Part shown: positions 1 to 64,000 of the stretch, one piece after another
How positions within the stretch are numbered: position 1 is the first letter of the stretch
How the letters are laid out: the number at the start of each line of letters is the position of its first letter
From: Candidatus Cloacimonadota bacterium
GTDB lineage: Bacteria; Cloacimonadota; Cloacimonadia; Cloacimonadales; Cloacimonadaceae
Assembly (NCBI GenBank): GCA_020532085.1
Contig: JAJBAV010000013.1
Span: 5,565-69,564 of the forward strand
DNA length: 64,000 nucleotides
Direction: 5' to 3'
The notes under the pieces: generated by a model
Seen by the model: the letters and a program-made list of their open reading frames with translations, nothing else
Told to the model about the DNA's origin: nothing
Database searches by the model: none
Program-made: the position numbers and the translations under genes

Positions 1-526
1 CATCATCCGCCAGGTTGACTCCCAAAACGATTATGCCGCCCTCCAGGAAACCCTCACCCGCTTCCTGAACGAGACCGCCAAGGATCCCTCCATGCTGCCG
101 GACCTGCTCATCATCGACGGCGGCAAAGGCCAGCTTGCTGCCTGCAAAGAGGTTTTGGACGCCTCCGCGCATCCGGACGTCCCCATCATCTCGCTGGCCA
201 AACGCGCCGAGGAAGTCTATCTGCCCGGCCGCCCCGAATCCATCATCCTGCCCCGCTCCTCTTCTTCCCTGCGGCTGCTCACCTCCATCCGCGACGAAGC
301 CCACCGCTTCGCCATCAACTTTCACCGCTCCCGCCGCTCCAAACGCACCCTGCTGAGCGAACTGGAGGACATCCCCGGCGTGGGCGAGCAGACCAAATTC
401 CTGCTGCTCAAAGAGCTGGGCTCCGTGGAAGCCATCAAGGCCGCCAGCCCCGAAGAGCTGATGAAGGTGAAGGGCATCGGCGGAAAGCTGGCCCGACAGA
501 TCCACGGGCATTATCATTCCGCGTAA
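1..526 (+). CDS. uvrC: Excinuclease ABC subunit C (UvrC), C-terminal part; 5' end outside window
   Basis: Frame is open from the window edge to the stop at 524-526. Translation shows UvrC C-terminal motifs (IIDGGKGQL, DEAHRFAI) and a helix-hairpin-helix tail (LEDIPGVG...VKGIGGKLA). Confidence 0.85.
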   Translation, partial: IIRQVDSQNDYAALQETLTRFLNETAKDPSMLPDLLIIDGGKGQLAACKEVLDASAHPDVPIISLAKRAEEVYLPGRPESIILPRSSSSLRLLTSIRDEAHRFAINFHRSRRSKRTLLSELEDIPGVGEQTKFLLLKELGSVEAIKAASPEELMKVKGIGGKLARQIHGHYHSA

Positions 527-707
527 ACTCCAGCGAAATCTCACTCGAATATTTTTGCATGATGCCCAACGGAGCGGGATTTGGTCTTTTTCAAACCTCT
601 GCGCGGCAATAGCTTGGGCATTCGCTTTGAAAATCGCTTGACAATATCATCGCCTTTGTTGATCCTGACATTATTGTGATAGCATAAAAAAGATTGCGAG
701 GAATAGA

Positions 708-1325
708 ATGCTCCAACTGTATCCCAAGCCCCGGAAAAAAACGGTGTTGCCCACCGACTACAAGGCCCTGATACTGAGCTCGGCCCAGAAGATCTTTGCC
801 CAGAAGGGCTACGTTAAATGCACCATGTCGGACGTTGCCATCCATGCCAAGGTAGGCATCGGCACCCTGTACAACTACTTCAAAAACAAGGACGAAATGC
901 TGCAGCTTTGCATCCAAAAAATGGTGGAGGAAGAGATCCACACCATCGAGGCGGAAAGCCAAAAGCTGGCCGATCCCCTCAAACAGATCCACTATTTTTT
1001 CACCGAGCATTTTGCCCTGCTGAAAAGCAAACCCCACATCGCCCGGCTCCTGCTCATCGAGCTGCGCCAGAGCGAGGGTTTCTACAAACGCAACCCCACT
1101 TACAACCCCCTCAACTACTATCTGGAGTATTACACCAGGGTGTTCCAGAACGCCGTGAAAAAAGGCCTGATCCGCAACGTTGACGCCAGGGCCCTGGCCT
1201 ACATCGTGGTGGGGTCACAGGAACTGATGTATCTGCAGTGGCTCATTCACGGCAAGGAGCTGGATATCGATCCCCTGCTCGCCGGCTTGAACGACATCCT
1301 GCAGCACGGACTCGTAAAGAAATAA
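708..1325 (+). CDS. TetR/AcrR family transcriptional regulator
   Basis: 205 aa. N-terminal HTH typical of TetR (ILSSAQKIFAQKGY..TMSDVAIHAKVGIGTLYNYFKNKDEM) and a helical C-terminal ligand domain. Confidence 0.8.
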   Translation: MLQLYPKPRKKTVLPTDYKALILSSAQKIFAQKGYVKCTMSDVAIHAKVGIGTLYNYFKNKDEMLQLCIQKMVEEEIHTIEAESQKLADPLKQIHYFFTEHFALLKSKPHIARLLLIELRQSEGFYKRNPTYNPLNYYLEYYTRVFQNAVKKGLIRNVDARALAYIVVGSQELMYLQWLIHGKELDIDPLLAGLNDILQHGLVKK

Positions 1326-1347
1326 ACCCGTTTCGTCAGATATAAAA

Positions 1348-1380
1348 CCGGCCCGCTGTGATGGCGGGCCTTTCATTTAT
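1348..1380. terminator. Hairpin between convergent TetR gene and htpG (possible bidirectional terminator)
   Basis: CCGGCCCGC-tgtgatg-GCGGGCC stem-loop followed by TTTCATTT. It lies between two convergent stops. Confidence 0.5.
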
Positions 1381-1434
1381 CTTGAACAATCGGTTGGTTG
1401 GTTGTGAGATCCCCAGCTTGAGGCCAGTTTCCGC

Positions 1435-3534
1435 TTAGAGATAGTTCAGGATCTGGTTGGCGCGGGCGATGAAGGACTTGAGTTCGTCGCCGCTGAAAGC
1501 GCGCTGTTCAAGCAGGGAGAGGTCGTGGAGATAGGTGCAGAGGGTATTCACCTCTTCCTTATTGCCGGAGGCGTCGAGCTCCAGGATCTTTTGGATGATG
1601 GGGTTGGCCCGGTTCACCACCAGGGTATGGTCTTTGAGCAGGGCGGAATCAGCCTGGCGGCTAACGAGTTCCATGTCGTGCCAGCGGCGCATGAACTCGT
1701 TGAAGACGATCATGGAGGGGATGTGAGGCGATTTGAGGCTTTTCACCTCGACCTTCAGGGGGGTGTAAACGTGGCTGAACAGGTCTTTGAGGGTTGCCTC
1801 GCCAAGTTCTTCGCGCACGGCGAAGGGGATGTCGTAAGGCCTGATCACGGTGCGGTCGCCGTTTTGGACCAGCCAGGGATTGAGGGCGGTGACGGCGGTG
1901 GGGTGTTTTTTCAGGAATTCGGCGTAGCTTTCCTGGCTGAAGGAAGCCTCCACCGGCTGGCCCAGGGCGCGGTAAAAGATCTCCTGCAATTTGTCCGATC
2001 CAGCGCGGCCTTCCCTGTCCACCAGCTCTTTTCCGTCGGTATCCACCAGCAAGTCGTTGACCTCACTGTCGACCCGGATGAATTCCACCTTGCCGAGCTG
2101 GCTTTCCAGCTGCTGGTAGAGGTGGGTGTCCAGCGGCGAAGTTTGATAGACCACCTCGATGCCCTGTTCTTTCATCAGGCCCAGGTAGCTGATCTGGGTG
2201 TCCTCCCCAGCGGCGTACCAAACGCGGGTTTTGTCGCCTTCGGATTTGTTTCTGGCCTGGTATTCCTCCAGGGTCACATAGTCGCCGGAGGCGGATTTGA
2301 AGATCACCCTGTCTTTCATGGCGGCAAAGAAATCCTCGTCGCGGATGAGGCCGTATTTGATGAAGGTGTCTATGTCCTCCCAGTATTCCTCATATTTCTT
2401 GCGGTCCGCAGCAAAGGTTTCGCCAAAACGGTCAGCCACCTTTTTCACGATGTATTTGCTGATTTGGCGTACTTGGGCGTCGTTCTGCAAAAAGCTGCGC
2501 GAAACGTTGAGGGGAATGTCCGGGATGTCTATGCCGCCTTTGAGCAGAAGAAGGAAATCGGGGATGAGATCCTCGAGGTTGTCGGCCACGAACACATTGT
2601 TGCAGAAGAGTTTCACCTCGCCCTTGAAGAATTCTGGGTCCTTGCGGAGCTTCGGGAAATAAAGGATGCCGCGGAGGTTGACGGGGAAATCGGCGTTGAG
2701 ATGGATCCAGAAGACGGGATCGCGGTGATCGTGGAATACCTGGTGGTAAAACTCCTTGTATTCATCATCAGTAACGTCTTTGGGCTTGCGGTTCCAAAGG
2801 GCTTCCTTCTGGTTCACCTGCTCGTCCTTGAACAGGATGGGCCAGGGCATGAAATTGCAGTATTTTTCCAGGATTTCACGGATCTTGGTTTCCTCGGAGT
2901 AGTTTTTGGAGTCCTCGTTCAGGTGGATGGTCACGGTGGTGCCAACCTCCTTGCGTTTGCCCGCTTTCATCTCATATTCGGTGCTGCCGTCGCATTCCCA
3001 GCCGGCGGCCTGGCTGCCGGAAACCCAGGATAGGGAATCGATGGTCACCTTATCCGCCACCATGAAACTGGAATAGAAGCCCAGGCCAAAGTGGCCGATG
3101 ATGTTGCCCTGAACATCCTTGAAATTGTTCACGAACTCTTCCGCGCCGGAGAAAGCGATCTGGTTGATGTATTTGCGAATCTCCTCCTCAGTCATGCCGA
3201 TGCCGGTATCCGAGATTTCGATGGTGTTCTTTTTGGGGTCCAGCTTCACGCTGATCTTCATGTCCTCCGCCATGAAGTCCGGATCGGCGTATTTGCGTTT
3301 GTTGATAGCGTCCACGGCGTTGGAGACCAGTTCGCGCAGAAAGATGTCATGCTGGGAATAGAGCCATTTCTTGATGATAGGAAAGATGTTTTCGGTGTGG
3401 ATGCTGAGGCTGCCCTTTTCGGCTTTTTTGGCCGCTTTTGCCGCCTGTTTGGTTTCTTTCTTATCTTCCTGCCTGGCAGTTGTTTTTTCTTCCTCTGGCA
3501 GTTCTGGTGTGGTTTTGTCTTTGTGGTCTGGCAT
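1435..3534 (-). CDS. htpG: Molecular chaperone HtpG (Hsp90 family)
   Basis: 699 aa. GHKL ATPase N-terminus (FLRELVSNAVDAI, DTGIGMT, GHFGLGFYS) and Hsp90 middle/C-terminal domains. AAGGAG RBS before the ATG. Confidence 0.95.
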   Translation of the reverse strand: MPDHKDKTTPELPEEEKTTARQEDKKETKQAAKAAKKAEKGSLSIHTENIFPIIKKWLYSQHDIFLRELVSNAVDAINKRKYADPDFMAEDMKISVKLDPKKNTIEISDTGIGMTEEEIRKYINQIAFSGAEEFVNNFKDVQGNIIGHFGLGFYSSFMVADKVTIDSLSWVSGSQAAGWECDGSTEYEMKAGKRKEVGTTVTIHLNEDSKNYSEETKIREILEKYCNFMPWPILFKDEQVNQKEALWNRKPKDVTDDEYKEFYHQVFHDHRDPVFWIHLNADFPVNLRGILYFPKLRKDPEFFKGEVKLFCNNVFVADNLEDLIPDFLLLLKGGIDIPDIPLNVSRSFLQNDAQVRQISKYIVKKVADRFGETFAADRKKYEEYWEDIDTFIKYGLIRDEDFFAAMKDRVIFKSASGDYVTLEEYQARNKSEGDKTRVWYAAGEDTQISYLGLMKEQGIEVVYQTSPLDTHLYQQLESQLGKVEFIRVDSEVNDLLVDTDGKELVDREGRAGSDKLQEIFYRALGQPVEASFSQESYAEFLKKHPTAVTALNPWLVQNGDRTVIRPYDIPFAVREELGEATLKDLFSHVYTPLKVEVKSLKSPHIPSMIVFNEFMRRWHDMELVSRQADSALLKDHTLVVNRANPIIQKILELDASGNKEEVNTLCTYLHDLSLLEQRAFSGDELKSFIARANQILNYL

Positions 3535-3569
3535 GAAACTCTCCTTGGTCAGTTGTTCTGTTTAAGGAT

Positions 3570-3597
3570 AGAATAAGCGGAGCGGGAAAATTGTCAA
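3570..3597 (-). promoter_or_regulatory. Possible sigma70-type promoter for htpG
   Basis: On the minus strand, TTGACA-N16-TATTCT about 35 nt upstream of the htpG start. Match judged by eye only. Confidence 0.3.
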
Positions 3598-3603
3598 GGG
3601 AAA

Positions 3604-3630
3604 TTGGCAGTTATCTTGTGAGAGTGCTAA
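3604..3630. promoter_or_regulatory. CIRCE-like inverted repeat (HrcA operator candidate)
   Basis: TTGGCAGTT-N9-GAGTGCTAA versus the CIRCE consensus TTAGCACTC-N9-GAGTGCTAA. Right half matches 9/9 and left half 6/9. Located upstream of htpG. Confidence 0.35.
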
Positions 3631-3751
3631 TTTAGCGTGAGGTGAAGCTGGAGTCGAGCGAGGAACGAGCATCGACTATAGCAGTCAAAGAAAGAGGCAG
3701 ACGCCCCCGTCAGCCAATGCCCGGAGGCCTTTCGGAACCAAAAGACAAGCT

Positions 3752-3769
3752 TTTGCGAAGCTTCGCAAA
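3752..3769. promoter_or_regulatory. 18-bp perfect palindrome in the divergent htpG/trxA intergenic region
   Basis: TTTGCGAAGCTTCGCAAA is its own reverse complement. Confidence 0.4.
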
Positions 3770-3781
3770 CGGGGATGGTTT

Positions 3782-3813
3782 GCTGGCGTCGATGCTCGTT
3801 CCTCGACGCCAGC
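3782..3813. repeat. Strong hairpin (11-bp perfect stem), part of a REP-like module
   Basis: GCTGGCGTCGA-tgctcgttcc-TCGACGCCAGC. A 17-nt segment (3788-3804) is also the perfect inverse of GAGGAACGAGCATCGAC further upstream. The same GTCGAGCG..GCATCGAC module recurs at 46.7-47.0 kb. Confidence 0.6.
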
Positions 3814-3953
3814 TTGTGTCACGCCCTTTCCCTTTGCCACGCCTGCCCCCTCTCTTCGCGTCTCTGTGCCTCCCTGTATCCAAGTTGAGAGCACCGGTCA
3901 GGGCATCTCACTTGCGCGTTTGCCCGACAGGGTTATTATGTCTTTAAATCAAT

Positions 3954-4280
3954 TTGACAGGAGTAAACATGTTGATAGAGTTGAATGATACAAATTTCGA
4001 CACAGTGACCAAGGAAGGCATTGTGGTGGTGGATTTTTGGGCAGCCTGGTGCGGTCCTTGCCGCATGATCGCCCCAACGATCGAAGAGCTGGCTGTCGCG
4101 CACCCGGACATCACCTTTGGCAAACTGAACGTGGATGAGCACCCTCAGCTGGCATCGCGCCATGGCGTGATGAGCATTCCCACCCTGCTGTTCTTTGTAA
4201 ACGGAGAATTGAAGGACAATTCCATCGGCGCCGTACCCAAACCGGTGCTGGAGAAAAAGCTGGAGCTGCTGCGAGGCTGA
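3954..4280 (+). CDS. trxA: Thioredoxin
   Basis: 108 aa with the WCGPC active site and thioredoxin fold pattern. Confidence 0.9.
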   Translation: MTGVNMLIELNDTNFDTVTKEGIVVVDFWAAWCGPCRMIAPTIEELAVAHPDITFGKLNVDEHPQLASRHGVMSIPTLLFFVNGELKDNSIGAVPKPVLEKKLELLRG

Positions 4281-4298
4281 GTCTGAGCCCAAAACGGT

Positions 4299-5204
4299 TT
4301 GAAACGCAATAACTTCGTGAACCGGACAGAGTATCTGCTCTTCCGGTTCGCTTTGTTCAAACTGCGGCTACTCCCCTATCGTTGGGGACGCTGGCTCATC
4401 ACGCGGCTGTTCCTCTGGATCGGATACGGACTGGGGATCAGGCGCGAAGTGGCGGATGAAAACCTCCAAATGGTGTATCCTGCCATGCCTCTTGGACAGC
4501 GCAAACAACTGCTGAAAAAGGTCTATGTGAATCTGGGGCTCGCCGCCGCGGAACTCTATCTGCTGCCGGAACCAAAGCTGATCGCCTCCACCAGCCTCAG
4601 CGGCAAAGAGCACGCGGTGGCAGCGCTGGCGCTGAAACGGGGCGCCATCCTGGCCACAGCCCATCTGGGCAACTGGGAGGCGGCACGGACCCTGCCGCTC
4701 TTCGGCATCCCCCTGGCCGTGGTGGTGCAGAAACAGCACAATCCGCTGTTCGATAACTACAACAGCGCTCTGCGCACCCGGCAGGGAGTGCGCCTGATCG
4801 ACCAGCGGCACGGGATGAAAGCGCTGCTGGCTCACCTGCGCGAAAACATGATGGTGGCCATCCTCACCGACCAGAACGCCGGCCCGGAGGGGCTCACACT
4901 GGATTTTCTGGGACACCCGGCCCAGCACTGGAAAGGCGCGGCCAAGATCTCGCTGCGCTACAAAGTCCCCATCGTGCCGGCCTATCCGCTCCGCACCCCG
5001 GCAGGCGGATTCCGCATCTGCTTTGAACCCATGATCTTCCATCCGGAACTGGAGGACAACCGGGAAAACCAGGCTTTGATCCTGAAAGAGCTGAATGCCG
5101 TAACCGAAAGCTACATTCGGCGCCATCCCGAGCAGTGGCTCTGGCTGCACCGGCGCTGGCGCAAACAGGGCCAGACCAGGCCTCCGGGGAACCAGGCGGG
5201 ATAG
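4299..5204 (+). CDS. Lipid A biosynthesis (LpxL/HtrB-family) acyltransferase
   Basis: 301 aa. N-terminal membrane anchor, family motif ATAHLGNWEA, and general similarity to lauroyl/myristoyl acyltransferases. The start is TTG and is uncertain. Confidence 0.75.
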   Translation: MKRNNFVNRTEYLLFRFALFKLRLLPYRWGRWLITRLFLWIGYGLGIRREVADENLQMVYPAMPLGQRKQLLKKVYVNLGLAAAELYLLPEPKLIASTSLSGKEHAVAALALKRGAILATAHLGNWEAARTLPLFGIPLAVVVQKQHNPLFDNYNSALRTRQGVRLIDQRHGMKALLAHLRENMMVAILTDQNAGPEGLTLDFLGHPAQHWKGAAKISLRYKVPIVPAYPLRTPAGGFRICFEPMIFHPELEDNRENQALILKELNAVTESYIRRHPEQWLWLHRRWRKQGQTRPPGNQAG

Positions 5205-5346
5205 ATCCAGCCTTGAAGCACGCCTCAAGCCGAAAAGGGCGTTGGGTTCAACCTCTTCAACCCCATGCCTACCGGACAAGGCAAGTTTCAGTTGACAAGC
5301 TCTGCCGCTGTGAAATTAGGGTAAAACCATTCATTTCGGGAGTTCA

Positions 5347-8300
5347 ATGATGTACATAGACCACCGCTACGAGGTTCTGGAGAGCCTGGGCACTGGATCC
5401 TGGGCGAACGTGTACAAGGTGCGCGACGTCCGCACGGACAACACCTACACGCTCAAACTGTTCCAGTATCTGTCCTCCGAGGACCTGTACAAGCAATTCC
5501 GGGCTGCCGATATGCACCACATCACCAAGATCGTGCACCCCAACCTCACCCGGGTGGTCGATTTCGGCCATGTGGGCGATCATATCTACTTCGTGGGCGA
5601 ATACTTCGACGGGGCCACGCTTAACAACTTCCGTTTCAGCAAAGCCCGGGCCAGGGACCTCTATGACATCATCGTGCAGATCTGTTACGCTTTGAACGCT
5701 CTGCATACCCAGAATATAATGCATAAGGATCTCAAGCCTGAGAACATACTTTATAAAAAGACACTTAACGGCATAGAGGTCAAGCTGATAGACTATGGGT
5801 TTTCCCGTCTAGAACTGGACCAGGACACTCAATATGTGTCCGGTACCCTGCCCTACATCGCTCCGGAGATCTACACTGGCAAGGGGGCGGGCTACGCCAG
5901 CGACTTCTATTCCCTGGGAGTGATCATCTACAGGCTGCTGACCGGCAGTTTTCCCTTCACGCTGGACCAAATCAACGCCATGCGCAGCAGCAGCCGCCAG
6001 TATTTCTCGCCGGTCTATCCGGTGGACCTGAACCCAAACATCCCGCTTCCCCTGCAAAACCTCTGCATCGAGCTGCTGGACCGCAATCCGGACAGCCGTC
6101 CCCACCAAAGCGAAGAGATCATCAAATACATCAACCGCACCACGGACAGGCAGTATAAATTTGCCGTATCTTGGTCGCTGGTGAATTCCATGCAATTTAA
6201 CAGCTATTTGGTGCAGGAGCGGATCGTGAACGATTTGCTGGCCTACCTGCCGCAAGTGGAGGCGGCCAACGGCAAGATCATCTCGCTGATCGCGGGAGAG
6301 GGCATGGGCAAGGATAACATCCTTTCCCTGTTTCGCTACCACATCCTGCGGGGTGGCTACTTCATCTTCGACTACACCTGCACCAGAAATGAGCATGAGG
6401 CATTTTTCGCCTTGATCAAGGAGTATCTGCGTTCACTTTCGGAGCAGGAGATCGCGGCCAACAGCGCGCTGCAAAGCATCTCCGAAAAGATGCGGCGCTA
6501 TCTGTTCATGTCCGAGCAGGCGGCCATGGGCGTTACCCCCAGCGAAGAGGACCTGCGGGCCGATTTCGAGTTTGCCAAAGCCCTGCTCACCGAGCTGGCC
6601 GAAACCAAGCCGGTGATCTTCATCGTGCGCAACATCCAGCATCTGCACCGCCATTCCCTGGAGTTTCTCAATTTCTTTTCCAACACCGTGGTGACCAACC
6701 GGATCATGATCGTGATGAGTTGCACGGACTTCAACCAGCTGCGGCAGATCAAAAACACGGTTCTGATCAACGTTCCAATGTTCACACCGGAAGAATCCGC
6801 GGCCTACATCCGCAAGCTGGTGAACGGCGACGTTCCGGATGGCTTCTGCCAGCTGATCCACCACCGCTCCGCGGGCAATCCCTTCCTGATCCGCGAGATC
6901 ATGATCAACCTCACCCTGCTGGGCAAGATCCGCTTCGACGGCGCATACCGCTTTCCGGATGGCCTAGACGACTACACCATTCCCACGCGCCTGCTCCAAT
7001 CAGTGATCAGCCGTGTGGAACACCTCAGCCTGGCCAGCAGGAAACAGCTGCAGAAGCTGGCCATTGTGCAGACACCCATCTCCCGGGAATTGATCCGCTA
7101 TATCTGCAAGGTGAAGGATGAAGAGATATACGACCTGCTCAATGAGGCCAAATACAACGAGATCCTGCTCAAACGGGAAAATCACTACCATTTCACTTTC
7201 GCCGAAGCCAAAACCTACCTCTACGACCGCTGCCAGCCGCGGATGCGGGACTTGGTCTCACGGCGCGTGTTGAAATATTACAACAGGCAGAACGTGACCG
7301 ACCCCCAAACCTGTACGGGCATCATCAGCAACGCGCGGATAGCCCGGGACCTTGTCTCCGAGCGGCGTTACCTGCTGCAGCTGCATCTGCTGCACTGCGA
7401 GGAACACCGCCAGCAGGAAGCCTACGATGCCATGGCGGAGGTGCTGAGGATAGATCTGGGAGGAGAGCTGGAACTGCCGCTGGAAGAGTTGGTGGACGAT
7501 CTGGGGAAATTCCACCGCATGATCGAATTCACGGGCTGCACCACCGAAGCGGAGTTTGTCTTCGCGCACCAGGCTGCCATTCCAGAATGTTTTGAGAAAT
7601 ACTCCGTGCTGGGCACACTGATCCTCTTCCAAGGTGACCGCAAAAGCGCGCTCAAAAACTTTGAGAAAGCGGAAAAACTATCCGCCGGCGCCTGCCAGAA
7701 GTCCATGGCCAAGCTTTACCAGGCGCAGATATACGCCCGCACGGACCCGGCTCGGGTGAAGAAATGCCTTGACGGCATTGCCCTGGATGAGGTGTCGCAG
7801 GCTTTCCAGATCAAGGCGGCCACCCTGATGGCGGCCTACGCGGGACGCGATCGGGATTTTGACGGCGCCGCCAGAGGGCTGGAGCAATTTTTGGCGGAAC
7901 TTGTCCCCAGCCAGGACCCGGATGCCATGATCGAGCTTGCCTCGCTGCACAACACGCTTGGGGAGATCTACAGCATCCAGAAGAACGTGGCCGAGGCCGA
8001 TGAGCATTTCAACACTGCCCTGAACATCTGGAATTCCTTCAACATCCGCCGCCACTTGGGCTGGATCCACAACAACCTTGCCGACCTCAACCTGAAGCAG
8101 GGTTTCACCATCCTGGGCCTGAACCACGCGCAGCAGGCGCAGATCTTTGCCAAAGACCGCCAGAACCTGCTTTCGGAAGGGCGCGCCCTGCTCAACCAGG
8201 GTGAGGCGATGATCAAGATGGGCCGCTTTGAGGAGGCGGAAGCCAAACTGCTGGATGCGCGTGAACTCATCACCCGGATCGGGGCGGACAGATACTTGGT

Positions 8301-10800
8301 GTCCATCGAGCGCAATCTGGCCCTGGCTAAAAGCAAGATCAGCGATTTCGGCCACTACTTCAAATTCATCAGCGAACACGAGCCCAAACTGATCGACGGC
8401 ATCGTTCCCGAGATCAATCCGCTGGTGAAAACCTATTTTTACTACCTCAGCGAGATGTCCAACCCCAAAAAGCTGCGCCGGCTGATCCGCAAAAACGCCC
8501 ACATCGACTATATCCAGATCCAGGAACAGGAGTTTTACCACAATATCCTCAGCCTGCTGGCGATGATGGAGCAGGATTTCGCAACTGCCTTGAACGAACT
8601 GAAGCTGGCCCTGCAATTTGCCGGGGAGATCAACAACCACTACGCGATGGCGGTTTTCAACGTGCTTCAGGCCACCTGCCACTACGGCCTGGGCGACACT
8701 TCCCGGGCGGCGGACCTGATCGCCAAAGCACGGCCGGCCATCCAGGAAAACCAATACCGCTACTGGGAGCGAAGCCTGGACCTGCTGGAACTGAAACTGC
8801 GGCTGGCCGATCCCGCCATCCCCCTGCGGGAGGTTCTGCGCGAAATCAACCGCCAGCTGGAACTGTGCCGCGGCCTGAAATACTATCATTTGGTGGAGGA
8901 ACTGCAGCAGCTGAAGATCCAGCTGCTGGTGGAACTCGGCTCCCTCAGCACAGCCGAAGAGGAATTCGCCGCCTACCGCAAATATCTGGAAACCATCACC
9001 AAGGACATCAGCGCCGATGACCGGGACAACTATCTGGAAGTGAAACAACACGGTCTTCAGGACATCGCGAAATACAAAGTGGTGCCCATCGCCTCACGCC
9101 GCAAGGACACCCGCAGCCGCTGGAACGACATGCTGTTCGACATCTCCAACGTGAACAGCCTGCAGAGGGTGAAATTCCTGATCGAGAAAGGCATCAGCCA
9201 GATCATCGCCCCTTGGCAGTTCATGCTGTTGGTGTGGTCGGAAAAACTGGGCAGCTATTACAATTTCCACAGCTACAACGCCGATCCCGAAGCCATTCTG
9301 CCCCCCGCTTTCCTGCCCTGCATCGAAAAAGCCATCCAAACTGACAATCTCGTGACCTTCGCGCATGAGGAAAAACACATCGCCATCCTGCCCCTGCTTT
9401 CCGGCAGCAAAGTGATCGGCTACCTGGTTCTCAGCGACGCCGGGGAACTGGAATTCACCCCTGGCGAACAGGCTTTGCTGAAAAACGTGAAATCCCACCT
9501 TGCCGCCATGCTGGTCCGCACCTGGGACTATCAGGAGATCAACCTGCGCATGGAAAAGATGAACCGCCTGATCGAGATCTCGCATGAACTGATGGGACTA
9601 CTGGACCTGAGCGAGCTGGAGACGGCGCTCGTGTCCGCGGCCATCGACCTGACCGGCGCCACCCGCGGCTTCCTGATCAAGAAAGACACCGACGGCAACA
9701 ACATCTTCCAGGTGCAGCTGGACCAAAACGGACAGATCCTCAGCACCGCCTTCGGAGTGAGCAAAACCGCTCTCAACCTTTGCCAGGGCAGGCAGAAAAC
9801 CGTATCGGTGTACAACGCCAAACTGGATAAAAGCTTCGAGGATTCCGTGAGCGTGCACGACTACGCCATCCAAACCATCTTCTGCAGCCCCCTGAAATTG
9901 GCTGAGGATTACACCGGCTACATCTATCTGGACAACGTGGGCGACAGCACCCGCGACATGTATCTGAACGAGGACATCATGCTGCTGCTGATGAACCTCT
10001 TCGCCAATGCCGTGAAGAATGTGCTGCAGTATTCCAGCCTGATGCGCAAGAGCGCCGAACTGAACAACCTGGAGCAACTCAAGGACGAATTCATCGGCAT
10101 CGTGACCCATGAACTGAACACCCCCATCTTCATGATGCAGGGGGCCCTCACCAAGCTGAAGCGCAGCGCGAACCTGGATGACAAACAGCGCCGCCAGATC
10201 TTCTCGGAGTTGGAGGCGGCCCTCAACAAGCTGAACCTGACTTCCTCCGACATCCAGACCATGAACCACTACAACCTGGCGAAGAAGCTGGACAAATCAC
10301 CCCTGCAGGTTTCCGACGTTCTGGAGCTCATCCACCAGCAGGTGGAGATCCTCTCCCGTGAACGCAGGATGCACATCAGGCTGGAGATCGAATCAGGCCT
10401 GCCGCCGCTCCAATCCAATTGGACAGACCTCCACCGCATGGTGTACAACATCGTGCTCAACGCCGTGCGCTTCACCCGGGAAGCCGGACTGATCACCATC
10501 GGAGCCCGCCGTTCCGCCTTCGTGCAGGAAAAGATCGACAACAAGGAAAGCCTGGTGATCTTTGTAACGGACAACGGCATGGGCATGCCCAAACATCTTA
10601 TCAATGAAGTATTCCGCAAGTTTTACGAGCTGAACGCGATCTACGCTCACAAGAGCGGAATCGTGGAATATCGCAGCAGCGGCCTGGGCCTGGGGCTTTC
10701 CATCGCCAGGCGCATAGCCGAACTGCATGGAGGCCAGATCGTGATCAAGAGCAAGGAAAACGAAGGAACCTCCGTGTTCATCATCCTACCCTTCAAATAA
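5347..10800 (+). CDS. Multidomain sensor: Ser/Thr protein kinase - P-loop ATPase - TPR - 2x GAF - histidine kinase (HisKA + HATPase_c)
   Basis: 1817 aa. Kinase motifs GTGSWANVY, TLKLF, HKDLKPENIL, DYGFS and GTLPYIAPE. P-loop IAGEGMGKD. Long TPR-like helical region and two GAF-like segments. H-box VTHELNTPI (His codon 10108-10110). N/G boxes (NAVRFT, DNGMGMP, GLGLGLSI). Confidence 0.85.
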   Translation: MMYIDHRYEVLESLGTGSWANVYKVRDVRTDNTYTLKLFQYLSSEDLYKQFRAADMHHITKIVHPNLTRVVDFGHVGDHIYFVGEYFDGATLNNFRFSKARARDLYDIIVQICYALNALHTQNIMHKDLKPENILYKKTLNGIEVKLIDYGFSRLELDQDTQYVSGTLPYIAPEIYTGKGAGYASDFYSLGVIIYRLLTGSFPFTLDQINAMRSSSRQYFSPVYPVDLNPNIPLPLQNLCIELLDRNPDSRPHQSEEIIKYINRTTDRQYKFAVSWSLVNSMQFNSYLVQERIVNDLLAYLPQVEAANGKIISLIAGEGMGKDNILSLFRYHILRGGYFIFDYTCTRNEHEAFFALIKEYLRSLSEQEIAANSALQSISEKMRRYLFMSEQAAMGVTPSEEDLRADFEFAKALLTELAETKPVIFIVRNIQHLHRHSLEFLNFFSNTVVTNRIMIVMSCTDFNQLRQIKNTVLINVPMFTPEESAAYIRKLVNGDVPDGFCQLIHHRSAGNPFLIREIMINLTLLGKIRFDGAYRFPDGLDDYTIPTRLLQSVISRVEHLSLASRKQLQKLAIVQTPISRELIRYICKVKDEEIYDLLNEAKYNEILLKRENHYHFTFAEAKTYLYDRCQPRMRDLVSRRVLKYYNRQNVTDPQTCTGIISNARIARDLVSERRYLLQLHLLHCEEHRQQEAYDAMAEVLRIDLGGELELPLEELVDDLGKFHRMIEFTGCTTEAEFVFAHQAAIPECFEKYSVLGTLILFQGDRKSALKNFEKAEKLSAGACQKSMAKLYQAQIYARTDPARVKKCLDGIALDEVSQAFQIKAATLMAAYAGRDRDFDGAARGLEQFLAELVPSQDPDAMIELASLHNTLGEIYSIQKNVAEADEHFNTALNIWNSFNIRRHLGWIHNNLADLNLKQGFTILGLNHAQQAQIFAKDRQNLLSEGRALLNQGEAMIKMGRFEEAEAKLLDARELITRIGADRYLVSIERNLALAKSKISDFGHYFKFISEHEPKLIDGIVPEINPLVKTYFYYLSEMSNPKKLRRLIRKNAHIDYIQIQEQEFYHNILSLLAMMEQDFATALNELKLALQFAGEINNHYAMAVFNVLQATCHYGLGDTSRAADLIAKARPAIQENQYRYWERSLDLLELKLRLADPAIPLREVLREINRQLELCRGLKYYHLVEELQQLKIQLLVELGSLSTAEEEFAAYRKYLETITKDISADDRDNYLEVKQHGLQDIAKYKVVPIASRRKDTRSRWNDMLFDISNVNSLQRVKFLIEKGISQIIAPWQFMLLVWSEKLGSYYNFHSYNADPEAILPPAFLPCIEKAIQTDNLVTFAHEEKHIAILPLLSGSKVIGYLVLSDAGELEFTPGEQALLKNVKSHLAAMLVRTWDYQEINLRMEKMNRLIEISHELMGLLDLSELETALVSAAIDLTGATRGFLIKKDTDGNNIFQVQLDQNGQILSTAFGVSKTALNLCQGRQKTVSVYNAKLDKSFEDSVSVHDYAIQTIFCSPLKLAEDYTGYIYLDNVGDSTRDMYLNEDIMLLLMNLFANAVKNVLQYSSLMRKSAELNNLEQLKDEFIGIVTHELNTPIFMMQGALTKLKRSANLDDKQRRQIFSELEAALNKLNLTSSDIQTMNHYNLAKKLDKSPLQVSDVLELIHQQVEILSRERRMHIRLEIESGLPPLQSNWTDLHRMVYNIVLNAVRFTREAGLITIGARRSAFVQEKIDNKESLVIFVTDNGMGMPKHLINEVFRKFYELNAIYAHKSGIVEYRSSGLGLGLSIARRIAELHGGQIVIKSKENEGTSVFIILPFK

Positions 10801-10819
10801 GCGGGACAAACCAGATATT

Positions 10820-13762
10820 ATGTGCCAACCTACATCTTCCCGGCCTCGCCCGGCAGGAACATCCTCCCTGACGCGTTTGAGCCTCATTTTGATCGTCCTG
10901 ATGCTGCTGGGCGCAGCTTTGCAGGCCCAGCCGGTGCGTGAAGACGATGACTTTGCCTACATCGTGGAACTCTATTACAGCGGCGATGCCTATCTGGACG
11001 AGGTGTCCGCGGAACTCGAGGCTTTCAGCAACCGCTATCCGGATTCCAGCTACGGCCAGTACATCCGCTATCTGCAGGGCAACATCGCCCTCAAGCGCGG
11101 AGAATATGACCTCAGCGGCCTCATCTACGCGGACCTGCTCCAACAGGACCTCCATCCGGACATATGGGCCGACATTCAGCTCAACTACGCCATCACCAGC
11201 TACTACCGCGGCGATCACACCCGGTGCCTGAAACTTCTTGACGAGCTGGAGCGCGCGGCGGTGCATCCCTGGTACCTCTACCAGGTGAATGTTTGGCGGG
11301 GCCGCACCAAAGCCCTGCAGGAGCTGTGGTTCTCCGCCGCAGAGGAATATCAGAAAGCGCTGGCCTACAACGGCGCTGAGGTCCGCTTCGATTATTTCCA
11401 GACCTTGCTGGCCCTGGAGCGCGAAGACCAAGTCACGGCGATTCTGGACACGCTTTCCATCGGCGCGCACGACTACCTCCAGTTTCACGGCGCCTGGCTG
11501 GACCAGTTGCTTTCAGATGGCCGCTACGCCGAATTCGAAGGCCACGCCGCGACCTTGGACAGCCTTGCGGCCGCCGCGCCGGTGCTCGCTTTGCTGAGGA
11601 CGCGCAAAGCCCTGGAACTGGGAGAGTCTCCGAACGACAAAACCTGGCTGGAACTGCAGGCAGCGCCTTCAGACCTGGCCACCTATTATCGCGCTCTGCT
11701 GATGCAGAGGAACGGTTACTTGTCCCGGTCCGATTCCCTGTTCAAAACCCTGCTGCATTCCCCGGAAGGGGATTTGGCCGTGCAGGCCTATCTGGAACGT
11801 TTGAAGATCCTGAGGATGACAGATCCCGCCTCAGCCATCTCGCAACTGGAAAGCTTCATGGAAGATCCCCGTTTCCGGCGCGGGGACACCCATTATTGGC
11901 TGGCGGAGTTCAAAATGGCCGAGGGAGACCATCTGGGCGCCCTCCAGAACTTCATCGAGGCCACCAATTACCGCCTGGACCACCCTACGGCGGAGCGCGC
12001 CCAGATCCTTGCCGCCCGCTGTTATTATGAAATTGGCCAGCCGGAACTCTGCGCCGATGCCTGCAACCGTTATCTGAACAAGTATCCGGATGGCAGCTAC
12101 CGCGATCTGGCGCTCTTTTTCATGGCCAGGAGCCAGGTTTTGCCCGACGCCGCCCGCCTGGCCCGGCTTAACTATGATAAGTTGCTGCGGGAGCATCCCG
12201 GTTCCGCCTGGGCTGCTGAAGCCCGCTTCGCTCTGGCGGAACTTCATTTCATGGCTTCGGAGTATTCCGCAGCCGAGGAGCTCTACCAAAGCCTGGCCGC
12301 CAGTGGAGCGGATTTCCCCGGCCTCAGGCTGCGCCTGGCCCAGACCTATTACTATCAGGACAACTACGCCGAGGCCAGCCACATCCTCGCCTCCGGCCTG
12401 GATCCCTCCACCGATTTCGAAGCCGCGCTGCTGCAGGCGGGGATCAGTTTCAGCCAAAAGGATTTTACCGCCGCCCTGGACACTTTCACCCAGGCTGGAA
12501 ACCTTGCCGCCACTCCAGCTCAGAAGACGGAAGCAATATCTTACCAAGCCTACACCCTGTTCTACCTGAAACGCTATTCCGAGGCTTCGGAACTCTTTGT
12601 GGAGCTAAGCCGCGACAGCCTCAACGCCGACATCTACCTCTACCAGGCCGCCAAAGCCGCCGCCGCCGGCAGAAACTGGGTGCGGGCCCTCGAGCTGTAC
12701 GACCGCTGGCTGGACGAATTTCCCGGATCTGACCGTTTTCTGAACGTCCTGGCCGACATCGCCAACACCAATTTCAACCTCGGCCGCTATTCCGAATCCC
12801 TTGCCGACTGGCTGAACATCCTCCGCCGCTTCACCGGCAACACCTATGTGGAAGACGAGGACAGGCCCCTTTTGGCGGAGGTCTTCACCGGCATCGAAAC
12901 CAGCTCCCGAAAACTGAATGGCGATGAGCATATCGACGAGATCTATGCAATGATCGACAGCTTCAACAGCGACTACATCAAATTCGAGCTGGAATACATC
13001 CTGGTGAAGCTCTATGCCGACGCCGAACTCTGGGAAGAGCTGCTGCTGGAGGCCTCGCGGTTCCGCTCCAGCCTCGAGCTGCCCCGCCAGCGGCAAAACG
13101 AGTTTGACCAGTTGCTGCTGCAGTCACTTATCCAGCTTAACCGGCTGGAAGAAGCGGACAGCCTGGCCACGCGCATCCAGGCGGAGGATCCCAGCCGCGG
13201 GGTGTTGGTTAGCTGGGCGGAGCTCGCGGAACTGAATGGCAGCCCGGAACTGGCCTTGGAGCGTTATCAACGCGCCTACGCCATCAGCCCGGACGCAGAC
13301 CTCTGGCTGCGGATGGTGGAACTTTCCGCCGCCAACGGCTGGCTGGAGTTTGAGCAGATCTGGGAGAACGGCCGCGAATTCCAGGCCGACCATCCCCAAA
13401 CCCTCTTGCGGCGCGTTGGCTACTTCTTCCACAACAGCCGGTTCATGGAAGCCCGGACCCTGGCGGATTCCCTGCTGGACAGCCAAACCAACCCCTGGAT
13501 CAGGGCGGTCGCGGAAACCTGGCTGGGCAGGATCAGCCTTGAAGAGGGCGATTTTCAATCCGCCCGCCGCGGATTCCAAAGGATCCGGTTGCTGTACATG
13601 GATTTCCCCGAGATCCATGCCGAGGCTTGTTATTACTACATCGTCAGCCTGGCCAAACTGGGCGAGCTGCAGGAAGCGCGGCTGGCCCTGATCGAGTACC
13701 GCCATCTGCTCAGCGGGCAGCAGGTCACCCAGATCGAGAGCCTGCTGAATGACGGCAGGTAG
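10820..13762 (+). CDS. Secreted/periplasmic TPR-repeat protein
   Basis: 980 aa. N-terminal signal-like hydrophobic segment (LILIVLMLLGAALQAQP) and repeated TPR-like A/Y/L-rich helices throughout. Confidence 0.7.
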   Translation: MCQPTSSRPRPAGTSSLTRLSLILIVLMLLGAALQAQPVREDDDFAYIVELYYSGDAYLDEVSAELEAFSNRYPDSSYGQYIRYLQGNIALKRGEYDLSGLIYADLLQQDLHPDIWADIQLNYAITSYYRGDHTRCLKLLDELERAAVHPWYLYQVNVWRGRTKALQELWFSAAEEYQKALAYNGAEVRFDYFQTLLALEREDQVTAILDTLSIGAHDYLQFHGAWLDQLLSDGRYAEFEGHAATLDSLAAAAPVLALLRTRKALELGESPNDKTWLELQAAPSDLATYYRALLMQRNGYLSRSDSLFKTLLHSPEGDLAVQAYLERLKILRMTDPASAISQLESFMEDPRFRRGDTHYWLAEFKMAEGDHLGALQNFIEATNYRLDHPTAERAQILAARCYYEIGQPELCADACNRYLNKYPDGSYRDLALFFMARSQVLPDAARLARLNYDKLLREHPGSAWAAEARFALAELHFMASEYSAAEELYQSLAASGADFPGLRLRLAQTYYYQDNYAEASHILASGLDPSTDFEAALLQAGISFSQKDFTAALDTFTQAGNLAATPAQKTEAISYQAYTLFYLKRYSEASELFVELSRDSLNADIYLYQAAKAAAAGRNWVRALELYDRWLDEFPGSDRFLNVLADIANTNFNLGRYSESLADWLNILRRFTGNTYVEDEDRPLLAEVFTGIETSSRKLNGDEHIDEIYAMIDSFNSDYIKFELEYILVKLYADAELWEELLLEASRFRSSLELPRQRQNEFDQLLLQSLIQLNRLEEADSLATRIQAEDPSRGVLVSWAELAELNGSPELALERYQRAYAISPDADLWLRMVELSAANGWLEFEQIWENGREFQADHPQTLLRRVGYFFHNSRFMEARTLADSLLDSQTNPWIRAVAETWLGRISLEEGDFQSARRGFQRIRLLYMDFPEIHAEACYYYIVSLAKLGELQEARLALIEYRHLLSGQQVTQIESLLNDGR

Positions 13763-13768
13763 GGGTTG

Positions 13769-15259
13769 ATGCGTAAGTACCTTCCATCCATGCTTGCAGC
13801 CGTGTTGCTGGCCTGCGCGCCTCTTGTGGCCCAGCCTCAGGAACTTCCCTCCGTGGAGATCCGTTCCGATGCTGCGGTCAAAGCCCCGCTGGTCAAAAAG
13901 CCCCTCCTTTTCCCCGGGGATAATCCGCCTGACAGCATCCCGCCGCGGATCCCGCCGGTTTTTTCCCTCAGGCACAAACAGGCTGCCCCGCCCCGGGGAA
14001 CCATCCGGCCGTTTCATCTGGAACTGAGCACCGGCACCGATTTCGAGACCAAGCTTGCCGCGTCCTTTTATCCGGCATCTCCGCTGATCCCCTTGCTCCG
14101 GCTGGACGCCGATCTCTGGGTACCCGGGGCAAACTTCACCCGGGGAACCCTCAACGCCGGCCTGCAAACCAATTTCGACCCCCAGTGGCGCCTCAACCAT
14201 CTGCTGTCCTGGCAGCAGGCCAGGGCTTGGAATTTTTCTTCCGAAGCCCTCTCTTACAGCCTTGCCAACCACCATGCCGGAGCCGAGCTGGCCGGCTTCA
14301 GCTTCTCCGATCTGCGCACCGGTTTGGCACTGGAAAGCGGGCAGCAAAACCTGTCCGGGGCCGCAAGTTCGGATTTCGCCCTGGGCCTCAGGCATTCCCA
14401 CCGCCTTCAGCGGCAAAACCTCCAATTCACCAACCGGCTGGTACTGCAGGACACAGCTTTCGGCCTTTCCGCCCAATATCACGCGCCCTGGCTGCAAGCT
14501 CAGCTGCCCGAACTCAAGCTGGGGCTGATGACTGATTTCATCCACGTATTGCCGGCCCTCGACTTTCACAAGCGGGTTCACCTGGGCCGGGGCAGATATC
14601 TGGAGGCCAGCAACCGCAGCGAATTTCACAATCTTGGTTTCCAGCGTCTCCGGGAGCAATACCCCTGGACGGTTCTACCCGACCGGGAACGTGTGGTGAT
14701 GACGCCCCTGAACCTTTCCCTGAGCGGCTGGCAGGCTTTCAACAACGAGGACGGCCTCTTCTATTTGCTGGGTTTCAAGCAGAACCTTCGCTTCGACTAC
14801 AATCAGCCCCAGCTCTACGTTCGCGACGTTTTGGGGCAAACCTGGCTGCGCCAGACCGACATCCTCAGCTATCGGCTGGGGGCGGAACTGAGCCTGCAGT
14901 TTTGGGGCTGGGAGATCGACCAAGACCTGAAGCTGAATCTGGAATACCTGCAGGATGACAACTGGCGCCGCAAGCCCTTCTCCCCCATCCTCAGCGCGCG
15001 CACCGAAGCGCGGCACGGCTTTGGCGAGCTCGGTTTCCTGGCCACTCTCGCCCAGCAGTACTGGCGCCGCGACGAGTTCGATCAGCCGCTGCCCGCCGTC
15101 TTTGACCTCGGTTTCGGGCTGCGCCTGCCCCTGCGGGCCGATCTGAACCTCACCGCCAGCCTGAGTAATGCGTTCAACTCGAAATCCGGGAATTTCAGCA
15201 ACCTCCCAAACCCGGGCCGAACCTTCCGGATCGCTTTCCTCTATCTGCCCCTGCGCTGA
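13769..15259 (+). CDS. Putative outer-membrane beta-barrel protein
   Basis: Signal peptide (MLAAVLLACAPLVAQP), alternating amphipathic beta-strand pattern, aromatic-rich C-terminus. Begins 4 nt after the upstream TPR gene. Confidence 0.5.
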   Translation: MRKYLPSMLAAVLLACAPLVAQPQELPSVEIRSDAAVKAPLVKKPLLFPGDNPPDSIPPRIPPVFSLRHKQAAPPRGTIRPFHLELSTGTDFETKLAASFYPASPLIPLLRLDADLWVPGANFTRGTLNAGLQTNFDPQWRLNHLLSWQQARAWNFSSEALSYSLANHHAGAELAGFSFSDLRTGLALESGQQNLSGAASSDFALGLRHSHRLQRQNLQFTNRLVLQDTAFGLSAQYHAPWLQAQLPELKLGLMTDFIHVLPALDFHKRVHLGRGRYLEASNRSEFHNLGFQRLREQYPWTVLPDRERVVMTPLNLSLSGWQAFNNEDGLFYLLGFKQNLRFDYNQPQLYVRDVLGQTWLRQTDILSYRLGAELSLQFWGWEIDQDLKLNLEYLQDDNWRRKPFSPILSARTEARHGFGELGFLATLAQQYWRRDEFDQPLPAVFDLGFGLRLPLRADLNLTASLSNAFNSKSGNFSNLPNPGRTFRIAFLYLPLR

Positions 15260-15513
15260 TGGACGGTGCTGGCCAGCTGATTGGATGGATGCCCGCGGAA
15301 AACCGATATTTTGCCGCCCCAGTCGCCCTTATCGCGCTTCCCGTTCACTTCCCATTAGCCTCCCCCTAAGTTCCCGCCTGAGAGGCGGGAACTCTGCGGG
15401 AGGCAGACAAGGGGCGATTTGGAAGGGGCTTGGGGCGGGACGTGTTTTGTACTTGACCAAATTTGAACCGAAGAAATAATGCCGATGCCCTGATAAGGCA
15501 TCTGGAGGTAAAA

Positions 15514-16281
15514 TTGCGTAAACTGGACCTGCAACAGGAACGGACCCGGATCACCGGCTTCATCCGCGCGTACCTGCAAAGCGCGGGCTTTGCCAAAGTG
15601 GTCCTGGGCCTCTCTGGCGGAGTCGATTCCGCCGTCTGCGCCGCCCTGGCCGTGGAAGCCTTGGGCAAGGAAAACGTGATCGCGGCGCTGCTGCCCTACA
15701 AGAGCAGCCATCCGGATTCCCAGGCTGACGCCAGCCATCTGGCCGGGATTTTGGGGATCGAGCACCATGTGATCGAGATCACGCCCATGGCCGACGCCTA
15801 TTTTGACACTTACGGGCCGGACGCCACCCCGCTTCGCAGGGGCAACTGGCTGGCCCGCACCCGCATGTGCGTGCTTTATGACCTCAGCGCCAAACACAAT
15901 GCCCTGGTGCTGGGGACCAGCAACCGCACAGAATTGATGGTGGGCTACTTCACCCAGTTCGGCGATTCCGCCTGCGCGTTCGAGCCCATCGGACACCTTT
16001 ACAAAACCGAGGTTTGGGCCCTGGCCAGATTGATCGGAGTTCCAGACAAGATCGTGAACAAAACCCCCACCGCCGATCTCTGGGCCGGGCAGTCCGACGA
16101 AGCCGATCTGGGGCTCACCTATCCCGTGCTGGACGATATCGTTTACGCGCTCACCGAGCTGGACGTGAACGTGGGAGCCTCGGAAAACCTGGACCACCCT
16201 GCCAAGCTGTATCACAAAGTGGACCGCATGATCACGGCCTCGGCCTTCAAACGCAAGCTGCCGCCTGTTTTGGAGGACTGA
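15514..16281 (+). CDS. nadE: NH3-dependent NAD+ synthetase
   Basis: PP-loop SGGVDSAV and a NadE-like sequence (GTSNRTELMVGYFTQFGD, PTADLW). There is no in-frame ATG. TTG at 15514 is preceded by GGAGGT; the ORF track starts at 15463. Confidence 0.85.
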   Translation: MRKLDLQQERTRITGFIRAYLQSAGFAKVVLGLSGGVDSAVCAALAVEALGKENVIAALLPYKSSHPDSQADASHLAGILGIEHHVIEITPMADAYFDTYGPDATPLRRGNWLARTRMCVLYDLSAKHNALVLGTSNRTELMVGYFTQFGDSACAFEPIGHLYKTEVWALARLIGVPDKIVNKTPTADLWAGQSDEADLGLTYPVLDDIVYALTELDVNVGASENLDHPAKLYHKVDRMITASAFKRKLPPVLED

Positions 16282-16283
16282 CC

Positions 16284-17459
16284 ATGCTGCTGAACCGCGA
16301 GCGTTGTTTCAAGTGCAAGGCCGAGCGGAGCGTGCGCAAATGCCCCCGCAACCGGGACAAGCTGATCGGCTGGACCTGCTGCCTGGAACTGAGGATCGAC
16401 CTGCGCTGCCCCTCCGCATGCCCATACAGCGCGGTGAAAAGCGAAACCAGCCCCTTTCCCTCATTCCGCGCCGATTCCAACACCGAATTCACCCGCACCG
16501 CCAAACGCCACATCGACCTCTGGGCCTATCAGCCGCTGGCGGCCTTGGACGGCCTGAGTCCGGCCGACTACGCGGCCAAAGACAAAGCCAACCTGCTGGC
16601 CTGGCTGGGTAAATTTCAGTTCCCGGCCAACTTCCCCATGGCCTATCTGCTGCAAAAACTGCAGCTGCCCCACGAGAACTTCGAGGAGCCGGAAACCCCG
16701 GAAACCGTGGTCTTCGGGTTCTTCGACGCCGTGATCGCCCAGGATTGGGACCAATTGCGCGCTTTCACCATCAACGACCGGGATGATGACGACCTGGCCA
16801 GACGCTACACCAGTCTTGTGGCCTCCGTTCCCGAGCTGAAAAAGGTGGACCGCTACGAGATCCTGCACGCCGGGGCCGCCGATGACGGCGTGAGCGCCAT
16901 GGTGGTGCTGGACCTGGGCGGAAGGTCGATCTGGGCGGTTTTGCTTACCTCAGCCGGAGGACGCTGGAGGATCCGCCAGAACCTCAACGGCGGGCCCCAC
17001 CTGTATTATGGGCAGAACAAGCTGTTTCACACCCTGGCTGAGCATCTGGCCCGGGGCGAAGCCGACGCGGCCTGGGACCTGATCAAACAGAACCTGCCCC
17101 TCTATCCCGATTGCGCCGACCTTTACTACTACCGCGCCCTTTACTGGCAACTGGCCAGGCAGTTCGACAAAGCCAGGGAGGATCTGCTCTGCGCCCTGGC
17201 CCTGGACAATCATTACTTCGCGGCCGGTTTCGCGCTCTCCGCGCTGTATCTGGCCGACAAGGAACTGGCTCCGGCGAAGGAACTGCTTGCCTGGCTGGCC
17301 GCCGAGCGTCCGGACGACCTCAATGTGCGCAACAATCTGGCTGCCTGCGAAGCCGGGCTGGGCAACGTTTCTGCCGCCCAGGCGATCTGGCGAGAACTGC
17401 TAAAAACCGCTCCCAACTATGAACCCGCGATCAAAAACCTTGAGCGTTACCCCGGCTGA
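16284..17459 (+). CDS. Cys-rich N-terminal domain + TPR-repeat protein
   Basis: ATG at 16284, 3 nt after the nadE stop. CxxC..C..C cluster at the N-terminus and TPR repeats at the C-terminus (YYYRALYWQLARQFDKAREDL...). The portion of the listed ORF upstream of 16284 overlaps nadE and is not coding. Confidence 0.6.
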   Translation: MLLNRERCFKCKAERSVRKCPRNRDKLIGWTCCLELRIDLRCPSACPYSAVKSETSPFPSFRADSNTEFTRTAKRHIDLWAYQPLAALDGLSPADYAAKDKANLLAWLGKFQFPANFPMAYLLQKLQLPHENFEEPETPETVVFGFFDAVIAQDWDQLRAFTINDRDDDDLARRYTSLVASVPELKKVDRYEILHAGAADDGVSAMVVLDLGGRSIWAVLLTSAGGRWRIRQNLNGGPHLYYGQNKLFHTLAEHLARGEADAAWDLIKQNLPLYPDCADLYYYRALYWQLARQFDKAREDLLCALALDNHYFAAGFALSALYLADKELAPAKELLAWLAAERPDDLNVRNNLAACEAGLGNVSAAQAIWRELLKTAPNYEPAIKNLERYPG

Positions 17460-18549
17460 ACAGACCAAATTCATGCGTCGGGCCCTGAAGGCCGCCGAAA
17501 AAGCGCGCGGGACCTGTTCTCCCAATCCCTTTGTGGGGGCCGTGATCGTTAAGAACGGCAGGGTGATCGGAGAAGGCTGGACCCAGCATTACGGAGGCGA
17601 CCACGCCGAGGTGCAGGCCCTTGCCAAGGCGGGAAAGCAGGCCCGGGGCGCGGACATGTATGTAACCCTGGAACCCTGCGCCCACCAGGGCAAAACCCCG
17701 CCCTGCACCCAGGCCATCATCGCGGCCGGGATCAGCCGGGTTTTCCTGGGCATCCTGGACCCCAACCCCCTGGTGCACGGCAAAGGCGTGCTGCATTTGC
17801 AGGAGGCCGGCATCGAAGTGATCCCCGGGGTTTTGACCGCGGAAGCAACCCGCCAGCTGGAATACCACCTCTGCCACGTGCGCAAGCGCCGACCCTTCGT
17901 GATCTGGAAGGCCGCGCTGTCGTTGGACGGCAAATACGCCGCGCAGGACGGCTCTTCGCGCTGGATCAGCGGCGCGACATCCCGCGAACACACTCACCGG
18001 CTGCGCCAGGAAGCCGATGTGGTGCTCACCGGCATCGGCACCGTTTTATGCGATGATCCGCTGCTCAACGTTCGCCTCGAAGACGCCTTAAAACAGCCGC
18101 TGCGTGCGGTTTTGGACCCTCTGCTGAAACTGCCTCCGGATTCACGCATCGCCCGCAGCATGCACGATATCCCCACCGTCATCTTCTGCGCGCGGGGCAA
18201 GGAAGGAACGATGCGGGCCAAAATCCTGATCGCGCTGGGCGCGAAAATCCACCCGGTTACGGCGATGGGCGAGATCCTGAGCCTGAAAGAGGTGCTGGGC
18301 ATCCTCTATCAGCAGGGACATTGCCTGGTGCTGCTGGAATGCGGCAGCAAACTGGCCTCGGGCTTTTTCGCGGCGCGCCTGGTGGATAAATGCCACATCT
18401 ATTACGGACCCAAACTCCTGGGCGGCAACAAAGCCATGCTGGCGGAACTCGCCCTGCCCGACATTTCCGCCGCTCTGGCCCTCCGGGACATGACCTGCCA
18501 GCCCAGCGGCGAGGACCTGCTGGTGACGGGCTATCCGGTTTATGAGTAG
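17419..18549 (+). CDS. ribD: Bifunctional riboflavin biosynthesis deaminase/reductase RibD
   Basis: CMP/dCMP deaminase zinc motifs HAEVQAL and TLEPCAHQGKTPPC, plus a RibD C-terminal reductase domain. An alternative start is at 17473. Confidence 0.9.
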   Translation: MNPRSKTLSVTPAEQTKFMRRALKAAEKARGTCSPNPFVGAVIVKNGRVIGEGWTQHYGGDHAEVQALAKAGKQARGADMYVTLEPCAHQGKTPPCTQAIIAAGISRVFLGILDPNPLVHGKGVLHLQEAGIEVIPGVLTAEATRQLEYHLCHVRKRRPFVIWKAALSLDGKYAAQDGSSRWISGATSREHTHRLRQEADVVLTGIGTVLCDDPLLNVRLEDALKQPLRAVLDPLLKLPPDSRIARSMHDIPTVIFCARGKEGTMRAKILIALGAKIHPVTAMGEILSLKEVLGILYQQGHCLVLLECGSKLASGFFAARLVDKCHIYYGPKLLGGNKAMLAELALPDISAALALRDMTCQPSGEDLLVTGYPVYE

Positions 18550-18634
18550 CTTTGTTCCGGTTCTGGATTATCCTGTAAACGAGGCCGCCACCGTGGCCGC
18601 AACCGATATCTCAAGCCTATTCAAGGAGGAATAG

Positions 18635-19030
18635 ATGAAAATAGTACATTTTGACCAAGTCGCGCTGGAACCCGTTCACGCCGAAGGGGCCGAGGGGACC
18701 ATGATCCGCTGGCTGATCGCCCAGAAAGACGGCGCTCCGAATTTCGCCCTGCGGATGTTCGAAGTGGAGCCCCAGGGCCACACTCCTTTCCACGTGCACG
18801 ATTGGGAGCATGAGGTCTTTGTGCTCTCCGGCACCGGGGTGCTGCAAACCGAAAGAGGCGATCTGCCCTTCGCCGCCAACGACGCCATCTATGTGGATCC
18901 CGGCATGAGTCACGCTTTCAAGAACACCGGCACGGAGCTGATGAAATTCCTCTGCATCATCCCCCACGAACAGCCGGTGCAGAAAAAGACCCTCAACCCT
19001 TTCGCGGACGAATCCGCCAACAACTGTTAG
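18635..19030 (+). CDS. Cupin domain protein
   Basis: 131 aa. Cupin motifs GHTPFHVHDWEHEVFVLSG and YVDPGMSHAFKN. AAGGAGG RBS. Confidence 0.75.
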   Translation: MKIVHFDQVALEPVHAEGAEGTMIRWLIAQKDGAPNFALRMFEVEPQGHTPFHVHDWEHEVFVLSGTGVLQTERGDLPFAANDAIYVDPGMSHAFKNTGTELMKFLCIIPHEQPVQKKTLNPFADESANNC

Positions 19031-19039
19031 GAACTGATA

Positions 19040-20101
19040 ATGCCAAACGCGAAGAACCTCAAATTCCTCAAAGACCTTGTTTCCGCGCCCAGCCCCTCCG
19101 GCTTTGAAGCGCCTGCCCAAGCCGTGGTGCGGGATTACCTGAAACCCGTGGCCGACAAGATCACCCTGGACCGCAACGGCAACCTCATCGCCCTCAAAAA
19201 AGGCAGCGGCAAGCTGAAAGTGATGGTGGTTGGGCATGCCGACGAGATCGGCCTGATCGTGAACCACATCGACGAACAGGGCTACCTCTACGTGAAATCC
19301 CTGGGCGGTTTCGACGTCAACCTGCTGCCCGGCCTGCGTCTGGACATCTATCACCAGGGCAAAGTGGTGCGCGGGATCATCGGCAAAAAGCCCATTCACA
19401 TGATGCGCGGCAGCGACGACAACCCCAAACTGAAAATGGAAGACCTCTGGATCGACATCGGCGCCTCCAGCAAGGAAGAGGCCCTGAAGAAAGTCGCCAT
19501 CGGCGACGTGATCACCTATCACAGCGTGTTTGAACACCTGTCCGACGACCTGATCGTCTCCAAAGCCACCGACAACAAGGTGGGGGTCTATGTGGCCGCG
19601 GCGGTGATGCAGGAACTGGCCAAGAAAGCCCTCAAAGCCTCTTATTACGCCGTTGCCAGTGTGGGCGAGGAAACCACGATGCGGGGAGCCCGCACCAGCG
19701 CCTGGCAGATCGAGCCCGATATCGCCATCGCCGTGGACGTGACCTTCACTTCAGACATCCCCGGCGCGGACAAACGCGTCTTCGGAGACGTGGCCCTGGC
19801 CAAGGGCCCCACCCTCAGCATCGGCGCTGCTATGCATCCGGCCGTGCACAAGCGGCTGCTTGAAGTGGCCAAAAAACACAAGCTTCCCATCCAGATCGAG
19901 ATCGCCCCGGGCCGCACCGGAACAGACGCCGACGCCATCCACGACCTCAAAGGAGGTGCCGCGATGGCCGTGGTCGGCATCCCCAACCGCTATATGCATT
20001 CGCCCAACGAAGTGATCTCGCTCAAGGACCTGGACGCCGCGGTTAAACTGATCACGGAGTTCGTGCTCTCACTGGACGACAAATTCAAGCTGGAGCGCTG
20101 A
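19040..20101 (+). CDS. M42 family metallopeptidase (glutamyl aminopeptidase/CelM-like)
   Basis: 353 aa. M42 motifs VGHADEIGL, DNKVGV, VGEETTMRGA and IPNRYMHSPNE. Confidence 0.85.
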   Translation: MPNAKNLKFLKDLVSAPSPSGFEAPAQAVVRDYLKPVADKITLDRNGNLIALKKGSGKLKVMVVGHADEIGLIVNHIDEQGYLYVKSLGGFDVNLLPGLRLDIYHQGKVVRGIIGKKPIHMMRGSDDNPKLKMEDLWIDIGASSKEEALKKVAIGDVITYHSVFEHLSDDLIVSKATDNKVGVYVAAAVMQELAKKALKASYYAVASVGEETTMRGARTSAWQIEPDIAIAVDVTFTSDIPGADKRVFGDVALAKGPTLSIGAAMHPAVHKRLLEVAKKHKLPIQIEIAPGRTGTDADAIHDLKGGAAMAVVGIPNRYMHSPNEVISLKDLDAAVKLITEFVLSLDDKFKLER

Positions 20102-20123
20102 GCGATCCAGCCCTGATAAATAT

Positions 20124-20157
20124 CCAAGCCCGCTGAAGAGCCCTTCGGCGGGCTTGG
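20124..20157 (+). terminator. Hairpin after the M42 peptidase gene (terminator-like, weak T tract)
   Basis: CCAAGCCCGC-...-GCGGGCTTGG 10-bp stem. Duplicated at about 22476-22510. Confidence 0.4.
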
Positions 20158-20314
20158 CATTGACTCACACAATCTTATTATTGGCCTGCGCGTCGTTTCG
20201 GTGAGTCGCAGGAAGCAACAGAAGGCTGTGACCGAAATTCCTTGACGCATATATGTTCAATATTTAGGGAGTATCAAAGGAATAAATGCCAGGTTGAATT
20301 TCAAGGCAGGAAAC

Positions 20315-21955
20315 ATGAAAGTTACAAAGTTTGTTTTGGTTGTATTGCTACAGATCTGGTTTTGTGGTTTATCAGGCCAGAATCATCTGGACGTGATGGC
20401 AATTCTACAGGGTGAACCAAACACTTTAGGCATGGGGCGTGGCATGGCGGCGCTGGATTTCAACGGAGACGGAATCAAAGACCTAGCTGTTTTGCAGCGC
20501 AACAATCCGCGCTTTGAAGACATAGGAACCTATGATTATGGCAGGATTTTCTGTCTCTATGGCGGAACAGATTTCGATACAGAGGCAGACTTTGTTATCT
20601 ATGGCGCTCCGCATGATTACTTCAATTCTGGCAGTCTGAAAAACGCAGGTGACGTGAATGGCGATGGATTTGAAGACCTGACCGCGATCCGTCAGATCAA
20701 TGCTGGAACCATGGATGCGATATACCGGATCTGCGTCTATTTTGGCGGGGAGCAGCCTTCTACAACACCTGGGCTGCTGTTTGACCATCCCGCCTATTGG
20801 ATGCAGGGTCAGTATGTAGATTGGTCGGAAGTATTCGCCCTGGGCGATATTAACGGAGACGGTTTTGACGATCTGGGTTTGGTTACTAAGTGGAATAATC
20901 CAGACAAATTTAAACTCGACATCATGTTTGGTGGATCATATCAGCTCTATACTATCTATGAAACAACAACTGATATTATGGGATACGCTCGGATCAATGG
21001 AGTTGGCGATGTTAACTATGACGGTTTTGATGACTTCATCCTAGCATATGCCAATAATAGTAATCATGAAGATGTCGACGTTGATCTCTACTATGGCTGT
21101 CGGGACATCTCAATGTGTGAGGTGGTCAATCTGGTCTCAGATAGCAGTATCGATTATGCAGTAAAACCCCTAGCGGCGGGAGACGTCAACGGTGATGGAT
21201 ATGCAGACTTTTTAGGCAGGTTCATTCGTGAAGGGACTGATTATTATGGTGCTTTGTGGTTGGGCGGAGAAACGCTATTTCCGGTCTTTGACGTGGAACT
21301 GCGTCCGGATTATTTCGGTTTCGGGTGGGCAGATATTGGTTTTACCTTCGGTGACCTGAACGGGGATGGCAATGACGACCTGATCGGCTCTAAGTACACC
21401 GCCTACGCGGATGATGGAGCAGCGGTCATCTGGCTGGGTAAAAGGCATTTCAACGGCACGCATGACCTGTTGCTGCGGCGTCCTGCAAGCGTTGCCGTGT
21501 ATTCCAGCTTTGGCTATGCCATGGCGGCAGGAGATTTCAATGCCGATGGACTGGACGACTTGGCAATTAGCGCATCCCACCGCCCACCGGGACTATCCGA
21601 CACTCCCGGTGCCTTGATCATCTATGCTGGCAATACCGGATTAGTGGATACCACCGTCGGTGTGGATGACGATCTCAACTCTGCCATTGACGCACAAGAA
21701 AGGGTCAGTGTATTTCCCAATCCAGCAAGGGAAACAGTTACGCTCAGATTTGAAGGCGAGAAACTGCGAAAAAGCAAAAATAGAGAGATCAGGTTGTTTA
21801 ACATCAAAGGGCAGTTACTACAGGAATACTCAGACATAGCGGGCAATGATGAGTTCAAGATCACATTGAACCCCTTGCCAACAGGAGTTTACTTGCTTGA
21901 TGTGAGTGTGGATGCTATCAGTGTCGCCTCGACAAAACTACTAATTAGCAAATAA
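20315..21955 (+). CDS. FG-GAP/VCBS-repeat protein with T9SS C-terminal sorting domain (paralog 1)
   Basis: Signal peptide, repeated GDVNGDGFDD/GDFNADGLDD calcium-binding FG-GAP motifs, and a C-terminal FPNPA...LLDV...KLLISK T9SS-type CTD. Confidence 0.8.
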   Translation: MKVTKFVLVVLLQIWFCGLSGQNHLDVMAILQGEPNTLGMGRGMAALDFNGDGIKDLAVLQRNNPRFEDIGTYDYGRIFCLYGGTDFDTEADFVIYGAPHDYFNSGSLKNAGDVNGDGFEDLTAIRQINAGTMDAIYRICVYFGGEQPSTTPGLLFDHPAYWMQGQYVDWSEVFALGDINGDGFDDLGLVTKWNNPDKFKLDIMFGGSYQLYTIYETTTDIMGYARINGVGDVNYDGFDDFILAYANNSNHEDVDVDLYYGCRDISMCEVVNLVSDSSIDYAVKPLAAGDVNGDGYADFLGRFIREGTDYYGALWLGGETLFPVFDVELRPDYFGFGWADIGFTFGDLNGDGNDDLIGSKYTAYADDGAAVIWLGKRHFNGTHDLLLRRPASVAVYSSFGYAMAAGDFNADGLDDLAISASHRPPGLSDTPGALIIYAGNTGLVDTTVGVDDDLNSAIDAQERVSVFPNPARETVTLRFEGEKLRKSKNREIRLFNIKGQLLQEYSDIAGNDEFKITLNPLPTGVYLLDVSVDAISVASTKLLISK

Positions 21956-22011
21956 GGAGAGATTCATGTGCAATAAGATGTGTATGGCGGTAGTCATTTT
22001 CGCCAGGGGAT

Positions 22012-22449
22012 TTGGGTTACAGCATTTACAACATCCGGGGACAGGTAGTGTTTTCCGGCAAGCTCTCCGGGCAAACGAGGGAGCAGATCTTTGAGCTTCC
22101 TGCCGAGGCTTTGGAACGCATGCCCAGCGGTGTTTACCTGATTAGTTTGGAGAGGGGAAACAACACCATCGCCACTGCCATGCATCCGGCTGTGCATGCG
22201 CGGTTGCTGGATGTGGCTAAGAAACACAAGCTTCCCATCCAGATCGAGATCGCCCCGGGCCGCACCGGAACAGACGCCGACGCCATCCACGACCTCAAAG
22301 GAGGTGCCGCGATGGCCGTGGTCGGCATCCCCAACCGCTACATGCATTCGCCCAACGAAGTGATCTCGCTCAAAGACCTGGACGCCGCGGTGAAACTTAT
22401 CACGGAGTTCGTGCTCTCCCTGGGCGACAAATTCAAGCTGGAGCGCTGA
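22012..22449 (+). pseudogene. Chimeric remnant: T9SS CTD fragment fused to a duplicated 3' end of the M42 peptidase gene
   Basis: The first 56 aa match the CTD of the paralog at 22675-24279. From MHPAVH onward (22180) it is a near-identical copy of the last 90 codons of the M42 gene (19832-20101). Confidence 0.7.
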
Positions 22450-22674
22450 GCGAACCAGCCTAAACCGATAAATATCCAAGCCCGCTGAAGAGCCCTTTCG
22501 CGGGCTTGGCATTGACTCACACAATCTCATTATTGGCCTGCTCGTCATTCCGGCGAATCGCAGGAAGCAACAGAAGGCTGTGACCGAAATTCCTTGACGC
22601 ATATATGTTCAATTTTTAGGATGTACCAAAGAAACAAAAGATAGTCCGACAGTCATGAAATCGATGGAGGAACA

Positions 22675-24279
22675 ATGAGTAATATGCGCAGTGCAACTCT
22701 TTTGATCCCATTGCTATTGTCCATAACCCTCCTAAATGCAATAAACGATATGCCCGTCATCGCTGCCTTTCAGGGCGAACATCACAATTCTATGTACGGA
22801 TATTCAATGGTATCTCTGGATTTCAACCATGATGGATTAGATGATCTGGCAGTATGCTCTTTTTCTTACGGATATGAGTACGGTATCACACCGACAAGAG
22901 GTAAGATATATATCTATTATGGTGGAGTAGGTTTCAATTCCTCCACACCAGCCAGTATAACAATCGAAGGCACATATGCTAATATTGTGGGCAGACAGAT
23001 TAGAGGTATCTTTAAAGTCGGTGATATCAGTGGTGATGGCTTTGAAGATCTCTGCATGTATGTAGAAGACCACATATCCTGGAACGAGAGCTATAAGAAA
23101 CTGCTCTTTTTCTATGGTGGAACCACCAATCTGGAGAATCCCGATTATGTGCTCAATGTGTATGGAAGTGTATACACTTTTTTTAGGATATTACCCCTTG
23201 GCGATGTAAATGGAGACGGCTTAGGAGATATGGGGTTCTATTACCTGCACTCTCCTTCTTACCTGAATAGACTATCAATCATCTGGGGAGGATCATTTCA
23301 AGAACATGTAGTTTCTAATGGGGAAGCAAGTTATTCTTATTCATGTTCAATCCATGGTATCGGTGACATCAACAACGATGGCTACGCTGATTTTACCACG
23401 GCATTTGCCACCCCGTCTTCAGATCCCACCCACAATCTGATTCGGCTCTATTATGGCAATGCCGCCGGGAATACTGATAATCCAATCACACTCATCTATT
23501 GCCAGTATGGAGTATCCAGAGGCAGCAAGCCGCTGGGAGACATGAATGCCGATGGCTATGACGACTTCATGGGCTACATTACGGATGAGGGGATGCATGC
23601 CTGGCTGGGTGGAACCAATATCAACTACGCTGTACCTGATTTTGATATGGACCCACCCTGGTATGGCGGGGAGTTCCAACGCTCTTTGGAGCATGGTGAC
23701 TTTAATAACGACGGTTATGAAGACGCGGTTGGAGCGAGCTTTGGGAGCGGGTTCGCGGTTTGGCTAGGCAGGCAAAACGTAAATGGAACTGCTGACATGA
23801 TCAAGAACAATCCCGGATATGAGAACTACGGCTATAGTCTGGTAACCGGAGATTTCAATGCCGATGGTTATGACGATATAGCCATAGCCGCATCACATGA
23901 ATACGATCCCTGGCCAAGCGGTAACTTCAATGGATATGTATGGGTATTTGGAGGTAATGCCCAGCTTGAGGACACAACCGTGGCTAGCGATGATCAGGTT
24001 GCGCCTATACCGGAGGCATTCATCAGGGTTTTTCCTCAACCGGCAAGCAGCAAAGTAATAGTATCAGTCAAAAGCGAACAGGCAGGGGATTTGGGCTACA
24101 GCATTTATAATATCCGGGGACAGATAGTGTTTTCCGGCAAGCTCAATGGTAATAACAAAGAGCAGATCTTTGAGCTTCCGAACGAGGCTTGGGAACGCAT
24201 GCCCAGCGGTGTTTACCTGATTAGTTTGGAGAGGGGAAACAGCACCATCGCCACTGCCAGGCTGGTGGTGGCCAAGTGA
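22675..24279 (+). CDS. FG-GAP-repeat protein with T9SS C-terminal sorting domain (paralog 2)
   Basis: 534 aa. Signal peptide, GDISGDGFED/GDVNGDGLGD/GDINNDGYAD repeats, CTD ending RLVVAK. GGAGGA RBS. Confidence 0.8.
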   Translation: MSNMRSATLLIPLLLSITLLNAINDMPVIAAFQGEHHNSMYGYSMVSLDFNHDGLDDLAVCSFSYGYEYGITPTRGKIYIYYGGVGFNSSTPASITIEGTYANIVGRQIRGIFKVGDISGDGFEDLCMYVEDHISWNESYKKLLFFYGGTTNLENPDYVLNVYGSVYTFFRILPLGDVNGDGLGDMGFYYLHSPSYLNRLSIIWGGSFQEHVVSNGEASYSYSCSIHGIGDINNDGYADFTTAFATPSSDPTHNLIRLYYGNAAGNTDNPITLIYCQYGVSRGSKPLGDMNADGYDDFMGYITDEGMHAWLGGTNINYAVPDFDMDPPWYGGEFQRSLEHGDFNNDGYEDAVGASFGSGFAVWLGRQNVNGTADMIKNNPGYENYGYSLVTGDFNADGYDDIAIAASHEYDPWPSGNFNGYVWVFGGNAQLEDTTVASDDQVAPIPEAFIRVFPQPASSKVIVSVKSEQAGDLGYSIYNIRGQIVFSGKLNGNNKEQIFELPNEAWERMPSGVYLISLERGNSTIATARLVVAK

Positions 24280-24300
24280 TTTGAGAAAGGTGTGAAAGTC

Positions 24301-25902
24301 ATGATGCACTCTAAGTCAATCCGAGTTTGCATACTCTTGGCAGTGTGTATTTTTGTTTCCATACAGCTTTGGAGCATAAGCGACATGCCTCTCATGGCAG
24401 AATTTGCAGGAGAGCATCATTGCTCTAAGTTTGGTCATACTAATGTAAGTCTTGATTTCAATCATGATGGATACGATGATCTGATAGTGTGGTCATTTGC
24501 TTGGAATTACGATCCCAATGCAGGAGTCGTTGCGCTTGGGAAAGTAGATGTTTACTTCGGAGACCCCGGTTTTAGTTTCGCAACCCAGCCAATCCAGAGC
24601 TACGAAGGTTATTTTATTGATGGTTCTGGTACGGGAGCATACAGACGGGTATGGGAGCCATACAACTTTGGAGATCTGAACGGAGATGGTTATGATGATC
24701 TTGGCATAGAGGACATGATTCCTTTTTCAAGTAAGCGGTTACTGATCTTTAACAGCGGACCGGAAGCGAATATCCTGAATCCGGATCACATCATCGACCT
24801 GCCATATACAGATTTTTACTGGGATCGGCTGGGAGATGTAGATGGAGATCGTTATGATGATATCGGAGTTTATTATCGCCAACCTCCAGGAAACATTCGT
24901 CGGCAGATAATTATCTGGGGTGGCTCTTTTCAGTGGCAGACAGTTGATACCAGTCTCATTTATCCAGACCCGGGTTCGCATATCAACGGGATTGGCGACA
25001 TTAACAACGATGGGTTTTATGATATTTCAGTATCATATTGGGGTTGGGGGACTGATGAAACAAATGACAGATATATTTATTATGGGAACAGCCAAAGAGA
25101 ATTTGTAAACCCTATTGTGCTCTTTCAGTCACCATTTTTCTACACCGCATTGAGTAGAGCCCTGGGAGACCTGAATGATGATGGCTACCACGATTTTTTT
25201 GGTTGTGCAGATACTGAAGGGATGAAAATTTGGTTCGGCTCGGACAATTTCAGTTCCTTCCAGCCTCCCAACCTCCTATTGAATCCTATTTATTATGGTA
25301 ATTCCCTGGCAAAGGGTGTAAAGTTTGGTGATGTTAACGGAGATGGTTACGATGACGTAGTTGCGGCCAGCTACAGCCAAAGGCGTTTTGCGGTGTGTTT
25401 GGGTGGCAATAATATGAATGCTGAGGCCGACTTTACCAAATACAGAAACCAGTCATATTATGGCCATGGTGTGGCAGTAGGAGATTTTAACGCCGATGGC
25501 TATGATGATGTGGCAATAGGAGCTCCAGGTCAAGATCCTCAGCATGAAGGCTTCAATCCTGGTTATGTGTACGTGTATGCTGGCAATGCGCAAATGGTCA
25601 GCAATCTGGATGAAACGCTGCCTCCTTTGGATAATCACTTGCAAGTAAGTGTTTACCCCAATCCGGTAAGGTCATCGGAGTTTGTTACGCTCAGATATGA
25701 AGGCGAGTCATTGAGGAAAAGTAAACATCGTGAGATCAGGTTATTCAATATCAAGGGGCAGTTATTGCATGAATACTCCGATATTCAGGGTAAAGACGAG
25801 TTCAGATTCACGCTGAACCCCTTGCCAACAGGAGTTTACTTGCTTGATGTGAGTGTGGATGCTATCAGTGTCGCCTCGACAAAACTACTAATTAGCAAAT
25901 AA
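24301..25902 (+). CDS. FG-GAP-repeat protein with T9SS C-terminal sorting domain (paralog 3)
   Basis: Signal peptide, GDLNGDGYDD-type repeats, and a CTD whose last ~90 nt are identical to paralog 1. Confidence 0.8.
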   Translation: MMHSKSIRVCILLAVCIFVSIQLWSISDMPLMAEFAGEHHCSKFGHTNVSLDFNHDGYDDLIVWSFAWNYDPNAGVVALGKVDVYFGDPGFSFATQPIQSYEGYFIDGSGTGAYRRVWEPYNFGDLNGDGYDDLGIEDMIPFSSKRLLIFNSGPEANILNPDHIIDLPYTDFYWDRLGDVDGDRYDDIGVYYRQPPGNIRRQIIIWGGSFQWQTVDTSLIYPDPGSHINGIGDINNDGFYDISVSYWGWGTDETNDRYIYYGNSQREFVNPIVLFQSPFFYTALSRALGDLNDDGYHDFFGCADTEGMKIWFGSDNFSSFQPPNLLLNPIYYGNSLAKGVKFGDVNGDGYDDVVAASYSQRRFAVCLGGNNMNAEADFTKYRNQSYYGHGVAVGDFNADGYDDVAIGAPGQDPQHEGFNPGYVYVYAGNAQMVSNLDETLPPLDNHLQVSVYPNPVRSSEFVTLRYEGESLRKSKHREIRLFNIKGQLLHEYSDIQGKDEFRFTLNPLPTGVYLLDVSVDAISVASTKLLISK

Positions 25903-25958
25903 GGAGAGATTCATGTGCAATAAGATGTGTATAGCGGTAGTCATTTTCGCCAGGGGAT

Positions 25959-26147
25959 TTGGGTTACAGCATTTACAACATCCGGGGACAGGTAGTGTTT
26001 TCCGGCAAGCTCTCCGGGCAAACGAGGGAGCAGATCTTTGAGCTTCCTGCCGAGGTTTTGGAACGCATGCCCAGCGGTGTTTACCTGATTAGTTTGGAGA
26101 GGGGAAACAGCACCATCGCCACTGCCAGGCTGGTTGTAGCCAAGTAA
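25959..26147 (+). pseudogene. Orphan T9SS CTD fragment
   Basis: 62-aa ORF homologous to the last ~60 aa of paralog 2, with no upstream domain. It has the same spacer and fragment as found after paralog 1. Confidence 0.6.
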
Positions 26148-26324
26148 CCTGAGGAATTATAGATTCCGGTTCTGGCCACCCCAAAGGGGACCCCGGCTGC
26201 CAAGAATGACACCCAGGGCAGGTGGGTAAGGAATCGGCTGTCATCGATGCTCCTACGTCGCTCGACTCCAACTAGCCACAGGGAAAAAGCCGGTTTCAAC
26301 TCCCATATCCGGTGCCAAGACTGT

Positions 26325-26645
26325 CCCGTGGAATAACCCCGCCTGGCGCGGGGTGCAGCAATATAGGCGGGGGTTTCAACCCCCGTATCATGAAACTGCA
26401 GATTGATTGACGATAATATGCCAGTCCCTCGCTCCAGCACAGGCTGCGCCAGTGCTGGAGGGAGGTGCTGGCTGAATGTTATATGGATTTCCCGGGCTCG
26501 CTTATACGGGGGTTGAAACCCCCGCCTATAGTCCCGCACCCCCTGGCGAGGGGTTTATCCTAAAGTTGTGGCCTTCGCTTATACCGGGGTTGAAACCCCC
26601 GCCCATAGTCCCGCACCCTTCTGGCGAGGGAGTTTCACTGCGATT
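26325..26645. repeat. Palindromic repeat family 3 (GGGGGTTGAAACCCCC hairpin units)
   Basis: Two direct ~60-nt units (about 26500-26560 and 26577-26637) and one inverted unit (about 26330-26392) share CGGGGGTTGAAACCCCCGCC.ATAGTCCCGCACCC..TGGCGAGGG. Confidence 0.7.
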
Positions 26646-27105
26646 TCCAGGCTTTTCTGATCAGCTTTCGCGACACCTTAACCCTTGCCCTGCAGCCTGC
26701 CAAGGCAGGGCTATGATCGAATGCAGGACCCATCACGCCAAGCGGCCTCAACCGAATGAAGCTTTTCTTAGGAGCTTGTCCCGTGTATACCTGATAAAAT
26801 CCCGGAATAGTAATACCATAAATCCATCTAAAGTGTTTTTGATCAACTAACATGGAAAGGGAATGGCTTGATCTGGCTTGGTTCGCCGTACGGAAAAACT
26901 GTTGATCAGGGCCCGTTTGGATATGCGGGAAACAAGGCATCTTGAACTTGGAAGCTTTCACCGACTCACAATGCTATATTGGCTTTTGATCTGTTTTAAC
27001 AAGGGATCAGAGCTCATCCGCGCAAATATCAGTTGACGCAAAAGCCGCCCTGGTATTTGTGGATTTATCATGGCAAGATATAATTGAGAATAAACCAAGG
27101 AGATA

Positions 27106-27288
27106 ATGATGTCCAAAGACAACCGTCGTGGCAAAGGTGTGAAAAACCTCCCTCAGCACGGGCGGGGTGAATGCCCTGTCTGCCACCGCACCGGGATCAA
27201 GTTGCTCAACGAGATCAAGGTCGGCGACAAGACCGTCAAAGTTTGCAAGAACTGTAAGAACATTGCCGCCGAGCGCCTCAGCGCCTGA
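27106..27288 (+). CDS. Small zinc-ribbon protein (CxxC...CxxC), function unknown
   Basis: 60 aa, AAGGAG RBS, basic N-terminus, CPVC...CKNC. A TATAAT box lies at 27079-27084 upstream. Confidence 0.55.
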   Translation: MMSKDNRRGKGVKNLPQHGRGECPVCHRTGIKLLNEIKVGDKTVKVCKNCKNIAAERLSA

Positions 27289-27356
27289 CGCGGCCCCTAT
27301 TCTGGAGATTCAGATCGCCCCTTGCCGAGCTTTTGGGGTGATCTGATTTTTTTTTG

Positions 27357-28130
27357 ATGCGCGCGATCAAAGCCCTCGGGCAGAATTTTTTGAACCAGCC
27401 GGATATAGCCAGACAGATCGTGGAACTGGCCGGGATCCTGCCGGGCGAGAAGGTTTGGGAGATCGGTCCCGGCCACGGCATCCTCACGCGGGCCTTGCTG
27501 TCGGCAGGGGCCAGGTTACGCGCGTTTGAGCTGGACCGAAGGCTGGAAGCCCCTCTGCGTGAAGAGTTCGGCGATTCCATCGAACTGCTGATGGGCGATG
27601 TGCTGCGGCTGGACTGGGAAGCGGAGCTCGCCCGCTCGGGACAACCCCTGAAGCTGGTGGCCAACATCCCCTACAATATCACCTCCCCCCTGCTCTACAA
27701 GCTGGAAAAGCATCACCTCGCCTTCACCGCGGCCACTCTGATGGTGCAGAAGGAAGTGGCGGAGCGCATCTGCGCGGAGCCAAACCGCAAGGCTTACGGG
27801 GTGATGACCCTGCGCCTGCGGAGGATCTTTGACGCCCAGATCCTGCTGGACGTTCCCCGCGAGAATTTCACGCCCGCCCCCAAGGTCGATTCCGCTGTGC
27901 TGGCCCTCAAGCCCAGAGCCGTTCCAGCCGTGATCCCCGATCTGGCCAAGTATCTCAAACTGATCGAACTGGCCTTTGCCCACCGACGCAAGACCCTGCG
28001 CAACAACCTGGCCAGCCTGCTGGACAAAGACGGCCTCAGCCGCGTTCAGCAGCAAAGCGGCATCGATCTCACCCGTCGCGGAGAAACGCTCAGTGAAGCG
28101 GAATTTATTGCTCTCAGCGCTCTGCTTTAG
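27357..28130 (+). CDS. rsmA: 16S rRNA (adenine1518/1519-N6)-dimethyltransferase RsmA/KsgA
   Basis: LGQNFL hallmark, SAM motif VWEIGPGHGILT, and NIPYNITSPL. Confidence 0.9.
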   Translation: MRAIKALGQNFLNQPDIARQIVELAGILPGEKVWEIGPGHGILTRALLSAGARLRAFELDRRLEAPLREEFGDSIELLMGDVLRLDWEAELARSGQPLKLVANIPYNITSPLLYKLEKHHLAFTAATLMVQKEVAERICAEPNRKAYGVMTLRLRRIFDAQILLDVPRENFTPAPKVDSAVLALKPRAVPAVIPDLAKYLKLIELAFAHRRKTLRNNLASLLDKDGLSRVQQQSGIDLTRRGETLSEAEFIALSALL

Positions 28131-29883
28131 TTTCTGCTTTCTAAGCGCGCAGGCCAATCTGCTGGATTTCAGCTTCTCCGGCAGCAATTCCTCGCGCAAC
28201 CTGGAAAACAATCTCCGTTACCAGCTTACACCCTTCAAAGCCTCACTGCTGCAGATCAGCGCGCAGTCCTTCAGCGAACAGCGGCTCAATTTCTCCCAAC
28301 GCAGCCGCCGCTCCCTGCTGAGCCTGGACCTGGCTTTCGACCGCGAGTTGCTGCGCCACAGCGTTGAGTCTGGCTATGAATACCTCTACGACTCCAGCGA
28401 ACTGGACGAGCAGTTTCAGCCTTACCGCAACAAGACCGGATTTTTGGGCTACACGCTTGACCTGATGCCAGCGGACAGCCTGCTCTTCGAGGCCGGCGTG
28501 CAAGGCTTCATCCGCTCTGAGGAAGACCGCTACCTGCTGGGTTCCAAACTCAACAGCCAGGGCTACCTGGTGCACGGCCGGGCCTCCGCGTCCACCGAAC
28601 TCCTCAACACCCGCACCGGCCTCAGCGCCGCCTATGAGCGCAAAACCATGGATTGGGAGTATTACCAGACCGGCTCGCTGGCCGCCTGGCTGAACCACCA
28701 GAGCCAAAATCTGCTGGTCAACAACAATTTCAGCCTCTCGCGCCGCGATGATGACATCTATGTGCTGCTTCCGGACACCTCCGCTGGCGGCAGGGGCTTT
28801 TACGACCTCGATGACAGCCAGAGGCGCAGTTCCCTGGTTTATTCCGGCAGTCTGGAATACGAGCCCTGGGAACTCCTCCGCCTCAATCTGCAGGAGAGTT
28901 TCAACAAGCGGATCACCGATCTGGCCGAAAACACGGTGCGCAACAACTCGGACCTGATGAACCAGGCTTCGCTCTCGCTGGAGCTCAAACCCGTGTACAA
29001 CCTCGGCTGGTCATCCACTTTCAGCCACGGTTACGGCCTCAAGACCTACAGCCTGACCCAGACCAGCCGCGAAAGCGAAAATCGCTTTCTTTCCACCGGC
29101 CTGAACTGGGAATACACAGGCGGCGACACCCTTTCCGCCGCTTTCTCGGTGGACCTGCAACGCAGCAGTTTCCCGGACGATCAGAACCGCTGGGACAACG
29201 ATCTTCGCCACATCCGGGTGAATCTGGCCAATGCCCATTACTGGAAAGAGCGCCTCAAGCTCAGCAACCGCCTCTATTGGAATCTCACCGACGACGTATA
29301 TCTGGACGGCCTGCTCTCCGGCAACAACAAACAAACCGCCAGTTACATCTACAATCCTTCCTGCGCCATGCTGATCGGCGACCGGCTGCTCTTCAACCAG
29401 AACTACCTGATCCGCGCGGATTACACCAGCTATATGTACGATCCCACCGACAAGGCCTTTTACCGCCAGTTGGAACTGGAGTACAAGCTCGTGTTCGACA
29501 GCTTTCCCTTCGCCGCCCGCTCCCAGGACCAGCGCTGGCTGCTGCTGCCCTACCGCAACAACGATGGCAACGCCTTTCTGGCGGACCTAAGCTTCGGGTT
29601 CGAGCGCAACGAATATGCCGATTTCAACGGCCAGATCTACGTGATCGATTTCAAAAACACCCGCTACACCGCCGCGCTGACCCTCAAACACGACATCCAG
29701 AACCTCTATTACATCATCCAGCCCCAGTATTCCTGGGGAACCTGGACCGAATACAACCTGCTGCTGGGCCTGGCCTGGAAATTCACCGAGGCCTCGCTGC
29801 TGGAATTTTCCCTCAATCCCGTGGGTGACAGCCTCGACAACCTGGATTGGCGCAGCTCGGTGAGCCTGGGAGCGCATTTCTGA
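28093..29883 (+). CDS. Putative outer-membrane beta-barrel protein
   Basis: GTG at 28093 gives the signal peptide KRNLLLSALCFSFCFLSAQA. Beta-strand-rich, Y/N/S-rich sequence ending in F. The listed ORF extends further 5' into rsmA, which is unlikely to be coding. Confidence 0.55.
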   Translation: MKRNLLLSALCFSFCFLSAQANLLDFSFSGSNSSRNLENNLRYQLTPFKASLLQISAQSFSEQRLNFSQRSRRSLLSLDLAFDRELLRHSVESGYEYLYDSSELDEQFQPYRNKTGFLGYTLDLMPADSLLFEAGVQGFIRSEEDRYLLGSKLNSQGYLVHGRASASTELLNTRTGLSAAYERKTMDWEYYQTGSLAAWLNHQSQNLLVNNNFSLSRRDDDIYVLLPDTSAGGRGFYDLDDSQRRSSLVYSGSLEYEPWELLRLNLQESFNKRITDLAENTVRNNSDLMNQASLSLELKPVYNLGWSSTFSHGYGLKTYSLTQTSRESENRFLSTGLNWEYTGGDTLSAAFSVDLQRSSFPDDQNRWDNDLRHIRVNLANAHYWKERLKLSNRLYWNLTDDVYLDGLLSGNNKQTASYIYNPSCAMLIGDRLLFNQNYLIRADYTSYMYDPTDKAFYRQLELEYKLVFDSFPFAARSQDQRWLLLPYRNNDGNAFLADLSFGFERNEYADFNGQIYVIDFKNTRYTAALTLKHDIQNLYYIIQPQYSWGTWTEYNLLLGLAWKFTEASLLEFSLNPVGDSLDNLDWRSSVSLGAHF

Positions 29884-30335
29884 TGAGTTCTGAACACACC
29901 GCCTGGATGCGGCTGGCCCTGGACGAGGCCCGCCGGGCCGTGAGCGAAGATGAGATCCCGGTGGGGGCGGTGCTGGTGAAAGACGGTGAACTGGTGGCCG
30001 CTCAGCACAACCGGACCCGCCAGCAGGCCGATCCTTTGGCCCACGCGGAAAAATTGCTCATTGACAAAATCCTCGCCTCCAAAATCAAGTACCTGCAGGA
30101 TTATACCCTGTACGTGACTTTGGAGCCCTGCCTGATGTGTGCCGGCATGATGATCTGGAGCCGGCTGGGCACTTTGGTGTTCGGCGCTTCAGACCCCAAG
30201 GCCGGGGCCGTGGGCTCAGTCTACAACGTGCTGGCGGACAAGAGTTTCAACCACCATCCCCGGATCGTCCGGGGCGTGCTGGAAGAGGATTGCGCCGCCT
30301 TGCTCAGGGATTTTTTCCAAAGCCGAAGACAATGA
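29883..30335 (+). CDS. tadA: tRNA-specific adenosine deaminase TadA
   Basis: HAEKLLI and TLEPCLMCAGMM zinc motifs. The ATG overlaps the upstream TGA (TGATG). Confidence 0.9.
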   Translation: MSSEHTAWMRLALDEARRAVSEDEIPVGAVLVKDGELVAAQHNRTRQQADPLAHAEKLLIDKILASKIKYLQDYTLYVTLEPCLMCAGMMIWSRLGTLVFGASDPKAGAVGSVYNVLADKSFNHHPRIVRGVLEEDCAALLRDFFQSRRQ

Positions 30336-30338
30336 AGT

Positions 30339-30428
30339 GGAGAGTTGCCGGAGCGGTTGAACGGGACGGTCTCGAAAACCGTTGTATCCTCACGGGTACC
30401 CAGGGTTCGAATCCCTGACTCTCCGCCA
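30339..30428 (+). tRNA. tRNA-Ser (anticodon CGA)
   Basis: GGAGAGT acceptor pairs with ACTCTCC. Anticodon stem ACGGT/ACCGT with loop CTCGAAA. Long variable arm, GGTTCGAATCC T-loop, encoded CCA. Confidence 0.9.
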
Positions 30429-30435
30429 TTTTGCC

Positions 30436-30801
30436 ATGAACCAGAAAGACATCCAGCTCTTGTGTGATGCGGGCCAGCCGCTGTGCGGCGGAGGCACCCT
30501 GCGCGAGGAGCTGTTGCTGTACAATGTTCCCCCCGCTTCCTTGGGCGCCCTGAGCGCGGAATTTGCCGCCCTCACCGGCAAGGATCTCGTTCCGGACAGC
30601 GACGTCAACATCCTCTCCGGCGGCCAGAAAGTCCTTCTGATGTGTCTTTGCGCCCTCTTCTCCCCCGCCCGCAGGATCCTGTTCACAAACCTCTGGCATT
30701 CTCTCGACGCGGATAACCGCGCCAGGACCAAAGAGCTCATCGCCAGGCTGCGCGGAGATCGCGAGATCAGCTATGTGGAGGACGGCCATGCGGCTCCCTA
30801 A
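30436..30801 (+). CDS. ABC-ATPase-like protein carrying only the signature (LSGGQ) half
   Basis: 121 aa. LSGGQKVLL followed by a degenerate Walker B-like ILFTNLWHSLD. No Walker A is visible. Confidence 0.5.
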   Translation: MNQKDIQLLCDAGQPLCGGGTLREELLLYNVPPASLGALSAEFAALTGKDLVPDSDVNILSGGQKVLLMCLCALFSPARRILFTNLWHSLDADNRARTKELIARLRGDREISYVEDGHAAP

Positions 30802-31297
30802 AGGCGATTACCCGGTTTGGGACAGCTTTGCCCTTACCCTGTCCGCTGATCTGGCTTTGGGGCCCGGGATCCACTATCTGAGCGGCGCCAATGGCAGCGG
30901 GAAGAGTTCGCTGCTCACCCGGGTGCTGCTGCCCCGCCTGCTGAAAACTCCCGCTGTTTACAGCATCTATTTCGAACAGCAGATGCACGTTCAGGTCACT
31001 GCCGTCAAGGCTTACGCCAGCGTGATCAAGCCCCACCGCAGGATCTGTGGCGAAGCGGATACCGTGGATTTCCTGCTGGAAGATCTGCTTCGGGCCTGGA
31101 AAAATGAACCGCGGCCCTGCTACGTGGTGATGGACGAATCGCTCTACGCGGAGCGGGTTTTGGATTTTCTGCAAGCCCACCTTCCCGCTTTTTCCCTCAT
31201 CTACTCCGCCCACACAGCGCTGTTTTCGGCGGATCAGACCATCCTGTTCCAGCCCCTCTCCCCCACGCGGAGCGAAGTTTATGTCCACCACCCTTAA
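30788..31297 (+). CDS. ABC-ATPase-like protein carrying Walker A/B but no signature motif
   Basis: About 169 aa. Walker A GANGSGKSSLL and Walker B YVVMDESL. No LSGGQ. Overlaps the upstream gene end. Confidence 0.5.
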   Translation: MRLPKGDYPVWDSFALTLSADLALGPGIHYLSGANGSGKSSLLTRVLLPRLLKTPAVYSIYFEQQMHVQVTAVKAYASVIKPHRRICGEADTVDFLLEDLLRAWKNEPRPCYVVMDESLYAERVLDFLQAHLPAFSLIYSAHTALFSADQTILFQPLSPTRSEVYVHHP

Positions 31298-32381
31298 ACT
31301 TGGCCTTGCCCTCACTTTGCTGCTCGCCATCCTGGTGCTGGCCCTGGGTGTCTACATGAACGTCCTGGCGGTGCAGTTGGTTTGTTTCGCCGCCCTGTCG
31401 CTGCTGTTGCTTGGGCTAAAAGGCGTGAAGCGCTGGGCTGCCGGCTACCGGATGATGCTGCCTTTTCTGTTCTCGCTCACCCTGGTTTATCTGCTGTTCG
31501 GCCTTCTCAAGGTGCGCACCCAGGAAGGAGAGCCCGGATCAGTGCTGCACTGGCTGGAGTTCGGACTCAAGCGGATCCTGCTCTTTGCCAATTCCGTGCT
31601 GGCCTTCCAGTTTTTTTTCGCATTGGTCAGTTTCGACGACCTGCTGCGCCTGCCGCTGAAGATCGGCACCCTCAAATACGTGATCCTGGGCAAGATCCTC
31701 TTCGCCAACGCCTTCAATTCTTACGATGACATCAAATTTCACCACAGCCTGATCCCTTCGGAGCAGACGGCCAAACCCGGACTGGCCCGAAGATTCCGGG
31801 TCCGCCTGACCGCCGTGCTGGCCCTGCTGCTCGCCCTCTCGCGGGAATCGAGGCTGCGGGGCGAACAGATCGACAACCGCATTGCCTGCTGCCACAGCGG
31901 GAAAAGCAACCAAACCGGACAGTGGTACCTGATCCTGGGCTTTGTGGTGCTGGTGACCGTGGCCACGATGATCATCCCTATTCCCGTGCCCGGCGGCGGT
32001 TTCTTCAATTTCGGCGACGTGATGATCGTTTTCATCGGCCTCTACGCCGGCCGCAAAGCCGGAGCCATCGCGGGCGGGATCGGCAGCGCCATCGCCGATC
32101 TGCTGCTCTTTCCGCTGTTCGCGCCCATCACCCTGGTCGTGAAAGGCCTGGAGGGCTATGTTTGCGGACTGGCCCACCGGCGTTCAGGCCTCTGGCAGAT
32201 CGTCTTTCCCCTGGCCGGAAGCGTAGTGCTCGTGCTGGGTTATTTCTTCGGAGAATGGGCGCTGCCCCAACTGGGCAAAGCCGTGGCCATCGCGGATCTG
32301 CCGGTAAACCTTGTTCAGGCCTCGGTGGGCTTCCTTGGCGGCAGGGCGCTGTTCGAAGCGGCCAAATTCCTGGATATCTGA
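31281..32381 (+). CDS. Polytopic membrane protein, probable ECF transporter T-component/S-component fusion
   Basis: 366 aa. The N-terminal half is CbiQ/EcfT-like (several TM helices, Arg-rich coupling segment LSRESRLRGEQ). The C-terminal half resembles ECF substrate-capture proteins (GGGFFNFGDVMIVFIGLYAG...VVKGLEGYV). Confidence 0.5.
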   Translation: MSTTLKLGLALTLLLAILVLALGVYMNVLAVQLVCFAALSLLLLGLKGVKRWAAGYRMMLPFLFSLTLVYLLFGLLKVRTQEGEPGSVLHWLEFGLKRILLFANSVLAFQFFFALVSFDDLLRLPLKIGTLKYVILGKILFANAFNSYDDIKFHHSLIPSEQTAKPGLARRFRVRLTAVLALLLALSRESRLRGEQIDNRIACCHSGKSNQTGQWYLILGFVVLVTVATMIIPIPVPGGGFFNFGDVMIVFIGLYAGRKAGAIAGGIGSAIADLLLFPLFAPITLVVKGLEGYVCGLAHRRSGLWQIVFPLAGSVVLVLGYFFGEWALPQLGKAVAIADLPVNLVQASVGFLGGRALFEAAKFLDI

Positions 32382-32465
32382 GCCTTTCCGTTTTAACCGA
32401 CCCTCAGGCTTCAATGACCCGATGAAACGATGCGGATGATGGCCAGGGCTGGCGCGAGGCCGCAT

Positions 32466-32712
32466 TAGCTATTCCCGCAAAGTCTGGATTCCGGGGCCCC
32501 GGCGTTAACACGCCACCCCGGAATGACAGCCCGGTTTGTACTCTTACAACCAATCCGCAGCATTGGAATGTTACGCTACGGATAGCGCTTGACCCCGGCG
32601 GGTTTCCAGTTCTTCATCTTTTTTCTGAACCCATTTTCTCTTTGTCCGCGTTTTTCCGCGACCTATTCTTTTGGCTATTCCCGCAAGGTCTGGATTCCGG
32701 GGTTCCCCTTTA
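32466..32712. repeat. MITE/REP family 1 modules (single end units)
   Basis: GCTATTCCCGCAAAGTCTGGATTCCGGGGCCCCGGCGTTAACACGCCACCCCGGAATGACAGC at 32466-32530. A second GGCTATTCCCGCAAGGTCTGGATTCCGGGG lies at about 32674-32705. Confidence 0.75.
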
Positions 32713-32936
32713 CCCACTATGTTTGAATAGAGCATTCAAGATTAGCGTTCAAACACAGCGGGTCGCGTTGACCAGCTTCAGATCACCCTGATCCCAGACG
32801 GGTGCACCGCTCACCAATCTCTCGGTAGCCCCTCCCACTTTAGGCGGGGATTTGGCGGGGGGCTGTAATTGCGCGGATTTGCAGGGGCTATGTGCGGCTC
32901 TTTGGAGGATAGACCCATCCATGCTTATCCTTAACA

Positions 32937-32965
32937 ACAAAAAAGCCACCCCAGTCTGAGGTGGC
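32937..32965 (-). terminator. Rho-independent terminator of the coiled-coil gene
   Basis: On the minus strand, GCCACC-loop-GGTGGC followed by a T run of at least 6. Confidence 0.6.
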
Positions 32966-32988
32966 GATATGTTTAAAGTCAAGCAAGC

Positions 32989-33837
32989 TTACTTGAGTTC
33001 GACCACCAGGATCTTCTGCTTCCGGAAGGATTCGGGATCTGTGACCCGGAGCACGTATTGCTCCCCAGCTTTACTGACGTCATATGAAGCCGCGACGTGG
33101 CTGGAGAGGATGGAATAACCTTTTTTGGTGACCGGGAAAGTGACTTCCTGAGTGTCCAGGAGATTAAATTCGGTGAACTTGGTAAGATCGGCGTCCTTCA
33201 CGGTGGAAACTTTGCCAATGCCCAGCAGGCCGCCCTTGCGTTCGATGATACCGCTGTCCAGAAGCTGTTTGCGGGTTCCCACTACAAAGAACAGCCGGTT
33301 GCTTTCCCGGCTTTGGCTGGCGAGTTCGGTTTCTTTATCCTTGATCTGGGAGTCGCGCAGATTGATCTCGGTTTGGGCTGTCTGGCGCTCGGTGTCGAGG
33401 GTCTGGGAAAGATTTGAGACCCTGCCTTCCAGCTCGGCCACGATCTTTTCCTTGTCTGCCACTGATCTTTTCAGTTTGTCCACGATCGCCTGAATGCTGG
33501 AGAGCTGTCCTTTGCTGGAGGCCAGCCGGGATTCCAGATCGGAGATCTTTTTCTTGTATTCGTCGATCTTGGCGCGGGCGTTGGTGATGATCTCAGCCGG
33601 GGTGGAGCCGCCGATCTCGCTCGCTGTGCCGATGCTGTCCATCAGCTCTTTGTCAAAGGTGTCCAGACTGCTCTGGATATCGCCTATGGTGGCTGTCGAA
33701 GTATCGTAAAGTTGCTGCAGTTCGTTGTTTTTCTGTTCCAGTCCTTTGGTCTTGTTGGAAGCACTGCTCCACATCACTCCAAAGACGATGGCGAGAACAG
33801 CCAGAACCGCTGCTATGATCCAAGATGTCGCTTTCAT
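32989..33837 (-). CDS. Membrane-anchored coiled-coil protein, function unknown
   Basis: 282 aa. N-terminal TM helix (WIIAAVLAVLAIVFGVMW), about 150 aa of heptad-like coiled coil, and a C-terminal beta-rich domain. Confidence 0.65.
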   Translation of the reverse strand: MKATSWIIAAVLAVLAIVFGVMWSSASNKTKGLEQKNNELQQLYDTSTATIGDIQSSLDTFDKELMDSIGTASEIGGSTPAEIITNARAKIDEYKKKISDLESRLASSKGQLSSIQAIVDKLKRSVADKEKIVAELEGRVSNLSQTLDTERQTAQTEINLRDSQIKDKETELASQSRESNRLFFVVGTRKQLLDSGIIERKGGLLGIGKVSTVKDADLTKFTEFNLLDTQEVTFPVTKKGYSILSSHVAASYDVSKAGEQYVLRVTDPESFRKQKILVVELK

Positions 33838-33919
33838 GCTTGACTCCTAATCGCTGTTTAATATGTTGACCCATAATTTTGAAAAGCGGTTTTGCTGTCA
33901 AGGACAAAGCACAGGACAT

Positions 33920-35347
33920 ATGAATTACTCGATCTTATCAGCCTGGTCCCGGGAGTTCGGCCTGCAGGGCCGCAAGGTGGAAAGCGTCAATTTGGCCAAC
34001 TCCACCCTCAGGCTCCGCTTCAGCGACAAAACGGACCTCGTGCTGCTGGCCGCCGCGGACGCCTTTGCCTTTCACAGCCTCGATTTCCAGCCCGCGGACA
34101 ACGAGGTGAAGATCTGGGACGCGCTCACCCACGCCGTTCTCACCGGAGCGGAGATCGACCCTGCCGACAGGATAATCCGCTTTCGCTTCACCCAGACCGA
34201 CATCTACCAACAGAACAAGGTGTATCTGCTCATCGCGGAATTCACCCCGCCGAAGCCGAACCTCATCCTGGCCCTGCAAAATGAAGAGCTGGTGATCGTG
34301 GACGCCCTCCGCAAATATTCCTATGCCGACAACCCCCAGCGCCAGATCCTGCCCAGGCTGCCCTACCAGCCGGCCAAAACCTCGTTCCAGCCTATCTTGC
34401 AGGAGGTATCCCCGCCTCTGAGGCTGGAATCGCTGAAAACCGGCGCCACCCTCCTCTGCCCCAGCGTGAACGACTATTTGGCCAACTTTTATCATCACGT
34501 TTTCCTGGCCCGCGAGGAAGCGCAGCGCCGCCAGACCCTCCGTTCCCGCTGGGAACGCGAACTGAAGAAGGCCAAAGACAAACTGGCCAAGCAGCAGGCC
34601 GAGGCCGCCGACGCGGACAAGGCGGAATATTGGATGATCTGTGCCGAGACCCTCAAAACCAATCTGCCCAATATTAACCGGGGCCAGACTTCTTTCACAG
34701 CCATCAACTATTACGATCCGGAGCTGGCCACGATCGAGATCCCGCTGCAGCCTCAGCTTTCCGCCCGGCAAAACCTCCAGGCCTATCTGAAAAAATACGG
34801 CAAAGCCAGGCGGGGCAAGGAACTGATCGCCGCGCACATCGCCGCCACCCAGCAGCAGATCGCACACCTGGTCAACATCCTGGCCCGCGTGGAGGCCGGG
34901 GAGGAGGTGGAAGCCCCCTCCGCCAAAAGCATCGCCACCCTGGGACGCAAGCTGGACATGGAGGACAGGCTACTCAAGCTGCGGCTTTCCGAGGATTTCG
35001 AGATCGTGATCGGACGCAAGGCCAGCGAAAACGACTTCATCACCACCCAACTCGGCCGGCCTCACGACTGGTGGTTTCACACCCGCATCTACCGCGGCTC
35101 CCACATCCTGCTGCGCTGTTTCCGGAAAACCGCTCCCGGCGATGAACTCATCAACATCTGCTGCTCCCTCGCGGCCTGGTATTCCAAGGCCCGCTTTTCC
35201 CTCAACGTGCCGGTGGATTACACTCAGGTCCGCTTTGTGCGCAAACCCCGCAAAAGCCCGCCCGGATTCGTGACCTACACGGAACACAAGACTGTATTCG
35301 CCGATCCGCGGGACCTCCGTTCCCTGCGTGAAGAACTGAAGCTGTGA
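33920..35347 (+). CDS. NFACT-family protein (RqcH/FbpA-like) with DUF814/NFACT-R domain
   Basis: Coiled-coil middle region and C-terminal GRKASENDFITTQLGRPHDWWFHTRIYRGSHILLR, typical of NFACT-R. ATG at 33920. Confidence 0.7.
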   Translation: MNYSILSAWSREFGLQGRKVESVNLANSTLRLRFSDKTDLVLLAAADAFAFHSLDFQPADNEVKIWDALTHAVLTGAEIDPADRIIRFRFTQTDIYQQNKVYLLIAEFTPPKPNLILALQNEELVIVDALRKYSYADNPQRQILPRLPYQPAKTSFQPILQEVSPPLRLESLKTGATLLCPSVNDYLANFYHHVFLAREEAQRRQTLRSRWERELKKAKDKLAKQQAEAADADKAEYWMICAETLKTNLPNINRGQTSFTAINYYDPELATIEIPLQPQLSARQNLQAYLKKYGKARRGKELIAAHIAATQQQIAHLVNILARVEAGEEVEAPSAKSIATLGRKLDMEDRLLKLRLSEDFEIVIGRKASENDFITTQLGRPHDWWFHTRIYRGSHILLRCFRKTAPGDELINICCSLAAWYSKARFSLNVPVDYTQVRFVRKPRKSPPGFVTYTEHKTVFADPRDLRSLREELKL

Positions 35348-36102
35348 GAACCCGGCTCAAAGATCAGGCCTTCCTGATCAAAAGCAGCCCCTATAGCGAC
35401 AGCAGCCTCATCCTGAGAGCCTTTGGCCGCCAGCACGGGCTGATCTCCATCCTGGCCAAGGGCATCCGCTCAAAACCGGAGGCCAGCCTTCTGAACCCGC
35501 TCTACGTCTATGAATTCAGCTTCTACGAACCGCGCGAGGCCGGGCTGTGCCTGCTGGCCGAGTTTTCGCTGGCGGAGGAGTTTGACCTCGCGGACAAGAT
35601 CGAAAGCTGGACCGCCGCCGAATGCGCTCTGGAAATGTATTCCCAGCTCATCATCCCTCCCGAGGAATGCTCTGCGTACTTCGAGCTGCTGCGCGATTTC
35701 CTCGTCTATCTGGGCACGCTGGAAAAGAACGCCGTGCTGATCTGGTGGCGCTTTCTGCTGCGGGTATTCCGGATGCTGGGCGTTCCCTACGATCCCCAGC
35801 TCTGCTCCGCCTGCCTGGATTGCTCAAATGCCCTCACAGCCTGGGAACAAGGCAGCGGTAAGTTGTTTTGCGCCGGCTGTCTGGACGCTTTGCCGGATCC
35901 CCTCCGCTATGAACCTCTCAGCGCTGTATCAGCCAGGATCCTGCGCCTGCTGCCGGTGATCGGTGAACACGTGGCCTCGCTGAGGCCGGACAGAGCCAGC
36001 GTGGCACAATTGAACAGCCTCTTCGCCCAGTATTACCAGGCCCACTTCCACAAAGCCCTCAAGCTGCGCGGGCTGGAAGTTCTGGAACAGTTCCATCCCT
36101 GA
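35344..36102 (+). CDS. recO: DNA repair protein RecO
   Basis: 252 aa. RecO N-terminal OB pattern (AFLIKSSPYSDSSLILRAFGRQHGLISILAKG) and a CxxC...CxxC zinc motif. The GTG start overlaps the upstream stop. Confidence 0.85.
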   Translation: MRTRLKDQAFLIKSSPYSDSSLILRAFGRQHGLISILAKGIRSKPEASLLNPLYVYEFSFYEPREAGLCLLAEFSLAEEFDLADKIESWTAAECALEMYSQLIIPPEECSAYFELLRDFLVYLGTLEKNAVLIWWRFLLRVFRMLGVPYDPQLCSACLDCSNALTAWEQGSGKLFCAGCLDALPDPLRYEPLSAVSARILRLLPVIGEHVASLRPDRASVAQLNSLFAQYYQAHFHKALKLRGLEVLEQFHP

Positions 36103-36242
36103 TTTTTGGCTCGTGTGAATTAATCAGCAGGCCTGCTTCTATCCGTCTGGACGCCATCCCAGTAATCCCGGACGTCGCGAAACCTTCGCTGCGAAATGGA
36201 TCTGATATCTATAAACCCACGTCATCCTAGGCTTGATCCGCC

Positions 36243-36462
36243 CTGTCATTCCGGGGAAGCAGGGGCCTCACCTGTCATTCCGGGGTGGGGGTTTTAACCC
36301 CCGGGGTCCCGGAATCCAGACTTCCCGGGTAATGCCCTCAGAAGGTGTCGATTCAGAAGGCGTCTGGATCGATCGCGCCTTGGACTGGGACCGGACCGGC
36401 TATTCCCGCCAGGTCTGGATTCCGGGGCCCCGCGTGCTTACGCACGCTTCCCCGGAATGACA
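36243..36462. repeat. MITE/REP family 1, composite full copy
   Basis: CTGTCATTCCGGGG at 36243 and again at 36272, hairpin GGGGGTTTTAACCCCC, GGAATCCAGAC, then GTCTGGATTCCGGGG...CCCCGGAATGACA at the right end. Confidence 0.8.
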
Positions 36463-36503
36463 AGTTTCTCGGTTTTGGCGTTTGCGGTGGCAAGAGATGC
36501 AAT

Positions 36504-37037
36504 TTAAAAAGGTTCGAAAGAGTTGATCTCCCAATAGTAGTGTTCCGCGGCCTGCTGGATCGCCAGCAGCTCGTCGTAGTGCTTCTTCTCCCACTGTGCC
36601 AAAAGTTCAAAAAACTTCTTCAGTTCGGGTTGCCCGGCCGCGTGGGCGGTGGCGCTGTAGTGTTCGAAAGAGTCCTTTTCCAGCAGCAGCGCCGTGGAGA
36701 TGGCGGAAAAGAGATACTGGTCCCCGCCGATGCGGCGGATCAAACTCTCCGAAAAGATCGAGGCCGCTTCCCGCACTTCGCTCAGTTCCGCGGCGGGTTG
36801 CGAGGGCAGCAGATCGCCGGAGATCTCCTGATAATATCTCAGCAGGTGGTTGAAGTGCCGGCGTTCCTCCTCCGCGCGGCTGGCAAAGAACTCCTCCACC
36901 TCCGCCCCGCCCGCGTGCGCGGCCGCGTTCTCATACAGGGTCACACTGTCCTTTTCGCCCTGCATAGCCTTCTTGATCGCTTTCAGCATGTCGTCTTTCA
37001 TGGTCTTTTCCTTATGATGTTGATTTTCTTCAGACAT
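36504..37037 (-). CDS. Ferritin-like (rubrerythrin-family) di-iron domain protein
   Basis: 177 aa. Two ExxH-type helices (EEERRHFNHL and WEKKHYDEL) in a four-helix-bundle-like duplication. An alternative start is at 37001. Confidence 0.6.
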   Translation of the reverse strand: MSEENQHHKEKTMKDDMLKAIKKAMQGEKDSVTLYENAAAHAGGAEVEEFFASRAEEERRHFNHLLRYYQEISGDLLPSQPAAELSEVREAASIFSESLIRRIGGDQYLFSAISTALLLEKDSFEHYSATAHAAGQPELKKFFELLAQWEKKHYDELLAIQQAAEHYYWEINSFEPF

Positions 37038-37127
37038 TATAAGCCGGGATTCCTGCCGCGCCGGAAATTTCTCCCGCGTTTGCCCCCGCTGGAATTTCCC
37101 TTGTCAAAAACGGCAGCGTGGCCAAAA

Positions 37128-37733
37128 ATGGTTTTTCATCAAAAATCTACCGAACAGGGAGACCAATTGAACCCGAAACTACGCGCCCTGATCCTCGTGA
37201 TCGTTCTGCTGCTCAGCTTCAGCCTGCTGGGCGCGGAATCATTCGGCTCCCGCACCGCCGCCTCACTGAAGGCCAGGGGTGTGAGTCCCTGGCTGATCGT
37301 GGTGCTGATCTCGATGCTGCCGATCGTGGAGCTGCGCGGCGCCATCCCCGTGGCCATAGCCGTTTTGGGCATGTCCTGGCAGGAGGCCGTGCCGCTGGCG
37401 ATCCTGGGCAACATGATCCCCATTCCCTTTCTGCTGCTCTTTCTGGAGTGGTTTCTGAAGCTGCTTTCCCGCTACCGCTGGGGCAAAAGGTTCACCGACT
37501 GGCTCTATGCCCGCACCCGCAGCAAGGGCAAGGTGGTGGAACGCTACGCGGAGCTCGGTCTGATCGTGTTTGTAGGCATCCCCCTGCCCGGTACCGGAGG
37601 CTGGACCGGGTCCCTGGCCGCCAAGATCTTCGGCCTCACTTTCTGGAAATCCCTCATCTGCGTGTTCCTCGGCGTGCTGCTGGCAGCCCTGATCGTAACC
37701 CTGATCACACTGCTGGGCACCTCCATTTTCTGA
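37128..37733 (+). CDS. Small multidrug export-family membrane protein (COG2426-like)
   Basis: 201 aa. ELRGAIPVAI hallmark and 4-5 TM helices. The long 5' extension of the listed ORF (36345-37127) is antisense to the ferritin-like gene. Confidence 0.7.
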   Translation: MVFHQKSTEQGDQLNPKLRALILVIVLLLSFSLLGAESFGSRTAASLKARGVSPWLIVVLISMLPIVELRGAIPVAIAVLGMSWQEAVPLAILGNMIPIPFLLLFLEWFLKLLSRYRWGKRFTDWLYARTRSKGKVVERYAELGLIVFVGIPLPGTGGWTGSLAAKIFGLTFWKSLICVFLGVLLAALIVTLITLLGTSIF

Positions 37734-37736
37734 ACC

Positions 37737-38885
37737 ATGCCCACACCCGCTGCTCACATCTTCTGGCTGGCCGGGGAAAACTCCGGTGATCTGCACGCCA
37801 GCCTGGTGATGAAAAGCCTCAACGCCGCCCTGCCCGGCCTGCGTCACAGCGGGATCGGCGGTTCCCGGATGCAGCGCGAAGGCCTCAAACCGCTCTTTCC
37901 CTTCGCCCGCTTCAATGTGATGGGTTTCACGGAAGTGCTGGGCCATCTGGGCTTTTTCCTCAAAGTGGAGCGAGGCCTCAGAACATTCTTTAAAACCGAT
38001 CCGCCGGACCTCGCCATCCTGGTGGATTATCCCGGTTTCAACCTCCGGATCGCCCGTCTGGCCGACTCTCTGCGCGTCCCCGTGCTCTATTTCATCTGTC
38101 CCCAATTCTGGGCCTGGAAACACCATCGCGTCTTCCAACTGCGCGACAGCGTTCGCCACGTGGCCTGCATCCTGCCTTTCGAACCGGAATTGCTGGCCAT
38201 CCACAACGTCAGCGCCACCTACGTGGGCCATCCCATCGCCGGGGAAGTCAGCTTCGAGCTCGACCGCGCCGCCTTCGCCAGCTTTTACGGGCTCGATCCC
38301 GCCAAACGCTGGATCGGCTTGCTACCCGGCAGCCGCGACAGCGAGGTGAAGCGGATGCTGCCCGTGTATCTGAAAGCCGCGCGGGAGCTGGCCGCCCAGG
38401 GTTTCGAGCCGCTCGTTTCCAAAGCCCTCTCTGTGTCCCACGGGCCTTTCATGGCCTGCCTCGATGCTGCCCGGATCCCTGAACTGAAGCTGATCGACGG
38501 CTACCGTTACGACCTGATGCGCCACGCCGATCTGCTGGTCTGCACTTCCGGCACAGTCACTCTGGAAGCCGCCTACATCGGCACTCCGCAACTCATCTGC
38601 TACAAAACCTCGGCCCTCACCTACGCCATCGGACGCCGCCTGGTGCGGGTGAAGCGTATCGGCCTGCCCAATATCCTGCTGGACCGGGACCTGCTGCCGG
38701 AACTCATCCAATCCGCCTGTACGCCTCAGAACATCGTACAAACCGCCCTGGAGCTGCTAAACGACCCTTCCCGCCTCGAACGGATGAGGTCCGAACTCGC
38801 CCGTCTGCGGGAAATCATGGCCGAACCGGTCACCAGCGTGGAAATGCCGCGCCTCGTGCGGGAGATCCTGGACGCCCATGCCTGA
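37737..38885 (+). CDS. lpxB: Lipid-A-disaccharide synthase
   Basis: 382 aa. N-terminal AGENSGDLH motif and overall LpxB pattern (DYPGFNLR, PQFWAWK, SGTVTLEAA). Confidence 0.9.
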   Translation: MPTPAAHIFWLAGENSGDLHASLVMKSLNAALPGLRHSGIGGSRMQREGLKPLFPFARFNVMGFTEVLGHLGFFLKVERGLRTFFKTDPPDLAILVDYPGFNLRIARLADSLRVPVLYFICPQFWAWKHHRVFQLRDSVRHVACILPFEPELLAIHNVSATYVGHPIAGEVSFELDRAAFASFYGLDPAKRWIGLLPGSRDSEVKRMLPVYLKAARELAAQGFEPLVSKALSVSHGPFMACLDAARIPELKLIDGYRYDLMRHADLLVCTSGTVTLEAAYIGTPQLICYKTSALTYAIGRRLVRVKRIGLPNILLDRDLLPELIQSACTPQNIVQTALELLNDPSRLERMRSELARLREIMAEPVTSVEMPRLVREILDAHA

Positions 38886-39468
38886 GTTTCTTTTCCAACT
38901 GGAAGCTGTTCTGGGCGCCTGGCTGCTGCGCCTGTGGCGCTTCACCCTGCGGATCAAGGCGCAAAACCAGCCCCCCAATGGCCATCCCTGCGTTTACGCG
39001 CTCCAGCACCGCGATCTGCTGCTCCTGGCCATCCAGAGGATCGATTGCGGCATCGCCGTGATGGTTTCCCGTTCCCGCGACGGCGAATTCATCGCCCGCC
39101 CGCTGGCCCGCCTGGGCTTTTTACCGGTGCGCGGATCAACCTCCCGCAGCGGCTCCCAGGCGCTGAAAGAACTGGTGGAACTGGCCCGGAAACGCAGCCT
39201 GGCCATCACCCCGGACGGTCCCAAAGGCCCGGCGGGTTCCATTCAGCCCGGTATCCTCCAACTCGCCCTGCTGGCCCAAATTCCCATCATTCCGGTGGTG
39301 GCCTCCGCCGGCCGCCAGTGGCAGCTCAATTCCTGGGACCGCTTCCGGATCCCCAAACCCTTCAGCAAACTCACCGCCAGCTATGGCCCGGAGATCCGGG
39401 TGCGTTCCCGCGAAGATTTTCCCGCCGCCGAAACCGCCCTGCGCCAGGCCTGGGAAAAGCTGACCTGA
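38878..39468 (+). CDS. DUF374-family (lysophospholipid acyltransferase-like) protein
   Basis: 196 aa. Motifs HRDLLLL, VSRSRDGEFIA, VRGSTSRSG and ITPDGPKGP. Overlaps the lpxB end by 8 nt. Confidence 0.75.
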   Translation: MPEFLFQLEAVLGAWLLRLWRFTLRIKAQNQPPNGHPCVYALQHRDLLLLAIQRIDCGIAVMVSRSRDGEFIARPLARLGFLPVRGSTSRSGSQALKELVELARKRSLAITPDGPKGPAGSIQPGILQLALLAQIPIIPVVASAGRQWQLNSWDRFRIPKPFSKLTASYGPEIRVRSREDFPAAETALRQAWEKLT

Positions 39469-39503
39469 CCCCCCTTTCCACTCCCGCGGATTCAACATCA
39501 GCC

Positions 39504-39537
39504 CAAAAAACAAGCCGGAGAGTAAGATCTCCGGCTT
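39504..39537 (-). terminator. Bidirectional-type terminator hairpin
   Basis: AAGCCGGAGA-gtaaga-TCTCCGGCTT 10-bp perfect stem. The A run on the plus side gives a T run for the minus-strand gene. Confidence 0.65.
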
Positions 39538-39560
39538 GATCAGAATTTGAAAGACTCGGT

Positions 39561-40304
39561 TTATCTGGCCAGGGCGCGCTCGCTGAGGCGGCGGACGTAA
39601 TTGGCCAGGCGGGCGTTGGAGAAGTGGTCGATCTTCATGTCGCCATAGTCGGCCCAGTCGCTCTGAGCGGTGGCCACCAGGACGTTATCCACATACTTGT
39701 GGTTCATCTGGGTGATCTCCAACGAGTAGGTGGAGCCGGTGCCATGGTCCTGCACAACGTTCGCGGGGAAGGTGTATTCGCGAACCGAAGCGGCCAGATC
39801 GGTATCGGCAACTTCGTCATCGTAGGGATCGTCCGGATCGAAGGCGTAGGCCGAGGCGGTCTGAACCTGGTTGTTGCCACCGAGGGACCAGTACATGTAG
39901 GCGCTCTGGGCGGGGTTGTAGGTGAGCGGGAAAGTTGCGTCGGCGTTGTAAACCACGGTTTGGTTGCTGCTGACAACGGTTTCGCCGTTCACGATCAGGT
40001 TGAAATTATAAGCGGTTCCGGGGGTGAGGGAGACGCCGCCCATCCAGAAATCACCGTATTGGATAAGACTGTCAGGAGCCACGCCGCCTATCTTGAGTTC
40101 GAGGGTGGTGGGCGGCACATAATCGGCCATCGGGCCTATCCACATCACGGTAACGATGTGGGTGTCTTCCTTGCCGTCGGGGCCGGCGATGGCCATCACG
40201 GACCATTTGGCATCTTCGGGCTGGGTGATGTTTTCGATGCAGCCGGTGAGGAACAGACCCATGGCAAGGGTTGCCACGATCATCAGTATAAAGAATTTAC
40301 GCAT
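39561..40304 (-). CDS. Lipoprotein, function unknown
   Basis: 247 aa. Lipobox LFLTGC after a signal peptide. Confidence 0.65.
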   Translation of the reverse strand: MRKFFILMIVATLAMGLFLTGCIENITQPEDAKWSVMAIAGPDGKEDTHIVTVMWIGPMADYVPPTTLELKIGGVAPDSLIQYGDFWMGGVSLTPGTAYNFNLIVNGETVVSSNQTVVYNADATFPLTYNPAQSAYMYWSLGGNNQVQTASAYAFDPDDPYDDEVADTDLAASVREYTFPANVVQDHGTGSTYSLEITQMNHKYVDNVLVATAQSDWADYGDMKIDHFSNARLANYVRRLSERALAR

Positions 40305-40585
40305 TTAATTCTCCTTTGAATTTGGTTTCTGAGAGTTCTAATCCTGAATATCCCGTAATTTGTCAAGCTTTTATTGATTTCCCGCAAAAAGTCAGTTCTT
40401 TCATGGGACATCCCGGACCACTCTCTACGCTATATACTACCCCGAAATCAGTATCCTGCAAGTTATTCCGTGTTCCCGGCGGTTGTTGCGGCGGAAAGGC
40501 CATGGTTGCCTTCGCGCGCGGGGCGGCTATACTTTCTGAAGCAACTGCATATCCCGCTGGTACTGCGATATTGCCTGGAGGAACG

Positions 40586-41005
40586 ATGCAAAACTATTAC
40601 AAGCTTACGCTCAAATGCCCAAAATGCGGCAGGGAACTAAGCGACGAGACCAAACTCATCGACGGGATCCCCGCCGTGAAACTGCTGGTCCGCTCCGGAG
40701 CCGAGGAAGGCAGTATCTGGCTTTCCTCCCTTTACGGCAGCTACAGCCAGGAATCCACCCTCACCGCCCGTGACGGCGAGATCAGCGTCCTCTCCTGCCC
40801 CCACTGCGGCGGGGAACTCACCTCCGGCGAAAACTGCAACATCTGCCAGGCCCCGCTGGTGGATTTCCATCTCTTCGAAGGCGGCAAAGTCTCCATCTGC
40901 TCCCGCGCCGGCTGCACCAAGCACTCCATCGAGTTTGAGGACCTCAACACCGCCATCAACCACTTCTTCAACGAGTTCGAGCTGCAAAGCCGGCTTCCGG
41001 AGTGA
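40586..41005 (+). CDS. Double zinc-ribbon protein, function unknown
   Basis: 139 aa from the ATG at 40586 (GGAGGA RBS). CPKCG...CPHCG...CNIC...C..AGC cysteine pairs. Confidence 0.6.
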   Translation: MQNYYKLTLKCPKCGRELSDETKLIDGIPAVKLLVRSGAEEGSIWLSSLYGSYSQESTLTARDGEISVLSCPHCGGELTSGENCNICQAPLVDFHLFEGGKVSICSRAGCTKHSIEFEDLNTAINHFFNEFELQSRLPE

Positions 41006-41082
41006 GTTTGCCCGCGGTGCCGCAGTTTGGCGGAACCCGGTGATTTTGCTTTGGAGTTTATAGCCTGAAGACCCGGCCATTC

Positions 41083-41470
41083 CGTCATTCCGGGGGGGCG
41101 TGCGTCAGCACGCGGGGACCCGGAATCCAGCCCTTGCGGAAACAGCCAACCAAGGCCAAGAACAAGGCGTGTTCGGGATGTGGCGTTCTGTCGCCCACGA
41201 GGGGCTTCCATTTTATTGGGCTGTCTTTCAAACTGAATGGACGGTGTCAAAACAATAGTCCCATGGTAAGATAAAGCAGCATGTCATTCCGGGGGAGCGT
41301 GCGACAGCACGCGGGGACCCGGAATCCAGCCCTTGCGGGAATAGCCAAGCCAAGGACAAGAACAAGGCGGGGCCGATACAGACTGCGTCTGCATCGACAC
41401 CCTCTGAGGGCATTACCCGGACCGTCTGGATTCCGGGACCCCGGCGTTAAAACGCCACCCCGGAATGACA
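41083..41470. repeat. MITE/REP family 1: one partial (41083-41180) and one full copy (41282-41470)
   Basis: TGTCATTCCGGGGG...GGGGACCCGGAATCCAGCCCTTGCGGGAATAGCC...GACTGCGTCTGCATCGAC...GTCTGGATTCCGGGACCCCGGCGTTAAAACGCCACCCCGGAATGACA. Confidence 0.8.
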
Positions 41471-41565
41471 ATCCGCGGCCGGTCAGATAAAAGTTCTGTA
41501 CCCAGCTGATCCCTCCCCCACTTGGTTTGAAAGATAGCCGAACAAGTCTCTCTTGCATATCGAGC

Positions 41566-41896
41566 GGGTTAGCCCGGAGGGCGACAGACAATAGCGAGGG
41601 TGTGAAGTGACCGGGGCGCCTGCGGAGGAGCGCAGCGATGCCGTGGGGCGGGAACGGAACCCCTCGTAAGAGTAATAAACGAAGGATCGAGCCCCTTGCG
41701 GGCGACAGAACCGCGGGGATGGATTTCTGTCGCCCACAAGGGGCTTCCGTTTTATTGTGGCTCGTGTACGAAGGGCTCCGCTGCGCTGCGCACCCTCGCC
41801 ATGGTCTGTCGCCCTCCGGGCTAACCCACTGGCCTTCATGGCCTGTTCAGAGGTCTGGACTGGACCTCGCCATGGCCTGTCGCCCTCCGGGCTGCT
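41566..41896. repeat. Palindromic repeat family 2 (CTGTCGCCC units), nested inverted repeats
   Basis: A 23-bp perfect inverted repeat, GGGTTAGCCCGGAGGGCGACAGA (41566-41588) versus 41805-41827. An inner 20-bp hairpin at 41690-41747 has one mismatch. A related unit lies at about 41178-41215. Confidence 0.75.
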
Positions 41897-41980
41897 TCCC
41901 CCAACCCGATGCAAAGCCAGCCATACAAAAACCCCGGCCGAAACGACCGGGTCTTGATATTGAAGCTTGCTGCCTGAGAT

Positions 41981-42814
41981 CTACTGCAGCTTGGCTTTGA
42001 GGCCGTTATATTTGGTTTTCTGCGCGCCGGTCATGTTGTCATATTCGGCGGCGAGGGCGTTCTGCTGATTTTGCGCTTCGGTCCTCAGCTGGGTGAGCCT
42101 GGTGATTTCCCTGGGGGTGGTGGGGTTCTTGGCTTTCAGGGCCAGGTAGCGGTCCACGGCGGTGCCGAAGTCGTTGATCTTGGCGTCATCAACGGTCGGA
42201 GCGGGCGGGGCGGGCGGTGTCGGAGGTTTCGGCACGGGCGGTTTCACCACGGGCGGTTTCTGGCCGGGGGTCACCGGGGTTGTGGCCGCGGGGGTTGCGG
42301 GAACTTCAGGCACAGGTGCCATGGCAAGTTCGGGATAGACGATCTCGGTGTTGAGCTCGATGGAGCTCACTTCGCCCAGGATGCGTTTCACTTCGGCTTT
42401 GTCTTCGATCATCTGCATGAAGGTGAGTTCCTTCTTGTCGCCGATCAGGCCTATCATCAGGGCCACGATCTCGGCCTTGTGCTCTTCCTTGAGGGGAACG
42501 TTTTCCATGCCCATCACGGCTTCGCCATCGGAGTTCTTGAAAGCGAGGGTCCAGGCGCCGATGTGGTCCGTTGTCAGGCTGTCGGGGTTGATCCCAACCA
42601 GCTGCTTCAGCAGTTCAGCGTTGAGGGTCATTTCCAGGCCGCCATCCACTGGTTTGAGCATATAGCTGCCATCGACCACTTTCACAAACTCGGCTCCGTT
42701 GCCCATCACGGGAACGTTGCTCAATTCCAGGGCTTTTTCTTTCAAAGCGCAGGCGCTGAATACGAGCATCGCCACCAAGGCGACGGTCATTAAAGCTGTT
42801 CTAATTTTCATCAT
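41981..42814 (-). CDS. Lipoprotein with Pro-rich linker, function unknown
   Basis: Start MMKIRT at 42814 (AAGGAG RBS), lipobox VFSAC, a PVPEVPATPAATTPVTPGQKPPVVKPPVPKPPTPPAPPAP linker, and a helical tail. Confidence 0.65.
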   Translation of the reverse strand: MMKIRTALMTVALVAMLVFSACALKEKALELSNVPVMGNGAEFVKVVDGSYMLKPVDGGLEMTLNAELLKQLVGINPDSLTTDHIGAWTLAFKNSDGEAVMGMENVPLKEEHKAEIVALMIGLIGDKKELTFMQMIEDKAEVKRILGEVSSIELNTEIVYPELAMAPVPEVPATPAATTPVTPGQKPPVVKPPVPKPPTPPAPPAPTVDDAKINDFGTAVDRYLALKAKNPTTPREITRLTQLRTEAQNQQNALAAEYDNMTGAQKTKYNGLKAKLQ

Positions 42815-43101
42815 TTTTCTCCTTGTAACAATTAGCCTGCCTCGCTGGCGGGGCCAGGGGCAGGTGTTTTTTTTCACTCTTTGCGTTCCGGTCGGCTGAT
42901 GCCGGGAAAAGCTGCTTGCGCCAATGTTTCAGGCTCAAGCCCCGCTCATCCTCATTCTCCCGGATGGTCATTTTGGGGCACTCTGTTCTGACTGCGTTTG
43001 CTTGTCAATCTTTTTTCTTTGGTCCGGCCTCCGGAAGCAACCGGAAGAGCATGACAGCGCCTTCGCGGCTTCGCTCCGCCCCGGGCCAAAATCCGGCCTG
43101 T

Positions 43102-44715
43102 TCAGGGAGCCGAGTCCGATGTGGTCACATAAAAGAAGACGCTGCCGGGATCGAAACCCAGGGCGGCGATCTGCGCCCAGCTGATCTCCACGCTGAGATC
43201 GGTTGTGGAAAGCAGATACACGAACCCCGTTACGGGATCGTCGCTCACGTAAACGTTGTAGACCGCCGCGCCGTCCGCCGCGCTCCAGCTGAGGGTGATC
43301 CCCGTGTCGCCGTCGGATCTGCCGATCAGCAGATTGGCGGGAGGATCGGGGATTCCGGCGGTGGCGATCCTGGCCAGAAACACGCTGTAGTCATACGGGC
43401 CCACCAAATGGTCGTCCCCGAAGATCACGTCGTAACCGAAATCACCGGCCAGCACGCAGCTGCCGTCCACCTCTCCGGCGATGTGATAGCCTGTGCTGCC
43501 CGCCCCGTGCGCTTGGATCGCCCAACCCCAGTTGCCGCCGGGATCGAGGCTGGCGGCGAAGGCCGAGGCGCTGCCCGTATCCGCGGTGAGGGTGGTGGCG
43601 CCCACGGTGATGGTGGAGGTGAACGATCCCGCTATCAGGCTGTTTCCCGCGGAATCGGTTTTGATGCCCCGGAGATTGTCGCGCGTGGTTTCTATTCTGG
43701 TGGCCCAGAGCCAGGTGCCGTCGGGATCCATTTTCGCGGCGAAATAGCCGTTGAGGCTGGTGGGAGTGGGGGCAAAATTCAGGGTGGAGTTCAGATAACC
43801 GATCACGTAGCTGTTGCCGCCGGCATCGGCGGATACGCGCCAGCCCCAGTCGTCATAAGTCCCGCCCAGGCTTTTGGCCCAGACCCAGGTTCCGGAGGCG
43901 TCGAGCTTGGCAAAATAGGCGTCCTTGTCGTCCACGGCGGTGACCGTGTGCGCTCCGAAAGTGGCCGTGTTCTCGAATTGGCCGGTGATCCAGCTGTTTC
44001 CCGCGCCGTCCGTGCAGATGCCGTTGACGTTGTCGGATATGGCGGTGCCCGCCTGATTGGCCCAGAGCCAGTTTCCGGCGGGGTCGAGCTTGGCGGCGAA
44101 GATATCGTTGCCGCCGTAGGTGGTGAGGGTGGTGGCGCCGAAAGCGTAGGTGCCGTTGAAAAGCCCGGTCACATGGCAGTTTCCGGCGGCGTCGCAGGCT
44201 ATCCCCCAGCCGTAGCTTGCCCCTGAACTGCTGGTCCGGTCCAGAACCTTTGCCCAGAGCCAGTTTCCCGCGGGGTCGAGCTTGGCCACAAAAGCCTGGT
44301 TCCCATACTCGCTGAGTTCAATGCTGCCAAACCAGGCCGCGTAATGCGAATAGATCTGGCCGGTCACGTAGCTGTTGCCCGTGACGTCGGTGCAGACCGC
44401 CGTGGCGTAATCGTGGTTGTTGCTGCCGGCGTGCACCGCCCACAGCCAGTTGCCGGCGGGATCGGCTTTGGCCACGAAAATGTCCGAGTAGTTGCCGTTG
44501 TAGGCGCTCAGATTCCAAGCGCCGAACGCCACCGATTTGTAGATGTTTCCGGCCATGATGCTGTTGCCGGAGGGATCCAGCGCCAACCCCTTGGAATAAG
44601 CCCTGCCGAAGGTTTCCAGTCCCACGCTGCAGATCCCCCACTCCCATTCCGGAGCCTGCGCGCCCAGCGCGCCCGCCGCGAGCGCGACCAGTAAAACCAA
44701 ACCATGCCTGTTCAT
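43102..44715 (-). CDS. SBBP (beta-propeller) repeat protein with C-terminal FN3-like domain
   Basis: Signal peptide MNRHGLVLLVALAAGALGAQA, at least 8 repeats of the D.(A/S)GN(S/C)(Y/W/H)(V/I)TG type, and a C-terminal ITLSWSAADGAAVYNVYVS FN3-like segment. Confidence 0.7.
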   Translation of the reverse strand: MNRHGLVLLVALAAGALGAQAPEWEWGICSVGLETFGRAYSKGLALDPSGNSIMAGNIYKSVAFGAWNLSAYNGNYSDIFVAKADPAGNWLWAVHAGSNNHDYATAVCTDVTGNSYVTGQIYSHYAAWFGSIELSEYGNQAFVAKLDPAGNWLWAKVLDRTSSSGASYGWGIACDAAGNCHVTGLFNGTYAFGATTLTTYGGNDIFAAKLDPAGNWLWANQAGTAISDNVNGICTDGAGNSWITGQFENTATFGAHTVTAVDDKDAYFAKLDASGTWVWAKSLGGTYDDWGWRVSADAGGNSYVIGYLNSTLNFAPTPTSLNGYFAAKMDPDGTWLWATRIETTRDNLRGIKTDSAGNSLIAGSFTSTITVGATTLTADTGSASAFAASLDPGGNWGWAIQAHGAGSTGYHIAGEVDGSCVLAGDFGYDVIFGDDHLVGPYDYSVFLARIATAGIPDPPANLLIGRSDGDTGITLSWSAADGAAVYNVYVSDDPVTGFVYLLSTTDLSVEISWAQIAALGFDPGSVFFYVTTSDSAP

Positions 44716-44969
44716 TGCATCACTCCTTGTGCAAAATGCGCAACCGTCAGGAGGGCGGAAAAGATCTCCGCTCAGGAGCCGGCTTTTTCGGATTGCATTT
44801 TTCCCGCAATCTTGGAATTCTGTCAAGCAAAATCGGCCCCGGGCGGTTTCACCCGAAGGCCCTTCCGCTCTTCTTCGCGCCGGAGGGGCTCCGTTCTGGA
44901 TTTACATACGTTTGGGGCGGGGGTTGGGGATGTTTCACTCCGTAAATCCGTCCACTCCGTGAATCCAGC

Positions 44970-45526
44970 CTGTCATTCCGGGGTAGGGGCCCAGGAATCC
45001 AGACGGTCCATCCGCCCAGCTCCAGCCTGTCATTCCGGGGTAGGGGTCCCGGAATCCAGACGGTCCATCCGCCCAGCCCAGCCCTGTCATTCCGGGGTGG
45101 CGTTTTAACGCCGGGGCCCAGGAATCCAGACGGTCTATCCGCCCAGCCTCAGCCTGTCATTCCGGGGTGGCGTTTTAACGCCGGGGCCCAGGAATCCAGA
45201 CGGTCCATCCGCCCAGCCCCAGCCTGCTATTCCGGGTAGGGGCCCAGGAATCCAGACGGTCCATCCGCCCAGCCCCAGCCTGCTATTCCGGGTAGGGGCC
45301 CAGGAATCCAGACGGTCTATCCGCCCAGCTCCAGCCTGTCATTCCGGGGTGGCGTTTTAACGCCGGGGTCCCGGAATCCAGACGGTCCGAGTAATGCCCT
45401 GGCAGGGTGCCGACACAGACGCAGTCTGCATCGGCCCCGCTTCCACCTGGGACTGGGATTGGCTACTCCCGCGAGGTCTGGATTCCGGGACCCCGCGTGC
45501 TGGCGCACGCTTCCCCGGAATGACAG
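44970..45526. repeat. Tandem array of 7 family-1 left-end units (periods 56-70 bp), ending in a full composite copy (45336-45526)
   Basis: Units start at 44970, 45027, 45084, 45154, 45224, 45280 and 45336. Each reads CTG(T/C)(C/T)ATTCCGGG..hairpin..GGAATCCAGACGGTC(C/T)ATCCGCCCAGC. Confidence 0.85.
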
Positions 45527-45650
45527 TCCGGGGCGGGGGTGGGGGATGTTTCAATCCGTAAATCAGTTCAATCCGTAAATCCGTACACTCCGTGCATCCG
45601 TATGCAGTGGGAATGCCCGGCCCTGCCGTGGCCGCTCTTCCCCACCTCGC

Positions 45651-46415
45651 TCAGACAACCTTGTATCTCAGCCACAGCCTGTCGTTCGCCAGGTGCTTCA
45701 CTTCCATCAGCCGAAGCCGGTTGGGCAGGAGCGTGGGCCAAACCGGTTCCGGCGAAGCAAACAGGGTGGGAATCGAAAAGCCGCCGATCACGAGCGGACA
45801 CAGCAGGATATTGATCTCGTCCAGCAGCGAACCGCGGATCAGGGCGCCGCTCAGCCTTCCGCCGGAACTGGTGGCGATCGTGTTCACACCCAGCTTTGCC
45901 TTCACTTTGGCCAGCATTGCCGGCAGATCCACCCGCTCCCGCCCCTCGATCAGGTAAGGCAGGCGGCGCTCGCGCAGAAAGGCCAGATACTCCGGCGGCG
46001 CGGTCTCCGTGGTCAGATGCACCATATAGGTTTCCGGGTCGTCGCAGGCAGCCGTATAGCCGTTTCGGAACCTGCCCCGGCCATCGACCACCGCGGTCCA
46101 GGTTTTCCTCCCGGGACGATGGAGAATGTCATCCGGCAAAAAGTCCCGATACAGTTCGGCGGCGTCTCCCCCGAACTTGGGCAGTGGCGCCAATTCCTCG
46201 TTTTCCGCCACCAGCATGTTGCTGCCCTCCAAAAACATGTCCGGTTTATAAAGCTGGAATACGGCCTGGGTGAAGCCGGCCCATTCCTCCCCCGAAACCA
46301 GCATCCCGAAAAGCTCCGGCTGCTTGAAGGAGTCGAACATGGTGGTGTTTGGGCCCAAGGTGATCCTGCCGTCCACGGAGGCGCCCACATAGAGCACCAC
46401 TTTCGGTCTGTCCAT
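45651..46415 (-). CDS. Dihydrofolate reductase-family (RibD C-terminal domain) protein
   Basis: 254 aa. N-terminal VVLYVGASVDGRITLG and a C-terminal RibD_C-like pattern (GGRLSGALIRGSLLDEINILLCPLVIGG). Confidence 0.7.
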   Translation of the reverse strand: MDRPKVVLYVGASVDGRITLGPNTTMFDSFKQPELFGMLVSGEEWAGFTQAVFQLYKPDMFLEGSNMLVAENEELAPLPKFGGDAAELYRDFLPDDILHRPGRKTWTAVVDGRGRFRNGYTAACDDPETYMVHLTTETAPPEYLAFLRERRLPYLIEGRERVDLPAMLAKVKAKLGVNTIATSSGGRLSGALIRGSLLDEINILLCPLVIGGFSIPTLFASPEPVWPTLLPNRLRLMEVKHLANDRLWLRYKVV

Positions 46416-46523
46416 CTGATCCTCCCATTTTGTGTGTCCCTGCCATCAGGGCTGATTTCCCTTTTCCACGCCCGGGTGAAGCTGTCAATCACTTCTTCTT
46501 CGCGGCTCACCCCGACCCGAACA

Positions 46524-47000
46524 GTCATTCCGGGGAAAGGGAGGCTGCGTTGTTTGATCTGAGGACCCAGCCTTGCTGTCATTCCGGGGAAAGGGCGGCT
46601 GCGTTGTTAGTTCTGAGGACCCAGCCTTGCTGTCATTCCGGGGAAAGGGCTTCAGCCCTTGGGGCCCCGGAATCCAGGCCTGGCGGCAATAGCCAATCCC
46701 GCTGGCGTCGAGCGCAGCATCGACGGCAGCAATACTTCCTGTAGTCCATGCTCGTGCCTCGCTGGACTCCAGGGAAGGCCCCGGAATCCAGGCCTGGCGG
46801 GAATAGCCAATCCCGCTGGCGTCGAGCGCAGCATCGACGGCAGCAATACTTCCTGTAGTCCATGCTCGTGCCTCGCTGGACTCCAGGGAAGGCCCCGGAA
46901 TCCAGACCTTGCGGGAATAGCCAATCCCGCTGGCGTCGAGCGCAGCATCGACGGCAGCAATACTTCCTGTAGTCCATGCTCGTGCCTCGCTGAACTCCAG
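46524..47000. repeat. Two adjoining tandem arrays: 3 x 54 bp (46524-46660) and about 3 x 114 bp (46663-47000)
   Basis: The 54-bp units start at 46524, 46578 and 46632 (GTCATTCCGGGGAAAGGG..GGCTGCGTTGTT..TCTGAGGACCCAGCCTTGCT). The 114-bp units start at 46663, 46777 and 46891 (GGCCCCGGAATCCAGGCCTGGCGG.AATAGCCAATCCCGCTGGCGTCGAGCGCAGCATCGACGGCAGC...). Confidence 0.85.
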
Positions 47001-47065
47001 GCTGGCGCAACTTTTTCCCTCTTTCTCCCCGTCTCCCCGTCTCTGTGCCTCTGCGTTAAGATCCC

Positions 47066-47551
47066 TCACATCACCCTGTCCCACTGCTCATACCCTTTCA
47101 CGGCGTCCAACAGCCCCGCCTCCACGGCGCTTTTCACGGAGCGGCAGGGGAGGTCGTAAGTTTCGATGTCGGCGCGGCTGAGGCTTCTCAGGTCGATGGC
47201 GCTGAGCCCTTCCGCGGAGCCCAGGGGCGGGCCTTCCAGGCTGTAAGTTTTGGCCAGGTTCCACATCATTTTGGTGAAGGCGTTGTACCAGTTGTTCAGG
47301 GGCCGGCTGTAGTGTTTGGGAACGCGGTTGAAGCTGTCGCAATAGGCGGCCAGGTCCAGTTTGAAGCCATCCGTTGGCTGGATCAGCTTCAGGTTTGCGC
47401 CGATCGCCGCGAACAGCCGGTTCTGCTCCGTTTCCCGCCGTTTCACGTGCGGACGCGCTATCATCCGGTTCAGGCGCGGGTTGTAGTAATACACCAGCCC
47501 GTCACATTTGCCCCGGTAGGCCTGCAGCATGTTCTTGAAAAATACTTTCAT
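47066..47551 (-). CDS. Hypothetical protein, paralog A of the 61473-61925 gene
   Basis: 161 aa from MKVFFKN (GGAGGA RBS). Aligns along its whole length with the 150-aa product of 61473-61925. Confidence 0.65.
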   Translation of the reverse strand: MKVFFKNMLQAYRGKCDGLVYYYNPRLNRMIARPHVKRRETEQNRLFAAIGANLKLIQPTDGFKLDLAAYCDSFNRVPKHYSRPLNNWYNAFTKMMWNLAKTYSLEGPPLGSAEGLSAIDLRSLSRADIETYDLPCRSVKSAVEAGLLDAVKGYEQWDRVM

Positions 47552-47755
47552 GGTTCCTCCATTATTTAGGGGGAAAGCTAAGTTCCACCATCTTAAGAGG
47601 GTTACCAAAGCTGCTAACGTAATTCCGGCGTTTTGGAACATCCCGCCACCCCCAAAACCTTTCCCCATCAACCTTGCTCACTTCAGCCAGAAATGCTGTT
47701 GACAGGATATCCCCGCCGGAAAGATTATCCCCCCAGTGATCACAGGAGGTTCAAA

Positions 47756-49003
47756 ATGTCTGAGAATAAGCCAGATGACTTATCAAGAGATATACTCAAG
47801 GAAGCAGAAGATAGTTACAACTTGGCCTTGGAACTCCATTTGCAAACCAAACTATCAGCCGCTGACAAGTTATTGATCATCGATTTAATTGAAGATGCTG
47901 CCGATAAAGGGCTTAAAAGCGCACAGCGGTTCCTGGGGCTGGGGCTCATCAACGGAGATCTTTGGGATAAAGATTTTTACGAAGGCATCAAATGTCTTGA
48001 AACGTCTGTGGACCCAACCAATCCTGAACGCATGTATGAAATCGCCTGGTTATGTGAGAAAGGTGAACACGACCCCCAGCTTGCCGCCAAATGGTATGAG
48101 CGTGCTGCCTCTCTTGCGTATAAACCGGCCATGTTCAGATTGGCTCTCATGTATGAAAAGGGCATTGGCGTTACCAAGAACCACAAAAAGGCATTCTCCC
48201 TTCTCAGACAGGTGGTGCTTATAAATGACTATCGCTATCAAATGACCATATCTCGCTATTATTATGACCATATCGGGACCAAAAAGAACAACCTCGAAGC
48301 GTATATCTGGTCCTTGATAGCGCAAGCAAAATCACTCCCTAACACTCGCTTGGCTTATTTTGATGAACTGGAGGGCTCACTGTCGGAAGATGAGAGATCA
48401 ATAGCTCAGGATGAAGCAGAGAGGCGTTTTAGGATTCTGGAACAAAGAGAATTGACCGAAACGGACCTCCTCGAGTTCAACCCGGAACCGCCTGTGGTTA
48501 CCAAGGTGGCTCCGTCAGCCGCTACTGTGCAAGATGAGATTAGCCACATCAAGCCCGAACCCGCCGACGACCCCGCCCCCGATCCCGGTTTGCCCGCCCT
48601 GTTGAAGGACTGGAAGGTAGCCGGCGTATCCAGCCTCACTATCCACGTCAATCTCCGCGAAAAAACCGTTCGTATCGTTCACAGCCGCAAAAGCAAAACC
48701 CTCACCAACGCCGATTTCGCGCGCCTTTTCACCCGCTACGCCCTGCCCCTCATCGTGGATCATCACGAGTCACAGCGGAGTTCCAAACCGAAGGTGGATT
48801 ATGCTTCTCCCAGTCTCGCCCGGGGCGTTGACCTGACTTTGACCCGTCCCAACCACAAAACGGTCTCGGATGTGAATTCCAGGATTCGCTCTGTTTTCGG
48901 CCTGGGCAAGAAAGAACAGGCCTTCAAATGGATTAGCGCAAACCGACATGACACCAAAACCTTGAAGGCCAACATCAAAATAGAGGTCCATTATCTGAAG
49001 TGA
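47756..49003 (+). CDS. Sel1-repeat N-terminal domain protein with unknown C-terminal domain
   Basis: 415 aa from the ATG at 47756 (AGGAGG RBS). Sel1-like repeats (AAKWYERAASLAYKPAMFRLALMYEKGIGVTKNHKKA), then a Pro-rich linker and a basic C-terminal domain. Confidence 0.65.
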   Translation: MSENKPDDLSRDILKEAEDSYNLALELHLQTKLSAADKLLIIDLIEDAADKGLKSAQRFLGLGLINGDLWDKDFYEGIKCLETSVDPTNPERMYEIAWLCEKGEHDPQLAAKWYERAASLAYKPAMFRLALMYEKGIGVTKNHKKAFSLLRQVVLINDYRYQMTISRYYYDHIGTKKNNLEAYIWSLIAQAKSLPNTRLAYFDELEGSLSEDERSIAQDEAERRFRILEQRELTETDLLEFNPEPPVVTKVAPSAATVQDEISHIKPEPADDPAPDPGLPALLKDWKVAGVSSLTIHVNLREKTVRIVHSRKSKTLTNADFARLFTRYALPLIVDHHESQRSSKPKVDYASPSLARGVDLTLTRPNHKTVSDVNSRIRSVFGLGKKEQAFKWISANRHDTKTLKANIKIEVHYLK

Positions 49004-49202
49004 TTTTCCGTATCCGCCCTTTTCCGCGTGTATCCGCGTCTGTCCGGAAAGTTTTTTCCGGACTTTTTTTATTTCCTAACATTCTCTCCGTCAGATAGAT
49101 ACCGGTTTCCACGTCCGCGTTTTTTCCGCAGCCTTTCCATATGGAAACGGAGTAGGGTAGGCCCTCGTTCACGGGGGTACTACCAAAACAGGAGGTACAG
49201 CA

Positions 49203-50693
49203 ATGTACCACGCCACCACCCTTCAAGGCTTCGTCAGCGAAGCCAAGCCCACCCCATCCCGGAAGGTCGACCTCCCGGTCGACCAAAAGCCCACGGGGCT
49301 TTGCGAAGAAGAACCAGGATCGCCCCTCCGGAGAGAGGTTAACGAGGACGTTAACCTTCCGATGCCACCCACCCCACCCCGTCACCACGCCACCCCGCCA
49401 CCACCCCAAAACCCAATTCGTGCCATTCGTGTAATTCGTGGACAGCCCAACGCCGCCATCACCCGCCCCGTGACGGTCGGAATGGCCATCACAGCACCCG
49501 CCCTGATCGCCGAACGCGACGTCTCGTATGTGATGGATTGCGTGCGCGAGGGCCGCTTCGAGGGCAAAGACCTCAAGGCCCTCATCGTCACCATCCGCTC
49601 CCTGGCCGAACGCCAGGCCGGGATCGCCGCCGGGATGAAGAAGTCCCTGCCCTGGTTCAGCGGCTCCACCTTTCACCGCCGCCGCGGGAACGAGTTCTTC
49701 AAAGCCGCCTGGTTCATGGTTTTCGACCTCGACCACGTGCCGGATATCGAAGACTTGAAACACCAGGCCGTGGAGAAGCTGCCCTTCCTCCGCTACGCCT
49801 TCCAGAGCGTGCGCGACGGCGTGAAGCTTGTTGCCGAATTCGCCTCGCCCATTACCAAGGAAGACGATTTCCGGACCATCTGGAAGTACCTGGCCCTGCG
49901 CGTCGAGAAGGCTTTGGCCGTCAAGGTTGATTCCACTCCGGATCCCGCCCGCGCCTGTTTCCTTTCCTACGATCCGGAGTTGCTCACCAACCCCTCTTGC
50001 CGCCCCCTGGACCCGAAGAAGACGCTGCGGGAGGCCGAGGCCATCGCCGATCTGCTGCGGATTTTCCGCCCGGCCCCGCCCGTCATCCCAGCGCAGGCTG
50101 GGATCCAGAACCACCATCGCCCGGCCCCGCCCTGTCATTCCGGGGTGGGGGCTTCAGCCCCCGGGGCCCAGGAATCCAGACGGTCACACCAAAACAACTT
50201 CACATCCAAGTCGGGTTCGGCTCAGACGCAGTCTGGGTCGACACCCTCCGAGGACTATTCCCGCGAGGCCTGGATTCCGGGGCCCCTACCCCGGAATGAC
50301 AGAGCGGCTGTGCCTTCAGGTGAAACCGCCCGGGACGGTGTGACCCCCCTTCCCCGTGATGACGGGGCGGATGGATCTTCGGACCAACACCCCCCAATTC
50401 GTGGAATTCGTGTAATTCGTGGACAGAACCCCGACGACTACGAGAAGGCCTCAAAAGTAGTCCTAAAACTCGCCCAGAGGCAGATTCCCTACTCCGACTG
50501 GTATCGCATCGGTTTGGCCCTTTACGCGGGCTTTGGCGAAGCCGGAAGACCCCTCTGGGACCTCTTCCTTGCCAATCCCCACTACCGCGACACCCAGCGC
50601 GAACTCGACGCCAAGTGGAATTCCTTCCGCGGCGTGCGCGAGATCACCCTGGCCACGCTGTTCGAGATCGGAGGGCGTCATGGCTGCCAATAA
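49203..50693 (+). CDS. Primase-like protein (BT4734/VirE N-terminal-type domain + PriCT-like C-terminal domain), with repeat-derived inserts
   Basis: AGGAGG RBS. Central KKSLPWFSGSTFHRRRGNEFFKAAWFMVFDLDHV...VKLVAEF and C-terminal PYSDWYRIGLALYAGFGEAGRPLWDLF...AKWNSF. A family-1 repeat at 50132-50302 and IRxIRVIRGQ modules lie in frame. Confidence 0.65.
   Translation: MYHATTLQGFVSEAKPTPSRKVDLPVDQKPTGLCEEEPGSPLRREVNEDVNLPMPPTPPRHHATPPPPQNPIRAIRVIRGQPNAAITRPVTVGMAITAPALIAERDVSYVMDCVREGRFEGKDLKALIVTIRSLAERQAGIAAGMKKSLPWFSGSTFHRRRGNEFFKAAWFMVFDLDHVPDIEDLKHQAVEKLPFLRYAFQSVRDGVKLVAEFASPITKEDDFRTIWKYLALRVEKALAVKVDSTPDPARACFLSYDPELLTNPSCRPLDPKKTLREAEAIADLLRIFRPAPPVIPAQAGIQNHHRPAPPCHSGVGASAPGAQESRRSHQNNFTSKSGSAQTQSGSTPSEDYSREAWIPGPLPRNDRAAVPSGETARDGVTPLPRDDGADGSSDQHPPIRGIRVIRGQNPDDYEKASKVVLKLAQRQIPYSDWYRIGLALYAGFGEAGRPLWDLFLANPHYRDTQRELDAKWNSFRGVREITLATLFEIGGRHGCQ
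50132..50302. repeat. MITE/REP family 1 full copy inside the primase-like CDS
   Basis: CTGTCATTCCGGGGTGGGGGCTTCAGCCCCCGGGGCCCAGGAATCCAGAC...CCTGGATTCCGGGGCCCCTACCCCGGAATGACAG. By my boundaries it is 171 bp, a multiple of 3. Confidence 0.8.
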
Positions 50694-51006
50694 CAAAAAA
50701 CACGTTAAAACCGCTCCCAGCGGCAATTCCCGGGGTGCCCTCCGCCGTCTGCTGAAGAACCTGCGCCGCGGCCGCCTGCTTTGGAGGTTCGAGAGCTTCC
50801 GCGATTTCCGTGAGGTCATGGAGCCCGGCCTCCGCTGGAGCGACCTTCCCCTGGCGTTTTGGGAGGTGGAGCCCTGGACGTGCTGGATTGCCTTGAGACA
50901 GGTCACTGCGTGTCATTCCGGCCCCCCCGACCCCAACCCCGCGATTCGTGCCATTCGTGTAATTCGTGGACAGAACATTCGTGGTCAGGAGGAAGAAAAT
51001 GCGTAA
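50680..51006 (+). CDS. Small basic hypothetical protein (partly repeat-derived)
   Basis: 108 aa. The ATG overlaps the primase-like gene's stop region (GGAGGG upstream). The C-terminus is encoded by repeat modules, so coding status is uncertain. Confidence 0.3.
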   Translation: MAANNKKHVKTAPSGNSRGALRRLLKNLRRGRLLWRFESFRDFREVMEPGLRWSDLPLAFWEVEPWTCWIALRQVTACHSGPPDPNPAIRAIRVIRGQNIRGQEEENA

Positions 51007-52336
51007 GGAACTCCTCGAGCTCTTCGGCAAGAAGCCCTCCGTGGATCTGGACCTGGCGAAGATCCCGCCGGTGCTTCGCGATTACATCCGCATCACTTCC
51101 AAAAGCACGGACTGCCATCCCGGCCTGCTGGTCACCGCCTGGCTGCCCCACATCGCCGTGAATCTGGGCAACCGCGTCTGGATGCTCTCCAATTCCAAAA
51201 GGATCTATCCCAACATCTGGAGCTGCCTCCTGGGGCCATCCTCGATCTCGCGCAAAACCACCGCCCTCACCTTTGCCGGCTACACCATCGCGCCCCACGA
51301 GCAGATCTGCGCGGACCTTCCGCTGGATCTCTACGAGGCCAAGACCTTGGTGCTATCGAACGTGACCTATGCCAAGCTGCTCTCCCTGCTGGCGGCAAAC
51401 AGCTCCCGCGTGTTCGTCCACAACGAGCTCTCCGCCTGGCTGGCCGAGATGAACAAACACTTCAATTCCGGCTACAAACAGACCATCACCGAGCTCTACG
51501 ACGGCATCTCCAAGACCGTGAGCAACCTCACCGTCACAGAACGCATCCGTAATCCCGCGCTCAGCATCGCCACCGCCACCACCGAGGCCTGGATGTACCG
51601 CAACATCCGCGAGAATTCCGACCAACTGGGCGGCTTTCTCCAACGCTACATCTACTTTTTGGTGAGGGACATCAACCTCGACGACATCAGCCTCCAGACC
51701 AGGGAGGGCGAAAACCTGGAAGACTGCCTGGCCATCTACGACACCATCTTCAGGGTCTTCCGCGCCATTCCGGATTGCCACCGCCTCCGCCTTTCGGAAG
51801 CAGCCATCACACTGCGGAATGAAGTCTACCAAAGCCAGTACCGCGTCTGGTTCGCCACCAACAACGACGAGTTGATGAGCTACTTCACCCGCATCTACGA
51901 CGGCTATTTCTACAAATTCTGCGCCATCTTCACCCTGCTGGAAGCCTGGGAAGAGCTGGACGCCGCCATCAAGCGCGGCTGCTGCGAGAAGTTCTTCGAA
52001 CAGATCCGCGTCTCGGAGGAAACCGCCGCCCAAAGCCTCTATCTCTGCGACTTCTACTTCGCCAACACCATCCCCTTCCTGATGATCGTATGCGAACAGG
52101 ACAAGCTGGCCGGAGAGAGGAAACTGGTGGATTTGCTGGTGAACAAGTACAATGGCAAGGCCTTGCACACCACCCTGCTCAACTCCTCGCACATGAAAAA
52201 ACGGGAATTCAATGAGTGCGTATCCAGCCTTCTGGAGCGGGAAGCGATTATGGTTGAGGCCTACAAAATGAGCAATGGGAAAGTCGGAAAAGCCTATCAG
52301 GTATCCGAAATAATCAAATCATCATGGGATAATTAA
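50999..52336 (+). CDS. DUF3987-like protein (mobile-element replication/helicase-loader associated)
   Basis: 445 aa, AGGAGGA RBS. Pattern IPPVLRDYI...HPGLLVTAWLPHIAVNLG...LLGPSSISRKTTAL typical of DUF3987 proteins, which sit next to primases in integrative elements. Confidence 0.6.
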   Translation: MRKELLELFGKKPSVDLDLAKIPPVLRDYIRITSKSTDCHPGLLVTAWLPHIAVNLGNRVWMLSNSKRIYPNIWSCLLGPSSISRKTTALTFAGYTIAPHEQICADLPLDLYEAKTLVLSNVTYAKLLSLLAANSSRVFVHNELSAWLAEMNKHFNSGYKQTITELYDGISKTVSNLTVTERIRNPALSIATATTEAWMYRNIRENSDQLGGFLQRYIYFLVRDINLDDISLQTREGENLEDCLAIYDTIFRVFRAIPDCHRLRLSEAAITLRNEVYQSQYRVWFATNNDELMSYFTRIYDGYFYKFCAIFTLLEAWEELDAAIKRGCCEKFFEQIRVSEETAAQSLYLCDFYFANTIPFLMIVCEQDKLAGERKLVDLLVNKYNGKALHTTLLNSSHMKKREFNECVSSLLEREAIMVEAYKMSNGKVGKAYQVSEIIKSSWDN

Positions 52337-52348
52337 CAGCTGAAAGCG

Positions 52349-52375
52349 AGGGAGGGGCAACCCTCCCTTTATTCT
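52349..52375 (+). terminator. Rho-independent terminator after the DUF3987-like gene
   Basis: AGGGAGGG-gcaa-CCCTCCCT followed by TTATT. Confidence 0.7.
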
Positions 52376-52713
52376 ACCGACCGCAGTAGGTATAAAGTAG
52401 GTAGAGAGGCTTGTATCCCTTTAATGGCCTGTATTTCAAGGGGTCAGACTCACAAAAATCACCTCTCTTATATATACCAGCGCTTTATGCTGACATGCAG
52501 AATGCAGAGAGTGCTAACTAACTATTGTAGATATATATAGATATATATAATATATTATAGATTTATATTTTATTATATATTACATTACTTCCCTACCTAC
52601 TCTCACATTTCCAGATATAAGAGGACCGTTTTTTGTGACTCTGTATACCTCTAACACATATGCAGCCTTCATTTCAGGGCTCTCTACCTACTCTCTACCT
52701 ACTGCGGTAGGTA
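52375..52713. other. Large imperfect palindrome with AT-rich core and GTAGGTAGAGAG iteron-like repeats (candidate origin)
   Basis: Outer arms are TACCGACCGCAGTAGGTATAAAGTAGGTAGAGAGGC versus GGCTCTCTACCTACTCTCTACCTACTGCGGTAGGTA. Inner arms are CAGACTCACAAAAA..CTCTTATAT versus its inverse. The core at 52528-52590 is almost pure A/T. Confidence 0.55.
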
Positions 52714-53004
52714 GAGGATGGGAAAGAACTCGTGTGGATTTGTGAATGGTTAGCTGGAAAGGTAAGCCTTGTTCCCAGCAAGCTATGCCGGTCTCGCTGA
52801 TGTGATCCATTTCCCCCTCAATCGCAGAAGCCCCGCTCATCCCCAAGCAACGCCCAAGCCATGTCCGCAGCCGAACATGGGCGGGAGGTCAGTAGCGCGT
52901 GGGGAAGTCTTTCACAATCAAGGTGTGGCACAATAGTAGTGGTAAACACATAACGCTCATCCATGTTCAATTCGTTGCATTAACCCAGCCCTGAAAAAAA
53001 CATC

Positions 53005-53032
53005 TTGACACAATGTTGTCTTCACGCATTAT
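53005..53032 (+). promoter_or_regulatory. Possible sigma70-type promoter of the cargo lipoprotein gene
   Basis: TTGACA-N16-CATTAT, 22 nt upstream of the ATG at 53055. Confidence 0.3.
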
Positions 53033-53054
53033 GAAAATTAAGGAGTTTCAAGCT

Positions 53055-53438
53055 ATGAGTAAATCATTTCAATTGGTCTTGGCCACACTCTGCATGCTTG
53101 CTATGGCGGGGTGTGATCTGATTGGCGAACCTCAGTGTAAAATCCCTGAAATCGCTTTGGATGACGGCAAGATCATCATCGGGACGAAAACCTATGGCGC
53201 GGAAGTGGCCTATACGATAGGCTGGGAGGGAGAAGAGCCTCCGGACCCCAATACATCATCTTCAGTTTACACCGAACCTATTTCGCTATGGGGACAACCT
53301 CCAGCCATAGTGAAAGCCCAGGCTTACAAGGACGGATTTAGGAACAGCAGGATCGCTACAAAAGAACTTGACTTTGAGGAATCAGCGTTTATCGACACAT
53401 TGAATCTCCCCGTAGTCGACTCAGTTATGTATTGGTAA
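53055..53438 (+). CDS. Small lipoprotein (possibly a chitobiase/hexosaminidase C-terminal-like Ig fold)
   Basis: AAGGAG RBS and lipobox LAMAGC. The Y-T...P.P..SSSVYTEPI......VKAQAYKDGFRNS pattern resembles CHB_HEX_C-type domains (weak). Confidence 0.55.
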   Translation: MSKSFQLVLATLCMLAMAGCDLIGEPQCKIPEIALDDGKIIIGTKTYGAEVAYTIGWEGEEPPDPNTSSSVYTEPISLWGQPPAIVKAQAYKDGFRNSRIATKELDFEESAFIDTLNLPVVDSVMYW

Positions 53439-53499
53439 ACGCTGGTAGGAAATATGGATATCACAATACATACTAAATTTGTTTAACAGGGGGGATACA

Positions 53500-54234
53500 A
53501 TGCATATTCTCATTTCCTTATTGCCAGCTATTCTGATAATTGCTTTGTTCGTGATCATACTGACAAAGTATTCCAGGATAGCCAAGAGAACCAACTTGTC
53601 ATTAGGGCTTCAGGAACGCGCATCTCACGGAGAAGAGCAGATAAATGCTGAAGATTCAGAGGAAGGTCATACAGAGTTAACAAAAGAGGCGGTGGTGGAA
53701 TGTTATCAAATCAGACCATGGATCAGATATTGGGCCAGAATTCTAGATCTGTTAATCTTCCAAGTGGTATTTACTCTTCCAGCCACTTACTTTCTATTAG
53801 ACCCTGCTACCATGAATTCTTTAGAATATTCCCCTCTATTTTTCCCAATAAGTATTTTCTCTATGTTCGTTTTTTGCTTTTATCAAGCAGGAATACACAG
53901 TTTGTTCGGATCAACATCCGGAAAGGCACTTATGAAAATAAGTCTGGCAAACGCGGATGGAACTCCTATCTCCTTTAGGCAGCTACTAAAAAGGGAGTTT
54001 GGTGTTTATACTGCCGGCATGGCTATTGGAGTACCTTATCTTGGTGTTTTCTCAATGCTGTGGTCGATGAAGAAGTTGGCGACGACTGGAAAGACATTTT
54101 GGGATGAAGAAGGCAGCTTTGTTGTACGGCATCGTATTATAGGACTGAGGAGAATCATTGCATACATCGTTATCATATTCGCGATAATTATTGGAATATC
54201 TGTGTTACGTGTTTTAGCCACCAATGGCTATTGA
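53500..54234 (+). CDS. RDD-family membrane protein
   Basis: N-terminal TM helix, an acidic linker, then RPWIRYWARILDLLIF...GKALMKISLANADGTPISFRQLLKRE with 3-4 TM helices. Confidence 0.6.
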   Translation: MHILISLLPAILIIALFVIILTKYSRIAKRTNLSLGLQERASHGEEQINAEDSEEGHTELTKEAVVECYQIRPWIRYWARILDLLIFQVVFTLPATYFLLDPATMNSLEYSPLFFPISIFSMFVFCFYQAGIHSLFGSTSGKALMKISLANADGTPISFRQLLKREFGVYTAGMAIGVPYLGVFSMLWSMKKLATTGKTFWDEEGSFVVRHRIIGLRRIIAYIVIIFAIIIGISVLRVLATNGY

Positions 54235-54315
54235 TATCCCAAGATGTATTCATGGTGTCTTGTAGTAAAAACTGATTCGATGGATATACGAAAGAGTAAT
54301 AAAAGGGGTTTCGAC

Positions 54316-54999
54316 ATGATAGAAAAGAAGATAGTAGTTATTCTATTATGCGCTATTCTAAGCGCATACGCTGTTGGCTGCAATGCAATAAATGGGAGCA
54401 AGCCAGCGCGAAAAAGCGCCGCAAGTTACGATGGCTGGGTGACTGTCTCTTTGCCTGGCGTCTGTACCTTTCAATATCCTCCAACAATGGAGCTTGAGAA
54501 CGAAGCGCACAGGGAGTTCAAAGAGACGCTCGCCAAAGAGATTTTAAACGTCACCAGTGATCTCAGCCGGGTTGTGGTGCACCAACAGGGGCTCAACGAT
54601 TACGAAGGGAAAGCGTTTGACAGATATGCCAGGATTCTAGTAAACACGGAGCAAGTTAATGCAGGGGACTTTCCCTGTTTGGATGACAAGCTGGTGTTTT
54701 CAAAAGCCGAATTGGAAGAATTGAAAACATATTTTGAAGAAGGGATGGCACAACAAGGACCAACAATCCAGGTGCTTGAAATGTACCCCTGCGAGGTCGT
54801 AAACATCAATGGGACAGATGCTCTGAAAGTATCATATTTAAGAACAGGCCCGTATCAAAAACCAGTTTTTGTGACCCTATACATCTTCTACGATTACGAT
54901 CGCAGTTATACTATCACAACCTCGTACAGGGTATCAGAAGCCGATATCTGGAAATCTGACCTGGATAAAGTAATTTACACCGTCGAATTTGCTGAATAA
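54316..54999 (+). CDS. Lipoprotein, function unknown
   Basis: MIEKKIVVILLCAILSAYAVGC lipobox. About 227 aa. Confidence 0.55.
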   Translation: MIEKKIVVILLCAILSAYAVGCNAINGSKPARKSAASYDGWVTVSLPGVCTFQYPPTMELENEAHREFKETLAKEILNVTSDLSRVVVHQQGLNDYEGKAFDRYARILVNTEQVNAGDFPCLDDKLVFSKAELEELKTYFEEGMAQQGPTIQVLEMYPCEVVNINGTDALKVSYLRTGPYQKPVFVTLYIFYDYDRSYTITTSYRVSEADIWKSDLDKVIYTVEFAE

Positions 55000-55089
55000 C
55001 CCCCAAAACTGTCGGACAAAAACTCGGTTAGGGCAAGAAATCATTAGATCTGAGAGTCAGGCTCAAACAGCGATGATCTGAGCAGTTTT

Positions 55090-56046
55090 TCAGTCCTTTG
55101 GAGGATTCTCCTCCATCCACTTTGAGGCCTTTGCCTGGATCTCCTCTCGCTTTTCTTTACCAAGTGTTTCGCTGATTCTATCTCTATTGTTTAATCCATC
55201 TTCGTTGCCCCCAGCAGCGGCCAAAAGATACCAATAATACGCCTCAGTATTACTTTTTTCCACGCCCTGCCCGTTTTCATAGCAGATTCCAAGGTTGTTT
55301 TGAGCGTAAGAATATCCCTGTTCCGCAGCAAGGCGATAATACTTTATTGCCTCACCTTGGTTCTGTACCAAGCCTTTGCCTTCTTCATATAGAATTGCTA
55401 TTGCATTCTGAGCATAGGCATCACCTTGATCTGCTGCCTTTTGATACCACTTGGCTGCTTCTTTGATGTCTTTTTCTACTCCTTCGCCGTTTTCATAACA
55501 CCAGCCTAAATTAACCTGGGAACTTGCAAAATTTTGGCTGGCAGCTTTTCTGAACCAAATCAGCGCTTCTCCCATATCTTTCTTTACTCCAAGGGCATCA
55601 CGATAACTGACACCCAGATTGTGCTGTGCAACAGCATTACCTCTTTCTGCAGCTTGGCGCGTCAATTCCAAGGCTTTTGAGTAGTCTTTTTTTACTCCAC
55701 GGCCTTCATAATACATATAGCCTAAATTTCTCAGTGCATCAGCGTTTCCTTGTTCAACTGCTAAACTTAACCACTTGAAGGCTTCACTATCGTTCTGAGG
55801 AGTACCATCCCCGAAATAATAGAGTTTTCCAAGCTGATACTGACCTGCCGCGTGACCAGATTCAGCCGCTTTTGTGAACAATTTCAGAGCTCGCGCATAA
55901 TCCTTCTTCTCGAGACTATCGTCAATACACTTCATGCCTTGCTGATAGTATTCCTCGCCTTTGGCCTTCTTGTTTTCCATCAAATCACATCCGATGAAAG
56001 AAAGAGCAACGCACAGCAAAACAAGAATCAAACTTAACTTTTTCAT
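55090..56046 (-). CDS. Sel1-repeat lipoprotein
   Basis: GGGAGG RBS, lipobox SFIGC, and seven tandem Sel1 repeats (A..W..KAA.QG.A.AQ..LG..Y..G.GV.KD...A). Confidence 0.8.
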   Translation of the reverse strand: MKKLSLILVLLCVALSFIGCDLMENKKAKGEEYYQQGMKCIDDSLEKKDYARALKLFTKAAESGHAAGQYQLGKLYYFGDGTPQNDSEAFKWLSLAVEQGNADALRNLGYMYYEGRGVKKDYSKALELTRQAAERGNAVAQHNLGVSYRDALGVKKDMGEALIWFRKAASQNFASSQVNLGWCYENGEGVEKDIKEAAKWYQKAADQGDAYAQNAIAILYEEGKGLVQNQGEAIKYYRLAAEQGYSYAQNNLGICYENGQGVEKSNTEAYYWYLLAAAGGNEDGLNNRDRISETLGKEKREEIQAKASKWMEENPPKD

Positions 56047-56437
56047 GTTTCCTCCCATAAACTCATCGTAAATATATGTATCTTCAACTCAGTTTATTTG
56101 TCAAGCGGATTCTGCCAACGCGGATTTGTAAGGTTTAAAGCTATGTGACAACGAAATCTGCAAATTGTGCAGCGAAAACTGCAAAACGGTCGCATCGTAG
56201 GACATCCTTACTCATCCTTACCTGGACGCTTTTAGGTGGTTTCTGACAGGATTTCTGAATATCGAACGATGCATAGCATTGGTTTGATGATAGTAATCCC
56301 ATTCTAGTTGATGCTGCGCTCAATACCCGGATAAATCGTGCTCGACACACTCACGTCTCTCTGATTCTATAAATTGAACACTTACGCGAGCAGCGTGTCT
56401 GAGTTTAAATCCAAAATCGGATTTAGCCTCTTGTACG

Positions 56438-57262
56438 CTAGTCATGTGATTCATTTAATATTTTTTTGCCTGCGATGAAAGAATCGTGAAATGTGTTACT
56501 AGCTTGCTTACTAATTGTATCATAAGAGATCGTATAGAAAAGGCAATTGGTTTTTCTTCGTTTTATGTACTTGAGAAACATACTTGCTGCCTTAGTTTTA
56601 AACCAAGATCTAGACTCAGATGGATATAGCTTGGAATTTGTCCACTGAAAAGCACCTACTAGATCTGCCATTTGTACTCCAATAGAGTACTCATCTTTGC
56701 AGAAAACAGGCTCTAAGATGTTTCCAAAATTCTTAATACAGTCTATTGTCCCATATCCAGTTACAACAGCACCCATCAAATTGTTATGCGATCCTGAATA
56801 CATCTGATACATATTTGAGTACGATTTATTGAGCCCCAAATCAATAATCGGAATAATGAAGTTTTTTTCTGCATAGGAGTTTAAGTAACATAGGTGATTA
56901 AACCACACATCGCCCAGATAACCCTCTTTCCCCTTTGGTATTACATTTGAAAAACTATGAGTTGAATGTACTCCGTGTATGAAAACAATTTCTGCATATG
57001 AATAAATTTTCTTGAGGAGGTAATCCCATACCTTGAATTTCTCATGGTCGTTCAACTCAGGGCAGAAATCACTTGAGTGATAACCTGGTAAATAGCGCAT
57101 TGGCCGTTGCCCCGTTCTTTCTTCATGCTTTTTTGCATAATTAGATAGAACCTCATTTCTAAGTCTAATGTATTGGGATGGTGTGATCAGAAATCCAGAT
57201 ATCTGAGAGTAACTTTTATCAGCGTTGAACGCTTCATCCGTGAACACCAGCAGTGATTTCAA
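56438..57262 (-). CDS. DUF3800-like protein
   Basis: 274 aa, TTG start. N-terminal LLVFTDEAF (DUF3800 proteins typically start with an I-D-E-S/A acidic motif) and C-terminal IGVQMADLVGAF (the conserved Q.aDl motif). Assignment by eye only. Confidence 0.5.
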   Translation of the reverse strand: MKSLLVFTDEAFNADKSYSQISGFLITPSQYIRLRNEVLSNYAKKHEERTGQRPMRYLPGYHSSDFCPELNDHEKFKVWDYLLKKIYSYAEIVFIHGVHSTHSFSNVIPKGKEGYLGDVWFNHLCYLNSYAEKNFIIPIIDLGLNKSYSNMYQMYSGSHNNLMGAVVTGYGTIDCIKNFGNILEPVFCKDEYSIGVQMADLVGAFQWTNSKLYPSESRSWFKTKAASMFLKYIKRRKTNCLFYTISYDTISKQASNTFHDSFIAGKKILNESHD

Positions 57263-57332
57263 GGATTATTTCCTGACCAATCATAATGTATCTGCATTGC
57301 TAATGACCTAAATCACAACAATCTTGATGATA

Positions 57333-59606
57333 TCATTTCTTAACAGTGGATGAGTCATATGATTGGTGATCTCTCAGGTAGATATCTATCATTTCCTGGT
57401 TACTTATGTATAAACTATGATCGTTGTCTTTGATTGACATCAGTCTGTTGTTAATTAGTTTAACGTCGTAATGCTTGCTGAGATCTTCTATACTGAATCT
57501 AAATTCTTGTTCTTCACCATTAATAAACCTTCTGCTTTTCATACGGGATACAAGCATAATCAGCTTGTCCTTATCTTTGTAGATATCCTCAATAAATGCC
57601 TTCCAGCTTCTTGAATCGTCCCAATCAACCCAGCAATTATAGATAAAGGGAAAATCTCTCAAACCGAAAAGTATGGAAGCATGTCTTGTAATCAATGAGA
57701 TTGCTTCCTTTTTAACTTCTTGTATTTCATCAGGTGTGACGAGAGGAACTACATATGGATCCTTTTTTCTATCATCGAGAAGTGAGTTAGTTAAATGTAC
57801 CGGACCGTATACACCAGTAGTTTCTTTTATCGCATTGATTATGGCCTTTAACCTATTCGGTTGCTCGATTTTCTCTAATACAAGATCAACCAGAAATCCT
57901 AAATACCATTTAGCATCGAAATCCAATGAGTCTTCCTGTATGTCAGGCGTAGTATCTGATAGATTAAAAGCCGTTAATAGAATAATATTTAAAGATGACT
58001 GAGTGTAATCTATTGATTTCTTTATCTCGGACATGAGACGTTTGATCAGCTTGACCAGTAGGTTGTCCCCAAGATGTCTTGTAAAAACATCAGTTACTGT
58101 ATCCAAGCTTTTACTTTGCAAAATTTCATGTATATCCGCAAGCATTATTCTATCACCAACGCTGAAAATATCCCATGTGAAGTATTTATCAAAATGATTG
58201 GGATGGCATACTCTCTGCTTATGATCCATTTCGTCCAAATCAACATATGGTGATCGATCGAAGTCATTCCGATATTTGCCAAGTTCCGGGAACATTCTCC
58301 ATACGAGTTTTTGGATAATGTTAGCGTTTGTAGATGTGGATAATACGTCTTCAGCTTGTTTGTTGATATCCTTGTTTTCTTCATTTTTTGCGGTTTCATC
58401 GATAACAATTTGACCCGGAGGATTGCTACCTGTATAGAAGTATTTGTGATTCCTGATATAACGATGATAGCTTGGGGAAAAGTATTTAATAGCCTCAATG
58501 ACCGTAAAATCGTGTATGCTGACATTAAGAAATCCATTAACAACAAACTTGGGTATGTTTAATCCAATTAAGTTCAGCACTCCTTTAACATCACGAAGGT
58601 TGTGAAACAGATCAAAGAATCCATCACGAATCATAAATCCCCAATGCGTCATATCTTCGTGATATTGTTTTTGTATATTCGTGATATTGTGACCTTTAAC
58701 AATCTCGTCAAACTCATAATTAAACAACTCTTCCAACTGACCCTCTCTAATGAGAGGTATGTCAATCCATAACTGCACGATCTTTTTTAAATATTCATGT
58801 CCATCTACGCCGTAATCCGCAACTGAAAGACATTTCTGTACTATCTCACTGTCACAAGCCATAACAAAAACGCAGTTTGGTAACTCGGCACAAATTCTTA
58901 ACAAACGGAGTACACTTTTTATCTCAGCGACCTCAAGCCGATCTATATCGTCTAAAATAACAATGATTCGAGAATCAGGTTTATCCAGTGCTTTGGATAT
59001 CTTATCGTTTAATTTTGAAACCGGGCTCCCCACTCTGACAATAAATGCAATGAATTCAATAATCAGATATATTGAAGCAACGGCGCCAAGTCCTATGATG
59101 ATCCATCCTGCCCAAATCGGAGGATATGGAATGATTCTAAAAATGTTTAAGGAAACAAAGAACGCAAATATGCTGATGACAAATCCCACAATTTGGATCG
59201 TATTTAACAGCGGTTGTTGAGATAAAGTTTTTCCATAGACCAAAAAGTCCTGCGAAAGCCTATATGTGTTATGATGAGAACTAGTAAGGTTAGCTGCTAG
59301 CTGTTCAAAAAAAGCTGGAATCAGATCATCCGAGCTGTTTGTGTAAAACCAGGGGTTGAATTCAAAAACTAGCGTCCCACCTCTTCTATGTGATTTCTTA
59401 TCTCTTGCCTTTGTCTTGTCGTTCAGATAGGACTTCAATAAATTTATAAAAGAAGTTTTACCGCAGCCCCATGGGCCATTTAATAGAATGCTCATGCTAT
59501 GAGGGTGTTTCCAGGTTAGTATCAAATCAGCAAATTTTCTGGCTGTTTCTTTCCTACCCAAAGTATCTTGCCCAGGTCCTGTTATTGGGGTATCAAAGAT
59601 ATCCAT
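57333..59606 (-). CDS. KAP-family P-loop NTPase with intramolecular transmembrane insert
   Basis: 757 aa. Walker A LLNGPWGCGKTS, a hydrophobic insert (IVGFVISIFAFFVSLNIF..WAGWIIIGLGAVASIYLIIEFIAFIV) before Walker B IIVILDDIDRLE, and a long helical C-terminal region. Confidence 0.8.
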   Translation of the reverse strand: MDIFDTPITGPGQDTLGRKETARKFADLILTWKHPHSMSILLNGPWGCGKTSFINLLKSYLNDKTKARDKKSHRRGGTLVFEFNPWFYTNSSDDLIPAFFEQLAANLTSSHHNTYRLSQDFLVYGKTLSQQPLLNTIQIVGFVISIFAFFVSLNIFRIIPYPPIWAGWIIIGLGAVASIYLIIEFIAFIVRVGSPVSKLNDKISKALDKPDSRIIVILDDIDRLEVAEIKSVLRLLRICAELPNCVFVMACDSEIVQKCLSVADYGVDGHEYLKKIVQLWIDIPLIREGQLEELFNYEFDEIVKGHNITNIQKQYHEDMTHWGFMIRDGFFDLFHNLRDVKGVLNLIGLNIPKFVVNGFLNVSIHDFTVIEAIKYFSPSYHRYIRNHKYFYTGSNPPGQIVIDETAKNEENKDINKQAEDVLSTSTNANIIQKLVWRMFPELGKYRNDFDRSPYVDLDEMDHKQRVCHPNHFDKYFTWDIFSVGDRIMLADIHEILQSKSLDTVTDVFTRHLGDNLLVKLIKRLMSEIKKSIDYTQSSLNIILLTAFNLSDTTPDIQEDSLDFDAKWYLGFLVDLVLEKIEQPNRLKAIINAIKETTGVYGPVHLTNSLLDDRKKDPYVVPLVTPDEIQEVKKEAISLITRHASILFGLRDFPFIYNCWVDWDDSRSWKAFIEDIYKDKDKLIMLVSRMKSRRFINGEEQEFRFSIEDLSKHYDVKLINNRLMSIKDNDHSLYISNQEMIDIYLRDHQSYDSSTVKK

Positions 59607-59672
59607 ATTGTCCTCTAAGAGATAATCAACTTGATGAAATGATAGTAATCGTCTGAATAGACTTTTTCATTT

Positions 59673-60139
59673 TCATTGCCTGTTGTAGCGAGGTTGGAAT
59701 ATTCCGATCAGAAATGATTCCACCACGTAAAGCCTATCCTCATCTATTTCTTTATCGTGAGCTGAAATGACCAAAACATCGTAGGTTTCTTGTAAGGTTT
59801 TAACCCAATCTTTTCGAAATCTCATGGCTTGTTGGCTGTTTATAACTTTAATCCCTTTATTTTCTTAAAAAACTACCTTTGGAAACATGACTCCGATTTG
59901 AGAAGGAAGTGCTTTTGAATCCTTTGATATATAGAGCTTTCATTATTGTAAGTTAGGTGTGTACCACCAACTCCTATGTAATCTATCTTGCCGCTTAATC
60001 GATCTATGAAGAAATACCACCCTGATTTCCGCATAAGTTGTGGTATAAACAAGCGATACTTAATCTCATTGACTTCATTATCTAGATATTCCCTTATCTC
60101 TGTTATCTGATTCAGTTGTAACCAGTTTAGGTGATACAT
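59673..60139 (-). pseudogene. GIY-YIG-like nuclease gene split by a stop codon and frameshift
   Basis: The 88-aa ORF (59873-60139) carries GWYFF...KIDYIGVGG...RIQKH. A 50-aa ORF (59673-59825, different frame) carries VVESFLIGIFQPRYN. The motif order matches GIY-YIG cores. Confidence 0.4.
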
Positions 60140-60287
60140 CTCAGTTTCCTGCTGGTAAACAAGACAATGCAGAACATCCAGGATAGTATTGTTGAAATTA
60201 TCCGGGTTGATTCATAATCTGAGATATCAAAATATCCACGCAGCATACTATATCCATTATCCAACACATGAAAAAAACCTTAGTTTC

Positions 60288-60317
60288 ATAACAACGTTAT
60301 GACATCATATTTGTCAA
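60288..60317 (-). promoter_or_regulatory. Possible promoter for the GIY-YIG-like/KAP/DUF3800 gene string
   Basis: On the minus strand, TTGACA-N18-TGTTAT. The -10 region overlaps the small palindrome CATAACgttGTTATG. Confidence 0.25.
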
Positions 60318-60401
60318 GAAATATTTATTCTAAATGAAGAGATGCTTGATCTGAATACCTCAACAAAAGACCATAATCATGTTACTCTATTCATTCAATC
60401 A

Positions 60402-61256
60402 TCACTCCATCCACGCGAACAGCCGGCCGGTTTTGATCCGGGTTTTCAGCCAGGCGCAAAGCGGGGGATCCTCCTTGTGGGCGGCGCGGAAGAGGCGCCA
60501 GAGCTGGGTCATGAGGTTGTGATAGGCCTTGTCGCGTTCGGGGCGTGAGTTTTTGATCTCGCCGCCGGGTTTGCCGATGCGCTTGAGTTCTTTCTCCAGG
60601 AAATCCAGTTCCCAGGCGAGGTCCGGGTTGTTGTTTCCGGCGGCGATCTGGGCGCGAAGCTGGTTTCGGCGCTTCAGGTAGGCGGCCAGGGCGCGGGTGT
60701 CGGCCAGGGGGATGGGATCGAGGTCCAGGGCGTGAAGCTGGCCGGGCGTGGGGTATTCGCCGCGGCTGAGGCAGACCAGTTCCTGGGGACTGTAAACCTG
60801 GCCGGGGGTGGAACGCAGTACGGCCACGATTTTGGCGCCGCCGAGGTGGGCGTGGCGGCGGAGGAAGGCTTCCGGGGACTGACCACGAATTTCACTAATG
60901 TTTTGTCCACGAATTACACCAATTTCACGAATTGAGGCGTTTTGGTCCGAGGATGGAGCCGCTGTGTCATTCCGGGAAGCGTGCGCCAGCACGTTGGGAC
61001 CCGGAATCCAGGCCTTCGGGGTAATGCCCCCAGAGGGTGTCGCCACAGACGCAGTCTGTATCGACCCCGCCTTGTCTGTGATGTTGTTTTGATTTGACCG
61101 TCTGGATTCCGGGGCCCCTTCGGCACCCCACGAACTCGCTGCGCTCGTCCGCGAGGACCCCGCCTCCCCGGAATGACACAGTGGGTCTGGGTGGTGGGTG
61201 GATCTGGCTTTATCGACGGGGATCTTACCTCGTTCAAGAATGCCCTTGTACATCAT
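60402..61256 (-). CDS. Hypothetical protein with repeat-derived N-terminal half
   Basis: 284 aa, AAGGAG RBS. The N-terminal ~130 aa are encoded by a family-1 repeat plus an IRxIxVIRGQ module. The C-terminal ~150 aa are unique, basic and helical. Confidence 0.55.
   Translation of the reverse strand: MMYKGILERGKIPVDKARSTHHPDPLCHSGEAGSSRTSAASSWGAEGAPESRRSNQNNITDKAGSIQTASVATPSGGITPKAWIPGPNVLAHASRNDTAAPSSDQNASIREIGVIRGQNISEIRGQSPEAFLRRHAHLGGAKIVAVLRSTPGQVYSPQELVCLSRGEYPTPGQLHALDLDPIPLADTRALAAYLKRRNQLRAQIAAGNNNPDLAWELDFLEKELKRIGKPGGEIKNSRPERDKAYHNLMTQLWRLFRAAHKEDPPLCAWLKTRIKTGRLFAWME
60965..61178. repeat. MITE/REP family 1 full copy inside the 60402-61256 CDS
   Basis: TGTCATTCCGGGAAGCGTGCGCCAGCACG...GGAATCCAGGCC...GACGCAGTCTGTATCGAC...GTCTGGATTCCGGGGCC...CCCCGGAATGACA. 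Confidence 0.8.
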
Positions 61257-61472
61257 CTAACTCCTTGATATATTATTTGCTTGGATATGGTCAAAGATAT
61301 TGAAGGACGGATATTAGTCAAGAGATATTTGGCATAATATGGGAGAAAAAGAGAAAGGGAGAAAGAGTTTTTCCGGGGCGGTGAGAGAGCGGCCTAAAGT
61401 GATGGGGCGCAGAGAGTAACCCTGTATTCATGGAGGGGCATCCTTCCAAATCCAAATAAGGAGGACAAAGCC

Positions 61473-61925
61473 ATGAAGGTAAGATTCAAATACGGCATCG
61501 CCACCTACAGCGGCACCATCGACGAGATGGTGTATGGTTCCTACCGCGACGACAAGCTCTGCATCGGGCGTGAGTACGTCTATCCGCGGCTGACCGCCAA
61601 CAACGAGGCGCTGGGCAGCGTGGGCAGCAACCTGGCCATTCTGTGGGCCAACGCTTCGGCGGAGTACAAAGCCGACCTCAAAGAGTACGGCCTGCGCAAC
61701 GGCAGCCAGAACATCCCCAAAACGCAGCTTCCGCCCACCAACTACGCCCTGTGGATCAAGCTGATGTACGCCTGGAAAGAGGATACGCCCAGCGTTGACC
61801 TCGCCACGCTCACCGTCGAGGACTTCGAGCTGGCCGGCGCCAGCGTGAGCACCGTGAAAAACGCCATCGACAACGGCTACCTGGACAAGGTCGGCACCTA
61901 CGACGACCTCACCGAAGCCTACTAA
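61473..61925 (+). CDS. Hypothetical protein, paralog B of the 47066-47551 gene
   Basis: 150 aa, AAGGAGGA RBS. Shares MKV.FK, Y.G..D..VY, G.NL, DL..Y, N.Y....K.M, and DL..L...D.E......V...V..G.LD.V..Y with paralog A. Confidence 0.7.
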   Translation: MKVRFKYGIATYSGTIDEMVYGSYRDDKLCIGREYVYPRLTANNEALGSVGSNLAILWANASAEYKADLKEYGLRNGSQNIPKTQLPPTNYALWIKLMYAWKEDTPSVDLATLTVEDFELAGASVSTVKNAIDNGYLDKVGTYDDLTEAY

Positions 61926-62318
61926 CCGGAGGGATGAGGGGCTGGGAGACCGGCCCCTTCTTTAATTCGTCGCGGAAAAGCGCGGAAAAAGGGAAAAGTG
62001 GACAAAAAAAAAGAGATTAATAGGAACGCGGATGACAGGATCGACAGGATCAATGGGATTTATAAAACAGAGGGACAGAGGGACAGAGTTATGTACCATA
62101 AGCTTCAGCTTGTTGGGTGCCCGAGATTCATCTCGAGGCACAAGGATAAAAACAGAGGGACAGAGGGATAGAGAGGGATTTTAACACAGAGAATAGCAGA
62201 GATTAAACACAGAGAAAAGCAGAGCATAAGCGGAGGAAAGAACATTAACACTCCAATCCGTCGAATCCGTTTAATCAGTTGAATCCGTAGGTAAAAAAAC
62301 CAAACAAAGGAGGGACAA

Positions 62319-62507
62319 GTGAACGAGAACCTGCTGAAAGAACTCGCCCGGGAACTGGCCACCAAGGTGAACAACCTGGTGGATATCCCCATCATCAAGG
62401 AAGACGATGAACAGGCGTTCTTCGAACTGATCATCCTGCTCATGCTGGAACTGGTCTTCAATCGCCTGGGTTTCAAGAACGTTGTCGAAATCTCGCCGCG
62501 TGCGTGA
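62319..62507 (+). CDS. Small helical hypothetical protein
   Basis: 62 aa. GTG start 6 nt after AGGAGG. Non-repetitive, amphipathic sequence embedded between repeat modules. Confidence 0.4.
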   Translation: MNENLLKELARELATKVNNLVDIPIIKEDDEQAFFELIILLMLELVFNRLGFKNVVEISPRA

Positions 62508-62544
62508 AACGCAAACTGCGCAAGAGGCGCAAGACAGCTAACAA

Positions 62545-62912
62545 AGAACTGGATTCCGGGGCCCCTTCCCCGGAATGACAGATCGGGCCTGCACTTCCGT
62601 GTGGGCCTTTTTTTAACACAGAGACACAGAGATGGGGAGACACAGAGACAGAGAGAAGGAGAGAAATGGGGGAAATGTTTTTTAACACAGAGAAAAGCAG
62701 AGGAAACGTAAAGGGACAGAGAGATAATAGAACGCTGATGACGCGGATCAATATGATTCACGCGGATTATTTCTCTGTGGCTCTGTGGTAAAGTCCTTTT
62801 CTCTTTTTCTCTGTGTCTCCGTGCCTCTGTGTTAAAAGGTTTGGCTATTCCCGCATGGCCTGGATTCCTGGGCCCCAGGGGCTGAAGCCCCTTCCCCGGA
62901 ATGACAGCAAGG
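62545..62912. repeat. Family-1 end modules plus CACAGAG-type short repeats
   Basis: CTGGATTCCGGGGCCCCTTCCCCGGAATGACAG (about 62549-62581) and GGCTATTCCCGCATGGCCTGGATTCCTGGGCCCCAGGGGCTGAAGCCCCTTCCCCGGAATGACAGC (about 62843-62908). TTTTAACACAGAG units lie between them. Confidence 0.75.
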
Positions 62913-63428
62913 CTGGGCCTTCAGAACAAACAACGAAGCTATAAAGTGACACCCCAAATGTCATATAGCCATCACTGTGACAAAGAGGCATAAGCCTTTA
63001 TCTGGTGCAGAGATGCTTAGGACTGCTTTCGGAAAGATGTCACAGTGGTTTTGGACTTCTTTGGACTGGTTTGTGACAGCTTTGTGTCAAATATGGACTG
63101 ATTTCAGACTGGTTTCGGAAATGCCTGAATCTCAACAAAATAGACCAGTTCGGAATACTCGCAGTGTGTGTAGAACGGTTGGTGTCAGAGATTTATAAGA
63201 GGTCTGAAATCAGTCTATCATTATACTTAACTAGTCCCTAATCAAAAATGGATCAACCGGATGATTCCACTCTACAGAGGCATTCTAATCAACAATAATC
63301 TGGGCTTTTTTTAAATCATAGGCTATTAACATCTTGACAGATACTTGTTTCCTTTTAGTGTTGTTAGATACGTACATTTTAATTTGTATCTTACCAGACG
63401 GTTCGATAGAGCCAATAAGGAGGATTTA

Positions 63429-64000
63429 ATGGCTCATTTACTGGAAAACGTGATAATATCCAATTTCAAATCCGTAGAAATAGTTGAGATATCACTGCAA
63501 AGCTACAATGTTATGGTTGGTTATAACAATGCAGGAAAATCAAATATTCTCAAAGCTGTTAGCTGGCTCTTTAAAAAGAGCACTCTTGGCCCTGAGTGTT
63601 TCAAAGACATAACTAAACCAGTATCGGTCGAGGGTATCATCACTGGAGTCGATGAACCAATTATTTCTAGACTCCCACAAAACCAAGCAACAGCTATGCA
63701 ACCTTATATAAAAGGCTGCAAGTTGATAATCCGCAGAATTCAAAATACTCCTAACACAAGTTCAAAACTTCAAGTCTTGTTTGAAAACTCTGCTGATGGA
63801 TCTTCAGAATGGAGAGACTCCCCAACGGGCATAGAAGCCGGTATATCTCTTCTATTCCCAGAACCAATCTTTATTAATGCTATGGAAGACGCTGCAGAAG
63901 ACTCAAGTAAGTATAAAACCAGTACTACAATAGGAAAACTGCTTTCCACGATTTTCAATAACATTCAAGCTGAACATAATGAAACCATTACACAGGCTTT
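63429..64000 (+). CDS. AAA_15/OLD-family-type ABC-like ATPase, N-terminal part (3' end outside window)
   Basis: AAGGAGGA RBS. My own translation stays open to the window end: MAHLLENVIISNFKSVEIVEISLQSYNVMVGYNNAGKSNILKAV... This has the Walker A of RecF/SMC-like AAA_15 ATPases. Not in the ORF track because no stop is reached. Confidence 0.65.
   Translation, partial: MAHLLENVIISNFKSVEIVEISLQSYNVMVGYNNAGKSNILKAVSWLFKKSTLGPECFKDITKPVSVEGIITGVDEPIISRLPQNQATAMQPYIKGCKLIIRRIQNTPNTSSKLQVLFENSADGSSEWRDSPTGIEAGISLLFPEPIFINAMEDAAEDSSKYKTSTTIGKLLSTIFNNIQAEHNETITQA

What the first reader, a model, noticed from the sequence alone, without database searches (positions are those of the whole stretch)
56438..59606. 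KAP-family membrane NTPase + DUF3800-like gene pair in AT-rich cargo DNA: candidate uncharacterised defence cassette
Seen in the sequence: a 757-aa ORF has a Walker A (GPWGCGKTS) and a Walker B (ILDDIDR) separated by a strongly hydrophobic segment that looks like two to three TM helices. That split is the diagnostic architecture of KAP NTPases. About 70 nt downstream on the same strand is a 274-aa ORF with an N-terminal FTDEAF and a C-terminal QMADLV motif, reminiscent of DUF3800. About 66 nt upstream is a broken GIY-YIG-like nuclease gene. All three sit in DNA visibly more AT-rich than the surrounding chromosome, next to mobile-element replication genes. Established knowledge: KAP NTPases are STAND-related P-loop proteins with a membrane insert, and NTPase-plus-effector pairs on mobile islands are a common anti-phage layout. 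Inference: the pair may act as an infection sensor (KAP) plus an effector or accessory protein. I do not know of a validated defence system defined by this pair.
Basis: partly seen in the sequence, partly recalled or inferred. Interest (0 to 1): 0.75.

Follow-up and report, generated by a model that had tools for sequence, protein, structure and literature searches.

The report
PifA-like membrane ATPase plus DUF3800 nuclease
A 4-kb AT-rich mobile cassette in a Cloacimonetes genome carries a membrane-anchored relative of the known anti-phage protein PifA followed by a DUF3800 (RNase H-like) gene; this pairing has formed independently in several phyla but is optional for both partners.

Summary
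A 757-aa KAP NTPase (57333-59606, minus strand) has Walker A and B motifs split by a two-helix membrane hairpin. A 274-aa gene (56438-57262) follows 70 nt downstream, and a broken small gene lies 66 nt upstream, all in 37% GC DNA against ~58% around it.

The KAP gene is not uncharacterised. It matches the PADLOC PifA profile end to end (E 7e-64), so it is a distant, membrane-inserted member of a known defence family.

The partner is a divergent DUF3800 with an RNase H-like fold and intact DE...D...QxxD residues.

The trio recurs as an 88%-identical 3.9-kb cassette with different flanks in another metagenome. Among 80 distant PifA-like KAP loci, 3 carry an unrelated DUF3800 gene directly adjacent and co-oriented, and none carries one elsewhere in the flanks (p=7e-4). 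However, 96% of those KAPs lack DUF3800 and about half have no close co-oriented neighbour. The partner's own closest relatives sit at the 3' ends of Type I and Type IIG restriction operons.

Best reading: an autonomous PifA-type sensor/effector with a facultative, co-transcribed nuclease add-on. It is a new variant of a known kind, of moderate interest.

The parts
56197..60211 (-). Mobile ~4-kb AT-rich cassette (37% GC): small upstream gene, KAP, DUF3800 and a 3' noncoding tail
   Evidence: blastn: window 60211-56291 matches L008 763-4685 at 87.6% nt identity, with short further matches down to 56197. The flanks differ between the two contigs.
57333..59606 (-). PifA-family KAP P-loop NTPase, 757 aa
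   Evidence: Pfam KAP_NTPase E 1.7e-38. PADLOC PifA E 6.9e-64, residues 4-731 against profile positions 7-705 of 720. 25% identity to F-plasmid PifA over residues 4-284. dN/dS 0.28 against L008. AlphaFold2 model pLDDT 79.9.
59451..59477 (-). Walker A motif (GPWGCGKTS, residues 44-52)
   Evidence: Regex match. G44, W46, G47, G49, K50 and S52 are invariant in the 19-sequence alignment A4.
59016..59213 (-). Hydrophobic two-helix hairpin inserted in the P-loop domain (residues 132-197)
   Evidence: Hydropathy peaks 2.26 and 2.37. Model helices 134-152 and 164-193. The same insert is present in 21 of 77 PifA-like KAPs and absent from F PifA.
58938..58964 (-). Walker B motif (IVILDDIDR, residues 215-223)
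   Evidence: Regex match. D219, D220, D222 and R223 are invariant in A4.
57263..57332 (-). 70-nt KAP-DUF3800 spacer with an AGGA Shine-Dalgarno-like motif 8-9 nt before the TTG start; no terminator
   Evidence: Sequence. The terminator scan finds none on the minus strand in this spacer. The spacing is the same in L008.
56438..57262 (-). Divergent DUF3800 protein (RNase H-like fold), 274 aa, TTG start
   Evidence: Pfam DUF3800 18.5 bits for the window copy; homologues P0002 and P0003 score 24.1 and 25.1 bits. 25 of 28 family members hit the model. Foldseek top hit is a phage DUF3800 protein, E 1.5e-6, followed by RNase H proteins. dN/dS 0.28.
57233..57238 (-). DUF3800 N-terminal catalytic-type D9-E10
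   Evidence: D9 is invariant across 28 divergent relatives.
56663..56674 (-). DUF3800 QxxD motif (Q197...D200)
   Evidence: Q197 is invariant and D200 is at least 90% conserved. D141 (window 56840-56842) is also invariant.
59673..60139 (-). Pseudogene of a small (about 155-aa) protein, split into an 88-aa and a 50-aa ORF; GIY-YIG-like motifs only
   Evidence: Nonsense change plus 1-nt deletion relative to the intact L008 679-1302 gene. No Pfam, NCBIfam or PDB sequence hit. The ESFLIGIFQPRYN motif matches UvrC with pairwise E 0.005.
56197..56437 (-). Conserved 3' noncoding tail of the cassette; no evidence for a structured RNA
   Evidence: Found only in L008 by nhmmer. Folding z-score -1.8. No Rfam DUF3800 motif. 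A weak terminator-like hairpin lies just beyond it at 56172-56158.

Best explanation
A horizontally mobile ~4-kb cassette encodes two co-transcribed defence modules.

Module 1 is a PifA-family KAP NTPase. A two-helix hairpin inserted between Walker A and Walker B anchors it in the membrane, and its all-alpha C-terminal half probably serves as the sensor. By analogy with F-plasmid PifA and with the validated single-gene KAP defence proteins, it would sense a phage or other invader protein and then use NTP binding or hydrolysis, probably through oligomerisation, to block infection at the membrane. For PifA the outcome is membrane depolarisation and nucleotide leakage. This module is expected to work on its own.

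Module 2 is a DUF3800 RNase H-like nuclease with an intact D-E...D...QxxD residue set. It is a portable add-on rather than an obligate partner. The same subfamily rides at the 3' end of Type I and Type IIG restriction operons, and other DUF3800 subfamilies have independently docked beside other KAP genes. It most likely adds a nucleic-acid-degrading activity that cooperates with, or backs up, whichever sensor it is expressed with.

Shown here: the family assignments, the motifs, the cassette's mobility, purifying selection on both genes, and recurrent adjacency. Inferred: the anti-phage function, the trigger, the membrane mechanism, the nuclease activity, and any cooperation between the two proteins.
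For: KAP gene:
- Full-length PifA profile match and Pfam KAP.
- Walker motifs intact and invariant in the family.
- TM hairpin.
- Structural neighbours are the RADAR defence ATPase RdrA and ORC/Cdc6 AAA+ oligomers.
- Literature: PifA causes membrane depolarisation in response to T7 gp1.2/gp10 (PMC13001434, PMC8594841). Single-gene KAP proteins defend, and need both Walker B and the C-terminal region (PMC13552941).
- Relatives are mostly standalone: 41 of 80 have no close co-oriented downstream ORF, and P0009, P0010 and P0019 are isolated genes.
- Relatives lie among defence genes.

DUF3800 gene:
- Family and fold support, and an RNase H-like fold in the literature (PMC7736814, PMC10910872).
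- Purifying selection, omega 0.28.

Linkage:
- 70-nt gap, no terminator, Shine-Dalgarno-like motif.
- The same trio is present in L008.
- 3 of 47 closely adjacent co-oriented neighbours of distant KAPs are DUF3800, against 0 of 463 other flank ORFs; Fisher p=7.4e-4.
- The KAP-linked DUF3800s are mutually unalignable, and their KAPs sit in four separate clades, so the pairing formed repeatedly.

Portability of the partner:
- The nearest relatives follow hsdR with a 4-nt overlap (L001), hsdR (L005), or a 1383-aa MTase/Eco57I protein (L009).
Against: - No experiment exists on this protein pair.
- The window KAP is only 25% identical to F PifA, and BLASTP aligns only the NTPase half. F PifA lacks the TM insert.
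- PifA's primary role as an immunity protein has itself been questioned (PMC8594841).
- One validated KAP protein (EF_KAP) was reported not to act by abortive infection (PMC13552941), so the membrane-leak mechanism may not transfer.
- The adjacency statistic rests on only three events and on ORF calls, not curated genes.
- Cooperation between the two proteins is pure inference. The data fit simple co-residence almost as well.
- The DUF3800 model is only moderately confident (pLDDT 69.8), and its PDB matches to RNase HI are weak.
Confidence: 0.45

Rival explanations
1. Two independent defence genes that merely share an island and a transcript. The KAP and the DUF3800 each act alone, and their adjacency reflects the way defence islands accrete small genes at operon ends.
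For: - 77 of 80 KAP relatives lack DUF3800.
- The partner's closest relatives are attached to R-M operons instead.
- Sister KAPs L026 and L034 have DUF3800 versus Fic in the downstream slot.
- One partner homologue is an orphan among housekeeping genes.
Against: - All three DUF3800 genes found in about 1 Mb of KAP flanks are immediately adjacent and co-oriented, and none lies elsewhere in the flanks (p=7.4e-4).
- The pairing arose at least four times from different DUF3800 subfamilies.
- The orphan copy has lost its catalytic N-terminus, and one R-M-linked copy is a pseudogene. This hints that the gene decays when it is not held in a working context.
Confidence: 0.3
2. An obligate two-component system. 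The KAP is only the infection sensor, and DUF3800 is the nuclease effector it must activate.
For: - Tight co-oriented spacing without a terminator.
- The pair is conserved with purifying selection on both genes while the upstream gene has decayed.
- Recurrent adjacency.
- DUF3800 serves as the effector-like partner in type VII retrons and is linked to a Cas12a2 branch (PMC7736814, PMC10910872).
Against: - 96% of PifA-like KAPs have no DUF3800, and about half have no operonic neighbour at all.
- F PifA and the 2026 KAP proteins work as single genes.
- The KAP keeps a ~400-residue C-terminal region, which was itself required for defence in the validated KAP protein EF_KAP (PMC13552941).
- The partner subfamily is found with non-KAP systems.
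Confidence: 0.12
3. Not immunity. The cassette serves the mobile element itself: for example, the KAP acts in membrane-associated plasmid or element maintenance, and the RNase H-like protein acts in primer removal or RNA processing for the nearby primase/helicase replicon.
For: - Primase and DUF3987 genes lie 4-7 kb away.
- PifA's immune role has been questioned (PMC8594841).
- DUF3800 genes often associate with structured ncRNAs of unknown role (PMC5737381).
Against: - The cassette moves independently of the replication genes: L008 has different flanks.
- Four unrelated surface or lipoprotein genes lie in between.
- Homologues of both genes sit among restriction, Abi, GmrSD and TIR genes rather than replication genes.
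- No DUF3800 RNA motif is present here.
Confidence: 0.08

Closest known systems
PifA of the E. coli F plasmid (phage T7 exclusion; PADLOC system 'PifA')
   Same: KAP P-loop NTPase of similar size (757 vs 741 aa). End-to-end match to the PifA profile (214.6 bits). Conserved Walker A and B motifs and EYLKKI(V/I)Q motif. Carried on mobile DNA.
   Different: Only 25% identity, and BLASTP aligns only the N-terminal 280 residues. Authentic PifA scores 963 bits on the same profile. The window protein has a two-helix hydrophobic insert that F PifA lacks. No PifC repressor lies upstream. F pifA has no DUF3800 neighbour.
Single-gene KAP NTPase defence proteins (EF_KAP and three gut-metagenome KAPs; PLoS Biol 2026, PMC13552941)
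   Same: A KAP NTPase with a TM helix inside the NTPase domain, fused to a large C-terminal region without known domains. In those proteins, defence needs both Walker B and the C-terminal region.
   Different: I did not have those sequences to compare directly. They are single-gene systems found beside small serine recombinases. This one carries a co-transcribed DUF3800 gene.
DUF3800 (Pfam PF12686) proteins of type VII retrons and of a Cas12a2 sub-branch
   Same: The same domain family and an RNase H-like fold. An accessory gene placed next to a larger defence enzyme.
   Different: No reverse transcriptase, msr/msd RNA, Cas gene or CRISPR array nearby. No PADLOC model hit. The QxxD glutamine is retained here, whereas the retron-linked clade lacks it (PMC7736814). 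None of the eleven DUF3800 RNA motifs is present.
Qat system (QatA is a KAP-type ATPase)
   Same: Partial QatA profile matches (E 1.7e-11 in PADLOC, 7.5e-8 in NCBIfam).
   Different: The matches cover only about 90-100 residues and fall far below the NCBIfam cutoff (31.5 against 600 bits). No QatB, QatC or QatD genes are present.
RADAR ATPase RdrA
   Same: Best PDB fold matches for the KAP model (E 1.4e-4, probability 1.0). Both are large defence ATPases that probably oligomerise.
   Different: TM-scores are only about 0.23, so the resemblance is at the domain level. No RdrB adenosine deaminase is present. RdrA has no membrane insert.

Membership tests
KAP P-loop NTPase (Pfam PF07693) | Profile match above the gathering threshold | tested here: met
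   133 bits against a cutoff of 20, residues 18-347 on profile positions 1-286 of 293.
KAP P-loop NTPase (Pfam PF07693) | Walker A and Walker B motifs with transmembrane helices inserted between them | tested here: met
   Walker A starts at residue 44 and Walker B at 215. Hydrophobic segments at 132-161 and 163-197. Model helices 134-152 and 164-193.
PifA (F-plasmid T7 exclusion; PADLOC PifA) | Full-length match to the PifA profile | tested here: met
   PDLC02361 E 6.9e-64, residues 4-731 on profile positions 7-705 of 720. Other distant relatives score 218-305 bits and F PifA scores 963 bits.
PifA (F-plasmid T7 exclusion; PADLOC PifA) | Pairwise similarity to authentic PifA over the whole protein | tested here: not met
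   BLASTP gives 25% identity over residues 4-284 only, and the C-terminal half is not aligned.
PifA (F-plasmid T7 exclusion; PADLOC PifA) | pifC repressor gene immediately upstream (the pif operon) | tested here: not met
   On F, pifC (362 aa) abuts pifA. Here the upstream gene is an unrelated ~155-aa pseudogene, and BLASTP against PifC gives E 99.
PifA (F-plasmid T7 exclusion; PADLOC PifA) | Abortive infection with membrane depolarisation triggered by phage gp1.2/gp10-type proteins | not testable with these tools
   Known from the literature only (PMC13001434, PMC8594841).
DUF3800 (Pfam PF12686) | Single-sequence profile score above the gathering threshold | tested here: not met
   The window copy scores 18.5 bits against a cutoff of 21, E 0.0035, but it covers profile positions 2-142 of 149.
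DUF3800 (Pfam PF12686) | Family-level link to the profile | tested here: met
   The 64% and 55% identical homologues score 24.1 and 25.1 bits. 25 of 28 members reached by a profile search hit DUF3800, best E 1.2e-8.
DUF3800 (Pfam PF12686) | N-terminal DE motif and C-terminal QxxD motif | tested here: met
   D9-E10 and Q197-x-x-D200 are present. D9, D141 and Q197 are invariant and D200 is at least 90% conserved across 28 sequences.
DUF3800 (Pfam PF12686) | RNase H-like fold | tested here: met
   The model (pTM 0.75) best matches a phage DUF3800 protein (E 1.5e-6, TM 0.53/0.59), followed by many phage RNase H proteins. PDB matches to RNase HI are weak: probability at most 0.75 and no E below 1e-3.
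DUF3800-associated ncRNA motifs (Rfam DUF3800-I to XI) | One of the motifs lies next to the gene | tested here: not met
   No match at gathering score in the window, and none at E<=5 in 55000-60500. The 3' tail folds no better than shuffled sequence, z -1.8.
Type VII retron | Reverse transcriptase and msr/msd RNA adjacent to the DUF3800 gene | tested here: not met
   No RT domain in any neighbouring ORF and no retron RNA in Rfam.
Qat system | QatA at equivalog score plus the QatB, QatC and QatD genes | tested here: not met
   NCBIfam QatA scores 31.5 bits against a cutoff of 600. Neighbouring genes are unrelated.
GIY-YIG nuclease (upstream pseudogene) | Profile or structure-database sequence match to a GIY-YIG domain | tested here: not met
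   The intact L008 orthologue gives no Pfam hit at E<=10, no NCBIfam hit and no PDB sequence hit.
GIY-YIG nuclease (upstream pseudogene) | Ordered GIY...YIG...R...E...N hallmark residues | tested here: inconclusive
   GWYFF, DYIGVGG, YQRIQKH and ESFLIGIFQPRYN are visible in order. Only the last block aligns to UvrC by BLASTP, with pairwise E 0.005 (UvrC sequence recalled from memory).

The most novel reading that the evidence does not exclude
DUF3800 is a portable RNase H-like effector that plugs into many unrelated invader sensors: KAP/PifA-type membrane ATPases, Type I and Type IIG restriction enzymes, retron reverse transcriptases and Cas12a2. The TM-insert KAP plus DUF3800 would then be a genuine, so far undescribed two-gene system, in which a membrane-anchored NTPase senses infection at the envelope and licenses a nuclease against incoming or replicating nucleic acid.
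Probability: 0.3. Interest if true: 0.65.

Novelty: new variant of a known kind. Interest (0 to 1): 0.45.

Why it matters
KAP NTPases were proposed as immunity proteins twenty years ago, and only in 2026 were members other than PifA shown to defend. How they sense and what they do is still unknown.

DUF3800 is a widespread orphan domain. It keeps appearing beside defence enzymes (retrons, Cas12a2 and, shown here, Type I and Type IIG R-M and KAP genes) and beside eleven unexplained RNA motifs.

A compact, naturally mobile cassette that pairs the two, with intact catalytic residues and a decayed third gene, is a convenient test case. It could show whether DUF3800 is a general-purpose add-on nuclease for immune sensors, and what a membrane-inserted PifA relative does.

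If the two genes prove independent, the finding is an ordinary defence-island fragment containing a known system.

Tried and rejected
- My first HMM, built from the partner's own subfamily (A3), found DUF3800 next to only 1 of 80 KAPs. Reading the neighbour sequences showed that it missed canonical DUF3800 proteins. Pfam confirmed L053 and L026, so the early conclusion of 'no recurrence' was wrong and I dropped it.
- Two related-loci runs with broad alignments failed for lack of conserved stretches. They were repeated with narrower alignments.
- The metagenome scan for the partner returned only loci already in hand.
- No DUF3800 turned up in 30 viral KAP loci.
- tblastn of the KAP protein against plasmids did not reach F PifA. 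The F pif region was fetched by accession instead.
- ncRNA hypothesis for the 3' tail: no Rfam hit, folding z-score -1.8, no homologues beyond L008. Rejected.
- GIY-YIG assignment: Pfam, NCBIfam, PHROGs and a PDB sequence search all came back negative.
- Idea that AT-rich islands in this genome are all defence cargo: the 20-26 kb island encodes FG-GAP/T9SS surface proteins. Rejected.
- The PDB fold search of the DUF3800 model gave no significant hit. The viral library was informative.


Full report
OBSERVATION. The window is from a Candidatus Cloacimonetes MAG contig. Both proteins are deposited there as 'hypothetical' (LHW45_05085 and LHW45_05080). On the minus strand there is a 757-aa ORF (57333..59606) and, 70 nt downstream, a 274-aa ORF with a TTG start (56438..57262). 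The larger protein has Walker A GPWGCGKT starting at residue 44 and Walker B IVILDDIDR starting at 215. Between them are two strongly hydrophobic stretches, 132-161 and 163-197. An AlphaFold2 model (pLDDT 79.9, pTM 0.69) renders them as a hairpin of two long helices, 134-152 and 164-193, followed by an all-alpha C-terminal half. The smaller protein carries FTDEAF (residues 7-12) and QMADLV (197-202). The cassette is 37.0% GC against 58-59% for most of the window. Upstream, a 50-aa ORF ends 66 nt before the KAP start and an 88-aa ORF precedes it.

WHAT THE KAP GENE IS. Pfam KAP_NTPase matches at 133 bits against a cutoff of 20. The PADLOC PifA model matches from residue 4 to 731, against profile positions 7-705 of 720, with E 6.9e-64. 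QatA and PDC-S20 give only partial, much weaker hits. I fetched the authentic F-plasmid pif region. BLASTP between the window protein and F PifA gives 25% identity over residues 4-284 (E 1e-19) and nothing for the C-terminal half. On the PifA profile, F PifA scores 963 bits, the window protein 215 bits, and other distant relatives 218-305 bits. The protein is therefore a remote member of the PifA-like branch of KAP NTPases. One visible difference is the hydrophobic insert. 21 of 77 PifA-like KAPs have it, with Walker A-B spacing of about 173 residues against about 125 without it. F PifA does not have it, in line with the statement in PMC13001434 that PifA lacks TM helices. The model's best PDB neighbours are the RADAR ATPase RdrA and ORC/Cdc6/RFC AAA+ proteins. 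These have high probability but TM-scores of only about 0.2-0.26, so the match is at the domain level.

WHAT THE PARTNER IS. The window copy scores 18.5 bits on Pfam DUF3800, just under the cutoff of 21, but aligns to profile positions 2-142 of 149. Its 64% and 55% identical homologues pass at 24.1 and 25.1 bits. A profile search of 1.84 billion representatives found only 50 clusters at E<=1e-3 and 5 at E<=1e-30, so the subfamily is rare. Of 28 aligned members, 25 hit DUF3800. The only invariant columns are D9, D141 and Q197, with K75 and D200 at 90% or more. That is the DE...QxxD signature of the family plus a central aspartate, as expected for an RNase H-like carboxylate site. The AlphaFold2 model (pLDDT 69.8, pTM 0.75) has no significant PDB match; the only coherent group is RNase HI at probability 0.75 or lower. 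In the viral structure library its top hit is a phage 'DUF3800 domain-containing protein' (E 1.5e-6, probability 1.00, TM 0.53/0.59), followed by a run of phage RNase H proteins. This agrees with published models of DUF3800 as an RNase H-like fold (PMC7736814, PMC10910872). None of the eleven DUF3800-associated RNA motifs (PMC5737381) is present. The conserved 3' tail shows no significant structure.

THE UPSTREAM GENE. A metagenomic contig (L008) carries the same three genes with the same 66-nt and 70-nt gaps, and its upstream gene is intact. A DNA alignment shows that the window copy has a GAG->TAG change and a 1-nt deletion. No profile or PDB sequence search recognises the intact protein. 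GIY-YIG-like blocks can be read by eye. I treat GIY-YIG as an unconfirmed lead. The gene is unrelated to PifC.

A MOBILE CASSETTE UNDER SELECTION. Window 60211-56291 matches L008 763-4685 at 87.6% identity, and the flanks are unrelated. dN/dS is 0.28 for both KAP and DUF3800, so both are maintained as proteins while the third gene has decayed here. There is no terminator in the 70-nt spacer, and an AGGA motif sits 8-9 nt before the conserved TTG start. Co-transcription is likely.

IS THE PAIR A UNIT? The evidence points both ways. Against an obligate unit:
- The partner's nearest relatives are not next to KAP genes. P0002 (64% identity) overlaps the stop codon of a Type I hsdR gene by 4 nt and is followed by a Ser/Thr kinase.
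- The P0004 locus (58% identity) also follows hsdR, but it is a pseudogene with an in-frame stop and a frameshift.
- P0105 (35% identity) follows an SNF2 helicase and a 1383-aa MTase/Eco57I enzyme.
- P0005 (44% identity) is an orphan that has lost the N-terminal DE motif.
- Of 80 genome loci with PifA-like KAPs (22-29% identity, many phyla), 41 have no co-oriented ORF of at least 80 aa within 200 nt downstream, and the neighbours that exist fall into 74 clusters out of 77 sequences.
- Three further metagenomic relatives are isolated genes, and 30 viral-contig relatives have no DUF3800.
- F pifA has no such neighbour.

For a real association:
- My first, subfamily-specific HMM understated the link. 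Pfam confirms canonical DUF3800 genes 44 nt downstream of the KAP in L053 (Nitrospirae, 57.9 bits), 104 nt downstream in L026 (Treponema, 31.1 bits) and 78 nt upstream in L061 (Marinobacter, 24.1 bits).
- A broadened HMM, a motif screen and a Pfam check of every motif-positive flank ORF found no other DUF3800 among 510 non-KAP ORFs of at least 150 aa.
- That gives 3 of 47 closely adjacent co-oriented neighbours against 0 of 463 others, Fisher p=7.4e-4.
- The four KAP-linked DUF3800 proteins are mutually unalignable by BLAST, and their KAPs lie in four separate clades. The juxtaposition therefore arose repeatedly.
- L026's sister L034 has a Fic gene in the same slot and GmrSD upstream, which shows that the slot is exchangeable.
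- Four of the five DUF3800-linked KAPs have the TM insert.

CONTEXT. Neighbours of KAP relatives include HsdM/HsdS, Type III and Type IIG R-M, GmrSD, AbiEii, Fic, an AAA_15/AAA_21 OLD-like ATPase and a CAP12/Pycsar TIR protein. These are typical defence islands. In the window itself the cassette sits beside Sel1, RDD and lipoprotein genes at 43% GC. A primase and a DUF3987 protein lie 4-7 kb away.

MECHANISM AND VERDICT. The best-supported reading is a PifA-type, membrane-anchored NTPase that can act alone, plus a facultative DUF3800 nuclease add-on expressed from the same transcript.
- PifA is known to depolarise the membrane and leak nucleotides when it senses T7 gp1.2 or gp10 (PMC13001434, PMC8594841).
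- Single-gene KAP proteins defend in a manner that depends on Walker B and on the C-terminal region, and at least one does so without abortive infection (PMC13552941).

Which of these outcomes applies here cannot be told from sequence. Whether DUF3800 cooperates with the KAP or merely travels with it is unresolved; I put cooperation slightly ahead because of the repeated, strictly adjacent pairing. No paper in the library links KAP with DUF3800. The KAP gene is a new member of a known defence family. The recurrent KAP-DUF3800 arrangement, and the wider habit of this DUF3800 subfamily of sitting at the 3' end of restriction operons, is a new variant worth a bench test, but it is not a categorically new system.

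Noticed in passing
window 58617-59612 (KAP codons ~1-330) vs L008: The NTPase and TM half of the KAP gene is only 68-77% nt identical to L008, while the rest of the cassette is 85-98% identical. dS is 1.03 against 0.19, with dN/dS about 0.2 in both halves. This looks like a recombination patch from a diverged allele, and it is in the enzymatic half rather than the presumed sensor half.
   Followed up: partly
window 49425, 50406, 50953 (+) and 60879, 60903 (-); also 50127-50330, 60959-61210, 62549-62931: The heptamer-repeat motif ATTCGTGTAATTCGTGGACAG has 5 copies where none is expected by chance. The copies are in opposite orientation on the two sides of the AT-rich 51-60.9 kb region. A ~200-bp GC-rich repeat has copies on both sides as well. 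Some copies lie inside the 'primase' ORF 49203-50693. These could be iterons, element ends or a dispersed repeat family.
   Followed up: partly
L001 3649-4473; L005 7714-8394; L009 8001-8819: The partner's DUF3800 subfamily sits at the 3' end of restriction operons. It overlaps the Type I hsdR stop codon by 4 nt and is followed by a Ser/Thr kinase (L001). It follows hsdR as a pseudogene (L005). It follows an SNF2 helicase plus a 1383-aa MTase/Eco57I enzyme (L009).
   Followed up: partly
L086 5046-5807, L087 2095-2856, L091 5046-5807 (Collinsella): A CAP12/Pycsar-type TIR-domain gene lies 25 nt upstream of, and co-oriented with, a 794-aa PifA-like KAP. This is another candidate KAP partner, although all three loci come from one genus.
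   Followed up: no
L026 vs L034 (Treponema): Closely related KAP genes have different genes in the downstream slot: DUF3800 in L026, Fic in L034. L034 also has a GmrSD gene upstream.
   Followed up: partly
window 20294-25902: The other AT-rich island (44-50% GC) holds three tandem paralogues with FG-GAP repeats and a T9SS C-terminal sorting domain. This is surface-protein cargo, not defence.
   Followed up: partly
L124 237-1643: A large serine recombinase (Resolvase + Recombinase domains) lies divergently next to a standalone PifA-like KAP (P0010). PMC13552941 reports small serine recombinases as markers of defence genes, including KAPs.
   Followed up: no
window 30339-30425: A single tRNA gene is the only Rfam family at gathering score in the whole window. 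I did not examine it as a possible integration site.
   Followed up: no
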